In this document: piece by piece, positions 1-64,000 of the stretch
Layout of the letters: each line of letters starts with the position of its first letter
How positions within the stretch are numbered: position 1 is the first letter of the stretch
NCBI GenBank assembly: GCA_012646185.1
Contig: GCA_012646185.1_4706.1
Reading direction: 5' to 3' (one strand)
From: a phage
Length of the DNA: 64,000 nt
Program-made: the position numbers and the translations under genes
Notes under the pieces: model-generated
Told to the model about the DNA's origin: nothing
Database searches by the model: none
Seen by the model: only the letters and a program-made list of their open reading frames with translations

Positions 1-27
1 GGGGAGAAGGGCTATGCGCTATTTAAC

Positions 28-303
28 TTATCTCGAGGTTAACCACGATTCAATTGTGGTGAGGTTGCTTCGCAATACGCGCCAACTAGGGTGTGGTGGG
101 ATCACAGCACCTTGGTCGATTACGGTTAGCTGAGCCTGGTACTTCTGTTTCATACGGGCTACCGTAGCGTTTACCGAAAGGAAAAGCTGGTAACGTTCGT
201 ACGCCGTCAGTACAGCATCCATTTGGATTGCTTCGGTTGCTAAAACGATTTCGCGTAAGTCCTTTGCGTCCATCGGGACAGTAATGAGTTTATAATGACT
301 CAT
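28..303 (-). CDS. hypothetical protein (91 aa)
   Basis: Intact ORF; AAGGA Shine-Dalgarno about 6 nt upstream of ATG at 303; last gene of a minus-strand operon; no recognisable motif. Confidence 0.55.
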   Translation of the reverse strand: MSHYKLITVPMDAKDLREIVLATEAIQMDAVLTAYERYQLFLSVNATVARMKQKYQAQLTVIDQGAVIPPHPSWRVLRSNLTTIESWLTSR

Positions 304-352
304 AGGGTTTCCTTATCAACCAGGGTATCGCGTTAACAATACCCATCGTCAA

Positions 353-2890
353 TTACTGCTCTTCACGTTCCAGCAGATACTCGGAAGCGGTAATACCGTT
401 TACCGTACGTACTGCTTTCAGACGAGTATCATCGCTCAGAATTACAGTAACAGATTGCAGACCTTTTACTTTGGTTTCGAAGGTCTTGAACACCTGATCC
501 AGCATACGAGCAATGCTTGGGTTGGTTGCAGCAGATGCGTGAGTGTAACCGCTCTGGTTCAGCTTCAGAATCTTGGCGTTGGTCGGTACGCGAACAACAA
601 CATGCGGACGCATCGCGAACACGCTGTGATTGAACCAGTAAGCATCGTTGCTATCTTCGTCGGTAACGATGTCTGGATTAACACGCATATCCTCGATAGC
701 CGCATCCGCCAAACGACGTTCGATTTCGTCAGCATCCAGAGAACCATCTTTCTCCAGTTCTGCACGATACTCACTCATGGCAACCAGATGACGTTCACGA
801 TTCGCTGCGGATTTTTCGTGAGCGGCTTTCAGGTAGTCATGCATGTTGTACAGTTCTGCCATGGAAAGACGAATGTTCCACTGACCTTCGCCGTCACGAT
901 TGCAGTAGAGACACTTCAGCATGTTGACCCAGGTATAGTAGCAATTGGAGAATTCATCTTCAATGAACTTCTGGTCCATTTTAAGATCGTGAATCAGCCA
1001 ACCGGACAGTTCTCCGATATCATCAACGAAGCTAGAGATGGTGGTTTCAGAGAAGTTCTTCGGTACGATACGTTTGATCAGCTTGTTAACGTCTTTGGTC
1101 ATGCTATCATTCAGGAAATGCCAGATACGCAGAGGAATGACATCTCGATACTGTTGCATGATCTGACGATAAGCTTTGATATCGTCGCTACGACCTTTAT
1201 CAATAGACAACGCATCCAGGAATTCATGGATTGCATCCAGCTCTTTGTCGGTATAGGTTCCCAGATAGGAATTGACGGTGGCCAGGAATGCTAATGCGTC
1301 GTTTTGGTTGACGTCGGTGTTGGTCTGCTGAATGATCGCTACTGAAGCTTTGGTTTCAGCATCCTCAACGCTTGACGCTGCGATCGCGTCGGTGACGGTA
1401 AACAGTTTCATTTCGCGCTGCTCACCGACAACGATTGGCTCACGCTGAACCGGCTTGTTAAGACTAACACGAACAACTTCTGCTTGCGCGATACGATCCA
1501 GTTTTGCCATTTCCTGCTCTGCCATACGACGAGCGGTTGGATCTGATTCAAGTTCGATGTATTCCACTTCTTCCTCCGTGAGGGATGTAATGTCAACAAT
1601 GGTTTCATGAAGAATTCCGTTTTCGTCGATACGTGCTCGACGAGCGAAGTGCCTGAAGTCATACAACGTCGGCCAACGACTATTAGGTGCAAAGTCTTTG
1701 GCTTTCAGACGCATCTGCATAAATTCTTCATGTTGAACAACACGACCGTAACGCTTAGCATCTTCGGTCGCATCAATTGGATTAACGGTCTTTGTTGCCG
1801 TAGCGGAACGAGCCGTACGAACCGGTTCAGGTTGAACGGGTTTCTGCTGCCCAGCCTTAACATGCCATTCTGGCTCTTCGTACTGCTCAGCAAATTGCTC
1901 AGCGGCTGCAAAGATATCGTTGATACCACCAATATCTCCTTCAGGATTTGTCGAGTAAATCCGTGGTTGTGGTGCCTCGTAACGCGGCGCTGTAGCAGCA
2001 GGTGCGTCATCAACGATAGGATCGTCATCACCAACATCATACAAACGGTTGAACGCACAATCCTTCGAATCAATGTACGATGGCGTTTGTGGTTGGACAA
2101 CCGTCGGCCGAGGTTGTGTGCCGTATCCTGGTGTTGTTGGAGCCATACCACGCATAACTGCTGGGTTAGGTTGGTATTGTGGTTGCGGGTAGGTTCCACC
2201 ATACATGGCGTACGCAGGCTGTTGCGGTTGACCATACCCGTTGCTAACCATCGCACTTGCTTGCGGACCACGATAAGTCATCCCCATCTGCATCACCTGC
2301 TGCTTCAAACCACGTGACTTCTGAGCGATTTGCGCTAGGCTTCCGCTTTTATTCAGCTGCGTGTACTTGTTCGCGGCTTCCGGGTTAATGCGTGATAATT
2401 CAATCGCGCGATAATATTCCGGGTACTGATTCGGTTCAAAGAGCCACGTTACAAGATGATACAGCGCAACTGTGCTCACAGCAGCAGAGACGATCTGGTC
2501 GTCGGACGCGTTCTGTGGCATCGGGTTGATGTAAGAGAACACGTTCCAACAACAGTCTTCAACAAGCGATTCCATCATCATATCGTTATTGGTATAACGT
2601 GCGACGAACTCGGTTTGTATTTTGTCTTGCTGAGCGAAGTCTTTCAGGACATTAAAGATGGCTTGACGGATTTTGACGATCGTCGCTTCTTGGGTGATGA
2701 AGTTATAGTTCTGCTGATATGAGGGTTGTTGGTATTGTGGTGGTTGATAGGCGTTATTCGGGTATGCGCCGTACGGCGATTGCTGATACTGTTGCTGACG
2801 AACCCGTTCAGCCGCATAATTAACCGTGCTCGTATAGGGGTTTTCGCTATAGCCCATTTGTTGATACATGTTGTTACTGCCATTATACAT
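353..2890 (-). CDS. large protein (845 aa) with Q/Y/P-rich low-complexity N-terminal regions; function unknown
   Basis: Long ORF; N-terminus and residues about 215-270 are runs of Q, Y, P, G (e.g. QQYQQSPYGAYPNNAYQPPQYQQPSYQQNY); AAGGA upstream of ATG; antisense ORFs 455..1294 and 1607..2317 are nested inside it. Confidence 0.8.
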   Translation of the reverse strand: MYNGSNNMYQQMGYSENPYTSTVNYAAERVRQQQYQQSPYGAYPNNAYQPPQYQQPSYQQNYNFITQEATIVKIRQAIFNVLKDFAQQDKIQTEFVARYTNNDMMMESLVEDCCWNVFSYINPMPQNASDDQIVSAAVSTVALYHLVTWLFEPNQYPEYYRAIELSRINPEAANKYTQLNKSGSLAQIAQKSRGLKQQVMQMGMTYRGPQASAMVSNGYGQPQQPAYAMYGGTYPQPQYQPNPAVMRGMAPTTPGYGTQPRPTVVQPQTPSYIDSKDCAFNRLYDVGDDDPIVDDAPAATAPRYEAPQPRIYSTNPEGDIGGINDIFAAAEQFAEQYEEPEWHVKAGQQKPVQPEPVRTARSATATKTVNPIDATEDAKRYGRVVQHEEFMQMRLKAKDFAPNSRWPTLYDFRHFARRARIDENGILHETIVDITSLTEEEVEYIELESDPTARRMAEQEMAKLDRIAQAEVVRVSLNKPVQREPIVVGEQREMKLFTVTDAIAASSVEDAETKASVAIIQQTNTDVNQNDALAFLATVNSYLGTYTDKELDAIHEFLDALSIDKGRSDDIKAYRQIMQQYRDVIPLRIWHFLNDSMTKDVNKLIKRIVPKNFSETTISSFVDDIGELSGWLIHDLKMDQKFIEDEFSNCYYTWVNMLKCLYCNRDGEGQWNIRLSMAELYNMHDYLKAAHEKSAANRERHLVAMSEYRAELEKDGSLDADEIERRLADAAIEDMRVNPDIVTDEDSNDAYWFNHSVFAMRPHVVVRVPTNAKILKLNQSGYTHASAATNPSIARMLDQVFKTFETKVKGLQSVTVILSDDTRLKAVRTVNGITASEYLLEREEQ

Positions 2891-2924
2891 TTCTTACGAT
2901 CCTTTTTATTTATTCGGTTATGTG

Positions 2925-4721
2925 TCAATCGATTATGTCGTGATCGTTAATTTCTACAATTTCTTCATCGAATCGACCGACGTCTTTCTTCAAGCCTGCA
3001 TTGGTTGCTGCAACGTCATTTGCAATTTGTGGGGTAATGATTAACCGACCGCGCTCATCGATAGGTGCGTACATACTGAACTTCTGACGTCCGGTTGGTT
3101 CGGAGTGTGGAAGATTCAGATAGCTTGCACAGAACGGGATGGAACCACTAACCAAACGACTCTCGTCAGCCAATGCAGCACCGCCTGCGTTTTGGCTCTG
3201 GAGAACAACATGCGTGCTCACTTTGAACAGCATGCAATCACCAGGTGACTGAATCGATGTTGCCACTTTCTCACGTTTATCACGATTGCTCTGGATATTG
3301 AGAATCGCTTCCGTTGCAACTTGATTTCGCAACGCCTTCTGTACATCGCGATTGGTCATCTCTTTACGGTTGTTCTGTCGTTTACCACGTTCTGTGGTTT
3401 TAAGATGGAACCCCAGTTTAAAGATGCTCTTACGCACATCCTCCATGACATATTCCAACACCATCAATTCCTTACCGAACATCGTCGTGGTGTCAACACG
3501 ACTCATTTCGATAGTGACATTGTCAATCAGATACGCCATAAATTCATAGAAGTCGTCGCAAGGAATATTTTCCTGTTTGAACTTCTTCTGCTGAATTTCG
3601 TCAACGTAAAGATCGAGACTGTCGATGTGGTGGTTTACATCACGCAACAAACGCGCATCCGCATTGTTGTTATTAAAGATAATCAAACCGAGTAATGTAC
3701 GCCAATGGTCTGGCGCATTCGCGAACTCTTCAACCGGATAGTCTTCCGGAAAACGATCGTAATAACGGTCGATGAGATACAAGAATGCACCGACAAGGCC
3801 AAGAACAATACGTTCCGTGCCTCCACGTCTTACAGCAATTTGAATATCAGGATGTTTGTAACGTACAGCGCTAGCGCTACGGCTTTTACCGCTTTTGCTG
3901 ATACTAAAGCCTTTAGGAATAACCCCCATGGTGCGATAGATTACCCATTGGTCACGCGGAAAATCACGTTCAGCAAGGTTCCGTCCGGTTACGGCTTCGA
4001 CACCTGCAAAACGTCGGAAACACTCACCCACCCCGTACTTCGCAAAGAGATAGTGACCCAGTGTGGTTACGCTGGTGTGGTTGATGTTGTCACCGTTCAC
4101 TTTACTTTGTTTAGTAAGATGATAGATTTGCGACCAGGGTAATGACAGGTAATGACGATAATCGATACCGGTCGGTGTATCGTTGCTCAGGAACTGATAC
4201 GGTGTACGTTTAACCGTGATTTTGTCACGCGGAAGCATGATGAACGCCATGTCTTTCGTGTAACTGATTACGGGGTCAGCGAGTACCGCACTGAGAATGA
4301 AGTTCGCACCACGTAGACGCATTTTACCACCCTGACCTACCGCGGGTAATAGGAGAGGATGTCGGATAATGCAGTAGTCCTTTCCGGGTTCACGACGGTC
4401 ACCTGATTCCATCGCGCCGTACCAGCGGAATTCTAGCATCACCATAAACACATCGGAAGGCGCAAGGTCGAAGGTCAGCTTACCGCTATCCTTCCCTTTG
4501 GTTTTCTTTCCTCCGCTTAAGTAGTGGAACTGTTCGCGGGCCATACAGCGACGCAGGCCATGATACACCAGATCCTTAGGTAAACTATCTTTGCTGTTCC
4601 GCCAAAGACGATCAACATAGGACTCAACATCTTGCATCTTATCGACGACGATGTTGCGTGCTATCTTCTCGTTCATCTTCGGTGCAAGCTCAGCGACAGC
4701 TTTGCAGAATCTAGGATCCAT
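2925..4721 (-). CDS. hypothetical protein (about 598 aa)
   Basis: Long ORF; start moved to ATG at 4719-4721 preceded by AAAGGAG at 6 nt (the ORF-track start at 4724 is a GTG one codon upstream); no catalytic motif recognised. Confidence 0.75.
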   Translation of the reverse strand: MDPRFCKAVAELAPKMNEKIARNIVVDKMQDVESYVDRLWRNSKDSLPKDLVYHGLRRCMAREQFHYLSGGKKTKGKDSGKLTFDLAPSDVFMVMLEFRWYGAMESGDRREPGKDYCIIRHPLLLPAVGQGGKMRLRGANFILSAVLADPVISYTKDMAFIMLPRDKITVKRTPYQFLSNDTPTGIDYRHYLSLPWSQIYHLTKQSKVNGDNINHTSVTTLGHYLFAKYGVGECFRRFAGVEAVTGRNLAERDFPRDQWVIYRTMGVIPKGFSISKSGKSRSASAVRYKHPDIQIAVRRGGTERIVLGLVGAFLYLIDRYYDRFPEDYPVEEFANAPDHWRTLLGLIIFNNNNADARLLRDVNHHIDSLDLYVDEIQQKKFKQENIPCDDFYEFMAYLIDNVTIEMSRVDTTTMFGKELMVLEYVMEDVRKSIFKLGFHLKTTERGKRQNNRKEMTNRDVQKALRNQVATEAILNIQSNRDKREKVATSIQSPGDCMLFKVSTHVVLQSQNAGGAALADESRLVSGSIPFCASYLNLPHSEPTGRQKFSMYAPIDERGRLIITPQIANDVAATNAGLKKDVGRFDEEIVEINDHDIID

Positions 4722-4760
4722 CACACACTCCTTTCAGAAAGTTGCTTAAGCAGATTAAAG

Positions 4761-6197
4761 TTACTTTTTCGATGACGCCTTTTCAAGAATCTTGAAAAAG
4801 GTCATACCTATACCGACAACGGCCGCGGTTATGCTCGCAGCGGCTTTCCAAACATCGACGTTACGTTGACGTCGCGCTTCTTCCGCTTCACGTTGTCTTT
4901 TTGCCTCTTCATCACGTCGACGTATCTCAGCAGCAAACTCGTCGTGCTTACGTTTGGCTTCTTCGTCTCGACGACGAAGTTCAGCGACGAATTCTTCATG
5001 TTTGCGTTTAGCCTCGTCATCACGACGTTTTAAATCAGCTTGATAATCTTCGTGTATTTGTTTACGTAGATCATCTTGACGCTTCATTTCGGCTTGGTGT
5101 TGTTCCATCCTACGTTTTTGTTCGTCTTTAAGCTGATCGAGTTCGGCTTTATGTTGTTCATCGCGCAGCTTTGCGTCGGCGCGATGCGCCTCATGCATCT
5201 GTGCGATAACTGCCTTGTGTTCATCCGCCATACGCCGCATTTCAGCCATCACCCCTTTAAGGGTTTCTTCTGATGCCTTACGTTCGTAGCTACGCTGGTC
5301 GAAATCATTTTTGTAGGCTTCTTTTTGGATGGGGTCGCGCCAATGCAATGCCGATTCACGTGTCGGAAAAACATTGTACTTCCACATCTCTTTTTCCAAA
5401 TCTTCGACCGGTACGAAGATGGAGTCATTATTCCCGAAGGTAACCAACATACCTGGCGCGCCTGCTCCATTCGTTGGTTTTATTTCGAACGCTTTCCCCA
5501 GCACGTTAACCCATAAGCTATACGGATTATGAAAGTCGGGTGGCGTCCAATGGATAGTGAGTTGCGTTCCGAGAATCCGGAAACCCTCTGTTTTTCCCGT
5601 CAAGCTCCGCGCGCACGTTGCGATGTAGGGGTGATCAATCCCTTTCGTAACGTGGTCTGCGCTTTTGTATTCTCCTTTAACTTTTACGATTGCCACGTTG
5701 ATTTGCGCGACATAAGCAGGTTGATTAAAGTTCAGCGTGTTGAGGTCAATTTGACATATTTCATCCAGCGTATCGTACCAGTCTTGCTGGTCTAATAGAC
5801 GCGGCATTTTCTCAGCGTTAACAATACGACGGATATGCGGTTTCCTTATCGCGTAACCTGTGCCGTTTTTAACACGGAGTATATCCCGACGTCTACCCGC
5901 GTAGACGAAGTTTCTGAATGCACCATTCGCATTAGATACGTCATGGCTGTCAACTATTACAGGACTACGAAATTTTGAACGTCGTACGATCCTGAATGTA
6001 TTGCCGTCCTCAACCCTACCAGGAATGTACTGGAACATATTGTCGGAGGTGATAACCAACACGGTATGGCCAGATTCATTAATACATGCCCATCCTAATT
6101 CCAGGTCATATAACGGTTCAGCATAACCGTCAATGCGATAAGCGTGCGTACCATCCCACGGTTCGAACGCGGTATCACATATTGGCATGGAGGGCAT
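4761..6197 (-). CDS. tail-anchored membrane protein with globular N-domain and long E/K/R-rich helical repeat region
   Basis: ORF with GGAGG 6 nt upstream of ATG at 6195-6197; C-terminal hydrophobic segment AAASITAAVVGIGMTFFKIL; preceding region is charged 17-aa repeats (RRDEEAKRKH[DE]EF.AE[IL]). Confidence 0.8.
   Translation of the reverse strand: MPSMPICDTAFEPWDGTHAYRIDGYAEPLYDLELGWACINESGHTVLVITSDNMFQYIPGRVEDGNTFRIVRRSKFRSPVIVDSHDVSNANGAFRNFVYAGRRRDILRVKNGTGYAIRKPHIRRIVNAEKMPRLLDQQDWYDTLDEICQIDLNTLNFNQPAYVAQINVAIVKVKGEYKSADHVTKGIDHPYIATCARSLTGKTEGFRILGTQLTIHWTPPDFHNPYSLWVNVLGKAFEIKPTNGAGAPGMLVTFGNNDSIFVPVEDLEKEMWKYNVFPTRESALHWRDPIQKEAYKNDFDQRSYERKASEETLKGVMAEMRRMADEHKAVIAQMHEAHRADAKLRDEQHKAELDQLKDEQKRRMEQHQAEMKRQDDLRKQIHEDYQADLKRRDDEAKRKHEEFVAELRRRDEEAKRKHDEFAAEIRRRDEEAKRQREAEEARRQRNVDVWKAAASITAAVVGIGMTFFKILEKASSKK
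4850..5030. repeat. imperfect about 51-bp tandem repeat inside CDS 4761..6197
   Basis: Two to three adjacent copies of a unit encoding RRDEEAKRKH-EF-AE; visible as repeated cgacgacgaagttcagcgacgaattcttcatgtttgcgtt-like blocks. Confidence 0.6.
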
Positions 6198-6346
6198 CGT
6201 CAACCTCCATCTGATTGAAAACTATCACGCATAATGCATTTCCCTTTTCTTGTTCTTATCGAGCCGACAGCCGACGGTTTCAGCATCGTTCCTAGCGCGA
6301 GAACGACCTTACGTGTTGTCTATGCCTTATTCATCGCAGGCGTCTG

Positions 6347-6405
6347 TCACCTAGGTAATGTAAGCGTCAAATTTTTTCTATTCGCAACAATAAACGGCAT
6401 AGAAA
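6347..6405 (-). promoter_or_regulatory. conserved intergenic element, copy B (promoter or 5' leader candidate)
   Basis: Shares CACCTAGGTAATGTA...GCATAGAA core with copies at 12829..12888 and 51485..51545; lies between the hairpin after the 740-aa gene and the next minus-strand gene. Confidence 0.4.
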
Positions 6406-6435
6406 CCTCCCCCAACCCTTACGGGCTGAGGGAGG
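6406..6435. terminator. GC-rich hairpin downstream of 6535..8757 (intrinsic terminator candidate)
   Basis: CCTCCC...GGGAGG outer stem with inner CCC/GGG stem and 4-nt loop; member of the recurring intergenic hairpin family. Confidence 0.55.
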
Positions 6436-6534
6436 CTGACTTATGTATCACGGTGCCGGATGAATGTCCGGTGCAATGAAACCATCCGCAACGTTGTCGT
6501 CAAGAATATCGTCCAACGAAGCAGCTACGGTAGT

Positions 6535-8757
6535 TCAGTTAGTCTGAACCGGCAGCTTGATGTTTTCAGTGTAGACCTTACGCAGGTTCACAACGTTAAT
6601 CAGACCCAGCAGCGGGCAGTTGTTAACGAAGCGGCAGCGCGGCTGAACCATGGTTTCTTTAGAAACCTGACCGTTACGGGTAACCTGAGCAACAGATACC
6701 AGTTCCGGTACATACAGGAACATACCGAAGGTCAGCGGATCCGGAGAACCCTGGATACCACGAGACAGGGTCACGAAGATCTTATCGCGCAGCATGACGT
6801 TCGGGTTATCTACAACCACGAAGTTGAAGCTTACACCAACGGTACGGAAATCGCCATCGGTCTGCAGGAACTGCGGGATGTAGTTGTCAGTTGCTACTAC
6901 GCAACGCGGTTTCTCATCAGCGTTGGAAGACAGCAGCTGCAGAGCTGGCTGATAACCAGACTCGGAGTACATGCGGTATGCCATCTCACGAATCACGTTC
7001 ATGATCGCAGCAGACACTTCAGCACGACGTTCTGCAGTGGTGGTACCCTGAACAGATTTCTCCAGGTCCAGATTGATTTCTTCGAACCACGGACGGATCA
7101 GGTAACGACCGAAACCTTCGATCTGGATGTCGCCGAACTGACGGAAGCGAGAGGTCGCAACCGCTTTCAGTGCGTCTTTGTAGCTGAACAGTTTCTCAAC
7201 CATCAGGTTGTCGAAACGTGCGTTAGCAGCTTGGATCAGAACGTCCAGGTCAGCAGCGTTTTCTTCCCAATCCAGCGGACGAGGAATGGAGAACGGAGCC
7301 AGCAGGCCGATTGCGTAACGTTCTTGCTTCATGTTGAAGTCAAGGTGCTTACCGCGCTCACGACGGTTGCTGTTGTTACGGCGGATACGCAGTTCGTAAC
7401 CAACCAGTTTGAAGCTCAGGTCTTCAGCCAGCTGTTTGAACTCTTCGCCCTTACGCGGTTGTTCGATGTTGTCACGATCGACCAGACGATACAGTTCAGC
7501 GTTAGCGCCGTTAACACGCAGACCGGCTTTCTCTACGTTGGAAGAACCGTAAACTTCGATTGCCAGCTGAGCAGCGGATTTCGAATCGATGATGTCCTGC
7601 AGCGCTTCAGCTCGTGCACCTTTAACGTCAACGGTGTTCTCATCAACGAAGATGGAGTGGGTGTCGAACGCCAGGGTCATTTTGCGGAAGTCGCCTTCCA
7701 GGGATTTCTGGAAACCGTTGGTGATCAGACCAGATACGTCGAACGGTACGTAAGAGGTTTTGCTGTGCTTGGTAGATTTGATTTCCACCAGGATTTTGGT
7801 CAGCGTGATCTGGGCGTCCAGCGCGTCGGTGTTGTCGCTGTAACCGTTAGCCAGGATGCTATCGTCTTCAGCGATACCGATCATGTCGATCAGTTTATCA
7901 ACAGCCAGGTAAGACGTTTTATAAGTTACGCCTTTAATTTCGATGTCGCGCGGAGCAACGATAGCTTTGTCAACGAAGTACTGTGCGTTAGCATCGTCAG
8001 CACGATAGATCGGATGCAGATCGGTCACGTCGTTGGACAGAACGTCGTTGTACATGAACGCATCCAGCAGCGGACGACGTACCCAATCAGCCGGAGTACC
8101 GTCAGCGTTACGACGCAGGTGGTTGAACACCAGCGGACGACGGAAAGATACGTCGTAACCGATCTGGTTCGGAGCCAGAACGATGGTGTTGTACAGTTCG
8201 TTACCCATGCGGCTCAGACGAGAAGCCTTCACGTTGAACACAACGGAGTACGGCATCATGTCACGCAGTTCTTTCTGGTCGTAGGACAGCTGAACCAGTT
8301 CTTCAGATTCGCAACCGCAGGAATCAGCAGCCATCATGACGAAGTTAGAGCTGTCAACTTCACGGCCAGACGGAGTGGTGCTGATGTTCATGGAACGTGC
8401 TTGTTTAGCATATTCCACCGGGTTACCATGAGCCAGCATGATCAGTGCTGCTGCACGAGCCTGCTGTGCGTTCATGGTGAACAGCTGTTCTTCAATACGC
8501 TGCTTCTCTTCCGGAGTGGTGGTTTCGAAGCCCAGCATGGACAGAACCGGTTCTTCGGCTTTACGGATGTCGCTGCTGAAGCTCTTAACATCCATTTCGT
8601 TAACCAGTTTGTCCATGGATTTGAAATCAACCTTAGAAGCAGATTCCATAGACAGGAAGGTGTTCTCCAGACCTTTGTCTGCTGGTTTGCTACCATTAGC
8701 GGTCAGGAACTGGCGAGTGGCCGCGACCTGTTGGCTAAGAAGGGTTTTATCATTCAT
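6535..8757 (-). CDS. major virion structural protein, tentatively major capsid protein (740 aa)
   Basis: Strongest codon bias in the window (its antisense strand is stop-free for about 2.3 kb, ORF 6460..8760); AAAGGA 8 nt upstream of ATG; followed by hairpin; size fits jumbo-phage capsid proteins but no motif confirms the fold, and a tail sheath protein is an alternative. Confidence 0.45.
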   Translation of the reverse strand: MNDKTLLSQQVAATRQFLTANGSKPADKGLENTFLSMESASKVDFKSMDKLVNEMDVKSFSSDIRKAEEPVLSMLGFETTTPEEKQRIEEQLFTMNAQQARAAALIMLAHGNPVEYAKQARSMNISTTPSGREVDSSNFVMMAADSCGCESEELVQLSYDQKELRDMMPYSVVFNVKASRLSRMGNELYNTIVLAPNQIGYDVSFRRPLVFNHLRRNADGTPADWVRRPLLDAFMYNDVLSNDVTDLHPIYRADDANAQYFVDKAIVAPRDIEIKGVTYKTSYLAVDKLIDMIGIAEDDSILANGYSDNTDALDAQITLTKILVEIKSTKHSKTSYVPFDVSGLITNGFQKSLEGDFRKMTLAFDTHSIFVDENTVDVKGARAEALQDIIDSKSAAQLAIEVYGSSNVEKAGLRVNGANAELYRLVDRDNIEQPRKGEEFKQLAEDLSFKLVGYELRIRRNNSNRRERGKHLDFNMKQERYAIGLLAPFSIPRPLDWEENAADLDVLIQAANARFDNLMVEKLFSYKDALKAVATSRFRQFGDIQIEGFGRYLIRPWFEEINLDLEKSVQGTTTAERRAEVSAAIMNVIREMAYRMYSESGYQPALQLLSSNADEKPRCVVATDNYIPQFLQTDGDFRTVGVSFNFVVVDNPNVMLRDKIFVTLSRGIQGSPDPLTFGMFLYVPELVSVAQVTRNGQVSKETMVQPRCRFVNNCPLLGLINVVNLRKVYTENIKLPVQTN

Positions 8758-8906
8758 TGAAAGTATCCTTTACAGAATTAACTTATATAAGTCGGTCGAT
8801 AGACCATAGCGTACACGCGTGCATGCGCCACTATAGTATCAGTAAACACTTACCGTTATTGAGGTCGTGATACAACACTAAAAATGCCGCATAACTTTTC
8901 CCTACG

Positions 8907-9527
8907 TCACAAACGACGCAGGCGATAATGGATGGAACGATTGGTGCAATATGAACGGAACAGCGGCAATTGCGCAACTTCCGCAAGACTCATATTAATT
9001 CGCAGGTGTTCAATAACGGCGCTGTAGTTATCAGCAATACGATCGCTCAATAACTCTTCTGCCAATAAAGGAAGACAATCGACAACAATCGCGATCACAT
9101 CCTCATTAACATAACGCACCCGAACACTCAGCGGACGTTTGTCTGGGCTGTAAGTTGGATCCGCCAAACGACGTTCAATATCACGCGGATAGCTCGTCAG
9201 TAAATGGTAATAACCATTGTCATAACGATTGATGTACTCACACAGCACATCAACATTCTTCTCTGGCGGCAAACCTGTTTCGTCATAGTGATACGCAAAC
9301 ATACCACCAAGCAGGTTGTTAAGATGAACCGCAGGGTTCGCTTGTTCGTGTTCTTTCGTGATGAAGAAAGGCACGTTCTGGGCTGCGAAATAAAAACCTA
9401 CATCATTGGGCGATAGTATGCCGAAAAGACTTTTAGGGTCTAATAACACCTGTAAGTCATCACGCGCATTTCGAATAATCGCGTGTTCTACCCAATTCGG
9501 AACGACGAGATATCGGAGTTCCTTCAT
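8907..9527 (-). CDS. hypothetical protein (206 aa)
   Basis: ORF with AAGAGGTAA upstream of ATG at 9525-9527; divergent from 9567..11177. Confidence 0.7.
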   Translation of the reverse strand: MKELRYLVVPNWVEHAIIRNARDDLQVLLDPKSLFGILSPNDVGFYFAAQNVPFFITKEHEQANPAVHLNNLLGGMFAYHYDETGLPPEKNVDVLCEYINRYDNGYYHLLTSYPRDIERRLADPTYSPDKRPLSVRVRYVNEDVIAIVVDCLPLLAEELLSDRIADNYSAVIEHLRINMSLAEVAQLPLFRSYCTNRSIHYRLRRL

Positions 9528-9566
9528 TATGATTACCTCTTTGCAAGTATCGAAAGGATTGAGTCG

Positions 9567-11177
9567 ATGGACCCAAAACAGATAGCCATTAAGATTATTA
9601 CGTTACTGTTTCGTAATGCACAATTGAACCATCCCGATCCCAGTACGATCGAACATGTTAAATCCGTCTTAGATAAAGTCGAACCCCCGAAAAACCATCT
9701 CGCTACAGACGTAGATAGAGAGGTTTTCAACAACCTGATGAATACCATTCATTGGATGTTGGAACAACCATTATCGGAACCTTTCGATAAACAACAGTTG
9801 TTACAAAGGATACGTTTGGATTGCCTTGAACAAAGCAATCTTTACGAGATTCTTGCCGACGGACTGTACGATATCGAAGACGACGCTCATATCAGTAAGG
9901 TCTGTTCGCTCTATTACAATGAATTACGTAATCTGATTACCCGGCGTCGTGTTTTCGAAACCTTTAAAAACACGTACATGGATATCAGTAACGGGCGACT
10001 TGGGGATAAAGAATTTTTCGATGCGATGGCGAATCTGAAATTATCGCTAGACAGTATCGAAATGGATACCGAAAATCCCGAAGAGATGTCGTGTATGATT
10101 GACGGCTTTATCGCTGACAGCGAAGACGATATCGAGAAAGTTGAACGTATGTTCGTCAAAGCGATGGAACGTAACAGTCCTGAAGGTGGATTTGTAACCG
10201 GCTGGCAAGGCTTTAATAAAATGTTGGGGTCGGTCGGCGTTTTACGTCGCGGTACCTTAGGACTGATTGGTGCAATGCAGCACCGGAACAAGTCAGGCGT
10301 GTTGTTAAAACTGTTCACACATCTGGCATTGTACAACAAACCCCATTTCTTTTTCCCAGAGCGAGCAAAGAAAGCATTACTGATTCATTTGTCGACAGAA
10401 AACGAAGTGGAAGAAAACACGCTTCAGATATACAAGAACATGCGAGAACAGGAAACGGGCGAATATGTCGATATTCGTAAGATTGACCCTCGCGAGGCAT
10501 CACGTTATGTGTTGAAGGTGTTCAACGATGCGGGTTTCTCTGTTTGTATGCGTCGTGTTGATGGGATGAGTTATAAACAACTCGCTAATCTCATCGACCA
10601 TTTCGAACGCATGGGTTATGAAGTCATGGCGTTGTTCATTGACTATCTGAAAATGTTCTCATCGGAAGGGTTGGATAGAAATGGACCGACCGGCGCATGG
10701 CTCCAAGAACTCTTCAACAAAGTCCGTAACCTCTGCAGCGTTAAACGTATTTTAGGTATGACGGTACACCAGCTGTCATCCGATGCGAAGATGCGTGCGC
10801 GTGATGGTAACGATGAAGAGTTTGTTGACCAGGTCGCAGGTTTAAGTTACTGGGATGGTTGTAAAGGGATCGACCGTGAGATTGACCTTGAGGTGATTGT
10901 TGATATCGTTAAGGAGCCGGGCAAACGTCAAAGTTGGCAGGTCTTTGCGTTAGGGAAAGACCGTCAACCGGATAACGGTTCAACGAAACCTGAAGACAAA
11001 CATTTCGCGATGCCATTCCAAACCATCGGGATGCTTCCTGATGATTACGGTAAGAAAGCAGTATACTGCCGCAAGGTTGGCGGACAACCTGTCTCCGAGG
11101 GAGGTAAAGGTCCGTGGAACAAGTTCGATGAAAACGCAGCACCGAGTAATGAATTACAATTTGATTTAGAATTTTAA
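9567..11177 (+). CDS. hypothetical protein (about 536 aa)
   Basis: Long plus-strand ORF; start placed at ATG 9567 (AAGGA 8 nt upstream) rather than the GTG at 9483, which would overlap the divergent gene; no clear Walker or catalytic motif. Confidence 0.7.
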   Translation: MDPKQIAIKIITLLFRNAQLNHPDPSTIEHVKSVLDKVEPPKNHLATDVDREVFNNLMNTIHWMLEQPLSEPFDKQQLLQRIRLDCLEQSNLYEILADGLYDIEDDAHISKVCSLYYNELRNLITRRRVFETFKNTYMDISNGRLGDKEFFDAMANLKLSLDSIEMDTENPEEMSCMIDGFIADSEDDIEKVERMFVKAMERNSPEGGFVTGWQGFNKMLGSVGVLRRGTLGLIGAMQHRNKSGVLLKLFTHLALYNKPHFFFPERAKKALLIHLSTENEVEENTLQIYKNMREQETGEYVDIRKIDPREASRYVLKVFNDAGFSVCMRRVDGMSYKQLANLIDHFERMGYEVMALFIDYLKMFSSEGLDRNGPTGAWLQELFNKVRNLCSVKRILGMTVHQLSSDAKMRARDGNDEEFVDQVAGLSYWDGCKGIDREIDLEVIVDIVKEPGKRQSWQVFALGKDRQPDNGSTKPEDKHFAMPFQTIGMLPDDYGKKAVYCRKVGGQPVSEGGKGPWNKFDENAAPSNELQFDLEF

Positions 11178-11203
11178 ACGCAAAAAAAAAAGATTGTGCG
11201 GTT

Positions 11204-11235
11204 CCCTCCTCCAACCCGTAAGGGAAGGAGGAGGG
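11204..11235. terminator. bidirectional hairpin terminator between convergent genes
   Basis: CCCTCCTCC-AA-CCC-GTAA-GGG-AA-GGAGGAGGG; preceded on the plus strand by an A10 run (T10 on the minus strand), the classic intrinsic terminator form for the minus-strand gene. Confidence 0.7.
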
Positions 11236-11251
11236 GTTATGACCGCTTTGA

Positions 11252-11578
11252 TTAACTTATTGTCATGAATTCATTAGGTGAAAATTTCCAGCCGTTCTCA
11301 GTGAGAAGCGTGTTGAGTTTCGCTGCAACGATAAGCCATGCATGCATGGCTGTTACATCGTATTGGCGATTCACTCGACGTTGGTTTTCGATATTGATTT
11401 GCTCCTGTTCAGTGATGTTTGGATAAAGTGCGATAGCGCTAGGTTTACCCAGCGCGCTAGTCATCACCGCCGTACATTCACTGATAATGTTGTTTAAGTG
11501 GTAGTTATACACCGTTCCACGCATGACGCGATGACGGCATTCGATAATAGCGTCGTAAATGATTTCTCGAGTAATCAT
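11252..11578 (-). CDS. hypothetical protein (108 aa)
   Basis: ORF tightly following 11585..11986; no obvious SD, so start is uncertain. Confidence 0.55.
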   Translation of the reverse strand: MITREIIYDAIIECRHRVMRGTVYNYHLNNIISECTAVMTSALGKPSAIALYPNITEQEQINIENQRRVNRQYDVTAMHAWLIVAAKLNTLLTENGWKFSPNEFMTIS

Positions 11579-11584
11579 GATAAT

Positions 11585-11986
11585 TTAAAACATACGGTCG
11601 TTTTTAGCACGGGCGTCCATTACCAGATCGTAGATGCCTGCGGTTCGTAAGCACTCTTCGTAGTAACGATGTGTGCCTTCCTCAGCCATCCACGATAACC
11701 CACGGCTATCCGCAACAATAACCAGTTTGTTATTGTTGAACGCACACACCACACGGTAGGTCGCGTTGTTATTCGGATCGCGAGTGATAAGTTCGTAAAC
11801 GCCGTTAACAGGTTTACTGAATTCACCGTTTAACGGAACGAGTTCGGTAGTACCTTCAGCAAACGTTACGTTGATCGGTGATGGGTCTTTAGCGATAACA
11901 GTATATTCCACATTGTGTTCTTTACTGGTCATAATACCGAAGTAAGAACTCACAGGGGAACGTGGTACACTAAGAATATTAAACAT
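11585..11986 (-). CDS. hypothetical protein (133 aa)
   Basis: ORF with AAGAGGA 8 nt upstream of ATG. Confidence 0.65.
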   Translation of the reverse strand: MFNILSVPRSPVSSYFGIMTSKEHNVEYTVIAKDPSPINVTFAEGTTELVPLNGEFSKPVNGVYELITRDPNNNATYRVVCAFNNNKLVIVADSRGLSWMAEEGTHRYYEECLRTAGIYDLVMDARAKNDRMF

Positions 11987-12056
11987 AGATGTTGTCCTCT
12001 TAATTGGATTTAGATTGTTGGGTGTGTTATTGGGAAATGAAAACGTTGTTTCGGTT

Positions 12057-12626
12057 TTAGACGATGAGTGACCAGGTGGTAAGCACCCCGCTTGCGAATT
12101 CGAGCTTAAGACGTTTACCGATAAGTTGTTGTTGGATCATCTTCTCGGTGATACGTCGATCATGCTGAACCGCTTTATCAAACGCTTCTTTCGCTTCAGC
12201 TTGGTAGAAGTTCGTTTCTTCGTTTTCGTCGATCTCTTCGAGAGCATCGTCGTCGATGTCAGCAAGTTTCACTCGACCGTTTTCATCAGGTTGTTCTGCA
12301 GGTTCATTGTCATACGGCGTGTCTTTTGTTGGTGCGACACGATGTTGCAACTCGACCTGCGTTAACATGATCTCCATCTCACCATCGATAGGAATGATTT
12401 CATCGGCGCTGCCGTTTTCGGTCAGCTCTCGACTTTCCAGTAATGTCGTCGTAACAGAGAACACCTCTTCAACAGGAACCTCATCATCGTCGATGGTGTT
12501 AACCGTATTGCTGGTAACTTCGGCAACAACCATCAAATCAAATGCGTGAGGGTCACCTGGCATTTTGATTCCTGGAAGTTTGTTGAGGTACCAAGGATCA
12601 AGAATCATGATTTCTGGATTAAACAT
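12057..12626 (-). CDS. acidic hypothetical protein (189 aa)
   Basis: ORF with AAAGGTAA upstream; D/E-rich composition. Confidence 0.7.
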   Translation of the reverse strand: MFNPEIMILDPWYLNKLPGIKMPGDPHAFDLMVVAEVTSNTVNTIDDDEVPVEEVFSVTTTLLESRELTENGSADEIIPIDGEMEIMLTQVELQHRVAPTKDTPYDNEPAEQPDENGRVKLADIDDDALEEIDENEETNFYQAEAKEAFDKAVQHDRRITEKMIQQQLIGKRLKLEFASGVLTTWSLIV

Positions 12627-12828
12627 CGTATTTTACCTTTCTATGTTAGGTGGATTGCGGATAGAAGAATCAATGCATAGATTGATAGTTCTTTGTTAGA
12701 AATTATTGCCGAACCGGTTATGGTTATAACGCGTGTTTTCGTATTCTGACGGGTCGCGTATTAATAAGGCCATGACTGTATCCTCGATTATTAAGAGAAA
12801 TTTACAACGATAACAGTAACCGCTGTTA

Positions 12829-12888
12829 TCACCTAGGTAATGTAGTCGCGAAATAAACTGGAGTAATGCGAAATAAGACAGCATAGAA
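12829..12888 (-). promoter_or_regulatory. conserved intergenic element, copy A (promoter or 5' leader candidate)
   Basis: Nucleotide-level match to copies B and C; immediately adjacent to hairpin 12889..12920; the ORF-track 12696..13097 crosses it but its frame is not conserved between copies. Confidence 0.45.
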
Positions 12889-12920
12889 CCCTCTCCCAAC
12901 CCATCAGGGAAGGGAGAGGG
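12889..12920. terminator. GC-rich two-tier hairpin 4 nt after stop of 12925..14292
   Basis: CCCTCTCCC-AA-CCC-ATCA-GGG-AA-GGGAGAGGG. Confidence 0.6.
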
Positions 12921-12924
12921 AATA

Positions 12925-14292
12925 TTAAACGGTTGGGCGAACGGTGTTGTCTTTTTCTGGTGCAAGCCATAACGTGACCGTACCATGGCATGTCCACTGT
13001 GGTTCACGTACAGAAGAACCTGCCATCGTAACAGCACAATCGGTACGCATGATAACCCCGTATGCTTCGCAGAGATTGTTATCCTGCATCCACACAACTT
13101 TAGCAGGCATGCCAGGATACAACAAATCCATGTTTGCGTATTCCCACACCAACTGCATTGTTCTGCCGCGTAATCCAGCAGTATTACTTAATTCACGCCA
13201 TCGGTTATCGGTTACGCGCCCCATCCCTTTCGCCACCTTCACGTTATCGCTACGTTCTTCAGTTACGTACTCGCTAACGTTTACGGTACGACTGATTATC
13301 GTATCACCCCCTTTTGATAATGTCATTCCCTGACTCATCTGACTTGCCGAAACAAAACGCCCGCCCGCATTACCTAACAACGAAGCCGCGTTATTGATGT
13401 CGCTTACCGACGCCCCTCTCGTACATGCAATTTCCACGTATTTGTCACGATTGATCCAGGTCTTGTCCATGCCCGGAAACATATCGGCAGGATAGTTGTA
13501 AAAGATAGCCGTACGGCGGCCATCAGAGAAACGGGTTTCGTCATAGAGAGGATAAATATACAGATACGGGGATTGATAATAACAACCGACATCCGCTGAA
13601 TAAATACCGACCTGGTTCTGGATTTTGTCTACGAGATCCATTGCGTTGGTACCGTGTGGAAGAATAAGCAACTTGAACAGGTTGTCGTTATTCGGTGCAA
13701 CAATATCCACACCCTGCATTTTGAACCCGGTATCGGCTTCAACCGCAGAAAGTATCTTGCTGAATTCGAGCCGTAACACATCCAGCACTTTCGACCCGGT
13801 ATAGTTTTCACCGGTTTCTGATTGCATGAAGCTTTCAAGAACAGGATCGAACAGTTGAAATTGAAGATCGACCATTTGTTCGTAGTCTTTCTTCGAAGAA
13901 TCGGTTGCGGTACGTTCGTCGTTAGCAGACATACGACTGTCTACGGTTGTTAAACAAACCGCCCGGTAGACGTAAGCTTGCGCAGCATCGTCTACGGTTT
14001 GGCGTTGTCCGCGCATCAGGCTGTACGCCTGCACGATGATGCGCATTTTAAGTTGTTGTTGGTATGGTAGAATGTATTTTCCGTAACTGCCCGGTGGGAA
14101 CTTTACAGAAATATAAAGTTCATCCCCTGCGTTACGTTCATAGTCTCGATACGTGTGGACTTGAGTCACTAAAGGAACAGACACCGTCATTGACGGCGTG
14201 ATTAATTCCGCGGTGACTTTATACGCAACAGCAACTGCTTCCTGCGCAAATGTACCGATATACCGTCCTAACGGCGTCTGTTTGTAATCCAT
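12925..14292 (-). CDS. hypothetical protein (455 aa), probably structural
   Basis: Last gene of a translationally coupled minus-strand chain (16200..17765, 14897..16213, 14295..14900, 12925..14292). Confidence 0.75.
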   Translation of the reverse strand: MDYKQTPLGRYIGTFAQEAVAVAYKVTAELITPSMTVSVPLVTQVHTYRDYERNAGDELYISVKFPPGSYGKYILPYQQQLKMRIIVQAYSLMRGQRQTVDDAAQAYVYRAVCLTTVDSRMSANDERTATDSSKKDYEQMVDLQFQLFDPVLESFMQSETGENYTGSKVLDVLRLEFSKILSAVEADTGFKMQGVDIVAPNNDNLFKLLILPHGTNAMDLVDKIQNQVGIYSADVGCYYQSPYLYIYPLYDETRFSDGRRTAIFYNYPADMFPGMDKTWINRDKYVEIACTRGASVSDINNAASLLGNAGGRFVSASQMSQGMTLSKGGDTIISRTVNVSEYVTEERSDNVKVAKGMGRVTDNRWRELSNTAGLRGRTMQLVWEYANMDLLYPGMPAKVVWMQDNNLCEAYGVIMRTDCAVTMAGSSVREPQWTCHGTVTLWLAPEKDNTVRPTV

Positions 14293-14294
14293 GT

Positions 14295-14900
14295 TTAACG
14301 ACCCCGTTGCTGTTGTTGAATGATGAATTCTTCGATCTTCGTACCACGGAATTCGCTGTGACGAACCGCTTGCAGTTGCTCTTCAACGGTTGGGCCTGCG
14401 TTGAGACCGCCACGACGTGCGCGGTTGATGCCGATTTTACGACGCTGACCGATTTCACGTAAACGTGAAGATAATCCGCTCATTTCGGTTGGGTCTTTAA
14501 TACGACCGCGTGCAACGTTCCACAGACCACCCATGAACTCTTCGAGGATACGGCTGGCTTCGAGAGACGGTACGCGTGCGTTGGGATCGTTTTCGAGATT
14601 GTATTTAACGTATTCCGTGTGTTCCAGAAGAAGCATGAACATCTTCATGGCGTTCACGTCAGGATTTGCAATACGCATAGGGACACCACGAGAATGTTTT
14701 TCAGCAGCCTGCGGTACAGTGAGCTGTGCGGGCACCTCTTCGTTCATGGCCATATCGTCGATTTCTGCAACCCCTGAAGAGTAGACACCGCTGACTTCGT
14801 TGGTGTAGTTATCCACCATGAATTTACGGGGAATCCAGAATTCGAATTTACGTTCAAATAGACGTTTGGTTGGGGTATCTTTAACGTGTTGTAGACTCAT
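14295..14900 (-). CDS. hypothetical protein (201 aa)
   Basis: ORF; ATGA start/stop overlap with upstream gene. Confidence 0.7.
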   Translation of the reverse strand: MSLQHVKDTPTKRLFERKFEFWIPRKFMVDNYTNEVSGVYSSGVAEIDDMAMNEEVPAQLTVPQAAEKHSRGVPMRIANPDVNAMKMFMLLLEHTEYVKYNLENDPNARVPSLEASRILEEFMGGLWNVARGRIKDPTEMSGLSSRLREIGQRRKIGINRARRGGLNAGPTVEEQLQAVRHSEFRGTKIEEFIIQQQQRGR

Positions 14901-16213
14901 GGTTCAATAGCTCCTGCTCGTAACAGCATAATAACGAACGGTGTGAAATAATAACGATCTAGCGGAGAAAGCAACGGTATTGCGTCAACCATCTGTTTCA
15001 GTGCCGGATGGCTGATCGCTTTCTCATCGACCATATCACGTACCATACTCTCAATAATCGTCATTGGGGCTTGATTGCGGTAGAAAGCCTCTGTGAAAAC
15101 ATAGTACGGATCGTCCGCTACCGATGGAAACAACGGAACGCCGTCATACTCCATCGATGTAAGGTTGGTCACCAACGGATTTGTCGGTGGTGTGTTTTCA
15201 GGTACAGCCAACTCTTTACCTACGTCTTCACCGAGCGACGTGGTCGCAGGCCACATACAGAACCGCGCACCACTAAAACGAATCCCACCTGCAGCCGGGT
15301 ACTGATAGAAACGCTTTGTTGACAACAGTGTGAATTTCACCGTCAACCGTGCTTCGTCTTCCCGACGTCCGTCCATGACCCATTCAAAGACAGAAATCGC
15401 GTTCGCTTCCTGGCTGTCGTCTACGTTAAGGCGTCCGAAGTTCCATGAAGGTTTTCCTTCAAGCGACGACCATAATTTCGTAAACGCGTTAACGCACCAG
15501 GGATCGTAGGTTGCAGCATCTTGACCAGGAACAAGCAATGTGTTTAATTCACGGCTGTAGAATTCATGGTAGTACGCGTGACAAAGTCCCAGTGCACGAC
15601 GGAGATAATCGTACTTACGATTGTATTTCTCCGTTGCCATTACGGGATGTTTTCCGTGCTTTAACTGGTCTTGGTCGTACAGCGTATCCTCAACGATTTT
15701 CGCTTCCAGTTCGATAAGCTGTTTTTCGTCAAGAATACGTTGGAAGGAAATATCACATTCGTAAGCCGGTGCTAAGCTGATGTTCTTCGGCGTGATTCGG
15801 GTGATCGTGTACACCGCGATACGATGATCGAGACCGGAGATTAACAGCATGTTACCTAAAAGAGGAACCGATACCGCCGGAAGTATACACGTACCCTCGG
15901 ATTGAAAACGTGCGGTCCCGTTGTCGTACGACGGCGTCAATGACGACATTAACTTGATAGGGTAATGTCTGATGCGACGGTACTGCTGCTCGGCAATATC
16001 ACGGTTAGCTTGAAAACTGCTTTGTTCATCATCACGACCGAGAATCTGTTCGTAATAATCACATTCTACGGAATAACCGGATGCGTAATTCACTAACCCG
16101 ATTTGACTATTGTATTGCTCATCCACCACTGCAGAACGATAAACATCGTCGCGAGCCTTCGCGGGTTGTTGGGGGTTGATGATGGGTTTCGCGGGCTTCT
16201 TAGCGAGCGCCAT
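14897..16213 (-). CDS. hypothetical protein (438 aa)
   Basis: ORF overlapping the stop of 16200..17765 by 14 nt. Confidence 0.75.
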   Translation of the reverse strand: MALAKKPAKPIINPQQPAKARDDVYRSAVVDEQYNSQIGLVNYASGYSVECDYYEQILGRDDEQSSFQANRDIAEQQYRRIRHYPIKLMSSLTPSYDNGTARFQSEGTCILPAVSVPLLGNMLLISGLDHRIAVYTITRITPKNISLAPAYECDISFQRILDEKQLIELEAKIVEDTLYDQDQLKHGKHPVMATEKYNRKYDYLRRALGLCHAYYHEFYSRELNTLLVPGQDAATYDPWCVNAFTKLWSSLEGKPSWNFGRLNVDDSQEANAISVFEWVMDGRREDEARLTVKFTLLSTKRFYQYPAAGGIRFSGARFCMWPATTSLGEDVGKELAVPENTPPTNPLVTNLTSMEYDGVPLFPSVADDPYYVFTEAFYRNQAPMTIIESMVRDMVDEKAISHPALKQMVDAIPLLSPLDRYYFTPFVIMLLRAGAIEP

Positions 16214-17765
16214 AGCGTTTCACTCCTACGATGGTACCGACAAGAATTCTCGGTACGAATAAACTACGATGTTTGAACCATGAAGCGGTTGTTGGGATAC
16301 GTTTGATGGCTTCGATAAGCCCGATTAGCGTATAGCATCCCCGACTGTTCTTCCTAGGCCAGTACTTTTTATCTAGACCTAATACTGCAAACAGTTCATC
16401 CACCAGATTGGGATAACAACACAACGCTTCAAGTGTTTCAACCTGTAACTGACTTAAATCTAACAGTATCGCTAGACGAACGTGGTAATCACTCCGTAAG
16501 TCTAACGGATCTTTCGCTTCAAGATCACCAACGTCGGTTAATGTCCACGCGTCTCTTGCGTAGCGGTATTTGCCCTTCCAAACCTCAAGGAAAAAAGGAG
16601 ATTGGTAGTGGCATTTTGACCATTCTGGGTACTCACGGAACCACCGAACAAGATCGGGATGGAATTCACCTTCTTCGGCTAACGAGTCCAACGTCACCAA
16701 TAGGTTAGGTTGTTCAGGATCGATGGCAAGCAGCGCGGTGAAAAGCGTGCTTGATGGAAGTTCGGTTTCCACGCTCGATGGCGGTAGCCATTCATCCAAA
16801 TCAGGATACCGATACGCTTGAATCGATGCGCCCTGTTCAGGCAAGAACGAATCACGAAGAATGTCCTGATACTGCACCACCATACCACCACGACGCGCAC
16901 GGGATTTATCACGCACCGAAAGGCTCGGTTTGTAAAGGTACTCTTCGGGGAGTATCTGTTGGTGTACTTGAACCGGATACCGTGCTACGATGTGTGTTGG
17001 CGTGTCGTACGTGTAACGGTAAGAGAAGGTTGCGTTGTACGAAGAACTGTTCTCATTCTTCTCGGGTTTCGGAGCGTCGGTGAAATCAAATTGACCAGAG
17101 ATCTCTTCTTGCATTTCCCTGATAACCAATTTAACGCTCTTACCGTCACCGGCAACTGTCGTCATGGTGGTTGCACGGTTGTCGAACCCATCCCTAAGGT
17201 ATTCGCTGAACTTATCCCCGTAACCCGCTATTGCTTCTCGGTGTGTATGAATAACTTTTAACAACATGAGAAACTGTGTTGGGATCGCATAGCTGTATTC
17301 GGCGCTAAGAAAGGCGGCAACATGCTGACTTGTGAGCAACCGTTTCATGTCGTACCACCAACGTTCGGCAGTGACCTGATCTTCGAACCGTTTGGTGATC
17401 TGCATGGTTGCAACCATCGTACTGTAAACAGGTACCAGCGATACACCAAGGTTACGGTCTTCAAATACGGGAAGACTGTTTCGTTTGTAAACAGTATCGT
17501 ACATAGAGGCCTGTTCTTCAGGGACAATGTTAAGCTCAATTTGGATAAACCCGTCAGCAGGCCCCTTTACATCCTGATCAACAACTTGCGGCGGTTGCTC
17601 GTTCGCAGCACTCATTTTAGCGTGAAGCGCTTCCCCTCGAAAAAGAATGTTCTCCCGACTATAATCCCACCCGCAAAGCTCGCTGATCTGCCGTAACACC
17701 GCGATTGCAACCGGACGTGTTACCGTCGCGTATACGTCATTGATTTTTCGATCAAGTTTAGGCAT
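16200..17765 (-). CDS. hypothetical protein (about 521 aa)
   Basis: Start moved to ATG 17763-17765 (MPKLDRK), which overlaps the upstream stop by 8 nt; ORF-track start 17792 lies inside the upstream gene. Confidence 0.7.
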   Translation of the reverse strand: MPKLDRKINDVYATVTRPVAIAVLRQISELCGWDYSRENILFRGEALHAKMSAANEQPPQVVDQDVKGPADGFIQIELNIVPEEQASMYDTVYKRNSLPVFEDRNLGVSLVPVYSTMVATMQITKRFEDQVTAERWWYDMKRLLTSQHVAAFLSAEYSYAIPTQFLMLLKVIHTHREAIAGYGDKFSEYLRDGFDNRATTMTTVAGDGKSVKLVIREMQEEISGQFDFTDAPKPEKNENSSSYNATFSYRYTYDTPTHIVARYPVQVHQQILPEEYLYKPSLSVRDKSRARRGGMVVQYQDILRDSFLPEQGASIQAYRYPDLDEWLPPSSVETELPSSTLFTALLAIDPEQPNLLVTLDSLAEEGEFHPDLVRWFREYPEWSKCHYQSPFFLEVWKGKYRYARDAWTLTDVGDLEAKDPLDLRSDYHVRLAILLDLSQLQVETLEALCCYPNLVDELFAVLGLDKKYWPRKNSRGCYTLIGLIEAIKRIPTTASWFKHRSLFVPRILVGTIVGVKRYGAR

Positions 17766-18141
17766 CGATGTCGTCCTCGCTAATTTCCTCACCTCCTTGT
17801 TGTCGATATCCGGTATAATGAATCAGACTGCTCTGTAGAAGCTCTTTAACGAGCCCTAGACGCGTTTTATCTGTTTCATTGGACGTTTCCATTAATGTTT
17901 CTATTTCGTTGTTTAAAACAGCGTATAGCGCTTCTAACGGCAATCCTTGGATGATTGGTTTGATGGTACCTTCCGGTAGTGCCGCAACAGGAATCTGCAC
18001 GACGGTTTCATGTGAGGTATGTGGGTTAATACGGCAAATATACATACCGGGTACTGAATGTCGCGGGCACGCCGCTACCAAGCATGTCTGTTGCTGCGCA
18101 CCGTTAAGTGCGAGTGAGAGAAATTTTGCTTCACGTGTCAT
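17758..18141 (-). CDS. hypothetical protein (127 aa)
   Basis: ORF directly after hairpin 18194..18213. Confidence 0.6.
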   Translation of the reverse strand: MTREAKFLSLALNGAQQQTCLVAACPRHSVPGMYICRINPHTSHETVVQIPVAALPEGTIKPIIQGLPLEALYAVLNNEIETLMETSNETDKTRLGLVKELLQSSLIHYTGYRQQGGEEISEDDIDA

Positions 18142-18193
18142 CGCAGATTCCTGTTTGAAAGATAAGATATCACATGATGGTCGACAGCATAAA

Positions 18194-18213
18194 GCCCACC
18201 CCGAAGGGCGGGC
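18194..18213. terminator. hairpin after 18230..21616
   Basis: GCCCACCC...GGGCGGGC stem with one mismatch; followed on the minus strand by TTTATGCTGT as at other hairpins. Confidence 0.5.
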
Positions 18214-18229
18214 TGTTTATGCGTACGGA

Positions 18230-21200
18230 TTACTTGTAGGCACCGCAATGGGCTTTGATGAGGAAAAGCACCGCTTGCATCGGTTTATTGAACTGTTGCC
18301 ATAACGTCAATGCCGGATGGAACAACCAATCTTCCAGACCAAGAACGATACCGTAGTTAACGACATTATTAACATCGTTCTCAACGTTGAGTTCGCTATC
18401 CAGGAATTTATCGATTGAACGCAGGGTCTGCATGGCGTTGTCAGCAATAAGCCAAGCTTCATGTGCTTCACGAGCCGCACGCAGCACTGCCTCCAGTTCG
18501 CTGATAGTAGCTACCGGTAATTCCTCACTGGTGAGGTCGTCAGAAACCGTAAACTGGCGATTGATACCGGTGTAGATCCACTGCATCAGTTTCGCTGCTT
18601 CCTCGTTCGGGTTGTTACGCGTTGTCGCATAAGTCGCGCTCACCTTCACGATATGCGTTTCACCAAGATACGCTTTGGAACCAACACCTTTACGATCGCT
18701 GTCTTTCCACGGTTGTACGGTAGCGACCATGAGCTTATCCCATTTCTGAATAGGAATACGCTTCAGACCAACAACCGATCCAGCGGATGTTTCGGACTGG
18801 TTGCTCTTCCGCACGTCGCTGAGCTCACGATCGATAGCAACGATTAATTCACGCGTCATGTTACCAAGCATTTTGATTTCACCCAACGCAGCGATGAGCT
18901 TCTTCACGTCAGTAACAGGTTCACCACCGATGGTAAGATGACGGATGAAACGTTTCAGAATAATCCGTTCTGCTGCTGGGTTACCACGACGCGCTTTAGC
19001 CAACGCTTGCTGTGTTTCGGCGAACAGCTTATCCCATGGAGCCGTAGCGGCGGTATAGTAACGATGGTTGGTTTCGATCCAGTTACCGATACGGTTGACC
19101 GCGCTCTTAACGGTATCCATGAATCCTTCCATCGCAATTTCGGTAGCTTCGACGTTACCCTGGAAGTTATCAGGACCGATTTCGCGTGCCGCTACCAGAA
19201 TACCTTCCACCGCACTCACCGCATGACGACCGATAGCCAGATTTCGCTGTGCTTCTTCAGCACGCTCAACGAATTCCACTACCGCAGGATCGTCAACGAT
19301 TTCCGCCTCGGCAACAGCACGCGTACCCGCATCACCTTCCAGCGTTTCGATAGTGACAACCGGATCGTTTTCACCGGCAACATCCTGATACTCTTCCTGT
19401 TTGAGATCGCCGTTATCAGCCGCTGCGACAGCGGTGAGTATACGGACGGTAACATCACCGAGTTCTTTTGCAGCGAATCCGTAAACGGTGCATGCTGTTT
19501 TTGCAAAGTTCATTAGAATGCGTGTACGTTTAACGATGTAACCAACGCCGTAGTCACTACCGCTATTATCGATGTCACGGATTAACTGCTCAGCCGTTTC
19601 TTGAAGGATAGATACTGACTTCAAGAGATCGTCTTCAAACAGTTTCTTCGACACCTCAACCAACATATCAGCATTGATGTTGGGTGGGGTTTTGTCGCCC
19701 TGTTGTTTCATCTCGCTTAATTCATCGCGGAACTTACTGATTCCATCCAAAGCGGCACTGGCGGTATGTCCGAACGCGGCAACTCCTGGCATTGTTGTTG
19801 CTGACAACATATCCGAATCGGCGTTTGGACTTTCGCCTTCTTTAAGATCCTTCAGCTGGTCGAAGAACTTGCGAGATGCTTCAGCGATACGTTTGCTGTC
19901 TTTCACCGCGTTTACGATTTTATCGACGGATTTAGCGTCGTTTGCAAGCAGCGTATCGAGTTTGTTCCATTCGACACCGACTTTCGTCGCATCCTTAGTA
20001 TCGCTTGGCGGAGGAAGCAGTTTTGTCACCGGAGTCGTGCGTTGTTCTTTGGTCAGCTTGTTGGCCTTCTCTTCGATTTTTTTCTTGTTAACACCAAAGA
20101 GATTTTTCAAACGCGCCACGAGGGCTTTTAAGAACTTCGCGACCGCTTCGTAAACCGATTTCAGAATCTGTTTAAAGCGACCCGGCTGCTTTTCCCCGTC
20201 TTCCAGATTGAGATCGCTGTTCAGTGCGACATCAAGCTGTTTGTACGATTCCATGATGTATTCGTCTTTGATTTCAGGACGAATCTCGAAGCTTTCCATC
20301 GGACCTTCAGCCGGACGGAATTCCATTTTCAGTTCGCCTTGCAGGGTAGGGTCGACAATAGCGATAGCTTCACCCTGACCATCAGCGTTAAAGCGTTCAG
20401 CGTAACGAGTACGGCGAACAATAACGCTCTTATCCCCATCAAGACGACGCACCACCATGGTGCCAGGAATGTACGGTTGTTCTGTTTCAATGACGGTTAC
20501 ATCTGTTTCACCCTCACCGAGAATAACAGATGCACGCTGTTCGACAACAGGAACATCTAATACACCACGGGCTTCCAGCTCTTGATGGATTTCGAACGAC
20601 TCTTGTTTCAGATCTTCATCTTCTTCGTTTTCGTCGTCTTCATCATCGTCACCTTTGGTGTTTTCATCATCCTTGGTGGTTGTGTCGTCGGTGGCACCAG
20701 CGTCAGCGTCGGTGTTAGCAGGTTCTTCGGACGCAGGTTCGGTGGTGTTGTCCTCCGTGGACGACCCGTCAGTGTTATCGACATCAACATCACCTTGCAG
20801 TTCTGTTTCCTGAGCAACTGCTTCGGCTTTCTGCTCGCCGGTATTACCATCATTAGCGTCGACAACAGGTTGTTCGTCAGCGACGGTATCTTCAACCTTT
20901 TCTACTTTCTCCACGACACGTTTAATCACGGTGACTTTGATGGGTTCTTCCGTTGTTTTGGTTTCTGACGTCACCTCGGCTGCCGCAGCCGCTGTTTCAG
21001 CAACAGGTTCTGCTTTTTCCGGTTCGACGACATTACCTTTAACACCTTCGGTGGTTTCTGCAGGTTGCGCTGCCTGTTCGATTTGCGCCGGATTGGTTGG
21101 ATCGATGGCGTTAGCCGCATCCTGAATCTTGTTCTTCAGGTTGTCGCGGTCAGCGTTAACGGTCGGGTCGTTGGTCACTTTCGGTGCCGGTGTTTCGGTC

Positions 21201-21616
21201 GGTGCGTTTGCCGGATACGGGTTCTTCGGCTCTTCGCCAGGTGCGGTCGGTACCGCGATCAGAACGAACGGTTGAACATCGTTACCGTCTTCCATGGTTA
21301 CGCCACCGTTGCTCGGTGTGAAACGAATTCGTAAACTACCATCAATAGGACGGGTCACAATAACAGCACGTACGACATCCTCACCGTTCTCATCCGTGCT
21401 ACGAATCACACGAACAGCGTCATCAACGGTAGCCCCTTCCTCGAGCGTATCTGATTCGATCGTCGCTTCGATGCTGTCTGGCCGTGCCGCTGTAGGTAAT
21501 GCGATCACTTGCTCTTCTTTATCAGTAGAAAGCGTTGCTTTGACTTCGATAGGTGTATCGCCGCTTTCCAGGTTAAGATGCGACTTACGCATCAGATCAG
21601 CTAACGATTTTTTCAT
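18230..21616 (-). CDS. large acidic virion-type protein (1128 aa)
   Basis: N-terminal about 330 aa are D/E/T-rich low complexity; contains ESFE-type motifs (LKQESFEIHQ, GPMESFEIRPEIKDEYIMESYKQL) shared with the downstream paralog array. Confidence 0.8.
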   Translation of the reverse strand: MKKSLADLMRKSHLNLESGDTPIEVKATLSTDKEEQVIALPTAARPDSIEATIESDTLEEGATVDDAVRVIRSTDENGEDVVRAVIVTRPIDGSLRIRFTPSNGGVTMEDGNDVQPFVLIAVPTAPGEEPKNPYPANAPTETPAPKVTNDPTVNADRDNLKNKIQDAANAIDPTNPAQIEQAAQPAETTEGVKGNVVEPEKAEPVAETAAAAAEVTSETKTTEEPIKVTVIKRVVEKVEKVEDTVADEQPVVDANDGNTGEQKAEAVAQETELQGDVDVDNTDGSSTEDNTTEPASEEPANTDADAGATDDTTTKDDENTKGDDDEDDENEEDEDLKQESFEIHQELEARGVLDVPVVEQRASVILGEGETDVTVIETEQPYIPGTMVVRRLDGDKSVIVRRTRYAERFNADGQGEAIAIVDPTLQGELKMEFRPAEGPMESFEIRPEIKDEYIMESYKQLDVALNSDLNLEDGEKQPGRFKQILKSVYEAVAKFLKALVARLKNLFGVNKKKIEEKANKLTKEQRTTPVTKLLPPPSDTKDATKVGVEWNKLDTLLANDAKSVDKIVNAVKDSKRIAEASRKFFDQLKDLKEGESPNADSDMLSATTMPGVAAFGHTASAALDGISKFRDELSEMKQQGDKTPPNINADMLVEVSKKLFEDDLLKSVSILQETAEQLIRDIDNSGSDYGVGYIVKRTRILMNFAKTACTVYGFAAKELGDVTVRILTAVAAADNGDLKQEEYQDVAGENDPVVTIETLEGDAGTRAVAEAEIVDDPAVVEFVERAEEAQRNLAIGRHAVSAVEGILVAAREIGPDNFQGNVEATEIAMEGFMDTVKSAVNRIGNWIETNHRYYTAATAPWDKLFAETQQALAKARRGNPAAERIILKRFIRHLTIGGEPVTDVKKLIAALGEIKMLGNMTRELIVAIDRELSDVRKSNQSETSAGSVVGLKRIPIQKWDKLMVATVQPWKDSDRKGVGSKAYLGETHIVKVSATYATTRNNPNEEAAKLMQWIYTGINRQFTVSDDLTSEELPVATISELEAVLRAAREAHEAWLIADNAMQTLRSIDKFLDSELNVENDVNNVVNYGIVLGLEDWLFHPALTLWQQFNKPMQAVLFLIKAHCGAYK

Positions 21617-21631
21617 AAAGCGTTATTCCTC

Positions 21632-22738
21632 TTAAAAGTAATATTTCAGCGCCTCGCGAGAGACATCAAGCATAGCCGCTGTTGAATTCGTAAAGAACTC
21701 GGCATAGCCCACAAGCGGCACCTTGATCCACGCGGTATACGCTGTAAGGTATCGAGAAAGGGCTACCATAGCATCATCAGAAGCAGTAGTAACTGACAAC
21801 TGACCTTGTTGACGATAAACGTCGTTAAGTTTTGCTTGTAGATTCCCTGCGATTTCGAGTAACTCGTTGGCGTACTTTTTGCGATGGTAACTAACCAGTA
21901 AATCAACACCCGTATTTACCGACTCGAGTAGCACACCAACTTGTTCTAATGTTGGCATTGTAACCACCATATCCCGTTCAACGGACGGTACATCCTGGAC
22001 TTCAAACCGTGCGGATTGAATGGCGAGGGACTGTTGAATTGAACCAGAACCTGAGGCGGTAACCTGATCGAGTCGTAGCGTACGGTTACCCAGTAACGTT
22101 ACGTTGACGAGTCTCGATTCGTTCAGCGTACTGTAGACTTTGTGCAATAACGTATACGCGTCACGGTTAATCACATCGATTAATGCGGTATCCGTCTGTT
22201 TTAAGATAATGTCGAGCGCTCTATCTAACGTATTAGCGAACTGCTTGAAATCATCACGGAACGACGAAGACAAGAGATATTCAGCGATTGCCAAATTCTG
22301 TTTGTATAACGTATTCCCAGTTGTGAAGTCGAATCCAAAACTGTTCCCATACCGTAGGTGCGGTGCCAGCGTTGACGAAGCTTCGAAGCTTTGCGCGATG
22401 GGTTTACGACCAACGGCTTTTGTGTAGTGACGGCGGATGTTGCTGAGTTCGAGCTGTAGTGCACGACTACGATCGATAAACCGGGCGATAAAAGCAGTGA
22501 TGTTCCGCAACGTTGTCCAGATCGCATCGATGATGGCTTTGATGATTTTCATCGCAAGCTGATTGTACGATTCCATCGTGAGGAGATCAGCACTTTCTGT
22601 GGTATAACCGGTTGCCGGAATACCGCCTGCTTGCTGATAAATAAGCTGGTGAATTTGTCGTTGCGTTGCTGTCTCTGGCACAGGTAATGTTTTTAACAAG
22701 CTTAACGCTTGAATCTGTCCGTCATAGGTCTGCAGCAT
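21632..22738 (-). CDS. paralog-family protein (about 368 aa), putative internal virion protein
   Basis: Start placed at ATG 22736-22738 (GAGGAA 7 nt upstream); contains MESYNQLAMKIIKAIIDAIW, which resembles the family motif. Confidence 0.7.
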   Translation of the reverse strand: MLQTYDGQIQALSLLKTLPVPETATQRQIHQLIYQQAGGIPATGYTTESADLLTMESYNQLAMKIIKAIIDAIWTTLRNITAFIARFIDRSRALQLELSNIRRHYTKAVGRKPIAQSFEASSTLAPHLRYGNSFGFDFTTGNTLYKQNLAIAEYLLSSSFRDDFKQFANTLDRALDIILKQTDTALIDVINRDAYTLLHKVYSTLNESRLVNVTLLGNRTLRLDQVTASGSGSIQQSLAIQSARFEVQDVPSVERDMVVTMPTLEQVGVLLESVNTGVDLLVSYHRKKYANELLEIAGNLQAKLNDVYRQQGQLSVTTASDDAMVALSRYLTAYTAWIKVPLVGYAEFFTNSTAAMLDVSREALKYYF

Positions 22739-24023
22739 TGCTGGTTTCCTCAAGTTCGAGATGCGCGTCAAGATAATCATTAAGACCGTCGATGACGTCG
22801 CAGACAGTTAACAGGAATCGGGCAAAAGCAACCGCTTGGAAACCGACGACGTTACGCGCGATACCCACACGTTGAACGATAGCGGATGCGGTGGTATCGT
22901 CGTTGTCCATCTGTTGTAGCAAACGCTCGTAAGGTTGAATCCATTCGTCCTGGTCGGCAAGGCTTGCTTCAAGACAACGTTTAAATTCCAACTGGCGTAG
23001 CGTAGACCATAACGTACTTAATGCGTTGATGATCGCGTTGGTTCCGTCGATAACGTCGTTTAACGGTAAGAAACGGAATCCGTCTTTTGCTGATTGGAAA
23101 GATACGGCTTCCCACACAACGCTGAATTGCGTTCCTGTTGCGTCTTCGATGTTGTGTACTTTAAGATAGGAAGCACCAACAGGTACGTCAACGACCAGAT
23201 CGTCTGTTCCGGTAGGCGTTAACGGCTTCTCGCATAACGCCTCGTTAATGACCTCGAGGATATTCTCCCAACAGGCTTCGTTTTCTGCAGCGATACCTTC
23301 TTTGTTATCCGCAGATGGTGCTTTTAGTAGCTGCATTAATAACGGATCGAGTTGACGATGCCATGCTGCGAGGATTCCTGTGTTCGTCACGATGTTTTCT
23401 GCGGTTTGTCGTAAATCAGCAATACTGCTTACGGCACCACCTTTCGGATGAAGATATCGCCAGTTGTAGGGAAAGTTCTCCCAGAATGCGTTATCTTCAT
23501 TAACATCGTATTCGGAAATAGTTTTCAACGCAGCCGCTTTCTTTAATAACGGCTTCACCTGACGAACGAATCGACGATAACAACGATTGCAGATATCGAT
23601 CGCGTAGCGGTATAACTCGTTCATGTAAAGCCATAACGCTCGGGTTGCTTCTTTTGCGGTCTTGTCAAAACTTTCCATGTTCAAGCTCATCCCGCTGGAA
23701 GTTTCCTCTTCCAGACCATCGATGATGTGGTTTGGGTCCATTCCCATTCCGGCTGCTGCGGTTGTTGCGATATGTTTGATGGTGCTGATATCGCGTTCCT
23801 CGACTGCAGCCATGTTTGGGACAATATCCAGCCTGAGTTTATTTAATGTTTGAAGGTGTTGTTCACCTTCTTTCATCATCGTGTTTGTTTCGTCGATTGA
23901 GTGAAACTGATTCTCAATATTACTGGCATCGAGAATGTTGCCAGCGATACCGAACGATTCTACAGGTTCATCATCAATCCCTTGAAACAACGATGTCATG
24001 GGTTGTTGTAACACGTTTTCCAT
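22722..24023 (-). CDS. paralog-family protein (433 aa), putative internal virion protein
   Basis: AGGAG 6 nt upstream; N-terminus SLFQGIDDEP and motif MESFDKTAKEATRALWLYM match the paralogs. Confidence 0.75.
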   Translation of the reverse strand: MENVLQQPMTSLFQGIDDEPVESFGIAGNILDASNIENQFHSIDETNTMMKEGEQHLQTLNKLRLDIVPNMAAVEERDISTIKHIATTAAAGMGMDPNHIIDGLEEETSSGMSLNMESFDKTAKEATRALWLYMNELYRYAIDICNRCYRRFVRQVKPLLKKAAALKTISEYDVNEDNAFWENFPYNWRYLHPKGGAVSSIADLRQTAENIVTNTGILAAWHRQLDPLLMQLLKAPSADNKEGIAAENEACWENILEVINEALCEKPLTPTGTDDLVVDVPVGASYLKVHNIEDATGTQFSVVWEAVSFQSAKDGFRFLPLNDVIDGTNAIINALSTLWSTLRQLEFKRCLEASLADQDEWIQPYERLLQQMDNDDTTASAIVQRVGIARNVVGFQAVAFARFLLTVCDVIDGLNDYLDAHLELEETSNAADL

Positions 24024-24130
24024 TTGGGACTCCTACGTAGGAAAATCTTGGCGGGTGATCATGTCCGCCATTTACCTTCTGAACCGTTGATTCAGAAGTC
24101 AAAAGATAACCGGATACCAACGTCATAAAA

Positions 24131-24162
24131 CCTTCCTCCAACCCAACAGGGAAGGAGGAAGG
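24131..24162. terminator. GC-rich two-tier hairpin
   Basis: CCTTCCTCC-AA-CCC-AACA-GGG-AA-GGAGGAAGG between 22722..24023 and 24173..25462. Confidence 0.6.
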
Positions 24163-24172
24163 GATATAGTGG

Positions 24173-25462
24173 TTATGCTTTTTCGGTTACAGCGTCGAAG
24201 TATTTCGCTGCAGCAAATACAGCATCTGCATATTGACGGTTAGCAACACGGAGGATCTTAGCTGCTAATACCGCGCTCAAGCGCGCCATTTCAGAAATGG
24301 CGCTTATATAAGGACGAACGGTTTCACGATCTGCTTCCGGTAGATTGTCGAGCATACCGTCCCATTTAGTTTTAATTTTCATGCCGTTGAGTTTAGCAGT
24401 ACGTTCGACAGTACTTGTTAAACTTTCTGTCTGGTGAAAATACACGGGGTCAACAACACGAAACGCGTTAAGATACGAAGTCAGTGCGGCTTTCAATTCG
24501 TCGTCGTTATTGAAAATGTTCGCGTTTTCAATACTACCGGTCGCGGTTTCTTCAACTTCGATCTGAATATTCTTCACGAGCGCGCAGGCCTTAATGGTAT
24601 CTTTCTCAGCCATAAGAGCGTCAAGACCTTTAACAACATATCGTTTCCCACCACTTTCTGGTATTTTGAGTCCTTTTAACGCAGGCTTGATGGCGTAAAT
24701 ATAATCGTCCAGAATATCGGCAAGTGTCGTCAAATCGGTTAGTTTATTAACTTTCTTGTTAATGTCGTCAGTTTGGAGTAGTAAAAAAGTGGATGCTTGT
24801 GTGGATGCCGCTAACTGCTCAATATGTTTACGAATCTCCAACGCGTTAACCGTTTTTGCGTTAGGGAACATGCTAATCATATTCCCGGTCGGTTTATTTA
24901 GTTGTTTGATGTGACGCTCGCCTTTATTTACAGCGGTTGCAACATCGGTAATTTTTTTATACGCTACCGCAAGGTTTTTGAAAAGCAGCTGAATCAGCTT
25001 ACATAACTGTTCAGCCATGTTCGCAATGATTACCCAGACTGCGTATAACGCTTGTGCTGCGCGTTCTTTAAAGCCTTCCAGTACAATAGCTTGCCCTTCC
25101 ACCAAACGATCGTCGGCTTGGAACATGTCTTCATCAGACATCCCCAGGTTAGCCGCTGACGTCGAAGCAATCTGACGGATAAGGGCGACGTCACTAGCAC
25201 GTGCTTCCGTGATCGTTGGTGCGATCATGTACGCGGTATCTTCCAGCGTTGCTGAGGTACGCACCGCGATTTCAGCCAGTTCGCTGGATTCATCGATTGT
25301 CTCGTCGGTACGTCGAATCACCAACTCAACTTCGTCCTCTTCGATTTCCGCGTTAGGATCATTTTGCTCCGTCGGAATTGCCGCAAGAAGATCTTCGGCG
25401 CTGAGCAATGCGAGTTCGAATGCGTTTTTATTGACGTTATCAAAAAGAGAGATGCGGGCCAT
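24173..25462 (-). CDS. paralog-family protein (429 aa), putative internal virion protein
   Basis: AAGGA upstream; N-terminus ISLFDNVNKN and block APTITEARASDVALIR...RLVEGQAIVLEGFK align with 25472..26788. Confidence 0.8.
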   Translation of the reverse strand: MARISLFDNVNKNAFELALLSAEDLLAAIPTEQNDPNAEIEEDEVELVIRRTDETIDESSELAEIAVRTSATLEDTAYMIAPTITEARASDVALIRQIASTSAANLGMSDEDMFQADDRLVEGQAIVLEGFKERAAQALYAVWVIIANMAEQLCKLIQLLFKNLAVAYKKITDVATAVNKGERHIKQLNKPTGNMISMFPNAKTVNALEIRKHIEQLAASTQASTFLLLQTDDINKKVNKLTDLTTLADILDDYIYAIKPALKGLKIPESGGKRYVVKGLDALMAEKDTIKACALVKNIQIEVEETATGSIENANIFNNDDELKAALTSYLNAFRVVDPVYFHQTESLTSTVERTAKLNGMKIKTKWDGMLDNLPEADRETVRPYISAISEMARLSAVLAAKILRVANRQYADAVFAAAKYFDAVTEKA

Positions 25463-25471
25463 GTTAGTTCC

Positions 25472-26788
25472 TTAACCTTTTGTATAAGCTTTAACGAGAG
25501 TGTTGATAAATGAGGTCAATGCACGAAGATATTGGTAAGCGAATTGGTTTTCAATACGGTTCTCTTTACCGCAAAGCAGAATCGCACGCTTAACGAGCTT
25601 AGGATAGATCTCAACGTACGGTTGGTAGCTCGCATCAAAATTCTGCTCGTTGAAGCGTTTCATGGTGATTTCCTGGATGCGCTCCATGGTGCGAATTTTA
25701 TTACGAGAGAAGATCTCAGAGAAAGCGCGTCCGCGTTTTGTTACCATCAACAGATCTTTCGCGAACGTCAGTTGTCGAACGCTACGCAAATCGTCAGGTG
25801 TCGGCAGGACGTACGTTTCCGGATCACTATCCCATTCAACATCTTCAACGACAATATCCAAGTCGAGGTAACGTTTAACCGCATCGATGATATTGTCTTT
25901 TGACGCATCGAATTCTTTCAAGAAGACTGCGCCGTTGATGTAACGAATGCGTTTTCCGGAAACCGTTGGGGTGATAACGTCAGTACCTTCCACGGAACCG
26001 CGATTTTCCAGCGTCGATTTGACAGCGTTCAAGAAAGTCAGATAATCAACGGGAAGTTTTTCAACCTTATCTAAATGGAAGTCGATGATGTTTAACCCCA
26101 ACCCATCAATAACTGAATAACCGTCCGATTTAAGGAACATCTGATTGAAGGTATCGATGTTGCTTTTCAGCGCGTCTACACCACCAACGTTGTTACGGTT
26201 AGGGAAAAGTGTCCGCCACTCCGCTTTAAATGCAACTTCTTTATTTTCCTCGTATTTGCCTTTAGGCATTTGTTCGAGGGCTGCAACGGCTTTCTGAAAA
26301 TTGCGCGTCTCGTCGTAAACAAGACGGGTAAGCTTCTCGAAGGCTGCTGCCAGGGTCAGGGCAATATCAACAATGATATCCCAGATCTTTTTCATGGCTT
26401 TTACAACGGTGTCCTTAAACCCTTCAACAACCAAAGCTTCTCCAACCTCAACACGATCGGTTGGCGTCAGCAATGCTTCGGAGGGTAGACCCAGAGCAAT
26501 CGATGCGGATTCTTGCACGTTACGAACCAACGCAACATCACTGTAGTTAGCCGATTCGATAGTCGGAGCAACATCAAAACTGATTTCCCGTAATGCAGCA
26601 ACAGCAGGGAAAGCACGATCAAGTGCATCTTCATGTTCGTCGATTGTCGCCAAACGTAATTCAACGCCATCGGCATCGATGACATCGGCTGTAGGCTCCA
26701 CAGCAAGCGCCTCAGCAACAATAGGATCTTTTTCAAACGCCTCAAGGCTGATATCGCCTTGGGTCGCAAATAGCGGTATGTGTACCAT
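25472..26788 (-). CDS. paralog-family protein (about 438 aa), putative internal virion protein
   Basis: Start placed at ATG 26786-26788 (GGAG 8 nt upstream; MVHIPLFATQGD aligns with paralog N-termini); block APTIESANYSDVALVR...EALVVEGFK. Confidence 0.8.
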   Translation of the reverse strand: MVHIPLFATQGDISLEAFEKDPIVAEALAVEPTADVIDADGVELRLATIDEHEDALDRAFPAVAALREISFDVAPTIESANYSDVALVRNVQESASIALGLPSEALLTPTDRVEVGEALVVEGFKDTVVKAMKKIWDIIVDIALTLAAAFEKLTRLVYDETRNFQKAVAALEQMPKGKYEENKEVAFKAEWRTLFPNRNNVGGVDALKSNIDTFNQMFLKSDGYSVIDGLGLNIIDFHLDKVEKLPVDYLTFLNAVKSTLENRGSVEGTDVITPTVSGKRIRYINGAVFLKEFDASKDNIIDAVKRYLDLDIVVEDVEWDSDPETYVLPTPDDLRSVRQLTFAKDLLMVTKRGRAFSEIFSRNKIRTMERIQEITMKRFNEQNFDASYQPYVEIYPKLVKRAILLCGKENRIENQFAYQYLRALTSFINTLVKAYTKG

Positions 26789-26836
26789 GTGTTGTCTCCA
26801 GTAATGATTCAAAAGATAAACCTGAGCGGCATAGAA

Positions 26837-26868
26837 CCCTCTCCCAACCCGTTAGGGAAGGGAGAGGG
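26837..26868. terminator. GC-rich two-tier hairpin
   Basis: CCCTCTCCC-AA-CCC-GTTA-GGG-AA-GGGAGAGGG between 25472..26788 and 26891..28213. Confidence 0.6.
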
Positions 26869-26890
26869 GATATGTCAGTTTATTAACTGA

Positions 26891-28213
26891 TTACTGCTGT
26901 GCTGCGTCAGCCGGTTTCTCAGCCGCCTGGCCGCCGTACTCTTTCAGCATTTTAGCAACGCCATCCAGGACAGCGTTACCTGCCTGAACACCGTATTTCA
27001 TCAGACCGGTCTGCGGGTTCACATAGCAGGAACGTGCGTCTTTCAGCGCAGACAGTACAGCTTGAACACGCTGTTTTTCCTGAGCGGAAACTTCGCCTTT
27101 CTTAGACAGATCGGCTTCCATATCGTCACCGAATTTAACAGCGTCTTTGAAGCCCTGGGATTTCTTACCGATGTTGCCTTTCAGCGCCAGCAGTTTGTCA
27201 GCCAGTGCTTCAACACCGCTAACCGCAGCAGCCAGCTGGTTCAGGGACAGGACGGTAGCTTCAACTTCTTTTGCTTCGCCGGAGCGTTCCCAGGTTACTT
27301 TACCATCATTGGCTTTGAAACCCCAACCTGCCGGGCCAGCAACGTCAGCAATCGCCGGAGCGTTCAGTTTATCAGCGTACTCGGTGTGAGACTTAGCAAT
27401 AACGGTACCAACGAATTTATCAGCACGATCGTCAGCAGCCTTCATTGCTTTCTCGAAGGTGTCGGCGATTTTGGTCGCGCTGGTAACCAGATCGTCGCCA
27501 CCGGTGTAGCCTGAAACACCGCTACCCAGTTTAACTTTGGTATTTTTAGCAGTGCCTTTACGCTTGGCGATCATTTCTTTCAGTTTAGCAGCACGCGCTT
27601 TCAGTTTGGTCGCGCCGTCGAAGATGCGATCCATGAACTTCACGAAGGTTTCCCAGGAAGTCTTCAGGAAGTTCTTGATGGTTGCCCACAGTTTCTGCCA
27701 CCATTTTTGTTCTTCCAGGAAGATCATGTTGGTTGCATCGTAGCGGGAAGCGGAACCACCGAAGCTTTCGAAGGACGGCATGGTTTCCGGCATTTTGAAA
27801 CCGATAGTACCACACAGACGTTTCAGATTACGCATGTGTTCCTGAGCGGTCTGTGCAGACATACCACCGTCTTTCAGGTAGCTTTCGGTTGCAACAACGG
27901 TTTCCGTCAGTTCATCCATGGCATCATCCATGGCTTCTGCGGTTTCGTCGTCTTTTGCAATTTCGATAACAACAGAATCAACCTGCTCGATATCACCACG
28001 AACTTCGATAGCCAGTTCGGTTTCAGCTGCGGTATCTTCAGCGATTTCAGCACGTTCGGTCAGTTCAGCCACAACGTTTTCATCCGCTGCTGCAGCATCA
28101 GCTGCCGGTTCTGCTTCAACGGTTGCCGCTGCATCCGGATCGATCTCAGCAGCCAGTTGAACCAGCTGTGCGTTAGATGGATTTGCGACAAGACGATCAA
28201 AAATAGAAGGCAT
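26891..28213 (-). CDS. highly expressed paralog-family protein (440 aa), putative abundant internal virion or scaffold-like protein
   Basis: Strong codon bias (antisense frames open: ORFs 27062..27514, 27707..28234); N-terminus MPSIFDRLV and SFESFGG...KLWATI match the family; Ala/Glu/Lys-rich. Confidence 0.8.
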   Translation of the reverse strand: MPSIFDRLVANPSNAQLVQLAAEIDPDAAATVEAEPAADAAAADENVVAELTERAEIAEDTAAETELAIEVRGDIEQVDSVVIEIAKDDETAEAMDDAMDELTETVVATESYLKDGGMSAQTAQEHMRNLKRLCGTIGFKMPETMPSFESFGGSASRYDATNMIFLEEQKWWQKLWATIKNFLKTSWETFVKFMDRIFDGATKLKARAAKLKEMIAKRKGTAKNTKVKLGSGVSGYTGGDDLVTSATKIADTFEKAMKAADDRADKFVGTVIAKSHTEYADKLNAPAIADVAGPAGWGFKANDGKVTWERSGEAKEVEATVLSLNQLAAAVSGVEALADKLLALKGNIGKKSQGFKDAVKFGDDMEADLSKKGEVSAQEKQRVQAVLSALKDARSCYVNPQTGLMKYGVQAGNAVLDGVAKMLKEYGGQAAEKPADAAQQ

Positions 28214-28220
28214 AATTTGT

Positions 28221-28289
28221 TTCCTTTACAATAAATTGCACATTAGCTAATGTGGCTTAAGTGAACCGTCAGCTCACTTAAAAGCCCTT
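28221..28289. promoter_or_regulatory. palindromes upstream of 26891..28213 (operator or promoter-context candidate)
   Basis: Perfect 16-bp palindrome CACATTAGCTAATGTG followed by inverted repeat TTAAGTGA...TCACTTAA in the leader of the highly expressed gene. Confidence 0.3.
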
Positions 28290-28808
28290 AAAACCCGGTG
28301 CCATAGGTTGCCCAAACACCGCATTCAAAGTACATATGATGTCCTGGATGCCATTGTCCCAATGGAGCCAAGTACGCACCATCTCTTCGTCTGACAACGT
28401 GATATAACTCATAAGTTTACCGCTGCTTTCCAGACGTTGGTGTGAACTTAACGACTGACGATCTGACCAGTTATCAATCAATTGTCCAGCAATCTGTACG
28501 TTCGTGTCTCGTCTACCCGTATGAATAAACCGTAGCGTATCACGGATAAACTCCAGACTGGTGAAGTTCAGATTTGGGTTATGGCTGTTCATTTCCACCC
28601 AATCGGTGATGGGGTACATCAAACGATAAAGGGTAGAAAGAACCTGACGTTCATATTTCCAGTCATCGAGAGGAGTACCATCGACCAGACGCTGATACAA
28701 ACTAACAACGTCGCGATCGTAGTTCTCCTGGCGTTTTACACCGTTAACCGGAAATCCGAAGAACCCGGTACCGTATAACGTTAAAGGGACGTCACGAAGT
28801 GCATTCAT
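28278..28808 (-). CDS. hypothetical protein (176 aa)
   Basis: ORF with ATGA overlap to 28805..29707. Confidence 0.65.
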   Translation of the reverse strand: MNALRDVPLTLYGTGFFGFPVNGVKRQENYDRDVVSLYQRLVDGTPLDDWKYERQVLSTLYRLMYPITDWVEMNSHNPNLNFTSLEFIRDTLRFIHTGRRDTNVQIAGQLIDNWSDRQSLSSHQRLESSGKLMSYITLSDEEMVRTWLHWDNGIQDIICTLNAVFGQPMAPGFKGF

Positions 28809-29707
28809 ACAGCTGCCTCTTCTTTTCGTTTAATATCATAACGAAGTTTCTTCAGTCGCTCTTCGTGATATTCGATCTGCTGCTGGATTTTTGGATCGTT
28901 GCCCGCATTCTGCTGTTTTTGCTTCAGTGACAAAATCCAATACTCCAGCGCTTGGGCTTCTTCTTTGGCTGCTTGCAATGACGCTTCTTCACGTTCGCTG
29001 CGCCAGATGCGATAACGGTAAATAAGCGTGTTGGTCATTTGAGTGTCGGACCATGAGCCCATACGCATCGGGTCAGTATTACCTGCGTTGTACAATCCAT
29101 TACCAACACCGTCTTCATCAGAAACCACAACATCCGGGATTTTATCCAACCCAGCAAGGATCTGTTGTTTCTGTCCACATAGCACCTCGGTGGCGATGGC
29201 GAAACCGTACATGTTGGCGGTCAGGTAAGCAATCTCGTTTTTGGTGAAGAACTCACCAAGTGCCTTATCACCACCCGGCATGCTTTCGCAGATGACCGTT
29301 GCACGAAGCAGCGTACGGGCGTAGCTAACGTAGAAGCCCAGGGATTCAACAAGACGTACCAGAGCGGCTTCTTTGAAACTTAGACCGTCAGCAGCAACAT
29401 CGATTTCCAGGTTTTTGTTAACACGTTTAACGATTTCTGGAATCAGGTCGACAGCGTTGCGTAGCGCTAAGTGAACGTTTTCTACCCAGCTTCCAGAGCG
29501 AACGCGGGTTAAACGCTGGTGCAGATCCTTGTCAGCGAGTTTCCATAAGGCGCTTTCCCCTTTTTGGAGAAGCGAAGCGGATGTCTCGTAGTAAGGAATC
29601 GCGGTGTTGTTGATTTCGTCACGGATCGATTCAAGTGCGTCAGCAACACCGGTGCGTTTAAAAAGCGGCTTCAAACCGCGAATGAATTCTTTAAAATCAA
29701 TTGCCAT
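28805..29707 (-). CDS. hypothetical protein (300 aa)
   Basis: ORF; charged helical C-terminus. Confidence 0.7.
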   Translation of the reverse strand: MAIDFKEFIRGLKPLFKRTGVADALESIRDEINNTAIPYYETSASLLQKGESALWKLADKDLHQRLTRVRSGSWVENVHLALRNAVDLIPEIVKRVNKNLEIDVAADGLSFKEAALVRLVESLGFYVSYARTLLRATVICESMPGGDKALGEFFTKNEIAYLTANMYGFAIATEVLCGQKQQILAGLDKIPDVVVSDEDGVGNGLYNAGNTDPMRMGSWSDTQMTNTLIYRYRIWRSEREEASLQAAKEEAQALEYWILSLKQKQQNAGNDPKIQQQIEYHEERLKKLRYDIKRKEEAAV

Positions 29708-29746
29708 GAGTGAGCACCTATGCTATTTCGAAACAGGTTACGTGTA

Positions 29747-30853
29747 TTAACGAATCTGTGGGACGTTTCCGGTACGGAGCGCCTGGAGGATCGTCAGAAG
29801 ATCGGAACCCGAGGTTGACGAACTGTTGGATTTTTCCAGTTGCTTGAAGCTTACGGTGGTCCCTTGATCCAAGCTGTGGAAATAGAAGGTCACCATCTCT
29901 TCAGCTTCGTCGATGATGATCAACTGCATTGCGAGGGCTTCAGCCATGACTTTCTGACGTGTGGTATAGTCAGATAAACGACGTCCGATCTTACGCTCGA
30001 TGGCTTCCTGGTTAGCCTTAGAGATGATATAGGTGGAGGCGATTGCTCCAGAAGAAGGGATCTTTGTGCTCGCTGCAGCTTTTGCGGCATTGATGCGCGC
30101 AGCGTTAACAGCCTTACGGATACCCTCTTTATCCATGCGTGAGATTCGTTTATGCTCACGAACCAGATCGCTAAGCAGGATCATATCGCTCCAGAAAGAT
30201 AGCTCACCGGCCATCATGCGATGCCAACGTGCTCGCCAGGTGTTCTGTGGACCGCCAATCGCTAAAATCGACGCAAGCACTTCCGCTGGCGAACTCGCGA
30301 TACGCATGCTGATGTTCAACGGCATTTTCATCGTTGCCTGACCATCGGTCAGCGTCACGGTTAAGAACTTGCCGGTGACCGCGTTCGCATCTTTGTTCAG
30401 CAATTCGATCGCTGCGTCGCTGGCTCCAACATCGAGGCTATTTTTTTGTTTCCCTTGCAGGTTGAATCCTTTGTCATCAAGGAAAACAAGGCTTTTGCTA
30501 TCCGCACTTTCCAGCGCTAATTTAATAGCCTTATCCGTCAGGTTAGCGTTACGATTTGGGTTAACACGACCCAGCGTTTTATCGACACTGATGTTACCCA
30601 CCTGCATGATGGTATTCAACGCCAGTAAATAGAACCCGGTATACATGTTTTCAGCGGTGCGCATGCAGTTGCCTAACGCATTGCGTGCGTCGCTATAATA
30701 CAACTCACGTTCAAAGATCAACGGCGCGATAACGCGTGAAGGTTGTGAGAGTTCAACCAACGAACCTGGCTGGATAAGTTTATTAACTTCGTAGACTTTA
30801 GCGATACCGGACGCAACAACGTTAACAGCGTCGGCAATTTCTGATGCTACCAT
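29747..30853 (-). CDS. hypothetical protein (368 aa)
   Basis: ORF with AAGGA upstream of ATG 30851-30853; divergent from 30888..32093. Confidence 0.75.
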   Translation of the reverse strand: MVASEIADAVNVVASGIAKVYEVNKLIQPGSLVELSQPSRVIAPLIFERELYYSDARNALGNCMRTAENMYTGFYLLALNTIMQVGNISVDKTLGRVNPNRNANLTDKAIKLALESADSKSLVFLDDKGFNLQGKQKNSLDVGASDAAIELLNKDANAVTGKFLTVTLTDGQATMKMPLNISMRIASSPAEVLASILAIGGPQNTWRARWHRMMAGELSFWSDMILLSDLVREHKRISRMDKEGIRKAVNAARINAAKAAASTKIPSSGAIASTYIISKANQEAIERKIGRRLSDYTTRQKVMAEALAMQLIIIDEAEEMVTFYFHSLDQGTTVSFKQLEKSNSSSTSGSDLLTILQALRTGNVPQIR

Positions 30854-30887
30854 ATTGAAATCCTTATTTACAAATAAAGGAAAGAAA

Positions 30888-32093
30888 ATGTCTAATTACT
30901 ACGACCAAGCTATTCAAACCATTCAGGAGAATAATGCGTCGTTAACACCCGAAGCTGTGGAGGCAGCGGGCAATGCGGTGTTATTCACTGATTCGGATTG
31001 GGCAATAGCGCGGAAGAATATTCGTACCAGTGTCGGTCAAGGGACATACGAGGACAGTATCGCCAGACGGTATCGGAATGTGTCACCTATTCCGGGTAAC
31101 AGTCCGATTCCGATTAACCGCGATCATGCCGGTATTACCTTCTTCACACGACCTAATTTACATCTTACCGACGCGAACTTAAAACGAGATCGACGTTTGT
31201 GGTCGTTACGTACGGATAACCCTAACAGTATTCAGGCTGTTGTCCGTGACTACTTGGACCCTGTGGGTGCCAGAAAGCGGAACCATCGAGGACGTGCCAT
31301 CGTCGATGAGCGCAATCCATTCATAAGTATACTGACGGACAACCTGACGGATATCAGCGGTTTCAATGACATGGAAATGCAGGTCTATCAGGGCAAACCG
31401 GGATTACGCCAAGAAACCGTTGTGATGGCTGACGGTTCGGTGGATATGTTCCAGCCTTATAACCTGAACGCGACATTCAAGAACATCATGGGTAACCCCA
31501 TCATGTTCCTTCATTATATTTGGTTGATTTACATCGCTGGTGTGCATAATGGCGAACTGACGCCAAGCCCTCAGGCCATCATTGATAATGAAATGGATTA
31601 CTGGACAAGATGTTATCGTATCATCCTGGATCCGACTGGGATGTATGTTCGTTATATCTTCGCACCGACCGCGATGTTTCCTGTCGGACTACCGATTGGT
31701 AATATGGCTAACTACAGCATCGATAAACCCTTCACGCAAGATAACGAACGTATCACTATCCCATACCAAGCGGTTGGTAACAACGCATTCGATGAAATTC
31801 TGAAGGATGAATTCAATCGCCTTGTCCTGATGTTCTATTACGGTGAGAACGATACCCGTACGTTCCTTGAAGATGAGGAGTTGGTACCTATCTCACCCTA
31901 CGAGCGTCGAATCATGTCGTATCGTGTCGATATGTATCCATTTATTCATCCGTTGACCTCAGAGCTTCTTTGGTTCGTACCCGCCGATGATTACAACGAA
32001 TTCTATCTGGATCTTGAGCCGTCGGCGTTACCACCGGATACGTTCAGTCGCGATCTTGTCCGTACCACCATTCCGCAAAATTACGAGGGATAA
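30888..32093 (+). CDS. hypothetical protein (about 401 aa)
   Basis: Start placed at ATG 30888 (AAAGGAAAG upstream) rather than TTG 30855. Confidence 0.7.
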   Translation: MSNYYDQAIQTIQENNASLTPEAVEAAGNAVLFTDSDWAIARKNIRTSVGQGTYEDSIARRYRNVSPIPGNSPIPINRDHAGITFFTRPNLHLTDANLKRDRRLWSLRTDNPNSIQAVVRDYLDPVGARKRNHRGRAIVDERNPFISILTDNLTDISGFNDMEMQVYQGKPGLRQETVVMADGSVDMFQPYNLNATFKNIMGNPIMFLHYIWLIYIAGVHNGELTPSPQAIIDNEMDYWTRCYRIILDPTGMYVRYIFAPTAMFPVGLPIGNMANYSIDKPFTQDNERITIPYQAVGNNAFDEILKDEFNRLVLMFYYGENDTRTFLEDEELVPISPYERRIMSYRVDMYPFIHPLTSELLWFVPADDYNEFYLDLEPSALPPDTFSRDLVRTTIPQNYEG

Positions 32094-32096
32094 TAA

Positions 32097-35090
32097 ATGA
32101 GCGTAACCAACAAAGATCTTGCTGAACAGCTCAATCGTTATATGCTTTCACCTATTGAAATGCAGGCTGTTGCAAGCGATATGATCCGTTTGGCCTCTGA
32201 TGGTGAATTAACCCTGGTTGATCCCAGCTGTCCGTTTGTTTATCTGCTGGAGGTTGCAACGGCAACGGCTGCGAACCAGAACGCGCGGGATGAGTCCCGT
32301 GTTCGCGAACTGTATCCAAAACTTGCAACCAACTGGAACCAGCTCTATCGTTGGATGTATGATGAGTCGTACGTCGGACGTTTCGCGATGCCGGGTAAAA
32401 CGGAAATCATTTATTCGTTAGGGTATCAGGAAATCCTCGATCGGGCTGTAGAGATTCCCAACACCATTGCCTCCGATGATTTAAGCCGTTCTTACAGCCG
32501 TAAGTTAGTGATACCACGTACGACGGCGTTTACGGTGGCCGGAATGGATTTCGGGTTACATTATCCCATCGAAATCCAAGTACAAGCGCATGATCAGATC
32601 CGCGTCGTTTATAACACCGATAACATCAGCCCATTGCAAACCTTGGAGAGTAACCAAGTTGAGTACGGGGTTGTTCGTGTAAAAGCGGGTAAAGTGTTGG
32701 TGATGCGTATCCCGCTGTTCCAGTTTAAAACACTGGTAAAAGATGTGCCGTTTAACAGCGTTCACGGGATGAACAGCAGCATTACCTTCGAAGATCAGTT
32801 TTACCATTGTCGTGCGTACATGTCGTCGGATAACGATACCTGGACGGAGATAGCGACAACGCACAGTCAACAGATCTACGATCCGTTAACACCAACCATC
32901 GCGTTACAAGTAGAAGGGAACAAACTTAACTGGCGTGTTCCTGAAATCTATTTGTCTCAAGGTACGATGGATAAAAGCACCATTCGACTTGAGGTGTTGA
33001 CGACGAAAGGGAAAATCAGCGTCGACCCGTCTGATTACGATGTGACCGACTGGAAAGATAATTACATCGATTTGTCGCCAAAAGCCGAACAGAAATACAG
33101 TGCGCCGCTAAGTGCATTCAACATTAAAGGGATTTATAGCGAAGGGGCGTTGTCGGGCGGACGATCTGCGTTAACGTTCGAGGAACAACGTGAACGTGTT
33201 ATGGCAGGTGTGAACAAAACCAAGGTGCCGATCACAGGAACGCAGGTCGAGCTGGTGCTTCAAGATGCGGGTTACGGGATGGTGACCACCATCGACAACG
33301 TAACTAATCGTTCGTTCCTGGCAACCCGAGATTTACCGCAATTGAGCGACAGCGTACCTCAAGCCGGTTCGTTGATGGGGTCTTTCTATACGTCAGCTGC
33401 AGCATTGGTGAAAAGTAAGTTTGTCGCCGATAACGGCGATCGTATTACGATTAAACCTGATTGCTTGTATCGTGACAGTAACGGAAGTATCGCACTGTTG
33501 TCAGACGATGAAATTGACCGTATTAATGCAGGCAACTCTGATGCGAAGTTGAACGCGGTAAACAACGCCATGTTGTTCTACAGTCCGTTTCATTACGTAT
33601 TAGATGCAACAAGCGATTTCGACATCCATGCTTATTACCTGGATGCCCCTAAGATCGGCACGCAAGCATTCCTCGACGCGAACGAGACAATCCCGTTAAC
33701 CGCTATGGTGACCGGATACCGTCTGGATCGTATCGCTGAAGGATATCGTCTAAGCCTCATTGTAGAAGGTAACGACGCGTGGAAGGCGCTCGACGATAAA
33801 AACGTGCACATCCAGCTGGGGTTCAATCCGCGGGGTGAGGGTGATTATGCGACGATGTTAGCATCGCCTACAACCGATGAACAAGGTCGTCGTTTGTTCA
33901 CCTTCGATATCACCACGAATTACGATTTTACACGAATCCTGGCTGATGATTCCACGGCGTATGAACCGTATATCGCATTGACCTCTTTCTCGATGTATGA
34001 ATCGACACCGCGGGCTTACTGGGCATCACTGCAGCAGTATTTGGAAATCTTCCATGTGGTGACGGATTACGCGCCGGAAGATGTCGACGGTATTTTACAC
34101 AGCGCTTCCGATAATTACCTGGTTAAGAAACTCACGCTTCAAAATGGGTATTGTTTCTACCGTGAACGTCTCACCGCAACCTTTGGTTATGATCTGGACG
34201 GTCTTTGGATGCGCTCACGTACGGTGGCCTCGGAGATTACGTATAAACGTTACACCGAGAACATTCCGTGGGTGTATGACGAAGATATTCCAGCGACGGA
34301 TGAGACCGGTTCGGTTATCATTGAGCAAGGCGATGATGGTACGTTGTCGGTTAAATATCTGCATCGTAAAGGTGACCCGAAATTAAACAGTGATGGAAGC
34401 CAAGCCTATCGTTATCTGAAAGGCGACATCATGAAAGATAATTACGGTAATCCGATCCCTGTCGATGAACGTGAGGTTCTGCGTAACCTGGACATGTTCT
34501 TTATCGATGCGTCGTATCTGCTCGCGAACGATACGGACGTGATTGACTATCGTAACACGATTCCTACACAGCTTATTGAGTGGATTCAGAACGATATCAG
34601 CACGTTCAGGAATTTCTGTTATGAGGAAACAGAGATTTCATTGTATCCTAAGCAATCGCTGGGGTATGTGGATGTGATTGTGGAAAACGGATTGGAAACA
34701 ACGCTTCCTGCTGCCTTATCGTTCAACGTGACGCTTTACTTACCGGCTAAGCAATACGCTGACCTGGATTTACGTCAAGTTCTTCAAGCGATGGTATCGA
34801 AAGTCATCAACGAATGCTTAACATCCCGTACGGTGGCTAAAGCAGAAATGATCGCGATGATTCGTGAGGAGGGCGGTGACGACATCCTTAACGTTGAAAT
34901 CGATGATTTTGGGCCAGGTAAGAACCTCAGTGTTTATACCGCGAAGAACGACGGCGTTCGTTGTGCGGTGAAGAAAGAGCTTTATGTTAAAGCGGATGGT
35001 ATCTTGTCCGTACGTGAAGCGATCGATGTGAGTTTTGTGAAACACGCACAAAGCAACAGTTCAGCGCTAGCGCAAGGCCTTCGTGTCTAA
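32097..35090 (+). CDS. large hypothetical protein (997 aa), possibly structural
   Basis: Long ORF with GAGGGA 8 nt upstream; converges on hairpin 35112..35143. Confidence 0.8.
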   Translation: MSVTNKDLAEQLNRYMLSPIEMQAVASDMIRLASDGELTLVDPSCPFVYLLEVATATAANQNARDESRVRELYPKLATNWNQLYRWMYDESYVGRFAMPGKTEIIYSLGYQEILDRAVEIPNTIASDDLSRSYSRKLVIPRTTAFTVAGMDFGLHYPIEIQVQAHDQIRVVYNTDNISPLQTLESNQVEYGVVRVKAGKVLVMRIPLFQFKTLVKDVPFNSVHGMNSSITFEDQFYHCRAYMSSDNDTWTEIATTHSQQIYDPLTPTIALQVEGNKLNWRVPEIYLSQGTMDKSTIRLEVLTTKGKISVDPSDYDVTDWKDNYIDLSPKAEQKYSAPLSAFNIKGIYSEGALSGGRSALTFEEQRERVMAGVNKTKVPITGTQVELVLQDAGYGMVTTIDNVTNRSFLATRDLPQLSDSVPQAGSLMGSFYTSAAALVKSKFVADNGDRITIKPDCLYRDSNGSIALLSDDEIDRINAGNSDAKLNAVNNAMLFYSPFHYVLDATSDFDIHAYYLDAPKIGTQAFLDANETIPLTAMVTGYRLDRIAEGYRLSLIVEGNDAWKALDDKNVHIQLGFNPRGEGDYATMLASPTTDEQGRRLFTFDITTNYDFTRILADDSTAYEPYIALTSFSMYESTPRAYWASLQQYLEIFHVVTDYAPEDVDGILHSASDNYLVKKLTLQNGYCFYRERLTATFGYDLDGLWMRSRTVASEITYKRYTENIPWVYDEDIPATDETGSVIIEQGDDGTLSVKYLHRKGDPKLNSDGSQAYRYLKGDIMKDNYGNPIPVDEREVLRNLDMFFIDASYLLANDTDVIDYRNTIPTQLIEWIQNDISTFRNFCYEETEISLYPKQSLGYVDVIVENGLETTLPAALSFNVTLYLPAKQYADLDLRQVLQAMVSKVINECLTSRTVAKAEMIAMIREEGGDDILNVEIDDFGPGKNLSVYTAKNDGVRCAVKKELYVKADGILSVREAIDVSFVKHAQSNSSALAQGLRV

Positions 35091-35111
35091 AACAAAATAG
35101 CATGAGCATAA

Positions 35112-35143
35112 CCCTCCTCCAACCCGTCAGGGAAGGAGGAGGG
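35112..35143. terminator. bidirectional hairpin between convergent genes
   Basis: CCCTCCTCC-AA-CCC-GTCA-GGG-AA-GGAGGAGGG. Confidence 0.65.
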
Positions 35144-35152
35144 AATATGCTG

Positions 35153-38100
35153 TTATCTTACGTTATTGCTGTTCTGCTGTTCGCTGAACCAACCGTACAC
35201 CTTGAGATCGGTACCGTATTTCAATGCGATATACGCATTCAGTGCGGCACAGAACAAAGACGCGAATGCCCATATCAGCGAAGGATCAACATCTTCCGTT
35301 ACCACCGGGAGAGTATTATCCGGTTCCCATGATGGAGAACTGTCCATGAACGTCGTGACCATTACTCGCCGTTGTTCTTCGGTGGTAAAGTCGCTATGAG
35401 GTTCCAACGCTTCTTTTGCCAGACGTCGATATTCGAACATATGCGTTGCTAAAGCCGATGAGTTACCAGATTCGCCTTCATAGTTCGGATCCACCGCATA
35501 ACAGAGTTCTGTTGAATCTAACAAAGCAACCGCCTGTGTGATGCTGTCGGCAGTGCCTGCACCATAGAGTTCGATAGACCGCGAAAGCTTCTCACAGAAC
35601 GCATCCAACGCGGCAGGATTGGACACCTGAAGGTCAAGGCCTAATGTCCACGGATAGTTACTGAATACACCCGTAAACCGCGGCATAACACCCAACAGAT
35701 GTTGTCCGATTACAGCACGGTTATAAACAGCCCGGTTATAGACTTGAAACGCAGCCTCCAAAGCTTGGTTATAATGACGACGAAGTTCGTCACGAGAGTT
35801 GCGGAACCTGTTTGCCGCAAGACTCGTGGCTGCGACGCTACAAACATCGTAATTGGTGGACGAGAGCACAGTTTCGTTAAGATCGAACGCTTCCTGTTTC
35901 AACGATCCGCTAACCGCTGCTGCTTCGCTGTTTGCTTTATCGACAACAGTACTCAAAGCGTTGATGTAACGTTTAGCTCGGACTTCCAGCCATTGTGCGA
36001 TGCCGAGAACATCCACAGCGGCTTTAGCAAGGTCACGCGCGTTCACGATTTCGTTCTTCAAGGCACCCAACCCTTTATTCTCAGGCGAAGAGGCTTGTTG
36101 ACGAATCATGCTGTTTAACATGGTAAGCAGATTATCCAACTCGTGCCCACTGACCTTGTTACGCGCATCGGTAATCGGCCCTTGCAGGAATTTACGGCAA
36201 CCATCGTTGTATCGAATCAGTTTATCCACATCGATAGATTCGTTCGTGGATTCCTTGAACTGATCCTTCAATTCTTCACGGTAGTCATGGATTTCACTTG
36301 CGAGATTATCGATAGTGATACCATCATGTCCAAGAAGAACTTTATTGAAGTTACCTTTCTCGAATGCCAGAGCAAGACCTTCACGAATCTTAGCGAGTTT
36401 ATCCTGATCAAGTTCACGACCGTTCGATAGCTCTTTCACTTCCGAGCTGATTAATGCCGAAACGTTACCCAGATTGTCGGTAACCCCTTTGAACGCTCCC
36501 GACCAGATCGTTCCTGCTTCAGCGTATTTCGCAATGGTCTGAATACCGACGGTGTGCAGCGACGCTAAACGTTTCTTCGTGCCTTCGGTAAGCAGAGCGT
36601 CTTTAGCTCGCGTAAGCTGGCTGTTATTAGCTTCCGCCTGCTGAATCGCTGCTTTCGCACTTCCATTACGCCAGCTCTTAACCAGCCAATCAACCAAACG
36701 TTTTAGGATGTTGACGGTATATTCCATCGTCCGCCGTAACGTTTCCCACGCGCTTTCTGCGGTATAGATGCCGTACCCTTCCATCTTCAACGCTTTCAAG
36801 CTTGTTTGACGTGCCAGCCATTCTACCGTTGCGGAACAAACGTTTACAAAGGCTTCCAGGTAGGTGTAATAGACGTCTGTTGCCGACGTTTCGTTGAACT
36901 TTGAATGCAGATAGAACTGATCGTAAAGTTCGTCGTCATCGCCGAAGGCATCATAGTTCCACAGTTCTGTATCACAACCTGTACCGCAGAAGACGTCAGC
37001 TGTCGTAAACTCTTTAAGCGCTTTAGCTGCATCATTCGTCAGGAATTTACCCGTTTCGACTACATCGTCGACATTAAGCTTGGGGAGTTCGTCGGTGACT
37101 GGCTCTTCCAACATCAGCATATTGAAGAATGTGCTGTACTTGTATCCGAGCCATTTTGGATAACTGCTTTCAGGGATCGTAGACAACGGCTTGATTTTCT
37201 TGGCTTCAGCCAATGTGTCTTTTGCGACCTGATATTGGTTTTCCCCAGCCTTGACGCGACGTAATGCTTTTTCTTCCAACTGCTTAAGCTTGGCATGGCG
37301 TGCTTGTGCTGGAGCTTCAACAAGTTTTTGTACTGACCGCATTGCAGAAATCGCTTCTTTTAATACGATCATCGGCATACGAACTTTGCCGTCGTCGAAA
37401 CTAAGAGCGCGAGCGACACGTTTACTTACGACAGGCTTATCATGGATATTTCGTTCCACCCATGATTTGTTTGCGTAAGTTTGAGCGATCTGCTGTTGGA
37501 TATTTTCAAGGTATTTCCAGCCGTTGGAAGCTTTGTTATCCAGAAGCGGATTCGGTCCCTTCTTATCGAAAAGTTTCAGAATCGGACCAAAGAAACCTTC
37601 CTGTACGAGTTCGATACGCGTGTATCCGTCAGCCGCTTCGATTTCTTCTTGGGTTTTGTCCCAGAGCTGTTCACTACGGACAGCAGTAGCTGTTTCAGAT
37701 ACCGACATAACAAGCTCGGCAACAACTTCAGCACAGGTCAGTACGGTACGCACGCATTGCACTAGCATACGCTGGTAAACGATACGTGCGTTTTGTAGAC
37801 GTGCGATAACCGCTAAATAACCGATATTGTCAAGACGTTCGTCGGCTTGAGCAGAGTCGACACGTTCTATCAGTTGTTTAACCAGCGCGGCTGTTTCCGG
37901 ATAATCGTTCACGACGTCACGCATAATTCGTGATGCGAAAACCGCGGTACCTAAAACGTTAAGAAGTGTTTTACCGTCCCATTCTTTTGGTGTCGCTACC
38001 GATTCGGTAGGGATGAGATTTCCCGCTTGATCGAAGTATGGCATAAGGACATTGATATCCGTAGACGGTACTGCGGTGATTGCGTTGTACTCTTCATCCG

Positions 38101-38758
38101 CACCATCGTTGCCAGACGGCTGTAATGCAAGTGCTTGTTCAAGGATTTTGCGGTCAACAGCATAAAGCGCCGACAGAGCCTGTGTTACCGCAACCAGATC
38201 AACGATCGGCGACCAGAGCTGTGCGAGCTTACCTTCGTATTTCTGTACAGCGATAGCAAGGTCTTCTTTTACGTCAGGATGATTGATTAAACCACCCAGC
38301 GCTTCATGGATTGCAGAAAAACGTTCAGAATGTGCTTGAGTTAATGCAACAAAATCGTCAACGTACGATGCATTTTCTTCAAGGCGTGCAAGTTCCTGCT
38401 CCAGAAGATCTTTTACTTGCGTGGCGGATGCGTTTCTCAGCTGTTCCCCGATAATCGCGATGGCTTTATCGACAACACGACAAGCTTCATTGAAGCCTGT
38501 CGTTGAAGGTAACTCGGTCCATAATGCCAGCGGCTTACCTTCCATTGCGTCAGGAAGGGAATATGACAACATTGCTAGTTGTTGACGTGATACCTGTTTG
38601 TCACGATGTAACGTTTCTTTCAACGCCAGAAGCTCATCAAGACCCACACTGCTAGGGATCGTGGGATGTGATACGGCGTTGATATTTTCTGTCAATGACT
38701 CAAGAACCAATAAACCATTTTCAGCGGAAGATAACCCTGCTTTAAGGTATTTGTTCAT
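35153..38758 (-). CDS. very large helical protein (1201 aa) sharing ELVQEGF motif with 38840..41632
   Basis: Long ORF; ACGGAG 7 nt upstream; internal RIELVQEGFFGPILKLF; hydrophobic C-terminal segment LIWAFASLFCAALNAYIALKY; a tape-measure role is not excluded. Confidence 0.8.
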   Translation of the reverse strand: MNKYLKAGLSSAENGLLVLESLTENINAVSHPTIPSSVGLDELLALKETLHRDKQVSRQQLAMLSYSLPDAMEGKPLALWTELPSTTGFNEACRVVDKAIAIIGEQLRNASATQVKDLLEQELARLEENASYVDDFVALTQAHSERFSAIHEALGGLINHPDVKEDLAIAVQKYEGKLAQLWSPIVDLVAVTQALSALYAVDRKILEQALALQPSGNDGADEEYNAITAVPSTDINVLMPYFDQAGNLIPTESVATPKEWDGKTLLNVLGTAVFASRIMRDVVNDYPETAALVKQLIERVDSAQADERLDNIGYLAVIARLQNARIVYQRMLVQCVRTVLTCAEVVAELVMSVSETATAVRSEQLWDKTQEEIEAADGYTRIELVQEGFFGPILKLFDKKGPNPLLDNKASNGWKYLENIQQQIAQTYANKSWVERNIHDKPVVSKRVARALSFDDGKVRMPMIVLKEAISAMRSVQKLVEAPAQARHAKLKQLEEKALRRVKAGENQYQVAKDTLAEAKKIKPLSTIPESSYPKWLGYKYSTFFNMLMLEEPVTDELPKLNVDDVVETGKFLTNDAAKALKEFTTADVFCGTGCDTELWNYDAFGDDDELYDQFYLHSKFNETSATDVYYTYLEAFVNVCSATVEWLARQTSLKALKMEGYGIYTAESAWETLRRTMEYTVNILKRLVDWLVKSWRNGSAKAAIQQAEANNSQLTRAKDALLTEGTKKRLASLHTVGIQTIAKYAEAGTIWSGAFKGVTDNLGNVSALISSEVKELSNGRELDQDKLAKIREGLALAFEKGNFNKVLLGHDGITIDNLASEIHDYREELKDQFKESTNESIDVDKLIRYNDGCRKFLQGPITDARNKVSGHELDNLLTMLNSMIRQQASSPENKGLGALKNEIVNARDLAKAAVDVLGIAQWLEVRAKRYINALSTVVDKANSEAAAVSGSLKQEAFDLNETVLSSTNYDVCSVAATSLAANRFRNSRDELRRHYNQALEAAFQVYNRAVYNRAVIGQHLLGVMPRFTGVFSNYPWTLGLDLQVSNPAALDAFCEKLSRSIELYGAGTADSITQAVALLDSTELCYAVDPNYEGESGNSSALATHMFEYRRLAKEALEPHSDFTTEEQRRVMVTTFMDSSPSWEPDNTLPVVTEDVDPSLIWAFASLFCAALNAYIALKYGTDLKVYGWFSEQQNSNNVR

Positions 38759-38773
38759 AAAACACTCCGTTGA

Positions 38774-38804
38774 CCTAGGTGGAGGCCAATAACCTCCACC
38801 TAGG
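38774..38804. terminator. perfect 12-bp stem hairpin
   Basis: CCTAGGTGGAGG-CCAATAA-CCTCCACCTAGG between 38840..41632 and 35153..38758. Confidence 0.65.
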
Positions 38805-38839
38805 GTTGAACAACGCGTACGGTTATACGGTACGCACGA

Positions 38840-41632
38840 TTACGCTAATTTACCGAAACCGGCCTTCTGTAGTTTCTCGTTGATCAGTTTTGCTTCAGCG
38901 AAAACATAATCACGATACGCAGTGACTAATCCGTCCACCCGTGAACGCAAGGCTTCTTCGAAGCTATACCACGCAGCGATTTCACGAATCTGTGCGTTGA
39001 TATAATCAACGGTTGAGCGAAGCTCGGTTGCGTTTTCTTGCGGAATGGCTTTCACCTGGCGAGCAACGTCATTTAAACGACGGAACTGTGTTTCGATTTC
39101 TTTAAACTTACTGTCAGCAAGTTTGCTGAATTCGTCACCGGAACGGGTAAATAACAGATAGCTGTTGCCGTCAAGTGCGGTCGCTAACTGCTGAAGTACG
39201 TTGGTGTCCGGATACACAGGAGTACCGCTTTGCAATACTTTCTCACCGAATTCCGCGAAGTCCTTCGGCGGTAAGTGTGCAGACGTTGTCAATTCGTTGA
39301 AACGGAAAGTCAGCGAACTATCATACAACATCCGGTACGCTTCCATACCCTGTTTCATGGTACCGGCCAGGTTAGCCAGACGCGGAGCAATCTCGCCTTC
39401 TTTAGCGCGTTTCTGGTCTTCTAACGCCCCTTCGAGTTCTTTACACTGGTCGTTCAGATACACGATACGATCGGGACGCAGACGACGCATCTCACGAAGA
39501 ATGGTATCCAGCTTACCTTCCTGGAAATAACCTAACGTTAAAGACGTACACGCTTGCTGAAGACGATCGAAGACCGGTAAGGTTACCATCTCCTTACGGA
39601 TACCATCAACAATCGCAGAAACAGCCGAAAGTTTCTGTTCTGTAGTCAATGGAACATCAGAGGCCGACTTGCTGGGCGCACCAACAACGTTACGCATTGC
39701 GTCGGTATCCTCGGTTTTATCAACCTCTTTACGAACATGCTCATCAGGAACATAAACGTTAGCATTACGTTTCGCCTGCTTGATAGCATCGCTGGCCGCT
39801 TTTTCGGTGGCCGCTACGCTATCGGCACGTTTCTTCAAGAGTTCAATAATCCAGAGCACCAGACGACGAATCGCAGTGTAGGCTGTCGTGATGATGACGC
39901 CGATAACAGCCATCTTCATGATACCGAACGATTCCATGGTCGGCTCTAACGCTTGGTCTGGCATATACCGTTCACGCAGTTCCAGATAGATCTGCTCATC
40001 TGGTTTGCTGACCTCACCACGATGCGAAGTACGATAGATGGCTTCGTCAATCTCAACAAGATCTTTGCGGGCCTGGCGATCGGATTCTGTTAAGTAAGCA
40101 CAACCGGATACATCATCTTCGAAGCTTAAGAATTTGAAAAAGTCACTGACGTCGATCTTGATCTTCTTCGCTTCATTGTCAACGTTAATGAAATCCGTTT
40201 TACGAGACTGCTGTTGAATCTTAATATCCTTTATCGGTTTAAGCGCTTTGTCTTTTAATGCCTGCATGATCTGTTTCCAGCTGGCATCGCGTTCAAGAAC
40301 AAGGAAATAGTTCTTGAGTTCGAATGCGCGATAGCGGACAACAAGTTGTTCTACCTGGACATGAGCGAGTTGTACGTCCATCAGCCAACGCGACAGCGCA
40401 GAAACCAAACGGCTATACGCAAGCAGCGTCTGGTACGTCAGCTTCATGTGTTTCTCGTAGAGCTCAATGTCTCCGCCCTGGATGTCGGCTGTCGGGTTCA
40501 TTTCCTTCGTTGCTTTGAAGACTTGTTCGGCTTCATTCAGCATTTGCTCAAACTTGACTTCATTGAACGCGTTGAATGGTTCGGCCAGTTCGTTCATCCG
40601 ATCGTGTAGTTCGCGAACCCAAGCTTCTTTGTGATTACGAATGACCGCATCAGCGTGGAGTTCGGTTTGATGTTTCTGTACCCATTCTTCAATGATATCC
40701 GCAGCTGCAACAACACCTGTGTTGTCAGAAATCAATGGGATGACGTTAGAGAGCGTACCCGCACATGCTGGCGTTTTCCAATGATCATTAAGTGTGTTGC
40801 GGAACGTAATGATGTCCGTCATTGACGTAGTGATATCGAGGAACGTGTTACCGTTACGACTCATGCTTGTGATGTTTGTGGCAAACGTCTTTTGTTGTTC
40901 TACAACGAATGGAATCAACGCCATCAACCAATCAGCAATACACTGTGCTTTTTCTTTCAGGTTTTTGTCGGCGATTTCTTTGAGATTAATTGCGCCGCCG
41001 TACCCCGCAAGTTCGTTATACACATCGTTCAAGGTCATCTGCGCATCAAGCATTTCTTTGAAACGCGGATAATCTTCCCCTAACGCATCGATGATATCCT
41101 GGATAACGTCGTCGGTTGTAGCGATAAATTTCTTCGTGTCGACTTTAGATTTCCAGATTATTTTCACCGCTTCTTTCATAACGGTGAACATGATCTGCCA
41201 AATACGCTTAATAAGTTCCCAGACTTTCTTCGCACCATCGACAAACAGTTTAGAGATCTTGGCAACGAATCCTTCCTGCACTAACTCAACGCCGTTACGT
41301 GATGGGATTTCCGTGAAGAAAGCATCCGGCAGTTGTTTCGGGAATGCGTCACCAAGACGCATACGCAGTTCCGGTACATCAGCACGAGAAATACCGCGTG
41401 TTACTAATTGTTCGTGAAGACGAACGTTTTCTTCACCAGCAGCCACGAATTCATTAACGTCGAAGGAGACCATTGCTTCCTGATCTTCGGTGGTAACAAC
41501 GCTTGAACCGTCGCTGGTTTGGATGTCTTCGTCAGGGAACGCCATGAGCATACCGTGACGCATTTCAACCACTCCGTAATCGGTTGCTAAACCGAATTCG
41601 TTGTGGTCGGGAGTAATAACTGGGATACTCAT
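38840..41632 (-). CDS. large helical protein (930 aa), paralog-family member
   Basis: ATGA overlap with upstream gene; NGVELVQEGFVAKISKLF...KKVWELIKRIW near residue 115 matches the family motif. Confidence 0.8.
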   Translation of the reverse strand: MSIPVITPDHNEFGLATDYGVVEMRHGMLMAFPDEDIQTSDGSSVVTTEDQEAMVSFDVNEFVAAGEENVRLHEQLVTRGISRADVPELRMRLGDAFPKQLPDAFFTEIPSRNGVELVQEGFVAKISKLFVDGAKKVWELIKRIWQIMFTVMKEAVKIIWKSKVDTKKFIATTDDVIQDIIDALGEDYPRFKEMLDAQMTLNDVYNELAGYGGAINLKEIADKNLKEKAQCIADWLMALIPFVVEQQKTFATNITSMSRNGNTFLDITTSMTDIITFRNTLNDHWKTPACAGTLSNVIPLISDNTGVVAAADIIEEWVQKHQTELHADAVIRNHKEAWVRELHDRMNELAEPFNAFNEVKFEQMLNEAEQVFKATKEMNPTADIQGGDIELYEKHMKLTYQTLLAYSRLVSALSRWLMDVQLAHVQVEQLVVRYRAFELKNYFLVLERDASWKQIMQALKDKALKPIKDIKIQQQSRKTDFINVDNEAKKIKIDVSDFFKFLSFEDDVSGCAYLTESDRQARKDLVEIDEAIYRTSHRGEVSKPDEQIYLELRERYMPDQALEPTMESFGIMKMAVIGVIITTAYTAIRRLVLWIIELLKKRADSVAATEKAASDAIKQAKRNANVYVPDEHVRKEVDKTEDTDAMRNVVGAPSKSASDVPLTTEQKLSAVSAIVDGIRKEMVTLPVFDRLQQACTSLTLGYFQEGKLDTILREMRRLRPDRIVYLNDQCKELEGALEDQKRAKEGEIAPRLANLAGTMKQGMEAYRMLYDSSLTFRFNELTTSAHLPPKDFAEFGEKVLQSGTPVYPDTNVLQQLATALDGNSYLLFTRSGDEFSKLADSKFKEIETQFRRLNDVARQVKAIPQENATELRSTVDYINAQIREIAAWYSFEEALRSRVDGLVTAYRDYVFAEAKLINEKLQKAGFGKLA

Positions 41633-42069
41633 GCATTCTCTCCTTGCAGTGCGTTAGCGAAAGCCGTTGCAAGTTGTGCAACCAGTTTCGGATCAACGCC
41701 TTCGATAACGTCAGGCAGCCCTGCGGTTTCTTGGTCACGAACAGCGGAGGCTAATAACAGCATGGTTTCAGGTGCGGTTGGCTCATGCACCATGCGGTAA
41801 CGCAGGCACCAGAAGTAGCGAGCAACGTCTAACGCATCAGCCAGCCCAATAACCAGCACCTTGTTCAGCTTATCCAACCCTTCACGGATTTTAGGGAGAT
41901 GTTCACGAACGAAAATGCTATCTGCGGTCAGATCTTCTTTTTCAGCGAATACGGGCATGCTGTAACCAGCGATATAACCTGCGGCAATACTTAGCGCACG
42001 GGTCTGTTGTTCGGCTGGGAAATCACGTACCAGGTCTTTCAGCTGAACGGCGAAATCAGAAATATTCAT
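41629..42069 (-). CDS. hypothetical protein (146 aa)
   Basis: ORF with AAGGA 8 nt upstream. Confidence 0.7.
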   Translation of the reverse strand: MNISDFAVQLKDLVRDFPAEQQTRALSIAAGYIAGYSMPVFAEKEDLTADSIFVREHLPKIREGLDKLNKVLVIGLADALDVARYFWCLRYRMVHEPTAPETMLLLASAVRDQETAGLPDVIEGVDPKLVAQLATAFANALQGENA

Positions 42070-42102
42070 GTTAAATTCCTTTATAGTAGAAGGTGAATTA
42101 GG

Positions 42103-43413
42103 TTACGCGACGACAGAGTCGAGTTTCGCTGACACTTTGAACAGATCGTTGTTCATTGTGGAAGAAAGGACTTGTTGAATTTCTTCCTGTTTAACGGCTT
42201 TACGAACCCCAGGACGAAGGATAAGCGTAACCATCTGTGAAAAGGTACGATTATTGTTCATCGCACTCAGCGTTTCATCGATTGTTTTGATGGTATCCAG
42301 CGTCATGGAACGAACATCGCTTGGGATATCACGATCTTTCAAGCGTATAATTAAATCTTGTTTGATTTTACGGAATCGTTCCATGTCGTTATCGTAAATG
42401 CTGTATGTTGGATCTAACCAAACAGAAAGCGCGGTTACGGCCACAACAACCAACACACCGATAGCGCCAACAGAAGCTAAACCTATCGCCATCATAGAGG
42501 CTATAGTAGCATCCATGATGAAGGAGAGCCAGAACATCGTTTTGGACTTCATGGAGTTGGTGCCATAAAGCCGATACATTTTAGCAAGCCCGCTAACGAG
42601 ATACTCCCCACTACCGTGACGCGTAGCGAACTGATCAGCCATGAATTCGGAAGCAACGTCAGTGTATCGACCAGCATTGTTTACATTTCGTAACTGCATT
42701 GCTCTGTTAGACACGTAAACCGTGTACCAGACACTACCATCGTCTGAATCACTGATTTTGTCTACGTCAACGTTGGTATCCAACGTTTTGTTTAACGCTT
42801 TCGCCAGTTCGATACGTTTTACCTTATCGGTTGTTCCCAACAGTTCACGCTGTACGGTCATGATCGAGGCTTCGACACGAACCGTTTCTGATAATGTTTC
42901 AAGGAAAGTAAATGCGTGCCCGATTTCATGCAGCATTATGGCTGCTTTTTCTTCCGGAAGAAAGGGTTCTGTCGCTGTTAGCAGTTCATACGTGATGGCA
43001 GAACGAATCTTCAACTCCTCAAAGATACCGTAAACACGACCTTTTTCTAAATCGACGTAACCGACAGGTGCATCTTTAATCTTCTTAAGGAGTGCGACAC
43101 CATCAGCACCACGCATCCATAACCGATGATAGTCCGCCAGGATCGTGTTGTTTGTCGAAATATCCGGTGGGTACACGTAGGCGTTCATCTGGCCCATTTT
43201 CATGTCGACCGAGAATTCGATGTTCAACCCCGTATAGCGTTTAACCATCTCGGTTAAACGACCGTCCTTGAAAACGTTTAAAACCTCTTTTTTATCCAGT
43301 CCCTGTTTGCTTCTGAAGAACTCGGTCATTTCCTTGAACAAGGAACCATCTTGAAACTTGATGGCTTCCATCGTTAATTCGTCATGACCATACACGCGTT
43401 GTAGTAATGACAT
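42103..43413 (-). CDS. putative membrane-associated zinc metallopeptidase (HExxH)
   Basis: Motif AAIMLHEIGHAFTFLETLSE (HExxH plus downstream Glu) followed by a hydrophobic segment about 40 residues long (MFWLSFIMDATIASMMAIGLASVGAIGVLVVVAVTALSVWL). Confidence 0.55.
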   Translation of the reverse strand: MSLLQRVYGHDELTMEAIKFQDGSLFKEMTEFFRSKQGLDKKEVLNVFKDGRLTEMVKRYTGLNIEFSVDMKMGQMNAYVYPPDISTNNTILADYHRLWMRGADGVALLKKIKDAPVGYVDLEKGRVYGIFEELKIRSAITYELLTATEPFLPEEKAAIMLHEIGHAFTFLETLSETVRVEASIMTVQRELLGTTDKVKRIELAKALNKTLDTNVDVDKISDSDDGSVWYTVYVSNRAMQLRNVNNAGRYTDVASEFMADQFATRHGSGEYLVSGLAKMYRLYGTNSMKSKTMFWLSFIMDATIASMMAIGLASVGAIGVLVVVAVTALSVWLDPTYSIYDNDMERFRKIKQDLIIRLKDRDIPSDVRSMTLDTIKTIDETLSAMNNNRTFSQMVTLILRPGVRKAVKQEEIQQVLSSTMNNDLFKVSAKLDSVVA

Positions 43414-43634
43414 TGTACACTCTCTAAATTTACGTAAATTTAAGGGCTAATGGATCGGCTGGCCGCACCAATCACAATGTGTCCGCTGCTATGCAACGGC
43501 ATTCATAGAAATACCTTTTGACGGTAACATCACCCATCACACCCCAAGCAATAAGAGTGGTCGGTTAAAAACAACAGAACGTGGGGATGATATAGAAAAT
43601 CACCTTTTAACACTTATTACGAGTTTATCAAGCC
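43414..43634. promoter_or_regulatory. divergent intergenic region (strand switch, candidate promoters)
   Basis: 220-bp ORF-free spacer between the divergent starts of 42103..43413 and 43635..45134. Confidence 0.4.
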
Positions 43635-45134
43635 ATGAGCGAACAAGAACGAAAACCTAAGAAGAAACTGCTCGGTATTCAATGTCGACACATCAGCTAT
43701 AACGAAGCGAACGACGGCAGCAAGAACGACCTCATGATCGCAAAAGAGATCATGTTCTTTGATGACAATACGCAAGCGACGAACCTTCGCTTCTTTGAGA
43801 ATTACAAACGTCCGTTTTGGGTGACGGTAGAGAGTAAACGTAAGAACAAATATAAAAAGGAAAGCGAGAAGCTCTCGCATGTGCGTCGCTATGATGTCCG
43901 CCAAAGTGAACTGGTTGAAAAGATCAGTTCGGTGCTTTATAAAAGACGTGCTGACGATAACACCCGTTTACAGCAGCTTGCACGGAGTCCATACCTCTAC
44001 GGCACGGACGTTAGCGCCAGCTGTTATTTAAAAACCCAGTACAACACAAAATGGCCGGAATACGTCGATAAATTACCCGCTTCCATTGCCTGTTTCGATA
44101 TCGAAACCGACGTTGTCCATGGACATGGTAAGATCGTTTGTATGTCTATTACAATGGGATACAATGCGATACTTTGCTATACCAAGGACTTCGTTGGTCA
44201 TATTCCGAATGCGATTGAGAAAACCCATGAGAAGATTCGATATTACCTGGCCGAACGTCTGAATACCAAAGAAGATCCTCATGCGTTCGAAAAATATCAG
44301 TACGATGTGCGAATCGTAGAAAGTCCGGCACAAGCAGTCATCCAATGCATGCAGAAGGTTCACGAATGGCAGCCGGATTATCTCCTTGGCTGGAATATCG
44401 CGTTCGATATTCCGCGCATGCTCCAGGCACTGAACGAGGAAGGGTATCGTCCCGAGGATGTTTTCTCCGATCCTCGTGTACCCCCTAAGTATCGTATTGC
44501 TCGCTGGGTACCACCGAAGACCGACAAGGTATCTGCTTCAGGCCGTAAAACCAACCTTACCCTCGAGCAGACCTGGCCGATGTTTTATACGATGGCTACG
44601 TATCAGGTTATGGATGCGATGTGTGGTTATAAGTTCGTTCGTTTAGGAAGACCGGATGAGGGACGCTATTCACTCGATGCGGTGTTAGAGCGTAATAAAT
44701 GCCATACGAAATTAAAAGCGATTCCTGGTACAGAAGGGTTCACGGAGCTCGCCTGGCACGAAGAGATGCAAACGAACCATCAAATCGACTACGGCGTATA
44801 TAACCTTTGGGATAACCAAGGTATTGAGGCGTTGGACCAGAAAACAAAAGACTATTCGATGACCATCCCGATTCGTTTAGCGGCGTCGGATTTGAAAGAT
44901 TTCAGTTCCAACCCTAAACGTATCTGCGATAAACTTTTCTTCGTGTATCTTAACCGTGGGGAAGTCATGGGATGCACCGCCGACGACATGACCCAGGAAG
45001 AAGATAAGTGGGTTATCTCACGAACCGGACATATCGTCACATTACCATGCGATCTCATGGCGGACAACGGCATTCATCTCTTCTGGGATATGCCTAATTT
45101 AAGGAGCTATATTCGATTATTTGTTGCGGATTAA
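43635..45134 (+). CDS. DEDDy 3'-5' exonuclease domain protein, family B DNA polymerase N-terminal-like
   Basis: Exo I ACFDIETD, Exo II LLGWNIAFDIPRML, Exo III GRYSLDAV in canonical order and spacing; no polymerase palm motifs seen downstream. Confidence 0.65.
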   Translation: MSEQERKPKKKLLGIQCRHISYNEANDGSKNDLMIAKEIMFFDDNTQATNLRFFENYKRPFWVTVESKRKNKYKKESEKLSHVRRYDVRQSELVEKISSVLYKRRADDNTRLQQLARSPYLYGTDVSASCYLKTQYNTKWPEYVDKLPASIACFDIETDVVHGHGKIVCMSITMGYNAILCYTKDFVGHIPNAIEKTHEKIRYYLAERLNTKEDPHAFEKYQYDVRIVESPAQAVIQCMQKVHEWQPDYLLGWNIAFDIPRMLQALNEEGYRPEDVFSDPRVPPKYRIARWVPPKTDKVSASGRKTNLTLEQTWPMFYTMATYQVMDAMCGYKFVRLGRPDEGRYSLDAVLERNKCHTKLKAIPGTEGFTELAWHEEMQTNHQIDYGVYNLWDNQGIEALDQKTKDYSMTIPIRLAASDLKDFSSNPKRICDKLFFVYLNRGEVMGCTADDMTQEEDKWVISRTGHIVTLPCDLMADNGIHLFWDMPNLRSYIRLFVAD

Positions 45135-45165
45135 CCTTCGTTCTGTAAAAACTTACCGATATATA

Positions 45166-45211
45166 GAAATTACTGTGAGATACCAAAGGTACTCGTAAGT
45201 TTAGTAATTTC
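45166..45211 (+). other. hairpin (9-bp stem GAAATTACT/AGTAATTTC, 28-nt loop) between exonuclease gene and HNH gene
   Basis: Read directly from sequence; could be a terminator or part of an intron 5' structure. Confidence 0.4.
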
Positions 45212-45227
45212 TGAGCGGTAGGTAAAT

Positions 45228-46364
45228 ATGTTGGAACATCTTGAACATTTAGACAATGAATACTTAAATTTCACCAATCGTCGTTATCGTATCTTCGAAG
45301 ACGGTACACTTTACGATTACAAAGAGAATTGTAAAGTACCTGTTATAATAGAAGATAACAACTCTTACGTTATTATCGATTGGTATCGTGGGGTTGGTAA
45401 ATACGAATTGGGGATGATCATGCTTACAGCATTTGATCGCATCCACATTCCTAACTATCTTTACGATGAAATTGAATCGTTGTTTATTGATAACGACCCG
45501 ACGAACTTTTCGTATAGTAACCACATCTATCGTTTCCGTAATGGACCGCTGGCTGTGGAAGGGTATCCGGGATATTACTACATCCCGTTTGCCACGTACT
45601 ATGCGCTAAATGAACAAGGTGAATGTTTAAGTCTTTTGTCTGGGGAAGGTATAACGTGGACAATGACGCAGCAAAACGGTACGCGGCGTCCCGGCTATCG
45701 ATACAGAAAGGTAACACCTGATAGCGGTTTTACGGCTCAGCTGTATCGTCATCGAGCGATGATGTTGACGTTTCGTCGTTACGACGCAAGCGTTGTGGAA
45801 ATGACCGTTAATCACAAGAACGGTATTAAAGGCGATGATTGGCTGGATAACCTGGAATGGGCAACCTACAAGGAAAACAACAATCATGCGCGTATAAACG
45901 GTTTATGTGACGGCAAAGCGAAACCTATCAAGATCTTTGATTATAATCGTCATACCGAACGTCATTTCAAGAGCATCGCTGAGGCGGAACGTGCGTATCC
46001 ACACGTAGCAAAAGGACGTTTCAAATGGTGGGTTGAAAATCCACCGAAACGTATACCTGAATGTAACCTCTACATCAAACATGCGTTCGATAATACTCCG
46101 TGGCCTGAATGGAAACTGGGTGATGAACGACGTATTGAAGATGTAGCGGGTATTCCGATTATCGCCCTTAACATGGTTACAGGCGAGAAACGAGTGTATT
46201 CATCGGTTACAGCTGCGGGTAAGGATACGAAAACAAGTTGGATAACAGTACGACGTCACTGTGATAAGCGTGTCGTTCCTGTTAAACAAGCATGGTGTTT
46301 CCGTTATGCTGACGACGTCAAAAACATGCCTGAGTTAACTTCCCTACCAACAATCGAACAGTAA
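45228..46364 (+). CDS. HNH homing endonuclease
   Basis: HNH signature TVNHKNGIKGDDWLDNLEWATYKENNNHA; C-terminal repeated DNA-binding-like modules (SIAEAERAYPHVAKGRFKWW, SVTAAGKDTKTSWITVRR); gene visibly more AT-rich than its surroundings. Confidence 0.85.
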   Translation: MLEHLEHLDNEYLNFTNRRYRIFEDGTLYDYKENCKVPVIIEDNNSYVIIDWYRGVGKYELGMIMLTAFDRIHIPNYLYDEIESLFIDNDPTNFSYSNHIYRFRNGPLAVEGYPGYYYIPFATYYALNEQGECLSLLSGEGITWTMTQQNGTRRPGYRYRKVTPDSGFTAQLYRHRAMMLTFRRYDASVVEMTVNHKNGIKGDDWLDNLEWATYKENNNHARINGLCDGKAKPIKIFDYNRHTERHFKSIAEAERAYPHVAKGRFKWWVENPPKRIPECNLYIKHAFDNTPWPEWKLGDERRIEDVAGIPIIALNMVTGEKRVYSSVTAAGKDTKTSWITVRRHCDKRVVPVKQAWCFRYADDVKNMPELTSLPTIEQ

Positions 46365-46875
46365 CGATAACAGGTCCCCCTACTTGTAATGAGTGGGTGA
46401 ACTCTCTTTAATTGCTGGAAACCTTTAATGCCCCTCCACACCACAACGCAATCCGAAAGGGTAAACGTGATGGTTGTCGAAAGACAGAAAAAAGTTGGAG
46501 GGGATTACCTAAGCTGAAATAAAAGCCGTTACTTTCTGGATATGGAAAGAGTCTAACGGTGCTAAGGGTCCTGCTAGAAATAAGGTAACCGTAGCAGCGA
46601 AGACCCTACGGACTGTCGTGACCGACTCGATGAGTTGGCGTGGTTAACACGGACAGGCTACGGGTAACGTTCAACGACCATCCGGTTGCGCGGAGTAGGA
46701 GAATTAGGATGTTCTCCGAAAAGGGAGAAGTCGGTCGAGGTGTTGTAGAAACACCGTTGCTTTGCTTCGCAAACATAAGACAGGCTAAGATATGGTCTAT
46801 ATTAAATGTAATACTATGATGTATAGAATTTAATGGCTCGATATTAGCAGTTCATATCCAAATGGGCAGATCCTG
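46365..46875 (+). ncRNA. structured non-coding region with group I intron catalytic-core-like elements
   Basis: About 510 nt without a credible ORF; R-like GTTCAACGACCA (46669..46680) and S-like AAGATATGGTC (46788..46798) with complementary GACCAT/ATGGTC halves (P7-like); several local hairpins and a long-range CCCCTCCA/TGGAGGGG complement. Confidence 0.35.
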
Positions 46876-47091
46876 TTGAATCTATCCAGAGCATGTGTTT
46901 TTCGTGAGCTCTCACGCATTGAGGGCGTCTCTGACTACCAATTCAGGAAGCTAGGTATCAACTTTATTACCGGAGGTAAAACGAACGCTGTAGACTTCTG
47001 TAGAATCGTTTATAAAGCACCATCGATGTTTGAGCTCTTAGAACATTTCGATGCGACGCGTCCAAAAGAGGAAGCGCGGACCATCGAATGA
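46876..47091 (+). CDS. doubtful small ORF (71 aa, TTG start); possible 3' exon or spurious
   Basis: Frame open from 46834; no SD; no recognisable motif. Confidence 0.2.
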   Translation: MNLSRACVFRELSRIEGVSDYQFRKLGINFITGGKTNAVDFCRIVYKAPSMFELLEHFDATRPKEEARTIE

Positions 47092-47141
47092 TTCAAGTAG
47101 GTTGATCCTCGTTTAACAAAAAAGAAAACACATGCGAAGCT

Positions 47142-47169
47142 CCTCCCCCTGGCGGAAGCCGGAGGGAGG
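47142..47169. terminator. hairpin with GGAA tetraloop
   Basis: CCTCCCCCTGGC-GGAA-GCCGGAGGGAGG, 11 of 12 pairs; downstream of 47178..47663. Confidence 0.6.
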
Positions 47170-47177
47170 GGTGAGGT

Positions 47178-47663
47178 TTATGCGCGTTCGTTACCAACCG
47201 TTACTTTGTAGTCAGCGTCGGTTAAGAATATAGACAGGAATCCATGTTCTTTGCAAATCTGACTAAGGATGTCAGCAATGATTTCGTTGATCATCGGCTT
47301 GTTTGCAAGGGCATAGATGTACCCGGGTGTAAAAGAAAGTGCGTGATTGATCATAGGCTCATGAGAAGCCAAGATAAGGATCACGTGATGCTTCCCATCG
47401 TCGGTAACGACCGCTTGCGTAGACACGAAGAAATCAGTGAAGCAGCAGCGATCACAGGCTTTAGGTATATACAAGTCACCCAGAGCTTCGTTACGTGCTT
47501 TTACGTGTGTTTCAGGGGTGATGCTGCTAAGTTGATCTTCAGCGAGATCCAAGACATCCTCAATCGTTTTAAGAATAGCGTTGCGGAAATCCTCACGGTA
47601 GAATGGGATGATATCACGATCGTTCATGTAATCGCCGGATTCGATAGTAAAGTTGATGTTCAT
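47178..47663 (-). CDS. small hypothetical protein (161 aa), accessory island
   Basis: ORF with AGGAG 6 nt upstream. Confidence 0.7.
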   Translation of the reverse strand: MNINFTIESGDYMNDRDIIPFYREDFRNAILKTIEDVLDLAEDQLSSITPETHVKARNEALGDLYIPKACDRCCFTDFFVSTQAVVTDDGKHHVILILASHEPMINHALSFTPGYIYALANKPMINEIIADILSQICKEHGFLSIFLTDADYKVTVGNERA

Positions 47664-47773
47664 TGAATGCTCCTAGTGGTTATGTCGATTGATTGATGTA
47701 TTGATTTATGTTTGATGGGGTATACTTGAAACTACAAATAAGGCTCTTGGCGTTGCTGTTATGGTTCAGTTCT

Positions 47774-48226
47774 TTATCCCTTGTTGGATTCGTCAATATA
47801 CTTGGTGTCGTAAGACAAATGCTGAATTAATTTTCTAGGTCTGATGAATATACGACATGTGATAAACACATCAGGATTGTATTGTTCCACGCAACGTCCG
47901 AAGGCTCGTTTTGCGGCGTGACGCATCAACACTAATTCCCGATCGTTCATCTCATCATCAAATTCGATGTGTATCGTGATTTTATCGGGAAATAAATAGA
48001 TAGAGTAATCGCCACCAATACCGCCGTCGTCAAAACGATAATCGTTGTGGTAATGGTGAAGTTTACCTTCGTGTATCGTCTGGTACCACCCGACGTTACT
48101 ATCAAGGCCCATACCCAGGCGTCCGAATGCCTGATTAATAATATCTTCGACGACGGATGCGGGTGTGGGGCCATTGAACAATCTATCCAGACGTTTTTTC
48201 ATCGATTTGTCGTTTTTCATGTTCAT
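47774..48226 (-). CDS. small hypothetical protein (150 aa), accessory island
   Basis: ORF between hairpin 48255..48290 and the 47664..47773 spacer. Confidence 0.65.
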   Translation of the reverse strand: MNMKNDKSMKKRLDRLFNGPTPASVVEDIINQAFGRLGMGLDSNVGWYQTIHEGKLHHYHNDYRFDDGGIGGDYSIYLFPDKITIHIEFDDEMNDRELVLMRHAAKRAFGRCVEQYNPDVFITCRIFIRPRKLIQHLSYDTKYIDESNKG

Positions 48227-48254
48227 TGTTTCTTTTCCTGTGTAGTCGGTATAC

Positions 48255-48290
48255 AGCCCTTCCCCGGCCTTGGTGGCTAGGGAAGGGGCT
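48255..48290. terminator. GC-rich hairpin
   Basis: AGCCCTTCCCC...GGGAAGGGGCT. Confidence 0.5.
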
Positions 48291-48301
48291 ATGCTACGTT
48301 G

Positions 48302-48700
48302 TTATGCTTCGCAATCAGCTGAAGGCGTCGCGCCTTTCTTACCGGCGATACGCCAAATCCGACACGCTGGGTAATGGTTAACCTCTAGAGAGCAAGGAAT
48401 GTTATATTTCTCTTCCAGCGCATAAAGACATTTCGTTAGCTGCTCCAGCGCGTTCTCGTCGTGTCGTAACGCGTGGTGGCCTAATCGATGTTGGTCGTTC
48501 TTTATATACGCCTCGAAGAGAACATGTTGGCGATGTACGCTGACGTTTACAGCCTCGAGTATAGCTTGGTCGAGCATACGACTAAAGCACATCAACGAGT
48601 CAGATACGTTTTCTCGCTTAACCAGATCGATCATGGCGGGAATATACGAATGGTCGATGTTATCGATGACCGCTTTAGCGACGGAATCAGCAACGTTCAT
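48302..48700 (-). CDS. small hypothetical protein (132 aa), tandem paralog of 48736..49131
   Basis: Shared blocks VKAV.DNIDH...MID..K.E, EKYNIP.SLEVN..PA with its neighbour. Confidence 0.7.
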   Translation of the reverse strand: MNVADSVAKAVIDNIDHSYIPAMIDLVKRENVSDSLMCFSRMLDQAILEAVNVSVHRQHVLFEAYIKNDQHRLGHHALRHDENALEQLTKCLYALEEKYNIPCSLEVNHYPACRIWRIAGKKGATPSADCEA

Positions 48701-48735
48701 CTTTTAATCCCTAGTTTGTTATTGATCACGTATAT

Positions 48736-49131
48736 TTACTCTTTGACGTCAGTTGTCGTTTCGACATGCTTCTCACTACTGACGTACCAGAGCAGGTACG
48801 CTGGGAAAAGATTGACCTCTAAGCTAAATGGGATATTGTATTTCTCTTCCATTTTACAGAGATGTTCTTTAAGTAAATTTCTCGCGTCTCTGTCACCACG
48901 AACAGAGTGCCAGTCTAGTTCTTTGTTCTCCTTTACCAGGACCTCTACGATGATACGTTGCTCGTGAACCTCGGTTTTCACAGTGAAAAGTAAATCGCTG
49001 CTATCAAAACGGGTAAAACGAATGTATGAACCAGGTGTTTTTTCTTGTTTAATAATATCGATCATGGTAGAAATGCGCGGATGATCGATGTTGTCGTTAA
49101 CAGCTTTAACGATGGATTCTACAATGCTCAT
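48736..49131 (-). CDS. small hypothetical protein (131 aa), tandem paralog of 48302..48700
   Basis: See paralog; ATGA overlap with the upstream micro-ORF. Confidence 0.7.
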   Translation of the reverse strand: MSIVESIVKAVNDNIDHPRISTMIDIIKQEKTPGSYIRFTRFDSSDLLFTVKTEVHEQRIIVEVLVKENKELDWHSVRGDRDARNLLKEHLCKMEEKYNIPFSLEVNLFPAYLLWYVSSEKHVETTTDVKE

Positions 49132-49226
49132 TTTTTATCCTTAATGTTATCGATATTGACGAGTTCATCAATACGGCACTGTTGGTTGAATTCGATTAAT
49201 CGTTGAACTTTATCTTTGATAGACAT
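49128..49226 (-). CDS. candidate micro-ORF (32 aa, MSIKDKVQRLIEFNQQCRIDELVNIDNIKDKK)
   Basis: Not in the ORF track (below 60 aa); starts 2 nt after the stop of 49229..49687 and ends in an ATGA overlap with 48736..49131. Confidence 0.3.
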   Translation of the reverse strand: MSIKDKVQRLIEFNQQCRIDELVNIDNIKDKK

Positions 49227-49228
49227 GA

Positions 49229-49687
49229 TTACCCATTAGCTCCTTCTTCGTCTGGAGAGTACTCCATTGTGTAGAATTCATAACCATCGGAAAACTTGAG
49301 TGTTAATGTAATAGGGAAATCGCACGGCGTAGCTGATTTCGTAAATGCGTTATTAGCAACATCTGCCAACCGACGTATAGCATCAGTCCCGCTGACGCTG
49401 AATGGTAGTTGTATGTTGATAAGGATACGATGCTTGTAAACATAGAAAACAACGGTACTGTCAAGATAGACGCTATGGAACGGTATTGTTGGGATGCGTT
49501 CCACGATGGTAAAATACGTCCCGTCATTATCGCTATGTCCCACCGACCAAATATCGGATTTGCGTAGATTTTGTTTGAGAGATTCGATGCTTCGAGTGAC
49601 GGTATCAGCAACAGGCGTGACGTAAGCGTCTTTATGCGAGTCGAAAAGTTCGTTGACGTTAGATTCGAATGAAAACGTTGTTGCCAT
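49229..49687 (-). CDS. small hypothetical protein (152 aa), paralog of 49753..50253
   Basis: C-terminal similarity ITLTLKFSDGYEFYTMEYSPDEE versus VILTINGHDGSGLFEFHYDPDNE. Confidence 0.7.
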   Translation of the reverse strand: MATTFSFESNVNELFDSHKDAYVTPVADTVTRSIESLKQNLRKSDIWSVGHSDNDGTYFTIVERIPTIPFHSVYLDSTVVFYVYKHRILINIQLPFSVSGTDAIRRLADVANNAFTKSATPCDFPITLTLKFSDGYEFYTMEYSPDEEGANG

Positions 49688-49752
49688 TTTCTACCTCAAT
49701 GGTTTAACCGATACGTGCCCCACCTAACAAGGGACACGTTATCGTTGATTAA

Positions 49753-50253
49753 TTACTCTTCTGTGTTTTCATTGTCGGGATCGTAGTGGAATTCGAACAG
49801 CCCTGAACCGTCGTGCCCGTTGATTGTTAGTATAACGGGCATATCGAATCCTCGGACACGCGAATGAAAACACTGTGCTAATTTGAGTTTGGCGTATGCC
49901 GCTATTTCATTGACAGCAATACACGATTCACCTGTTATACTCAGTATAACGTCGATACTAACAATGTTGTCGTGCAACGCAAAACGCCAGCGATCGATAC
50001 GATTATTATCTTTATCGGTTGTCTCGTTTACGAGATAGACTTTATCGTCAACCGACAAAGCGGGACTCCAGCAACGATCGTTTATTAAATTCGCCTGGAG
50101 TTTTAGTATCGTCTGATCGATAATATCCCAACACGTAACCAGCGTGGTGTCAGGCACTGAGTAGAGAAGGGCGTGCACTTTATCCTTTATTTTAAGTGCT
50201 TCCGCAGGACGTCCGCAAATACCATGCATTTCAACTTTCTTATTCATATTCAC
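49753..50253 (-). CDS. small hypothetical protein (166 aa), paralog of 49229..49687
   Basis: See paralog. Confidence 0.7.
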   Translation of the reverse strand: MNMNKKVEMHGICGRPAEALKIKDKVHALLYSVPDTTLVTCWDIIDQTILKLQANLINDRCWSPALSVDDKVYLVNETTDKDNNRIDRWRFALHDNIVSIDVILSITGESCIAVNEIAAYAKLKLAQCFHSRVRGFDMPVILTINGHDGSGLFEFHYDPDNENTEE

Positions 50254-50290
50254 TTCTTTCTTAATCTAAATGTTAGTTGGGGTGGAATGC

Positions 50291-50923
50291 TTACATGCTT
50301 TCTAACATATCGATGATCATGGAACCCATACCGAAACTCGGTCTTTCACCGATGTACTCAGCAAGCTGGCGATGGACGTCTTTTGGATTTCCTTCTTCAC
50401 CATCGGCATCGATGTAGACCGAAAAAGAAAATGAATCGGAATCCACGCTGATAACCAGACGACGTTCATTGCGTTCCTTGAGCGTGTCGACGATAGCTGC
50501 TTTCAGTACTGCGATCGCGTTCATCGCGTGCAAGATATCTCCATCGGGTTTCGGCAGATCGATCTTTTCTTTCAGGTCGATATTGATGTTGGTTACAATT
50601 GGGTTGAGGTCGACCTTGACGTAATCGTTAGGGTACATGCGAATAATCGCACGATCGATATCTGAACCGTAAAAGTCAACACGTGGCTTTAACACTTCTT
50701 TGTTTGGATCCATGTTTTCATCCATACCCGCCTGCAAGAAACGTTCTACGTTATCCAGTTCACGATAAACTGACGCTTCGATTTCTTTCAGATAGTTGGC
50801 TGCGGTTTCATGTTCTTTACGCAGCTCGTCTTTAAGGAGCTGTACGGTGACTTCACTGGAACGAATGCTGTTCGCGAATTGGGTAATTGACATATCGAAT
50901 TCCTTAAATTCTCTTGAGTTCAA
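50291..50923 (-). CDS. hypothetical protein (210 aa)
   Basis: ORF; no motif. Confidence 0.7.
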   Translation of the reverse strand: MNSREFKEFDMSITQFANSIRSSEVTVQLLKDELRKEHETAANYLKEIEASVYRELDNVERFLQAGMDENMDPNKEVLKPRVDFYGSDIDRAIIRMYPNDYVKVDLNPIVTNINIDLKEKIDLPKPDGDILHAMNAIAVLKAAIVDTLKERNERRLVISVDSDSFSFSVYIDADGEEGNPKDVHRQLAEYIGERPSFGMGSMIIDMLESM

Positions 50924-50991
50924 TTAATGATGAAAAGCTGTAAAAAAAGGTGGGGCGAACCCCACCAAAACGTCAGACACACGCAGGAAAA

Positions 50992-51417
50992 TTAATTCAG
51001 TGACGCATATAACGCATAACGACTGTAGATCTCAACCGCCGGTCCGTTATGCGTTAACAGACCATCCCGGTTGTAATACTGGAAAAATGAATAACGTTTG
51101 TCGAAGTGATAAACAAAAGCAATGTCTTTGCTGCCAAGACCTGTGATGCGTGGTCTGTTTTTATCTAACAGCGCTTTGACTTTTAACAGTGTTGCCGCAC
51201 GTGCTTTAACGTTAGGGATTAATCCATCACAATCGATATAAACTGTGTAACCTGTTTCAGATGTTGCGACGGTCGTATTGCGATTGACGCGGAAGATTTT
51301 TGTTTCGTATGTACTATCTTCAAGAATTGGGTTTTGTTTTTCGTATTTTCGTTTACGCAGAAATTCTACAACGGTGATATAGTTAGCGGTAATATGCCCG
51401 GTTATAGCTTGTAACAT
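50992..51417 (-). CDS. hypothetical protein (141 aa)
   Basis: ORF preceded by conserved element copy C. Confidence 0.7.
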   Translation of the reverse strand: MLQAITGHITANYITVVEFLRKRKYEKQNPILEDSTYETKIFRVNRNTTVATSETGYTVYIDCDGLIPNVKARAATLLKVKALLDKNRPRITGLGSKDIAFVYHFDKRYSFFQYYNRDGLLTHNGPAVEIYSRYALYASLN

Positions 51418-51484
51418 CTTGACATCCTTTTATATTGGATTGGTTGCAATTGTCTTAAATAGATGATAAGATATTTTGCTCTTA

Positions 51485-51545
51485 TCACTAAGGTAATGTA
51501 GTCGTGAAATAAACTGCGTTAACACGAAATAAAAACAGCATAGAA
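51485..51545 (-). promoter_or_regulatory. conserved intergenic element, copy C (promoter or 5' leader candidate)
   Basis: TCACTAAGGTAATGTAGTCGTGAAATAAACTG...ACAGCATAGAA; a 1-nt indel relative to copy A breaks any shared reading frame. Confidence 0.45.
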
Positions 51546-51585
51546 CCCTCCTCCCACATCCTTCAAGAGGACGGTGGGAAGAGGG
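51546..51585. terminator. long GC-rich hairpin
   Basis: CCCTCCTCCCAC...GTGGGAAGAGGG, 11 of 12 pairs, plus an inner stem. Confidence 0.55.
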
Positions 51586-51590
51586 AGAGA

Positions 51591-51992
51591 TTAAATGTCG
51601 TGGACGGCAATGCCGTTTAACCAGCAATACAGCTTAACGCGACAGGAATACCGCTTCGTTGCGGCAACCATTTCATCGCGTAAACGCTGGTAGATTTCAT
51701 CCTGGTGTTCACGATCAATGGGGTAATCAGCCCAACATTCGATCATGACGTCACCATTCGTCAGAATCGTCGTACGCATCCTGTCCTGGATACGGCGGTC
51801 TTTCCCGGCATTAGGGAAATACATTCCTTCAGTACGAATAAGGTCGCCGCAGGGCATGACTAACCATTCGTTCGTTTTGCCGGTATTCTTATAATCCATT
51901 ACGGCTTGCATTGCGGTGTCAACGCTAAAAGAAACATAATTCCAAACGGATGTCCAACGATAGATTGCGGGTTGTTCGAGTGTTTCGTTCAT
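51591..51992 (-). CDS. hypothetical protein (133 aa)
   Basis: ORF. Confidence 0.7.
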   Translation of the reverse strand: MNETLEQPAIYRWTSVWNYVSFSVDTAMQAVMDYKNTGKTNEWLVMPCGDLIRTEGMYFPNAGKDRRIQDRMRTTILTNGDVMIECWADYPIDREHQDEIYQRLRDEMVAATKRYSCRVKLYCWLNGIAVHDI

Positions 51993-52046
51993 GGAGTGCT
52001 TGTCCTATTTTTATTTTCTGCACAGGATAAATTCAACGGCATAAAG

Positions 52047-52076
52047 CCCTTCCCTGCCCTTATATGGGGCGGGAAG
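52047..52076. terminator. hairpin
   Basis: CCTTCCC...GGGAAG with inner GCCC/GGGC. Confidence 0.45.
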
Positions 52077-52206
52077 AGTTTATGACCGCAATGAGAATCT
52101 CTCACGACAAGCTCACGACGATTATCGCATCACCCCGCGAGTGAGGGAGATCAGGATCACCTCCTACGTCGTAACGACAGTAATCCCGTTAACGTCGCTT
52201 TAGACG

Positions 52207-52833
52207 TTATGCAAAGCGACGCATGTAACCTGCCAGATAGTTACGCGTATCGAAGTAAGCAATTTCAGGAATTGCGATATTAAGGTCGATAGCACGGATT
52301 TCAACTTGGCGACGGCTTTCATCATAGATCGCATCCATCAGACGCAGTACTGTCAGGAAAGCCATGCGGGTATGGTAGTCCAGCGGCATGTTATCGATAC
52401 CGCGATACAGATAACGGTTTGCGTTAAATGCCCCTTCGCTGTTATCTTTCCAGATCTTCAGAATATCAGCAAAGGCGGCGCGGAAAACTTCAGGATTATC
52501 CACATCCAGTAACGCACGGAAAGCAGACATTAAAGACCGCTGATGACGGATCAACGACTGCGGCGTTTGCGGCATGGTCGGACCCATTTCTTCCGCATAT
52601 TTCTGGAACGGAGCAACCAGGGTTGCGGCACGAGAAGCCACGATAGAAACAGCAGGCGATTCTTTCACCGCCGGTTTCGCAGGCTTTTCTTCAACAACGG
52701 TTTCCTTCTTCTCAACAGCGACCGTTTCCGGCTGTGCTACAACATCACCAACCGGAGCATCTGCAACGGTGGTTTCTACCGCAGTAATCTCCTCGTCCAT
52801 TTTTGCAGAACGTTGGTCTTTATTCTTGCTCAT
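52207..52833 (-). CDS. hypothetical protein (208 aa) with Ala/Val/Glu/Pro-rich N-terminus
   Basis: AAGGA 8 nt upstream. Confidence 0.7.
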   Translation of the reverse strand: MSKNKDQRSAKMDEEITAVETTVADAPVGDVVAQPETVAVEKKETVVEEKPAKPAVKESPAVSIVASRAATLVAPFQKYAEEMGPTMPQTPQSLIRHQRSLMSAFRALLDVDNPEVFRAAFADILKIWKDNSEGAFNANRYLYRGIDNMPLDYHTRMAFLTVLRLMDAIYDESRRQVEIRAIDLNIAIPEIAYFDTRNYLAGYMRRFA

Positions 52834-52858
52834 GTTTATTTCCTTTCATTTAACAAGG

Positions 52859-54160
52859 TTAACTAATGTAAAGTTCAGGATCGTAAGGCGCTAACGATAC
52901 ACTGGCGTTATGCATTGCTTTCATCATAGTGTTCATGAAAACGTTGTTTACGCCGGTGATCTCCGCCCCGATCGCGTCTGGGGTTGGAGCCATCGCGTTA
53001 CCGCAACAGGTAGCACAGTATTCCAATGGGCCTGCTTTACAACGTTGAGGATCACGTAACTTGATGGTTTGTCCTTCCAAGGAAGCAAGTAATTCAGCAT
53101 CAATAAGTTTAAGCGCCGCACCGTCGATCATGTAACGGCCGACAAGCAGCTTATCTTTGATGTGGTCGCGGTTTACCGTGAACAGAATATGTTCTTGGGT
53201 ACCGCAGTCGTCCATCGTGATTTTAAGGTTCTGTGTTGCACGCTGTGATTCTTTCGCCGTCTGTCCCGCTAAAGCGGTCAGTGCGCCACGTGAGAACGAA
53301 CCGGCACGTGCACTGTTGTTGTACTCCGCCCAATGGTCGACACGCATCCCTTCAGCCAGGCTGTGTGTGATAACGTTACGTTTACCAGGGTCAACGAAGT
53401 CGGCTTCAACCCCCATCATGATGTGCGTTTTCTTTCGAGTATTACCGAAACTCTTGCCAGGGTTAATATAGAACCCTTCCGATTCATCACCCTTAAAGGA
53501 TTCCTTATCCATTTTGGTTAGCGTGGCTTCGAGTTTAATCAGTTCTTCAGGCGTGAACTTACCTTCCTCTTGTAAGCGTGCTAACTCTTTATCGCGATAG
53601 GCAATAATATCATCATCGACCGTTAACGCTTTATCACTCATTGATGGAACAATTAAACGGTTGATGGCGGTTAATGCGCTGATATTGTTGGTGAATTTCT
53701 TCACTTCGCTTGCGTACAACGGACCAATTGGACGTTCGTTAGGATCAGGTATTCCCTCTTCAGGATCGTCAGCGACGCGTGGCGCAATCAGTGACTCCAG
53801 TGTACCGCTGGTCAACCGTCCTGCCTGATATTCAATCTGAATACCGAAAGCATCATAAAGGACGTACATATTGAACAACGCTTCACCGAAGGTTGTGGTG
53901 GTCGTATTCTTAACCGACGGTAGATCACCAGGTGCGAGCTCCAATGGCTCCCAGAAACTCAACAAGGGTTTTGTTGGCTCGGTTTCCCATTGATGTTCCT
54001 CACCGTCGATGGTAACCGTAACGACGTTACCTTGACGATGTAATTTGGGCTGATACTTCTCAGCACCACCTTCCGTAAAAGCAAACGCGTCGTTAATCCA
54101 TTCAAGGTAACGGTAGTGCCCTTCACGCATCGCGTAAAGGAAATATTCACGAGGTGTCAT
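52859..54160 (-). CDS. hypothetical protein (433 aa) with C-terminal Cys cluster
   Basis: AAAGGAG 7 nt upstream; C-terminal CKAGPLEYCATCCG; no RNAP or DNA polymerase motif found. Confidence 0.75.
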   Translation of the reverse strand: MTPREYFLYAMREGHYRYLEWINDAFAFTEGGAEKYQPKLHRQGNVVTVTIDGEEHQWETEPTKPLLSFWEPLELAPGDLPSVKNTTTTTFGEALFNMYVLYDAFGIQIEYQAGRLTSGTLESLIAPRVADDPEEGIPDPNERPIGPLYASEVKKFTNNISALTAINRLIVPSMSDKALTVDDDIIAYRDKELARLQEEGKFTPEELIKLEATLTKMDKESFKGDESEGFYINPGKSFGNTRKKTHIMMGVEADFVDPGKRNVITHSLAEGMRVDHWAEYNNSARAGSFSRGALTALAGQTAKESQRATQNLKITMDDCGTQEHILFTVNRDHIKDKLLVGRYMIDGAALKLIDAELLASLEGQTIKLRDPQRCKAGPLEYCATCCGNAMAPTPDAIGAEITGVNNVFMNTMMKAMHNASVSLAPYDPELYIS

Positions 54161-54173
54161 GTAACAACTCCTT

Positions 54174-55046
54174 TTAAACCCGGGTCAGGTCACCGTGATA
54201 TGAAACGAACTCTGATAACGCTCGGGTTGCTTCTTTGGATTCTTCAACCATCGGGAAGTTTGCGGTAATAAGTTCTCGTAAGACAGGGACGAGTTCATTA
54301 TCTTCGAGATCGGAAGCTAAGGCGAATGCAATCAGTTCTTGGGTGTATGCATACGGTTGCTGACGTAATGCAGTAAGCTGATCCCGACACTGCGACATTA
54401 GCAGGTCCAGTGGAACCGCTATCGTACCCCCTTCATCAATATACTGGCTGAACACCGGTGGGAACGCATCGCTGATGACACGAATACGTCGACGAATATG
54501 ATCCGGAATCTGGACGTTTTCTTCGTCGGTGATATTTTCGCTGTCTTTCTCCAGCTTCTTGGTCAGTACCTGTTGGATGCGTGGGAGCAAGCTTGAATGC
54601 ACGAAACCGATTAATGGGGTTACGTTAACAGCATCAACGCCGTAAATATGATGCACGCATTCCGCCAGCGCTTCAGCTGTGGTGTAGTCTTCATCTTCAA
54701 CGATAGCGAGTAGAAAAGCGGTATCGTCATGTGTTTCCAGGTCTAATAACGTAGACGCCAGTGCATGAAGATATTTCAGGCTATCCAGAGTTAGCTGTCC
54801 TTCGTTAATTCGGATCCCGAAGGCAAGCAATTGTTGTTTATAAAGTTCGATACATCCGTTTGTTAAAATGATATCTAATTCGTTTAAATCGTATTGTTCC
54901 CCAGCACCTGATAACATCGTACTGCAGAACGTTTCCAGTTGTTCACATTTAAAATCTTGGTATAAACGATGCATGCAGTGCTGTAACAGCGTACGCCTTG
55001 TTTCAGGGATCTTACCTTCTAACAAAGCCAAGACGGAATCAATCAT
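54174..55046 (-). CDS. hypothetical protein (about 290 aa)
   Basis: Start placed at ATG 55044-55046 (GGAG 5 nt upstream) rather than GTG 55052. Confidence 0.7.
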   Translation of the reverse strand: MIDSVLALLEGKIPETRRTLLQHCMHRLYQDFKCEQLETFCSTMLSGAGEQYDLNELDIILTNGCIELYKQQLLAFGIRINEGQLTLDSLKYLHALASTLLDLETHDDTAFLLAIVEDEDYTTAEALAECVHHIYGVDAVNVTPLIGFVHSSLLPRIQQVLTKKLEKDSENITDEENVQIPDHIRRRIRVISDAFPPVFSQYIDEGGTIAVPLDLLMSQCRDQLTALRQQPYAYTQELIAFALASDLEDNELVPVLRELITANFPMVEESKEATRALSEFVSYHGDLTRV

Positions 55047-55142
55047 ATCCACTCCGATGCGGTAAATGTCTACTAGCTCTCATAATCTATTGAAGAAACT
55101 ACCAGCTTACGCCAACTTAGATTAATCAGGAGTAACCATCCC

Positions 55143-55616
55143 ATGCCAGTTTCATCCAAACCAAGAAAAAAATCCGTAGGAAACCCTAAAGCTCAGGAAA
55201 CAACAGCAATTCGTTGGGACGAGTTACGTGAACCTATCGAAAACTGCGAATTGTTATTAGGTACCCTGGGTGCAGCTATTTACCAAGCGACGCAACCCTG
55301 TCGTTTACGATTAACCCAAAACAAACGTGATGAGTTCGTTGCGTTATCAACAAGCACGAATAAAGATCTGACCGAACTTCAAACCGAGTTGACGACGATC
55401 AAGAACTCCATTACGCCGATGTACGGTAAAGAAGTTGATGAACAAAGTATTCTGTTACAGTACAACTACGGGATGTCGTTAATGAACATCCTGGAACGCG
55501 CATCCGATATTCTGCGTCCTGACGTTGCACGCCTAAGCCAACTGCGTGTCGAAGGGATGGAGAACCAGATCCGATTCGCTAACAGTGTTAAATCTCAAGG
55601 AGCCACCGAAGCATGA
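55143..55616 (+). CDS. hypothetical protein (157 aa)
   Basis: ORF after the divergent spacer; ATGA overlap with the next gene. Confidence 0.65.
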   Translation: MPVSSKPRKKSVGNPKAQETTAIRWDELREPIENCELLLGTLGAAIYQATQPCRLRLTQNKRDEFVALSTSTNKDLTELQTELTTIKNSITPMYGKEVDEQSILLQYNYGMSLMNILERASDILRPDVARLSQLRVEGMENQIRFANSVKSQGATEA

Positions 55617-57277
55617 GCGAACAAGAAAAAGAAGTCGTGACGAATCAGGAAGCCACCGAACGTTCAGAGTCGTCCGTTGAAACTACGATTCCGGCAAGTT
55701 CCGAGCCGGTTGGTTCCGCACAGCAGGAAAGTAAAGACGAAGTAGTGGCTCCAGAAGCAACCCGTGAAGAAGAACCATCACATCCACCGCTGGTCGATTT
55801 CTCGAAGGCAACGATACGTTTCCAATGCGAAGACATTCGTCCTAAGAGCCCGAAGAAAACAAAACGCCAGCCGTTGGTGTTACCGTTATATTCTCCGCGT
55901 GTACAGACAACGTATTACCGGGAATACATCAACGAAGCGATGGATACCGTACAAGCCATTGTCGCTCAACGCGGTAAACCGACAGACGAACAGTTTGATA
56001 AATTCAGTAAAGCGGTGGTGCAATCGGTTGCTGATGGACAATACCATCCGCGCGGCCCAGCTCACGATCGCGCGTTGGAACGTAAGGGCAGTCAGTGGAC
56101 TAACGTACCCGTAGACTCATCGGGTGTTGGTCGCGTTATTCCTGGCATCCCGCAACCGAACCATATTCCTGATGATGTCGAAGCGCCGCTGACAGGAACC
56201 GATGCGATCTATTTTGCTATCCGTAATACGAAATCAGGTGCGCCTGCGGTAATGCCGTTATGGCATAGCGGTATTAAGCTGCAGTTCAATCCGCCGTCAA
56301 ATGAACGTGTTGCAATTATGCACGAACGTATTGCCCGCGATAAAATCCTGGGTGGACGTGATAGCACCGGTTTCCTGTTTTCGGCAACCTCGATTATCAC
56401 CATGAAGCACGCAATCGAATTAGCGTTAGAATGCTGTTACATGGCCAACGTACCGAACCTGGATATCCAGCGTTTGAAAGACATTATCCCGGTTACCGAT
56501 GTTCCAGCGTTATTACTGAACGTGTTGGTAACCATGTACCCGTACGGATATCCTTACGTACAGACCTGCTATCAGAATCCAGAAACCTGCGACTATCGTG
56601 TTGAAGATACCGTAAGCTTTGCGAAACTCTATCAAGTTGACAACAGCGCGATAACCAAACGTATGCGACAGATCATGACCGAAGGTCCGGTCATGACCGA
56701 TGAACTTTTGCGTGAGTATGCAAACGAACTGGGTGAAACAAACTCCCGTACGCTGGATCTGTCCGACAACGGTTCTGTTATCATTGAACTTGAAGTACCG
56801 AAGATTTCACGACAAATTGCCATGGGCGAACGCTGGTTAAGCGATACGCTGGAAGATCTGCGTGATATTCTATCGCGTCCGTCAATGACCGAAGAAGAGC
56901 GCGATCGTGTTATTCGTGAACGTCAGTTCTATAGCTGGATGCGTCAGTATGATGCATGGATCAAATCGATGCATGTGTCAGTAAACGGCACCATGCGTCG
57001 TGTAAGCGATGCGGATACAGCAACGGTATTAGCGCAGCTGTCTCGTGATAGCGATCTTCGTGAACGCTATATCGATGGGTTGATGCAATTCATCGGTGAT
57101 TCGACGATTGCGCTCGCAGCGATGCCTGCCTGGAAATGTCCGAAATGTAATGCCGATATTGCTGACAATCTACGTGACCAGAAATACTACGATCTGATTG
57201 CTTTGGATGTACCCCAGCTTTTTTTTACCCTAAACTCCGTCCAATCTCTTCAGGAGGGGATGGACGCGGTATTCTAA
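55613..57277 (+). CDS. hypothetical protein (554 aa) with C-terminal CPKC zinc-ribbon-like motif
   Basis: Long ORF; T8 run at 57219..57226 near the 3' end; the -1 frame is open from there to 57699. Confidence 0.75.
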   Translation: MSEQEKEVVTNQEATERSESSVETTIPASSEPVGSAQQESKDEVVAPEATREEEPSHPPLVDFSKATIRFQCEDIRPKSPKKTKRQPLVLPLYSPRVQTTYYREYINEAMDTVQAIVAQRGKPTDEQFDKFSKAVVQSVADGQYHPRGPAHDRALERKGSQWTNVPVDSSGVGRVIPGIPQPNHIPDDVEAPLTGTDAIYFAIRNTKSGAPAVMPLWHSGIKLQFNPPSNERVAIMHERIARDKILGGRDSTGFLFSATSIITMKHAIELALECCYMANVPNLDIQRLKDIIPVTDVPALLLNVLVTMYPYGYPYVQTCYQNPETCDYRVEDTVSFAKLYQVDNSAITKRMRQIMTEGPVMTDELLREYANELGETNSRTLDLSDNGSVIIELEVPKISRQIAMGERWLSDTLEDLRDILSRPSMTEEERDRVIRERQFYSWMRQYDAWIKSMHVSVNGTMRRVSDADTATVLAQLSRDSDLRERYIDGLMQFIGDSTIALAAMPAWKCPKCNADIADNLRDQKYYDLIALDVPQLFFTLNSVQSLQEGMDAVF

Positions 57278-57369
57278 TCGATCCGCGATACGGGTTACAT
57301 GACGGACAACTTGTTCGTAATGATGAAAAAATCTGGGAATTGCTGTTAGCGCGTAAAGGCGACGGCGGC

Positions 57370-57699
57370 ATGAAACTGAACATCGAAATGGGTATTGCGT
57401 ACGATACCATGTTTGGCTTGTACGATCGTGTTAACGACTGGACGCCGTTGAAATGGGTGGCTCAGCATCCCGCTGAAGATCCCTGGGACAGATTAGGAAT
57501 TAAACCCTTAATCGAGGATTATGTCCGATTCGGTATTAAAGAGTTCATGACGCTGGATGCGTTTTTAAAAGCACCGTATCCTTACGCGCAAACGGTACTC
57601 AAAATCGCACAAGACGAACTGCGGAAACGTAGTGCGGTACTGGACGACGATGAGGACAAGTTACGACGAGAAGAAGAACGTTTACGAAACGGAAAATAA
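57370..57699 (+). CDS. hypothetical protein (109 aa) or frameshift extension of 55613..57277
   Basis: First ATG at 57370; the frame is open upstream to 57178 and overlaps the upstream gene. Confidence 0.5.
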   Translation: MKLNIEMGIAYDTMFGLYDRVNDWTPLKWVAQHPAEDPWDRLGIKPLIEDYVRFGIKEFMTLDAFLKAPYPYAQTVLKIAQDELRKRSAVLDDDEDKLRREEERLRNGK

Positions 57700-57700
57700 A

Positions 57701-58210
57701 ATGGCGAGATTTACCAGTTTGATTGGGTTGGATATTTGGGAAACACCGGCTGACGTTCGGGTTATTCCTGTCAACACCGTCGGTGTGATGGGACGTGGTC
57801 TTGCCAAACAGGCAGCTGATCGTGTGCCCGGTCTTCTTGAAGCGTACCGTAAGCAATGTCAAGATGGGTTTAAGGTGGGCGAAGTCGTATCGTATCAGCA
57901 AGGCGAGAACGATCAGCTCACTTACGTGTTGTTTCCATCAAAATCGGATTGGCGTGAAAGAACACGACGCGAGTATATCGTTAACGGTTTACTGGCGTTA
58001 AAAGCATGGTTACTGGAGCTTCAGTTCGAAAGAGACGGCTTCTCATACCACCGTCCGGCTGAACCGCTGATCGTTGCAATTCCTCCGGTCGGTTCTGGTT
58101 GCGGTAATATCGGTTACGGACAATCCGAAACAATCCAGCCTCAATGGGTACGCACACAAATCAAACAGTATCTTGCCACCGTACCAAACGTTCATTTCTA
58201 CTTGTTCTAA
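57701..58210 (+). CDS. macrodomain (ADP-ribose-processing) protein
   Basis: Motifs VIPVNTVGVMGRGLAKQAA and IVAIPPVGSGCGNIGYG fit the macro fold signature; start at ATG 57701 directly after the upstream stop. Confidence 0.55.
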   Translation: MARFTSLIGLDIWETPADVRVIPVNTVGVMGRGLAKQAADRVPGLLEAYRKQCQDGFKVGEVVSYQQGENDQLTYVLFPSKSDWRERTRREYIVNGLLALKAWLLELQFERDGFSYHRPAEPLIVAIPPVGSGCGNIGYGQSETIQPQWVRTQIKQYLATVPNVHFYLF

Positions 58211-58226
58211 TGCAAAGGTAACATAA

Positions 58227-58258
58227 CCCTCCTCCAACCCGTAAGGGAAGGAGGAGGG
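58227..58258. terminator. bidirectional hairpin between convergent gene blocks
   Basis: CCCTCCTCC-AA-CCC-GTAA-GGG-AA-GGAGGAGGG, identical to the 11204 copy. Confidence 0.65.
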
Positions 58259-58275
58259 CTTATGCTGTTATGCTA

Positions 58276-58650
58276 TTAATGTTCGTTCCAGATGGCATCT
58301 TCCGGTGGAACAATAGGATCTTTCTTCGGCATTGATGGCACTTCATGGCGATGCTTACGAAACTGCCTATCGATAACCTCACGAAGCCGGTACGCGTCAA
58401 CCCATGTTGATTTATTGAACAGCTCCAATGTCACAGTTAATCGTGTTCTTGACATTGAATAGCTTTTCTTCGCAATCAAATTGGGATAATTCAGTTGAGC
58501 GAACCACGCACGTATTTGTGCTTCGGTAAAAGCGATGCTGTAATAACTAAGTTTACCGTCATTAAAATCGTGCGCGTGGGTGTAGCGTCCAGCGTAACGC
58601 CAGACAAGATGCACATTCAGATCGATCCATGGTGGGGTGGTATCAGCCAT
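58276..58650 (-). CDS. hypothetical protein (124 aa)
   Basis: GAGGG 7 nt upstream. Confidence 0.65.
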   Translation of the reverse strand: MADTTPPWIDLNVHLVWRYAGRYTHAHDFNDGKLSYYSIAFTEAQIRAWFAQLNYPNLIAKKSYSMSRTRLTVTLELFNKSTWVDAYRLREVIDRQFRKHRHEVPSMPKKDPIVPPEDAIWNEH

Positions 58651-58659
58651 GTGTTACCC

Positions 58660-59229
58660 TCAACGATTCTTCATCACTTTACCCAGGCTTTCGATATTAT
58701 CCCAAAAGCGATTTTTACTTGGCGCATCGCCGACGATAACCGACATCAAATCACGACGTTCACGACTGATGATGCCTTGTGATTTCCAGATCACCATCGT
58801 CCAGCAAGCTGCCAAAACGAACAGATGGTTAATGCTCGGTTTGGTTTGCGCGACGAACGCAAGCCATGCCCAGATACCGGTGTATACTAGCGTCACTAAA
58901 AAGAGCGAGATTGTTGCAACGACAACAACGAAGTTTTGGACAGCGGGTTGATTAGCCTTATCATGAATAGCGGTAAGATCAGGAAGATTACCTTCAACTG
59001 AACTCGTTTCATCGATTTCCAATTCTTCGATTTCTTTTCGTGTGTCAGGAGCTAATCCAGCATCATCGAGATAGTTTTTTAACCGCTGTATGCTTAATCG
59101 TTGACCGACAGGAATGTTGATGTTGTCGTAACTATTAAGCGCATCAACCAGGGAGCGCCCGTCAACGAGAACCAAGCTCGCAGTACCCATTGTCTGCGGT
59201 TTTATTTTGTAAAGGTCTTTTACTTTCAT
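58660..59229 (-). CDS. predicted membrane protein (189 aa)
   Basis: Two hydrophobic segments (VVVVATISLFLVTLVYTGIWAWLAFV, LFVLAACWTMVIW); lies in the tail-fibre region. Confidence 0.65.
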   Translation of the reverse strand: MKVKDLYKIKPQTMGTASLVLVDGRSLVDALNSYDNINIPVGQRLSIQRLKNYLDDAGLAPDTRKEIEELEIDETSSVEGNLPDLTAIHDKANQPAVQNFVVVVATISLFLVTLVYTGIWAWLAFVAQTKPSINHLFVLAACWTMVIWKSQGIISRERRDLMSVIVGDAPSKNRFWDNIESLGKVMKNR

Positions 59230-59250
59230 CTAGACACCACCTCCAACGTG

Positions 59251-61863
59251 TTAAGCGTCCGGCGTAAAATCAAAAGGAATGTCCGTACGAATGATATCGT
59301 AACGTTTTCCGAGGAAATAAAACTCTTCGGGAACCTGGCCTGGAATGATGCTATCACCGATGAACTGCGGATACGCCCAGATGTACTGAGTGAGTCCTTC
59401 GAACATATCCAGGTTATTTGCGTGGTTACCCATGATACGTTTCCAGAGTTCGCGTTTATACGGTGTTTTAACATCGAATCCATAAAGCGGTGCAAGATCT
59501 TCACCAGGAACAAATCCCAGGTAATAATGGATCTGACTAACCGGGAAACCAAGCGTATCTCGCGGAATGGTGATCGCTTGCTCAGCCTTGGTGACATGCG
59601 TCTCAATAATCCAGTCGTAGCACTCCGAATAGAACCGATCGAATTTCTCTGGATTATACCACGCTTTGGGAAGATTGAGTTTCTCCGTGAACGCATTCGA
59701 CATGATCGTCGGTAAGAACGGAAGAATACCGGTTTTGATCTGCGTGTATTTCGATTTTACCCGGTTAACCAAATTCCAGCAACTGTATCCTAACTGTTCG
59801 TTACAAAACTCAACGTAGAGATCGTAATCACCGCCAGATAATGGGTTGTTAATATCACCGATGTCTGCGGCGTATTTGTTGGGATATCGGTTATTGAAAG
59901 CCAGTTTGGTTTGGTAATCGTAGATACACGGTTTGTTGTTCGCTGTATTGATCCACCACCAGGGTTCACCTACTTGCACACAAATGTCCTGGACATGAGG
60001 GTAGATGATATCAGCAAACGCGGTTAACACATCCCCTAACCATGCCATCGCCTGTTGGTTACATGGAGACAACAACCAAGACGGTGGCGTATATCCGGTT
60101 GCTGCGATGTTTCCTTCCCAATCCTGCTGCGCCCACTCGAACGGACATGCTGTACTCATCAATTCGTAACTTAAACTGATGGTGACAGAGAAATGGTGTT
60201 TTGCGGCGTATGCAGCGAAAGCTTCATGCCACGCGATACAGGGTGGATTTAATACATCTGTGGTGTTCACCAGTAACTTACCCGCACTTGGCGTCCAGAC
60301 AGTATCGTAGAAATGCGACATTCCAACATAATGCACTAATTCATCTTGATACCCCGCATAAACCAGGTTCTCAAATACGCGCTCCGGCGTGATGTTGTAA
60401 TGGTCATCATAAGCGGTTATCGCACGAAGTTCGTGTGGCGTACAATGATGGCGATTAACCGTCATTTCCTGATACACCCCATCGATAGGAAGAATCTCGA
60501 TGGTTAAACCGAGGTCGATCGGTGTTTCCAGATAGGTCGTTTCAGTCGCATCTTCCTTATAATGTCGAGAACTCATGCTGAACATCAACGACGTTACCGA
60601 TTCGAGTTCGATAGGCTCGTCAGCATAGAACCCCGCCATTGCGTCATTGAAATCGATCGTTACGATTGCGCTTGTACCGTCTTCAGAGACGTCGGTCGCA
60701 TATCGGGTTAATGAGATATACTGACGGCTATCGTCTTTGTGTACGATGGTTAAAACCGGCGGGTTTTCGGTATCTGCAAAGTTACGCTGATCGCCAGTAA
60801 ACGTGATCTTCGCTTTAAAGATCAAACCGAATAACGACGTCATGGGATCATACGCAATACAACCGTGATCCAGCGTATCCGTTGTCCGCCATTCTATCCC
60901 GACCAACCCGTTAGCGGTATGGCATCGCATATACGCATTAAGTACCATGTCCTCACTGACAACCGCGAAGTTCTCTGTTGACTGACCGTTGATAATCCAA
61001 TACATCGGTTGCCAGAGGTTACGCGTACCTTTTGCGTAGCGGTAGGTTGGTGCGCCTTTGGGGTTGCCATTATTAAGATGGAATACGGCAGTACCTTGAT
61101 AATGGTCGTTCGTATTAATCGGGACACTGTAAGCATCACCGAGATCCGTACGTTCCACCTTCGCGACTGTTGCGTTTTCAAATAACCCACGCAGCGCGGG
61201 TAAACCGATATCTTCAGGTGCGTTTTCTCGACGAATCGCATCCGCGATGCGGTGGGCTAAGGCGGGGTAAATGGTCTCACCCTGTTGTAGGTTTGCAATA
61301 CCTACAAAGCGATCGGGAGCGATGTCAGCAATCAATAACTCAACATCACCCTTCGTTCTATCGTCATTAAGATATTTCAGTCCGGTAAGGTCAAGATGCT
61401 GAATAAGCGACAACAGGTTGTATTTACGGTTTTCAACAGTTAGTACAAGATCGCCTGCCCAAACCAAACTTCCCTCATCCGCTGTTACTTTAACGGATTG
61501 TCGGCCTGTGGTAGACGTTGTTGTCGTTTTATTTAATTGTCCTTGTAGGAAGTCGGTTGCGAGGTCAAAGGCGATACCGTAACGGTCAGCGACCGCTTGC
61601 ACGATTTCACGTAACTGGGTATCTTCTTCAATGATAATCTTGACAGGTATTCCCAAGAACGCTTTAGCGAGGTCTCGTTTAACCAACGAGACGAATACGG
61701 ATTTGTAGTATCGACTTCCATCTTTCCCTTTAAAAAGAATGGAAGTTGTTTCGGGTGCCGATAGAACACGTGCAAATACGACATCGTCGGAAGTAAGAGA
61801 AAGTCCGTTTTTCTCGTTGACCAATCTTAGTATTTCATTTTGCGCGGTTTCATGTAACTTCAT
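59251..61863 (-). CDS. large tail-module protein (870 aa); function unknown
   Basis: Long ORF with GAGG upstream; Trp-rich C-terminal half (GEPWWWINT); a tail role is inferred only from its position upstream of the fibre/Tfa genes. Confidence 0.75.
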   Translation of the reverse strand: MKLHETAQNEILRLVNEKNGLSLTSDDVVFARVLSAPETTSILFKGKDGSRYYKSVFVSLVKRDLAKAFLGIPVKIIIEEDTQLREIVQAVADRYGIAFDLATDFLQGQLNKTTTTSTTGRQSVKVTADEGSLVWAGDLVLTVENRKYNLLSLIQHLDLTGLKYLNDDRTKGDVELLIADIAPDRFVGIANLQQGETIYPALAHRIADAIRRENAPEDIGLPALRGLFENATVAKVERTDLGDAYSVPINTNDHYQGTAVFHLNNGNPKGAPTYRYAKGTRNLWQPMYWIINGQSTENFAVVSEDMVLNAYMRCHTANGLVGIEWRTTDTLDHGCIAYDPMTSLFGLIFKAKITFTGDQRNFADTENPPVLTIVHKDDSRQYISLTRYATDVSEDGTSAIVTIDFNDAMAGFYADEPIELESVTSLMFSMSSRHYKEDATETTYLETPIDLGLTIEILPIDGVYQEMTVNRHHCTPHELRAITAYDDHYNITPERVFENLVYAGYQDELVHYVGMSHFYDTVWTPSAGKLLVNTTDVLNPPCIAWHEAFAAYAAKHHFSVTISLSYELMSTACPFEWAQQDWEGNIAATGYTPPSWLLSPCNQQAMAWLGDVLTAFADIIYPHVQDICVQVGEPWWWINTANNKPCIYDYQTKLAFNNRYPNKYAADIGDINNPLSGGDYDLYVEFCNEQLGYSCWNLVNRVKSKYTQIKTGILPFLPTIMSNAFTEKLNLPKAWYNPEKFDRFYSECYDWIIETHVTKAEQAITIPRDTLGFPVSQIHYYLGFVPGEDLAPLYGFDVKTPYKRELWKRIMGNHANNLDMFEGLTQYIWAYPQFIGDSIIPGQVPEEFYFLGKRYDIIRTDIPFDFTPDA

Positions 61864-61885
61864 TAAAAACCTCAGCCCTTTAGAA

Positions 61886-62527
61886 TTAAATGTACTGCTT
61901 ACCGCCCACGAAGGAAGTTAACCAGTTCCTGCTGACGAGTTGTGATACCCAGCCTGGAACGGCTCTACCATTCTGGCTCATGATGTTACCACACCAACCA
62001 GGGAATCCGGGACGGATGTAATAGAAAGTTAAATTGTAGAGATGACAGTTCCATACCGCAACGTTATGTTTACCAGAAACCGCTTTAAAGACAAACGCGA
62101 CAGGTAACGGAGACGATAACAATTCAGTCACAGGGACGGCTGACCAGTTCGCATTCGCGTTCCATGGCTGCCAGGTGTGACTACGCGAGTCACCGTTAAC
62201 GTTACCGTTGCTACCGCGTCCGCCCGCGTTCCACCATAGCGACGGACTCATGTTCTTAAGTGAGGTAAATTGCTGTGGTGGAATATTCGGAATGATAACA
62301 GGGTTGGTACCTTGTCCGTGTTTCTTTTCTTTTGCGTTCACATAGCCGTTTATCGATTCGAGGTATTTGGTACCAGGATAATTGTTCTGGACTCGTGTCG
62401 CAATATCACGAACGTCGAACGTCCAGCAGATCATGGTGTTGTAGTAAGCGTCGGTGTTATCATGCCATGAGTTACCATCTTGTAAACGTGCGCCGCTATT
62501 CGGTGTTTTATCTGTACTTATAGCCAT
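61886..62527 (-). CDS. hypothetical protein (213 aa)
   Basis: ORF with AGGA upstream; Asn/Gly/Trp-rich. Confidence 0.65.
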   Translation of the reverse strand: MAISTDKTPNSGARLQDGNSWHDNTDAYYNTMICWTFDVRDIATRVQNNYPGTKYLESINGYVNAKEKKHGQGTNPVIIPNIPPQQFTSLKNMSPSLWWNAGGRGSNGNVNGDSRSHTWQPWNANANWSAVPVTELLSSPLPVAFVFKAVSGKHNVAVWNCHLYNLTFYYIRPGFPGWCGNIMSQNGRAVPGWVSQLVSRNWLTSFVGGKQYI

Positions 62528-62666
62528 GGTCTTGTCCTATACGTTGGTGGTTGAGGTGGCGGATATCGGATGCGTGCTGGACGTGAACCCTATAGTTCGC
62601 GCTATCGCCATTTTCTACCTCGTTTCTATTCTCAAAAAGGAAATTTCATACGATGACGCCATAGCA

Positions 62667-62696
62667 GCTCCTCCTTCCCTGACGGGTTGGAGGAGC
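62667..62696. terminator. hairpin of the conserved family in inverted orientation
   Basis: GCTCCTCC-TT-CCC-TGAC-GGG-TT-GGAGGAGC. Confidence 0.6.
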
Positions 62697-62704
62697 ATAC
62701 TTAA

Positions 62705-63211
62705 TTACTTACTGATAACCTCAACAGAGTTGGGATCAGCGATCAATGCACGGTCGGTAGAACAATTGAAGAAGACCATCCCAACACCATCGCCGTTCGA
62801 GTTCAGGGTTGAACTTGCGTAAGACAGGGTTGGTTTATTCATGCGGTAGAAGCGTTCGCTGGTAGTGGTATTGAACCCCAGATCAACGTAGTCTTTCACC
62901 GTGGTATACAACTGGGTGGACTCGAAAACGGTTACCGGAGAGTCAACGGTAAATTGACTACCTTCGTCCACAACCAGAACTTTATCGTTCCAGATTTCAG
63001 TGGTTGAGAACTTCGGTTTCCAATGTTCGAATTCCTGGGTTGCGCCCCAGCAAGAATAAACAGCGAGATTGCTGTTCTTCTCGACTGGTTTCAAACCCAC
63101 CAGTTGCGTCAGGTCTTTATCCAGGTTCGGTAAACCTTCCAGCGTAGCACACCCACCCAGAGAAAGCACCATCAGCATACCAAGAACGATCGCGCAAAGT
63201 TTCTTTGTCAT
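62705..63211 (-). CDS. predicted lipoprotein (168 aa)
   Basis: N-terminal signal peptide with lipobox MTKKLCAIVLGMLMVLSLGGC; sits beside the tail-fibre genes. Confidence 0.7.
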   Translation of the reverse strand: MTKKLCAIVLGMLMVLSLGGCATLEGLPNLDKDLTQLVGLKPVEKNSNLAVYSCWGATQEFEHWKPKFSTTEIWNDKVLVVDEGSQFTVDSPVTVFESTQLYTTVKDYVDLGFNTTTSERFYRMNKPTLSYASSTLNSNGDGVGMVFFNCSTDRALIADPNSVEVISK

Positions 63212-63252
63212 CGGATTTCCTCATGTGTTAACGGGAGTGATTTCCATAGTAA

Positions 63253-63669
63253 TTACACAGTTGTAGGAAATTCCGGCCAATCGATATTTGGTACAGCATC
63301 GGTATCGACAGCAGTCACCGCATCAATGTAATCCAAAACAGCATTAAGTCGGGTCGTTTCTTCCGGAGTCAGTTTTCGCCCAGCCCGTAATTTTAACTGA
63401 ATAAGATCGATGGAAGCCAGCGCAGAATCAATCAAAGATTGTTTTATCTGTTCTGCCTCGGCGACGAGATCTTCGTGTTGCCGCTCGGGTTCCGGAGGTG
63501 CGGTAAACTCACCATTTGAGTATGACCAACCTATTCCAGGTGACACAGCCTCCTTATCGTCGATATGAACCAACTGCTGATTGTCGAATATATCGAGCTC
63601 TGCTTCACCGTCGTAAACAATCGTGTTTACTACCACTCCATTTTCAATAACAGCGTATAATGTACTCAT
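63253..63669 (-). CDS. tfa: tail fibre assembly protein (Tfa-type chaperone)
   Basis: C-terminal pattern AEAEQIKQSLIDSALASIDLIQLKLRAGRKLTPEETTRLNAVLDYIDAVTAVDTDAVPNIDWPEFP matches the Tfa family; start placed at ATG 63667-63669 (GAGGAG 8 nt upstream), overlapping the fibre stop as TAATG. Confidence 0.75.
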   Translation of the reverse strand: MSTLYAVIENGVVVNTIVYDGEAELDIFDNQQLVHIDDKEAVSPGIGWSYSNGEFTAPPEPERQHEDLVAEAEQIKQSLIDSALASIDLIQLKLRAGRKLTPEETTRLNAVLDYIDAVTAVDTDAVPNIDWPEFPTTV

Positions 63670-64000
63670 TACATAAACTCCTCGATGATGCAAATCCCAT
63701 TAGCACCACGCCCACCAGGCTTAGCGGTTCCTGAGTAAGAGTTATCGTAAGCACCACCACCACCCGAACCAGGCGCGAGGCCGTTATGGGCGGTGCCAAC
63801 ACCAGCGCGACCGCCACCGCCCCAATATGATGCACCCCCACATCCACCGGCGGCAAGAGTACCGGCTTGTCCATCGCTACCGTCTCCACCCGGAATGCGT
63901 ATATCCCCGGTAGTAGGTGCGCCCCCATAGCCACCGCCAGTGTTTGTGACAGTTGTTTTTCCTGCGCCTTGCCCGCCGGGAGCAGTTAGCAGGGATGCAA
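63669..64000 (-). CDS. tail fibre protein, 3' end only (5' end beyond window)
   Basis: Frame not in the ORF track; translates to Gly-rich ...GGGYGGAPTTGDIRIPGGDGSDGQAGTLAAGGCGGASYWGGGGRAGVG...GICIIEEFM; stop at 63669..63671. Confidence 0.65.
   Translation of the reverse strand, partial: ASLLTAPGGQGAGKTTVTNTGGGYGGAPTTGDIRIPGGDGSDGQAGTLAAGGCGGASYWGGGGRAGVGTAHNGLAPGSGGGGAYDNSYSGTAKPGGRGANGICIIEEFM

Follow-up and report, generated by a model that had tools for sequence, protein, structure and literature searches.

In the gpS/gpU module of phage P1, the S/U module of Mu and the Stf/Tfa modules of lambdoid phages, the fibre carries a collar-fibre domain at its N-terminus, fibre repeats and a tip rich in Gly, and its gene overlaps the next one, which encodes a Caudo_TAP chaperone whose N-terminal half is variable and whose C-terminal half is conserved. 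The variable N-terminal domain of Tfa proteins binds the fibre, and the conserved C-terminal domain is responsible for trimerisation (PMC9608196). Outer membrane lipoproteins are found both among phage exclusion proteins and among lysis proteins. T5 Llp and Cor (T1, phi80 and relatives; exclusion via FhuA) are outer membrane lipoproteins with a cysteine pair, encoded downstream of receptor-binding genes; llp sits downstream of pb5, and the disulfide of Llp joins Cys11 and Cys58 (PMC9586334). The o-spanins lambda Rz1 and phiKZ gp141.1 are likewise outer membrane lipoproteins of phages of Gram-negative hosts.

Here, we analyzed a window of 64,000 nucleotides that is 95.6% identical to phage Goslar, a jumbo phage of E. 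coli in which the fibre and Tfa are already annotated. The original prediction placed a Gly-rich fibre end, a Tfa-type chaperone and a lipobox lipoprotein in the last part of this window, and its coordinates were found to be exact (Table 1). [quoted passage not shown] The GC content revealed no foreign island except for the Gly codons of the fibre tip, and a PADLOC search gave no match. A scan for sigma-70 promoters and terminators performed no better than on shuffled sequences, as expected for a phage using its own RNA polymerases.

Table 1. Features of the fibre, chaperone and lipoprotein locus and of the genes downstream (positions in the 64,000-nucleotide window).
Feature	Position	Strand	Basis or remark
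Fibre 3' end, Tfa chaperone and lipobox protein	62705..64000	(-)	
Long tail-fibre gene, 3' end, last 109 codons and stop	63669..64000	(-)	Translation, PHROG; stop TAA at 63669-63671
TAATG overlap, fibre stop/Tfa start	63667..63671	(-)	Read from sequence
Tfa (Caudo_TAP) chaperone, 138 aa, orthologue of Goslar gp89	63253..63669	(-)	Pfam, PHROG; ATG at 63667-63669; codons 1-61 at 63487..63669
Spacer, 41 nt, with GAGGA ribosome-binding site 6 nt 5' of lipoprotein ATG	63212..63252	(-)	Sequence
Lipoprotein ORF, 168 aa	62705..63211	(-)	N-terminus MTKKLCAIVLGMLMVLSLGGC/A
Lipoprotein signal peptide, residues 1-20	63152..63211	(-)	KK n-region, hydrophobic core, lipobox L-G-G-C
Mature lipoprotein, 147 aa and stop	62705..63151	(-)	Orthologue of Goslar gp88, PHROG 9559; lipobox Cys21 codon at 63149..63151
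Strong stem-loop, starting 4 nt past lipoprotein stop	62663..62701	(-)	MFE -26.9 kcal/mol, z -4.8
Conserved motif GCTATGGCGTCATCGTATGAAATTTCCTTTT directly after the hairpin	62635..62665	(-)	Common to L007 and L008
Orphan protein, 213 aa, orthologue of Goslar gp87	61886..62527	(-)	No family match
870-aa protein, N-terminal DUF7941 module and TIM-barrel domain, orthologue of Goslar gp86	59251..61863	(-)	Pfam PF25613, PF23844, PF23845

The fibre gene, orthologous to Goslar gp90 (1324 aa), is cut by the edge of the window, and its frame was missing from the list of open reading frames because the ORF runs off the end. Translation of the minus strand confirmed the Gly-rich 3' end, which consists of 109 aa and ends in ...GICIIEEFM before the stop codon. 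A homology search with the tip gave matches to PHROG tail-fibre families (E 1e-26), and the Goslar annotation describes the fibre as 'similar to gpS of P1'. Against the Pfam family Gly_rich_2 (PF21722), the fragment in the window scores 18.5 bits, which is below the cut-off of 24.3 only because the domain is truncated; full-length Goslar gp90 reaches 45.7 bits and in addition contains Phage_tail_fib and Phage_fiber_2 (PF12571, PF03406). The N-terminal collar-fibre domain and the fibre repeats are present in Goslar gp90, the corresponding part of the gene lying outside the window. No match to the tip was obtained by tblastn against phages, most likely owing to the low-complexity filter acting on the Gly-rich sequence. 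These results identify the fibre as a P1-S-like long tail fibre with a Gly-rich tip domain.

The predicted overlap of the fibre stop and the Tfa start was also seen, and implies that the two genes would be translationally coupled. Profile searches upheld the assignment of the chaperone, which matches Pfam Caudo_TAP (PF02413; E 7e-20, 71.9 bits, cut-off 22.1) and the PHROG tail-fibre-assembly families 188/3792/105 (E 1e-24). Codons 1-61 are nearly unique; among the tblastn matches listed, one record outside Goslar, a prophage with 44% identity, aligns to this region in part. Codons 62-135 are ~70% identical to Tfa of HK97, SfIV and P2-like phages by tblastn. The protein is thus built of a variable N-terminal and a conserved C-terminal half, and its dN/dS relative to Goslar is 0.35. 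Based on the profile matches and the TAATG linkage, we consider it the putative chaperone of its cognate fibre, in which the N-terminal half may fit this particular tip while the C-terminal half would be the widely shared trimerisation domain. This fibre and Tfa part of the locus is ordinary and known from the Goslar annotation.

The fibre C-terminus and its chaperone had further been proposed to be an exchangeable module, and the comparison with relatives bears this out. Goslar-like relatives carry a different tip, and in place of the chaperone they have either an unrelated DUF4376 protein or nothing. Over 95% of its length, the tip-Tfa DNA aligns to P1-like phage-plasmids of E. coli with ~68% identity, so that the likeness to these elements extends to the DNA level, and the 3' half of tfa is ~80% identical to tfa of lambdoid, P2-like and SfIV-type phages. 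In addition, dS of the fibre tip is ten-fold below that of its neighbours, which suggests a recent exchange. Taken together, the alignments indicate that tip and chaperone form a cassette swapped in and out by recombination. Unlike the P1 and Mu modules, this cassette resides in a 237-kb lytic nucleus-forming phage, with neither an invertible alternative S'/U' segment nor an invertase. A further difference from the P1, Mu and lambdoid systems is that the Goslar chaperone has been found in virion preparations at ~1:1 with the fibre.

The lipobox lipoprotein predicted to follow Tfa is real, beginning 41 nt beyond the chaperone gene, and matches PHROG 9559 with E 1.6e-21. Its N-terminus (MTKKLCAIVLGMLMVLSLGGC) has the charged n-region, hydrophobic core and lipobox cysteine of an Lgt/LspA substrate, as judged by pattern matching. 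The residue following the lipid cysteine (+2) is never Asp across the family, from which the Lol +2 rule predicts that the protein goes to the outer membrane. An AF2 model of the mature protein, built from an alignment of 26 sequences (pLDDT 82.8, pTM 0.77), consists of a flexible tether of ~20-25 residues followed by an all-beta barrel. Cys54 and Cys150 are invariant, and matches in PDB profile searches were all insignificant. On this model, each member of the family combines a signal peptide and lipobox with a tether and a predicted disulfide-stapled beta-barrel. The C-terminus reads ...ALIADPNSVEVISK, and the sole hydrophobic segment of the protein is N-terminal.

In total, 26 homologues were found, all on contigs of ~240 kb, and the small family is confined to ~240-kb jumbo phages of Enterobacterales, with members in phages of Salmonella, Erwinia and Proteus. 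The lipobox cysteine and the two further cysteines are invariant in all 26. About 10 true representatives were found among 1.84 billion proteins, and when 5.8 billion proteins were searched by word-index profile using just the Goslar-like alignment, nothing beyond the same six proteins came back. One Erwinia homologue carries the label "DUF2846", which Pfam scans of the 26 members did not support. With a dN/dS of 0.04, the gene evolves under strong purifying selection. The protein remains 75-87% identical where tip and chaperone change and is 49% identical in relatives without such a fibre, which places the lipoprotein, on this comparison, outside the tip-chaperone cassette. In Goslar-like, SPN3US-like and Erwinia phages alike, its gene has DUF7941 genes for neighbours. 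Upstream of it lies tfa in this window, either a gp92 homologue or a DUF7941 gene in the relatives L005 and L006, and a gene on the opposite strand in SPN3US and Kwan.

Downstream of the lipoprotein gene, the transcription unit probably ends at the strong stem-loop in Table 1; in L005-L008, too, the gene is followed by an equivalent hairpin, whose stem differs in sequence. The motif GCTATGGCGTCATCGTATGAAATTTCCTTTT is a candidate promoter or leader of the next gene. Across the whole intergenic region (62528..62704), identity to Goslar amounts to 99.4%, as compared to ~95% for the flanking genes. The gp87 orthologue has no match in Pfam, PHROG or NCBIfam and evolves rapidly between lineages, its identity to the L007 counterpart being 37% as compared to 87% for the lipoprotein. 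The gp86 orthologue is a putative host-recognition 'fibre-cloud' protein, as described in the Goslar preprint.

With regard to function, our preferred reading, to which we assign a probability of roughly 0.38, is by analogy with Llp, Cor and TraT: the lipoprotein may act in envelope-level exclusion and progeny protection independent of the specificity of the fibre tip. The protein would be exported, lipidated and accumulate late in infection to approximately OmpA-like levels in the host outer membrane, and such accumulation would explain the appearance of gp88 in 'virion' preparations. Positioned on the periplasmic side of the outer membrane, it could then bind a conserved envelope component of Enterobacterales, making infected cells and debris non-receptive to further phage adsorption or entry. 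Conservation of the family across phages with different receptor-binding proteins and hosts counts against exclusion, as does a size well above that of the known Sie lipoproteins. TraT of the F plasmid and lambda Bor are abundant outer membrane lipoproteins of mobile elements, acting in surface exclusion and serum resistance; both belong to temperate or plasmid elements, with expression in the carrier state rather than at a late stage of lytic growth. No homology to TraT or Bor was detected in Pfam or NCBIfam scans of the lipoprotein. Protection of progeny from debris is plausible here as it is for Llp and Cor (PMC9586334). Two phage Tn-seq preprints contain nothing on the lipoprotein family, and a receptor-screen preprint names Goslar only as a phage source.

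The original prediction suggested a more specific role, in which the lipoprotein, like Llp, blocks the receptor of the adjacent fibre tip. Such a role would fit a strictly lytic phage in which the gene for an outer membrane lipoprotein comes directly 3' of the receptor-binding module, and the protein shares an intramolecular cysteine pair with Llp, but the claim was not supported. Unlike Llp and Cor, the protein is conserved across phages of different host genera and shows no co-variation with the receptor-binding protein; relatives with another tip and chaperone, or with none, still have it at 49-87% identity. Neither in sequence nor in fold did it resemble Llp or Cor, and at 147 aa the mature protein is more than twice their size (~60 aa for Llp; such proteins are small, ~60-80 aa). 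We therefore regard receptor-specific blocking as very unlikely. A role in lysis is unlikely as well, though less so: the protein could be a lysis accessory or non-canonical outer membrane disruption factor, perhaps with a non-adjacent inner membrane partner, that replaces the missing Rz1-type o-spanin of Goslar-type phages. Phage lipoprotein genes are rare and usually mark spanins (PMC6139136), and this is the only credible lipoprotein gene in any frame of the Goslar genome, in which no i-spanin/o-spanin pair is detectable. With no other recognizable lipoprotein or spanin pair in Goslar, there is room for such a role. The gene is also on the same strand as, and downstream of, an envelope-directed cluster that encodes the signal-peptide endolysin (gp98), the multi-TM gp100, gp101 and the holin-like gp94, and in SPN3US-like and Erwinia phages it lies 2-5 genes from the endolysin. 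Yet the protein does not conform to the canonical spanin. The gene of an o-spanin is said always to come next after that of the i-spanin, while no i-spanin gene lies upstream of or overlaps the lipoprotein gene, its upstream neighbour here being tfa. The confidently modelled, globular beta-barrel with 4% Pro likewise differs from the short Pro-rich or unstructured segment of o-spanins, and a u-spanin of the T1 gp11 type would require a C-terminal TM segment that the protein lacks. Moreover, SPN3US has a separate, classic-looking candidate pair, the type II TM protein ACQ60_gp062 and the lipoprotein ACQ60_gp061, which makes the family member there an extra lipoprotein. Two Goslar proteins were considered as i-spanin partners and rejected, gp94 for its N-out/C-in topology and absence of a coiled coil, and gp182 because no lipoprotein ORF is embedded in or adjacent to it in any frame. 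It is also conceivable, at very long odds, that the protein is a periplasmic inhibitor of peptidoglycan hydrolases similar to MliC/PliC or T4 Sp, guarding the infected cell from superinfecting tail lysozymes or restraining the secreted endolysin of the phage itself.

The presence of gp88 in virion preparations allows a further interpretation, namely that it is a genuine high-copy virion component, situated for example on the DUF7941 fibre cloud or the peripheral baseplate after lysis. According to the Goslar preprint, LFQ mass spectrometry of PEG/CsCl-purified virions gave ~740 copies of gp88 (gp088) per virion (range 490-1160, 78% coverage), an abundance that derives from one preprint and one sample. 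This is among the highest for unmodelled proteins, and the gene is located among virion fibre genes. In a 2026 preprint, gp88 is listed with the most abundant "virion-associated" proteins that lack a known function, and its lipobox goes unmentioned. The coverage of 130 of the 167 residues corresponds to residues 32-167 minus FYR and MNK, although other formal solutions exist, and the stored peptide list covers neither a free Cys-N-terminal nor a signal-peptide peptide; this coverage is compatible with cleavage and acylation. A protein with a Sec/lipobox signal peptide could not be incorporated while particles assemble in the cytoplasm, and gp88 is not part of the cryo-EM model. The authors state that nucleus fragments and PhuZ filaments are also present in the preparation, and host OmpA was present at comparable intensity, its peptides summing to at least 1.2e6 area units (a partial sum) as compared to 1.45e6 for gp088. 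In SPN3US, the orthologue gp159 is absent from the virion tables, where the neighbouring gp160 is abundant. Because OmpA co-purifies at a similar level and gp159 is missing from the SPN3US virion tables, outer membrane debris is the likelier source of gp88 in these preparations, and we consider a true virion protein improbable. The variant in which the ~740 copies are real, and a Sec-exported, lipid-anchored protein is picked up at or after lysis, for example on the fibre cloud or baseplate, seems to us more improbable still.

The lipoprotein is the only one encoded by Goslar, a model nucleus-forming phage of E. coli, and it stands out as conserved and strongly constrained across the jumbo phages of Enterobacterales. 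Recognition of gp88 as an exported outer membrane lipoprotein changes how the list of virion proteins is read, with the co-purifying OmpA pointing to debris. Were the particle nevertheless to carry it, gp88 would be a lipidated component of a tailed-phage virion and might help the particle to engage membranes during adsorption or in the formation of early-infection vesicles. [quoted passage not shown] If the preferred reading of envelope-level exclusion is correct, these proteins would constitute a new family of envelope-level exclusion proteins.

The three genes at 62705-64000 all lie on the minus strand and were compared with those of vB_EcoM_Goslar, a nucleus-forming chimallivirus and E. 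coli jumbo phage of 237 kb, to which the window is 95.6% identical in nucleotide sequence over 61800-64000 and 96.8% over the last 9 kb. In the Goslar annotation, the fibre is gp90 ("tail fiber repeat protein, similar to gpS of P1", 1324 aa), the chaperone gp89 ("tail fiber assembly protein") and the lipoprotein gp88 ("hypothetical protein"); fibre and Tfa are already annotated there. The fibre ORF is absent from the ORF list because it runs past the end of the window. The start codon of the lipoprotein is displaced by one codon between the two phages (window 63206..63211, ATG ACA AAG, giving MTK... and 168 aa; Goslar 98424..98429, ACG ATG AAG, giving MK... and 167 aa).

Features of the fibre, chaperone and lipoprotein locus in the window
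Feature	Coordinates	Strand	Description
Fibre gene 3' end, last 109 codons	63669..64000	-	Gly-rich C-terminus ending GICIIEEFM, then stop
Low-dS tip	63669..63998	-	Apparent recent recombination tract with its end close to the fibre/tfa junction
Tfa chaperone, 138 aa	63253..63669	-	Caudo_TAP; ATG shares TAATG with the fibre TAA stop
Spacer, 41 nt	between Tfa and lipoprotein ORFs	-	GAGGA ribosome-binding site
Lipoprotein, 168 aa	62705..63211	-	N-terminus MTKKLCAIVLGMLMVLSLGGC followed by ATLEG; reads as a textbook n-region, h-region and lipobox
Stem-loop	62663..62701	-	-26.9 kcal/mol, z -4.8; begins 4 nt past the lipoprotein stop
30-nt motif, two TATG	62635..62665	-	After the hairpin; common to relatives L007 and L008
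Intergenic region, 177 nt	62528..62704		99.4% identical to Goslar (flanking genes ~95%)
gp87 orthologue, 213 aa	61886..62527	-	Orphan; no family in any library
870-aa protein	59251..61863	-	N-terminal DUF7941, Pfam 'non-contractile tail sheath protein' N-terminal and TIM-barrel domains, E 3e-85

Profile searches assigned the Tfa ORF to Pfam PF02413 (71.9 bits, cut-off 22.1, E 7e-20) and to PHROG tail-fibre-assembly families (E 1e-24), and the fibre fragment to PHROG tail-fibre families (E 1e-26). Full-length Goslar gp90 carries Phage_tail_fib (residues 1-141), a Phage_fiber_2 repeat and a C-terminal Gly_rich_2 domain (45.7 bits, threshold 24.3); the fragment in the window scores 18.5 bits for Gly_rich_2 only because it is truncated. 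Together, tfa and tip (748 nt) show ~68% identity over 95% of their length to tail-fibre/tfa genes of P1-like phage-plasmids, E. coli plasmids 90-100 kb in size, and over 2,700 of the 5,426 E. coli genomes searched contain a match. Residues 62-135 of Tfa share ~70% protein and ~80% DNA identity with Tfa of HK97, HK106, SfIV, P2-like pro483 and Klebsiella prophages, while residues 1-61 are nearly unique. This split agrees with the published logic of Tfa: the N-terminal domain, which varies, attaches to the fibre, and the helical C-terminal domain, which is conserved, is responsible for trimerisation (PMC9608196). In purified Goslar virions, gp089 was detected at ~52 copies and fibre gp090 at ~43 (Table S4, doi 10.64898/2026.04.21.720040), a roughly 1:1 ratio suggesting that the chaperone remains on the mature fibre.

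Direct evidence of exchange came from the metagenomic Goslar-like relatives L005-L008. The L007 fibre shares its N-terminus (70% identity over residues 1-183) and shaft repeats with gp90; its tip differs and lacks Gly_rich_2, and a DUF4376 protein, unrelated to Tfa, occupies the place of the chaperone. The L008 fibre has shaft repeats of ~80% identity but an unrelated final stretch of ~310 residues, and the chaperone gene is absent; no such fibre was found in L005 and L006. Between window and Goslar, the tip has two synonymous differences in 110 codons (dS 0.022, against 0.12-0.23 in neighbouring genes), an approximately ten-fold reduction that suggests a recent homogenising exchange, and Tfa is the least constrained gene of the region (dN/dS 0.35). 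Tip and chaperone thus very probably form a swappable cassette, and the identities of fibre tip, Tfa and lipoprotein are equally well supported. The original prediction, a cluster of fibre end, Tfa-type chaperone and lipobox protein in which fibre C-terminus and chaperone are exchanged as a module, was borne out by these profile searches, the comparisons among relatives and the P1-like matches.

The lipoprotein is outside this cassette. Its identity to relatives is 87% (L007), 75% (L008) and 49% (L005, L006), its constant neighbours are DUF7941 genes rather than fibre or Tfa, and against Goslar it shows the strongest constraint in the region (dS 0.23, dN 0.009, dN/dS 0.04). By tblastn, ~30%-identical homologues were found in 55 phage records, all of ~240-kb jumbo phages infecting Salmonella (SPN3US group), Erwinia, E. 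coli and Proteus, where the gene has small DUF7941-like or putative fibre genes on one side and the endolysin region on the other, and is frequently the sole gene on its strand. Searched exhaustively with a profile, 1.84 billion cluster representatives yielded only about ten true members; a mixed profile run by word index against 5.8 billion proteins yielded 26, each from a jumbo-sized contig and free of Pfam domains. The lipoprotein itself matched PHROG 9559 (function not assigned) and nothing in Pfam, NCBIfam or PADLOC. The lipobox is present in every member, and C54 and C150 are likewise invariant. In E. coli, the Lol +2 rule sorts lipoproteins by the residue after the lipid cysteine; in this family it is one of A, S, K, V, T and Q, with no case of D, and outer-membrane sorting is therefore expected. 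The family is uncharacterised, its only existing mark being an automatic UniProt "Lipoprotein" label on some Erwinia homologues.

Downstream, equivalent hairpins with other stem sequences follow the lipoprotein gene in all four diverged relatives (L005-L008), so that structure is conserved rather than sequence and the gene probably closes its transcription unit; the Goslar annotation has no terminator at this position. The gp87 orthologue is 37% identical in L007, where the adjoining lipoprotein is 87% identical, and was detected at ~19 copies per Goslar virion; it may be a fast-evolving host-recognition component. The 870-aa protein beyond it is probably a receptor-binding protein that binds or cleaves glycans.

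AlphaFold2, supplied with the 26-sequence alignment, confidently predicted a disordered tether of ~20 residues followed by an all-beta barrel (pLDDT 82.8, pTM 0.77). The two cysteines fall in the first of the long strands and in the final strand, where a disulfide may close the modelled barrel. Fold searches returned generic small barrels only: Foldseek against PDB gave no match at E ≤ 1e-3, and BFVD gave the family itself (Erwinia phages, labelled "Lipoprotein") and weak barrel matches. The superinfection-exclusion lipoproteins T5 Llp and Cor were absent from the PDB and BFVD results.

In purified Goslar virions, gp88 is among ten unmodelled, function-unassigned proteins at >200 copies, with 78% coverage, 20 peptides and 737 copies (range 491-1158) in Table S4; its lipobox is not mentioned in this 2026 preprint (doi 10.64898/2026.04.21.720040). 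Its identity in these data was checked by the peptides ALIADPNSVEVISK, DYVDLGFNTATSER and DLTQLVGLKPVEK. The copy number would fit a genuine virion component, a reading that we consider improbable. Three points argue that the signal is co-purifying outer membrane. First, the particles are assembled in the cytoplasm, which a Sec/lipobox protein leaves, so that it cannot enter them. Second, the coverage of 130 residues is obtained if the tripeptides FYR and MNK are subtracted from residues 32-167, although the arithmetic also allows other solutions; by this solution the signal peptide and the Cys-bearing N-terminal peptide are uncovered. Free C(+57)ATLEGLPNLDK was absent from the Goslar virion peptides listed, and both observations are compatible with processing and acylation. 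Third, peptides of host OmpA in that sample reach at least 1.2e6 area units, against 1.45e6 for gp88 in total, and the authors themselves report contamination of the Goslar preparation by nucleus fragments and PhuZ (doi 10.64898/2026.04.21.720040). Independently of these points, the SPN3US orthologue (gp159, original numbering) is missing from SPN3US virion mass-spectrometry tables, in which its small DUF7941-like neighbour gp160 is a high-abundance virion protein. The data show that gp88 is produced abundantly, at a level comparable in order of magnitude to that of OmpA in a lysate's particulate fraction.

Phage lipoprotein genes are rare and usually mark o-spanins (PMC6139136). In phiKZ, i-spanin and o-spanin form a classical overlapping cassette (gp141, gp141.1), and the o-spanin gene is described as always coming directly after that of the i-spanin (PMC12894885). 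A role of gp88 as lysis accessory or non-canonical outer-membrane disruptor was considered, and every frame of the Goslar genome was scanned (MK327938; the window stands in for the 36-88 kb segment). Even by a relaxed pattern, gp88 was the only credible lipoprotein, and neither an i-spanin/o-spanin pair nor a u-spanin candidate was detectable. An envelope-directed cluster lies ~12 kb upstream on the same strand, comprising a SleB-type endolysin with cleavable signal peptide (gp98), multi-TM proteins (gp100, gp101), secreted proteins (gp103, gp104) and single-pass gp94, whose charge distribution implies N-out/C-in topology and which resembles the phiKZ "class IIIb" holin. The order gp94 then gp93 (DUF7941) mirrors phiKZ gp142-gp143; gp143 is described as a holin-binding lysis regulator (PMC12894885) and as a DUF7941 'fibre-cloud' family protein (doi 10.64898/2026.04.21.720040). 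The lipoprotein nevertheless lacks the defining features of a spanin: an i-spanin gene adjoins in none of seven genomic contexts, a C-terminal TM segment is lacking, and the predicted fold is a compact barrel with 4% proline. In SPN3US (NC_027402), the segment 180017..180976 encodes ACQ60_gp062, a type II membrane protein whose ectodomain is first helical and then Pro-rich, and, starting 9 nt downstream, a second lipoprotein, ACQ60_gp061 (159 aa). From their sequences the two look like a two-component spanin pair of the "separated" kind that has not been annotated; they have no relation to the gp88 family, whose SPN3US member is thus an extra lipoprotein. We regard the lysis role as unlikely. 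Separately, the Erwinia phages Kwan (L003 10221..10334, -) and ChrisDB (L004 6195..6329, +) have, between the endolysin and the 'tail assembly chaperone', tiny ORFs of 37 and 44 aa that are hydrophobic towards the C-terminus; these may be lysis membrane proteins.

The original prediction that the lipoprotein blocks the receptor of its own fibre, in the manner of Llp, was not supported: it is kept 49-87% identical while tip and chaperone change or vanish, and Llp and Cor were not retrieved by the fold searches, which leaves this receptor-specific model very improbable. A lysozyme inhibitor is likewise very improbable. Our preferred reading, held at a probability of about 0.35-0.4, is that the abundant lipoprotein would sit in the outer membrane, facing the periplasm, and alter a conserved Enterobacterales envelope component, so that infected cells and debris would no longer take up or trap phage. 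Such a role would functionally resemble Llp, Cor and TraT, but unmatched to the neighbouring fibre tip. Should the lipoprotein be an exclusion protein, it would represent a new family of a known kind.
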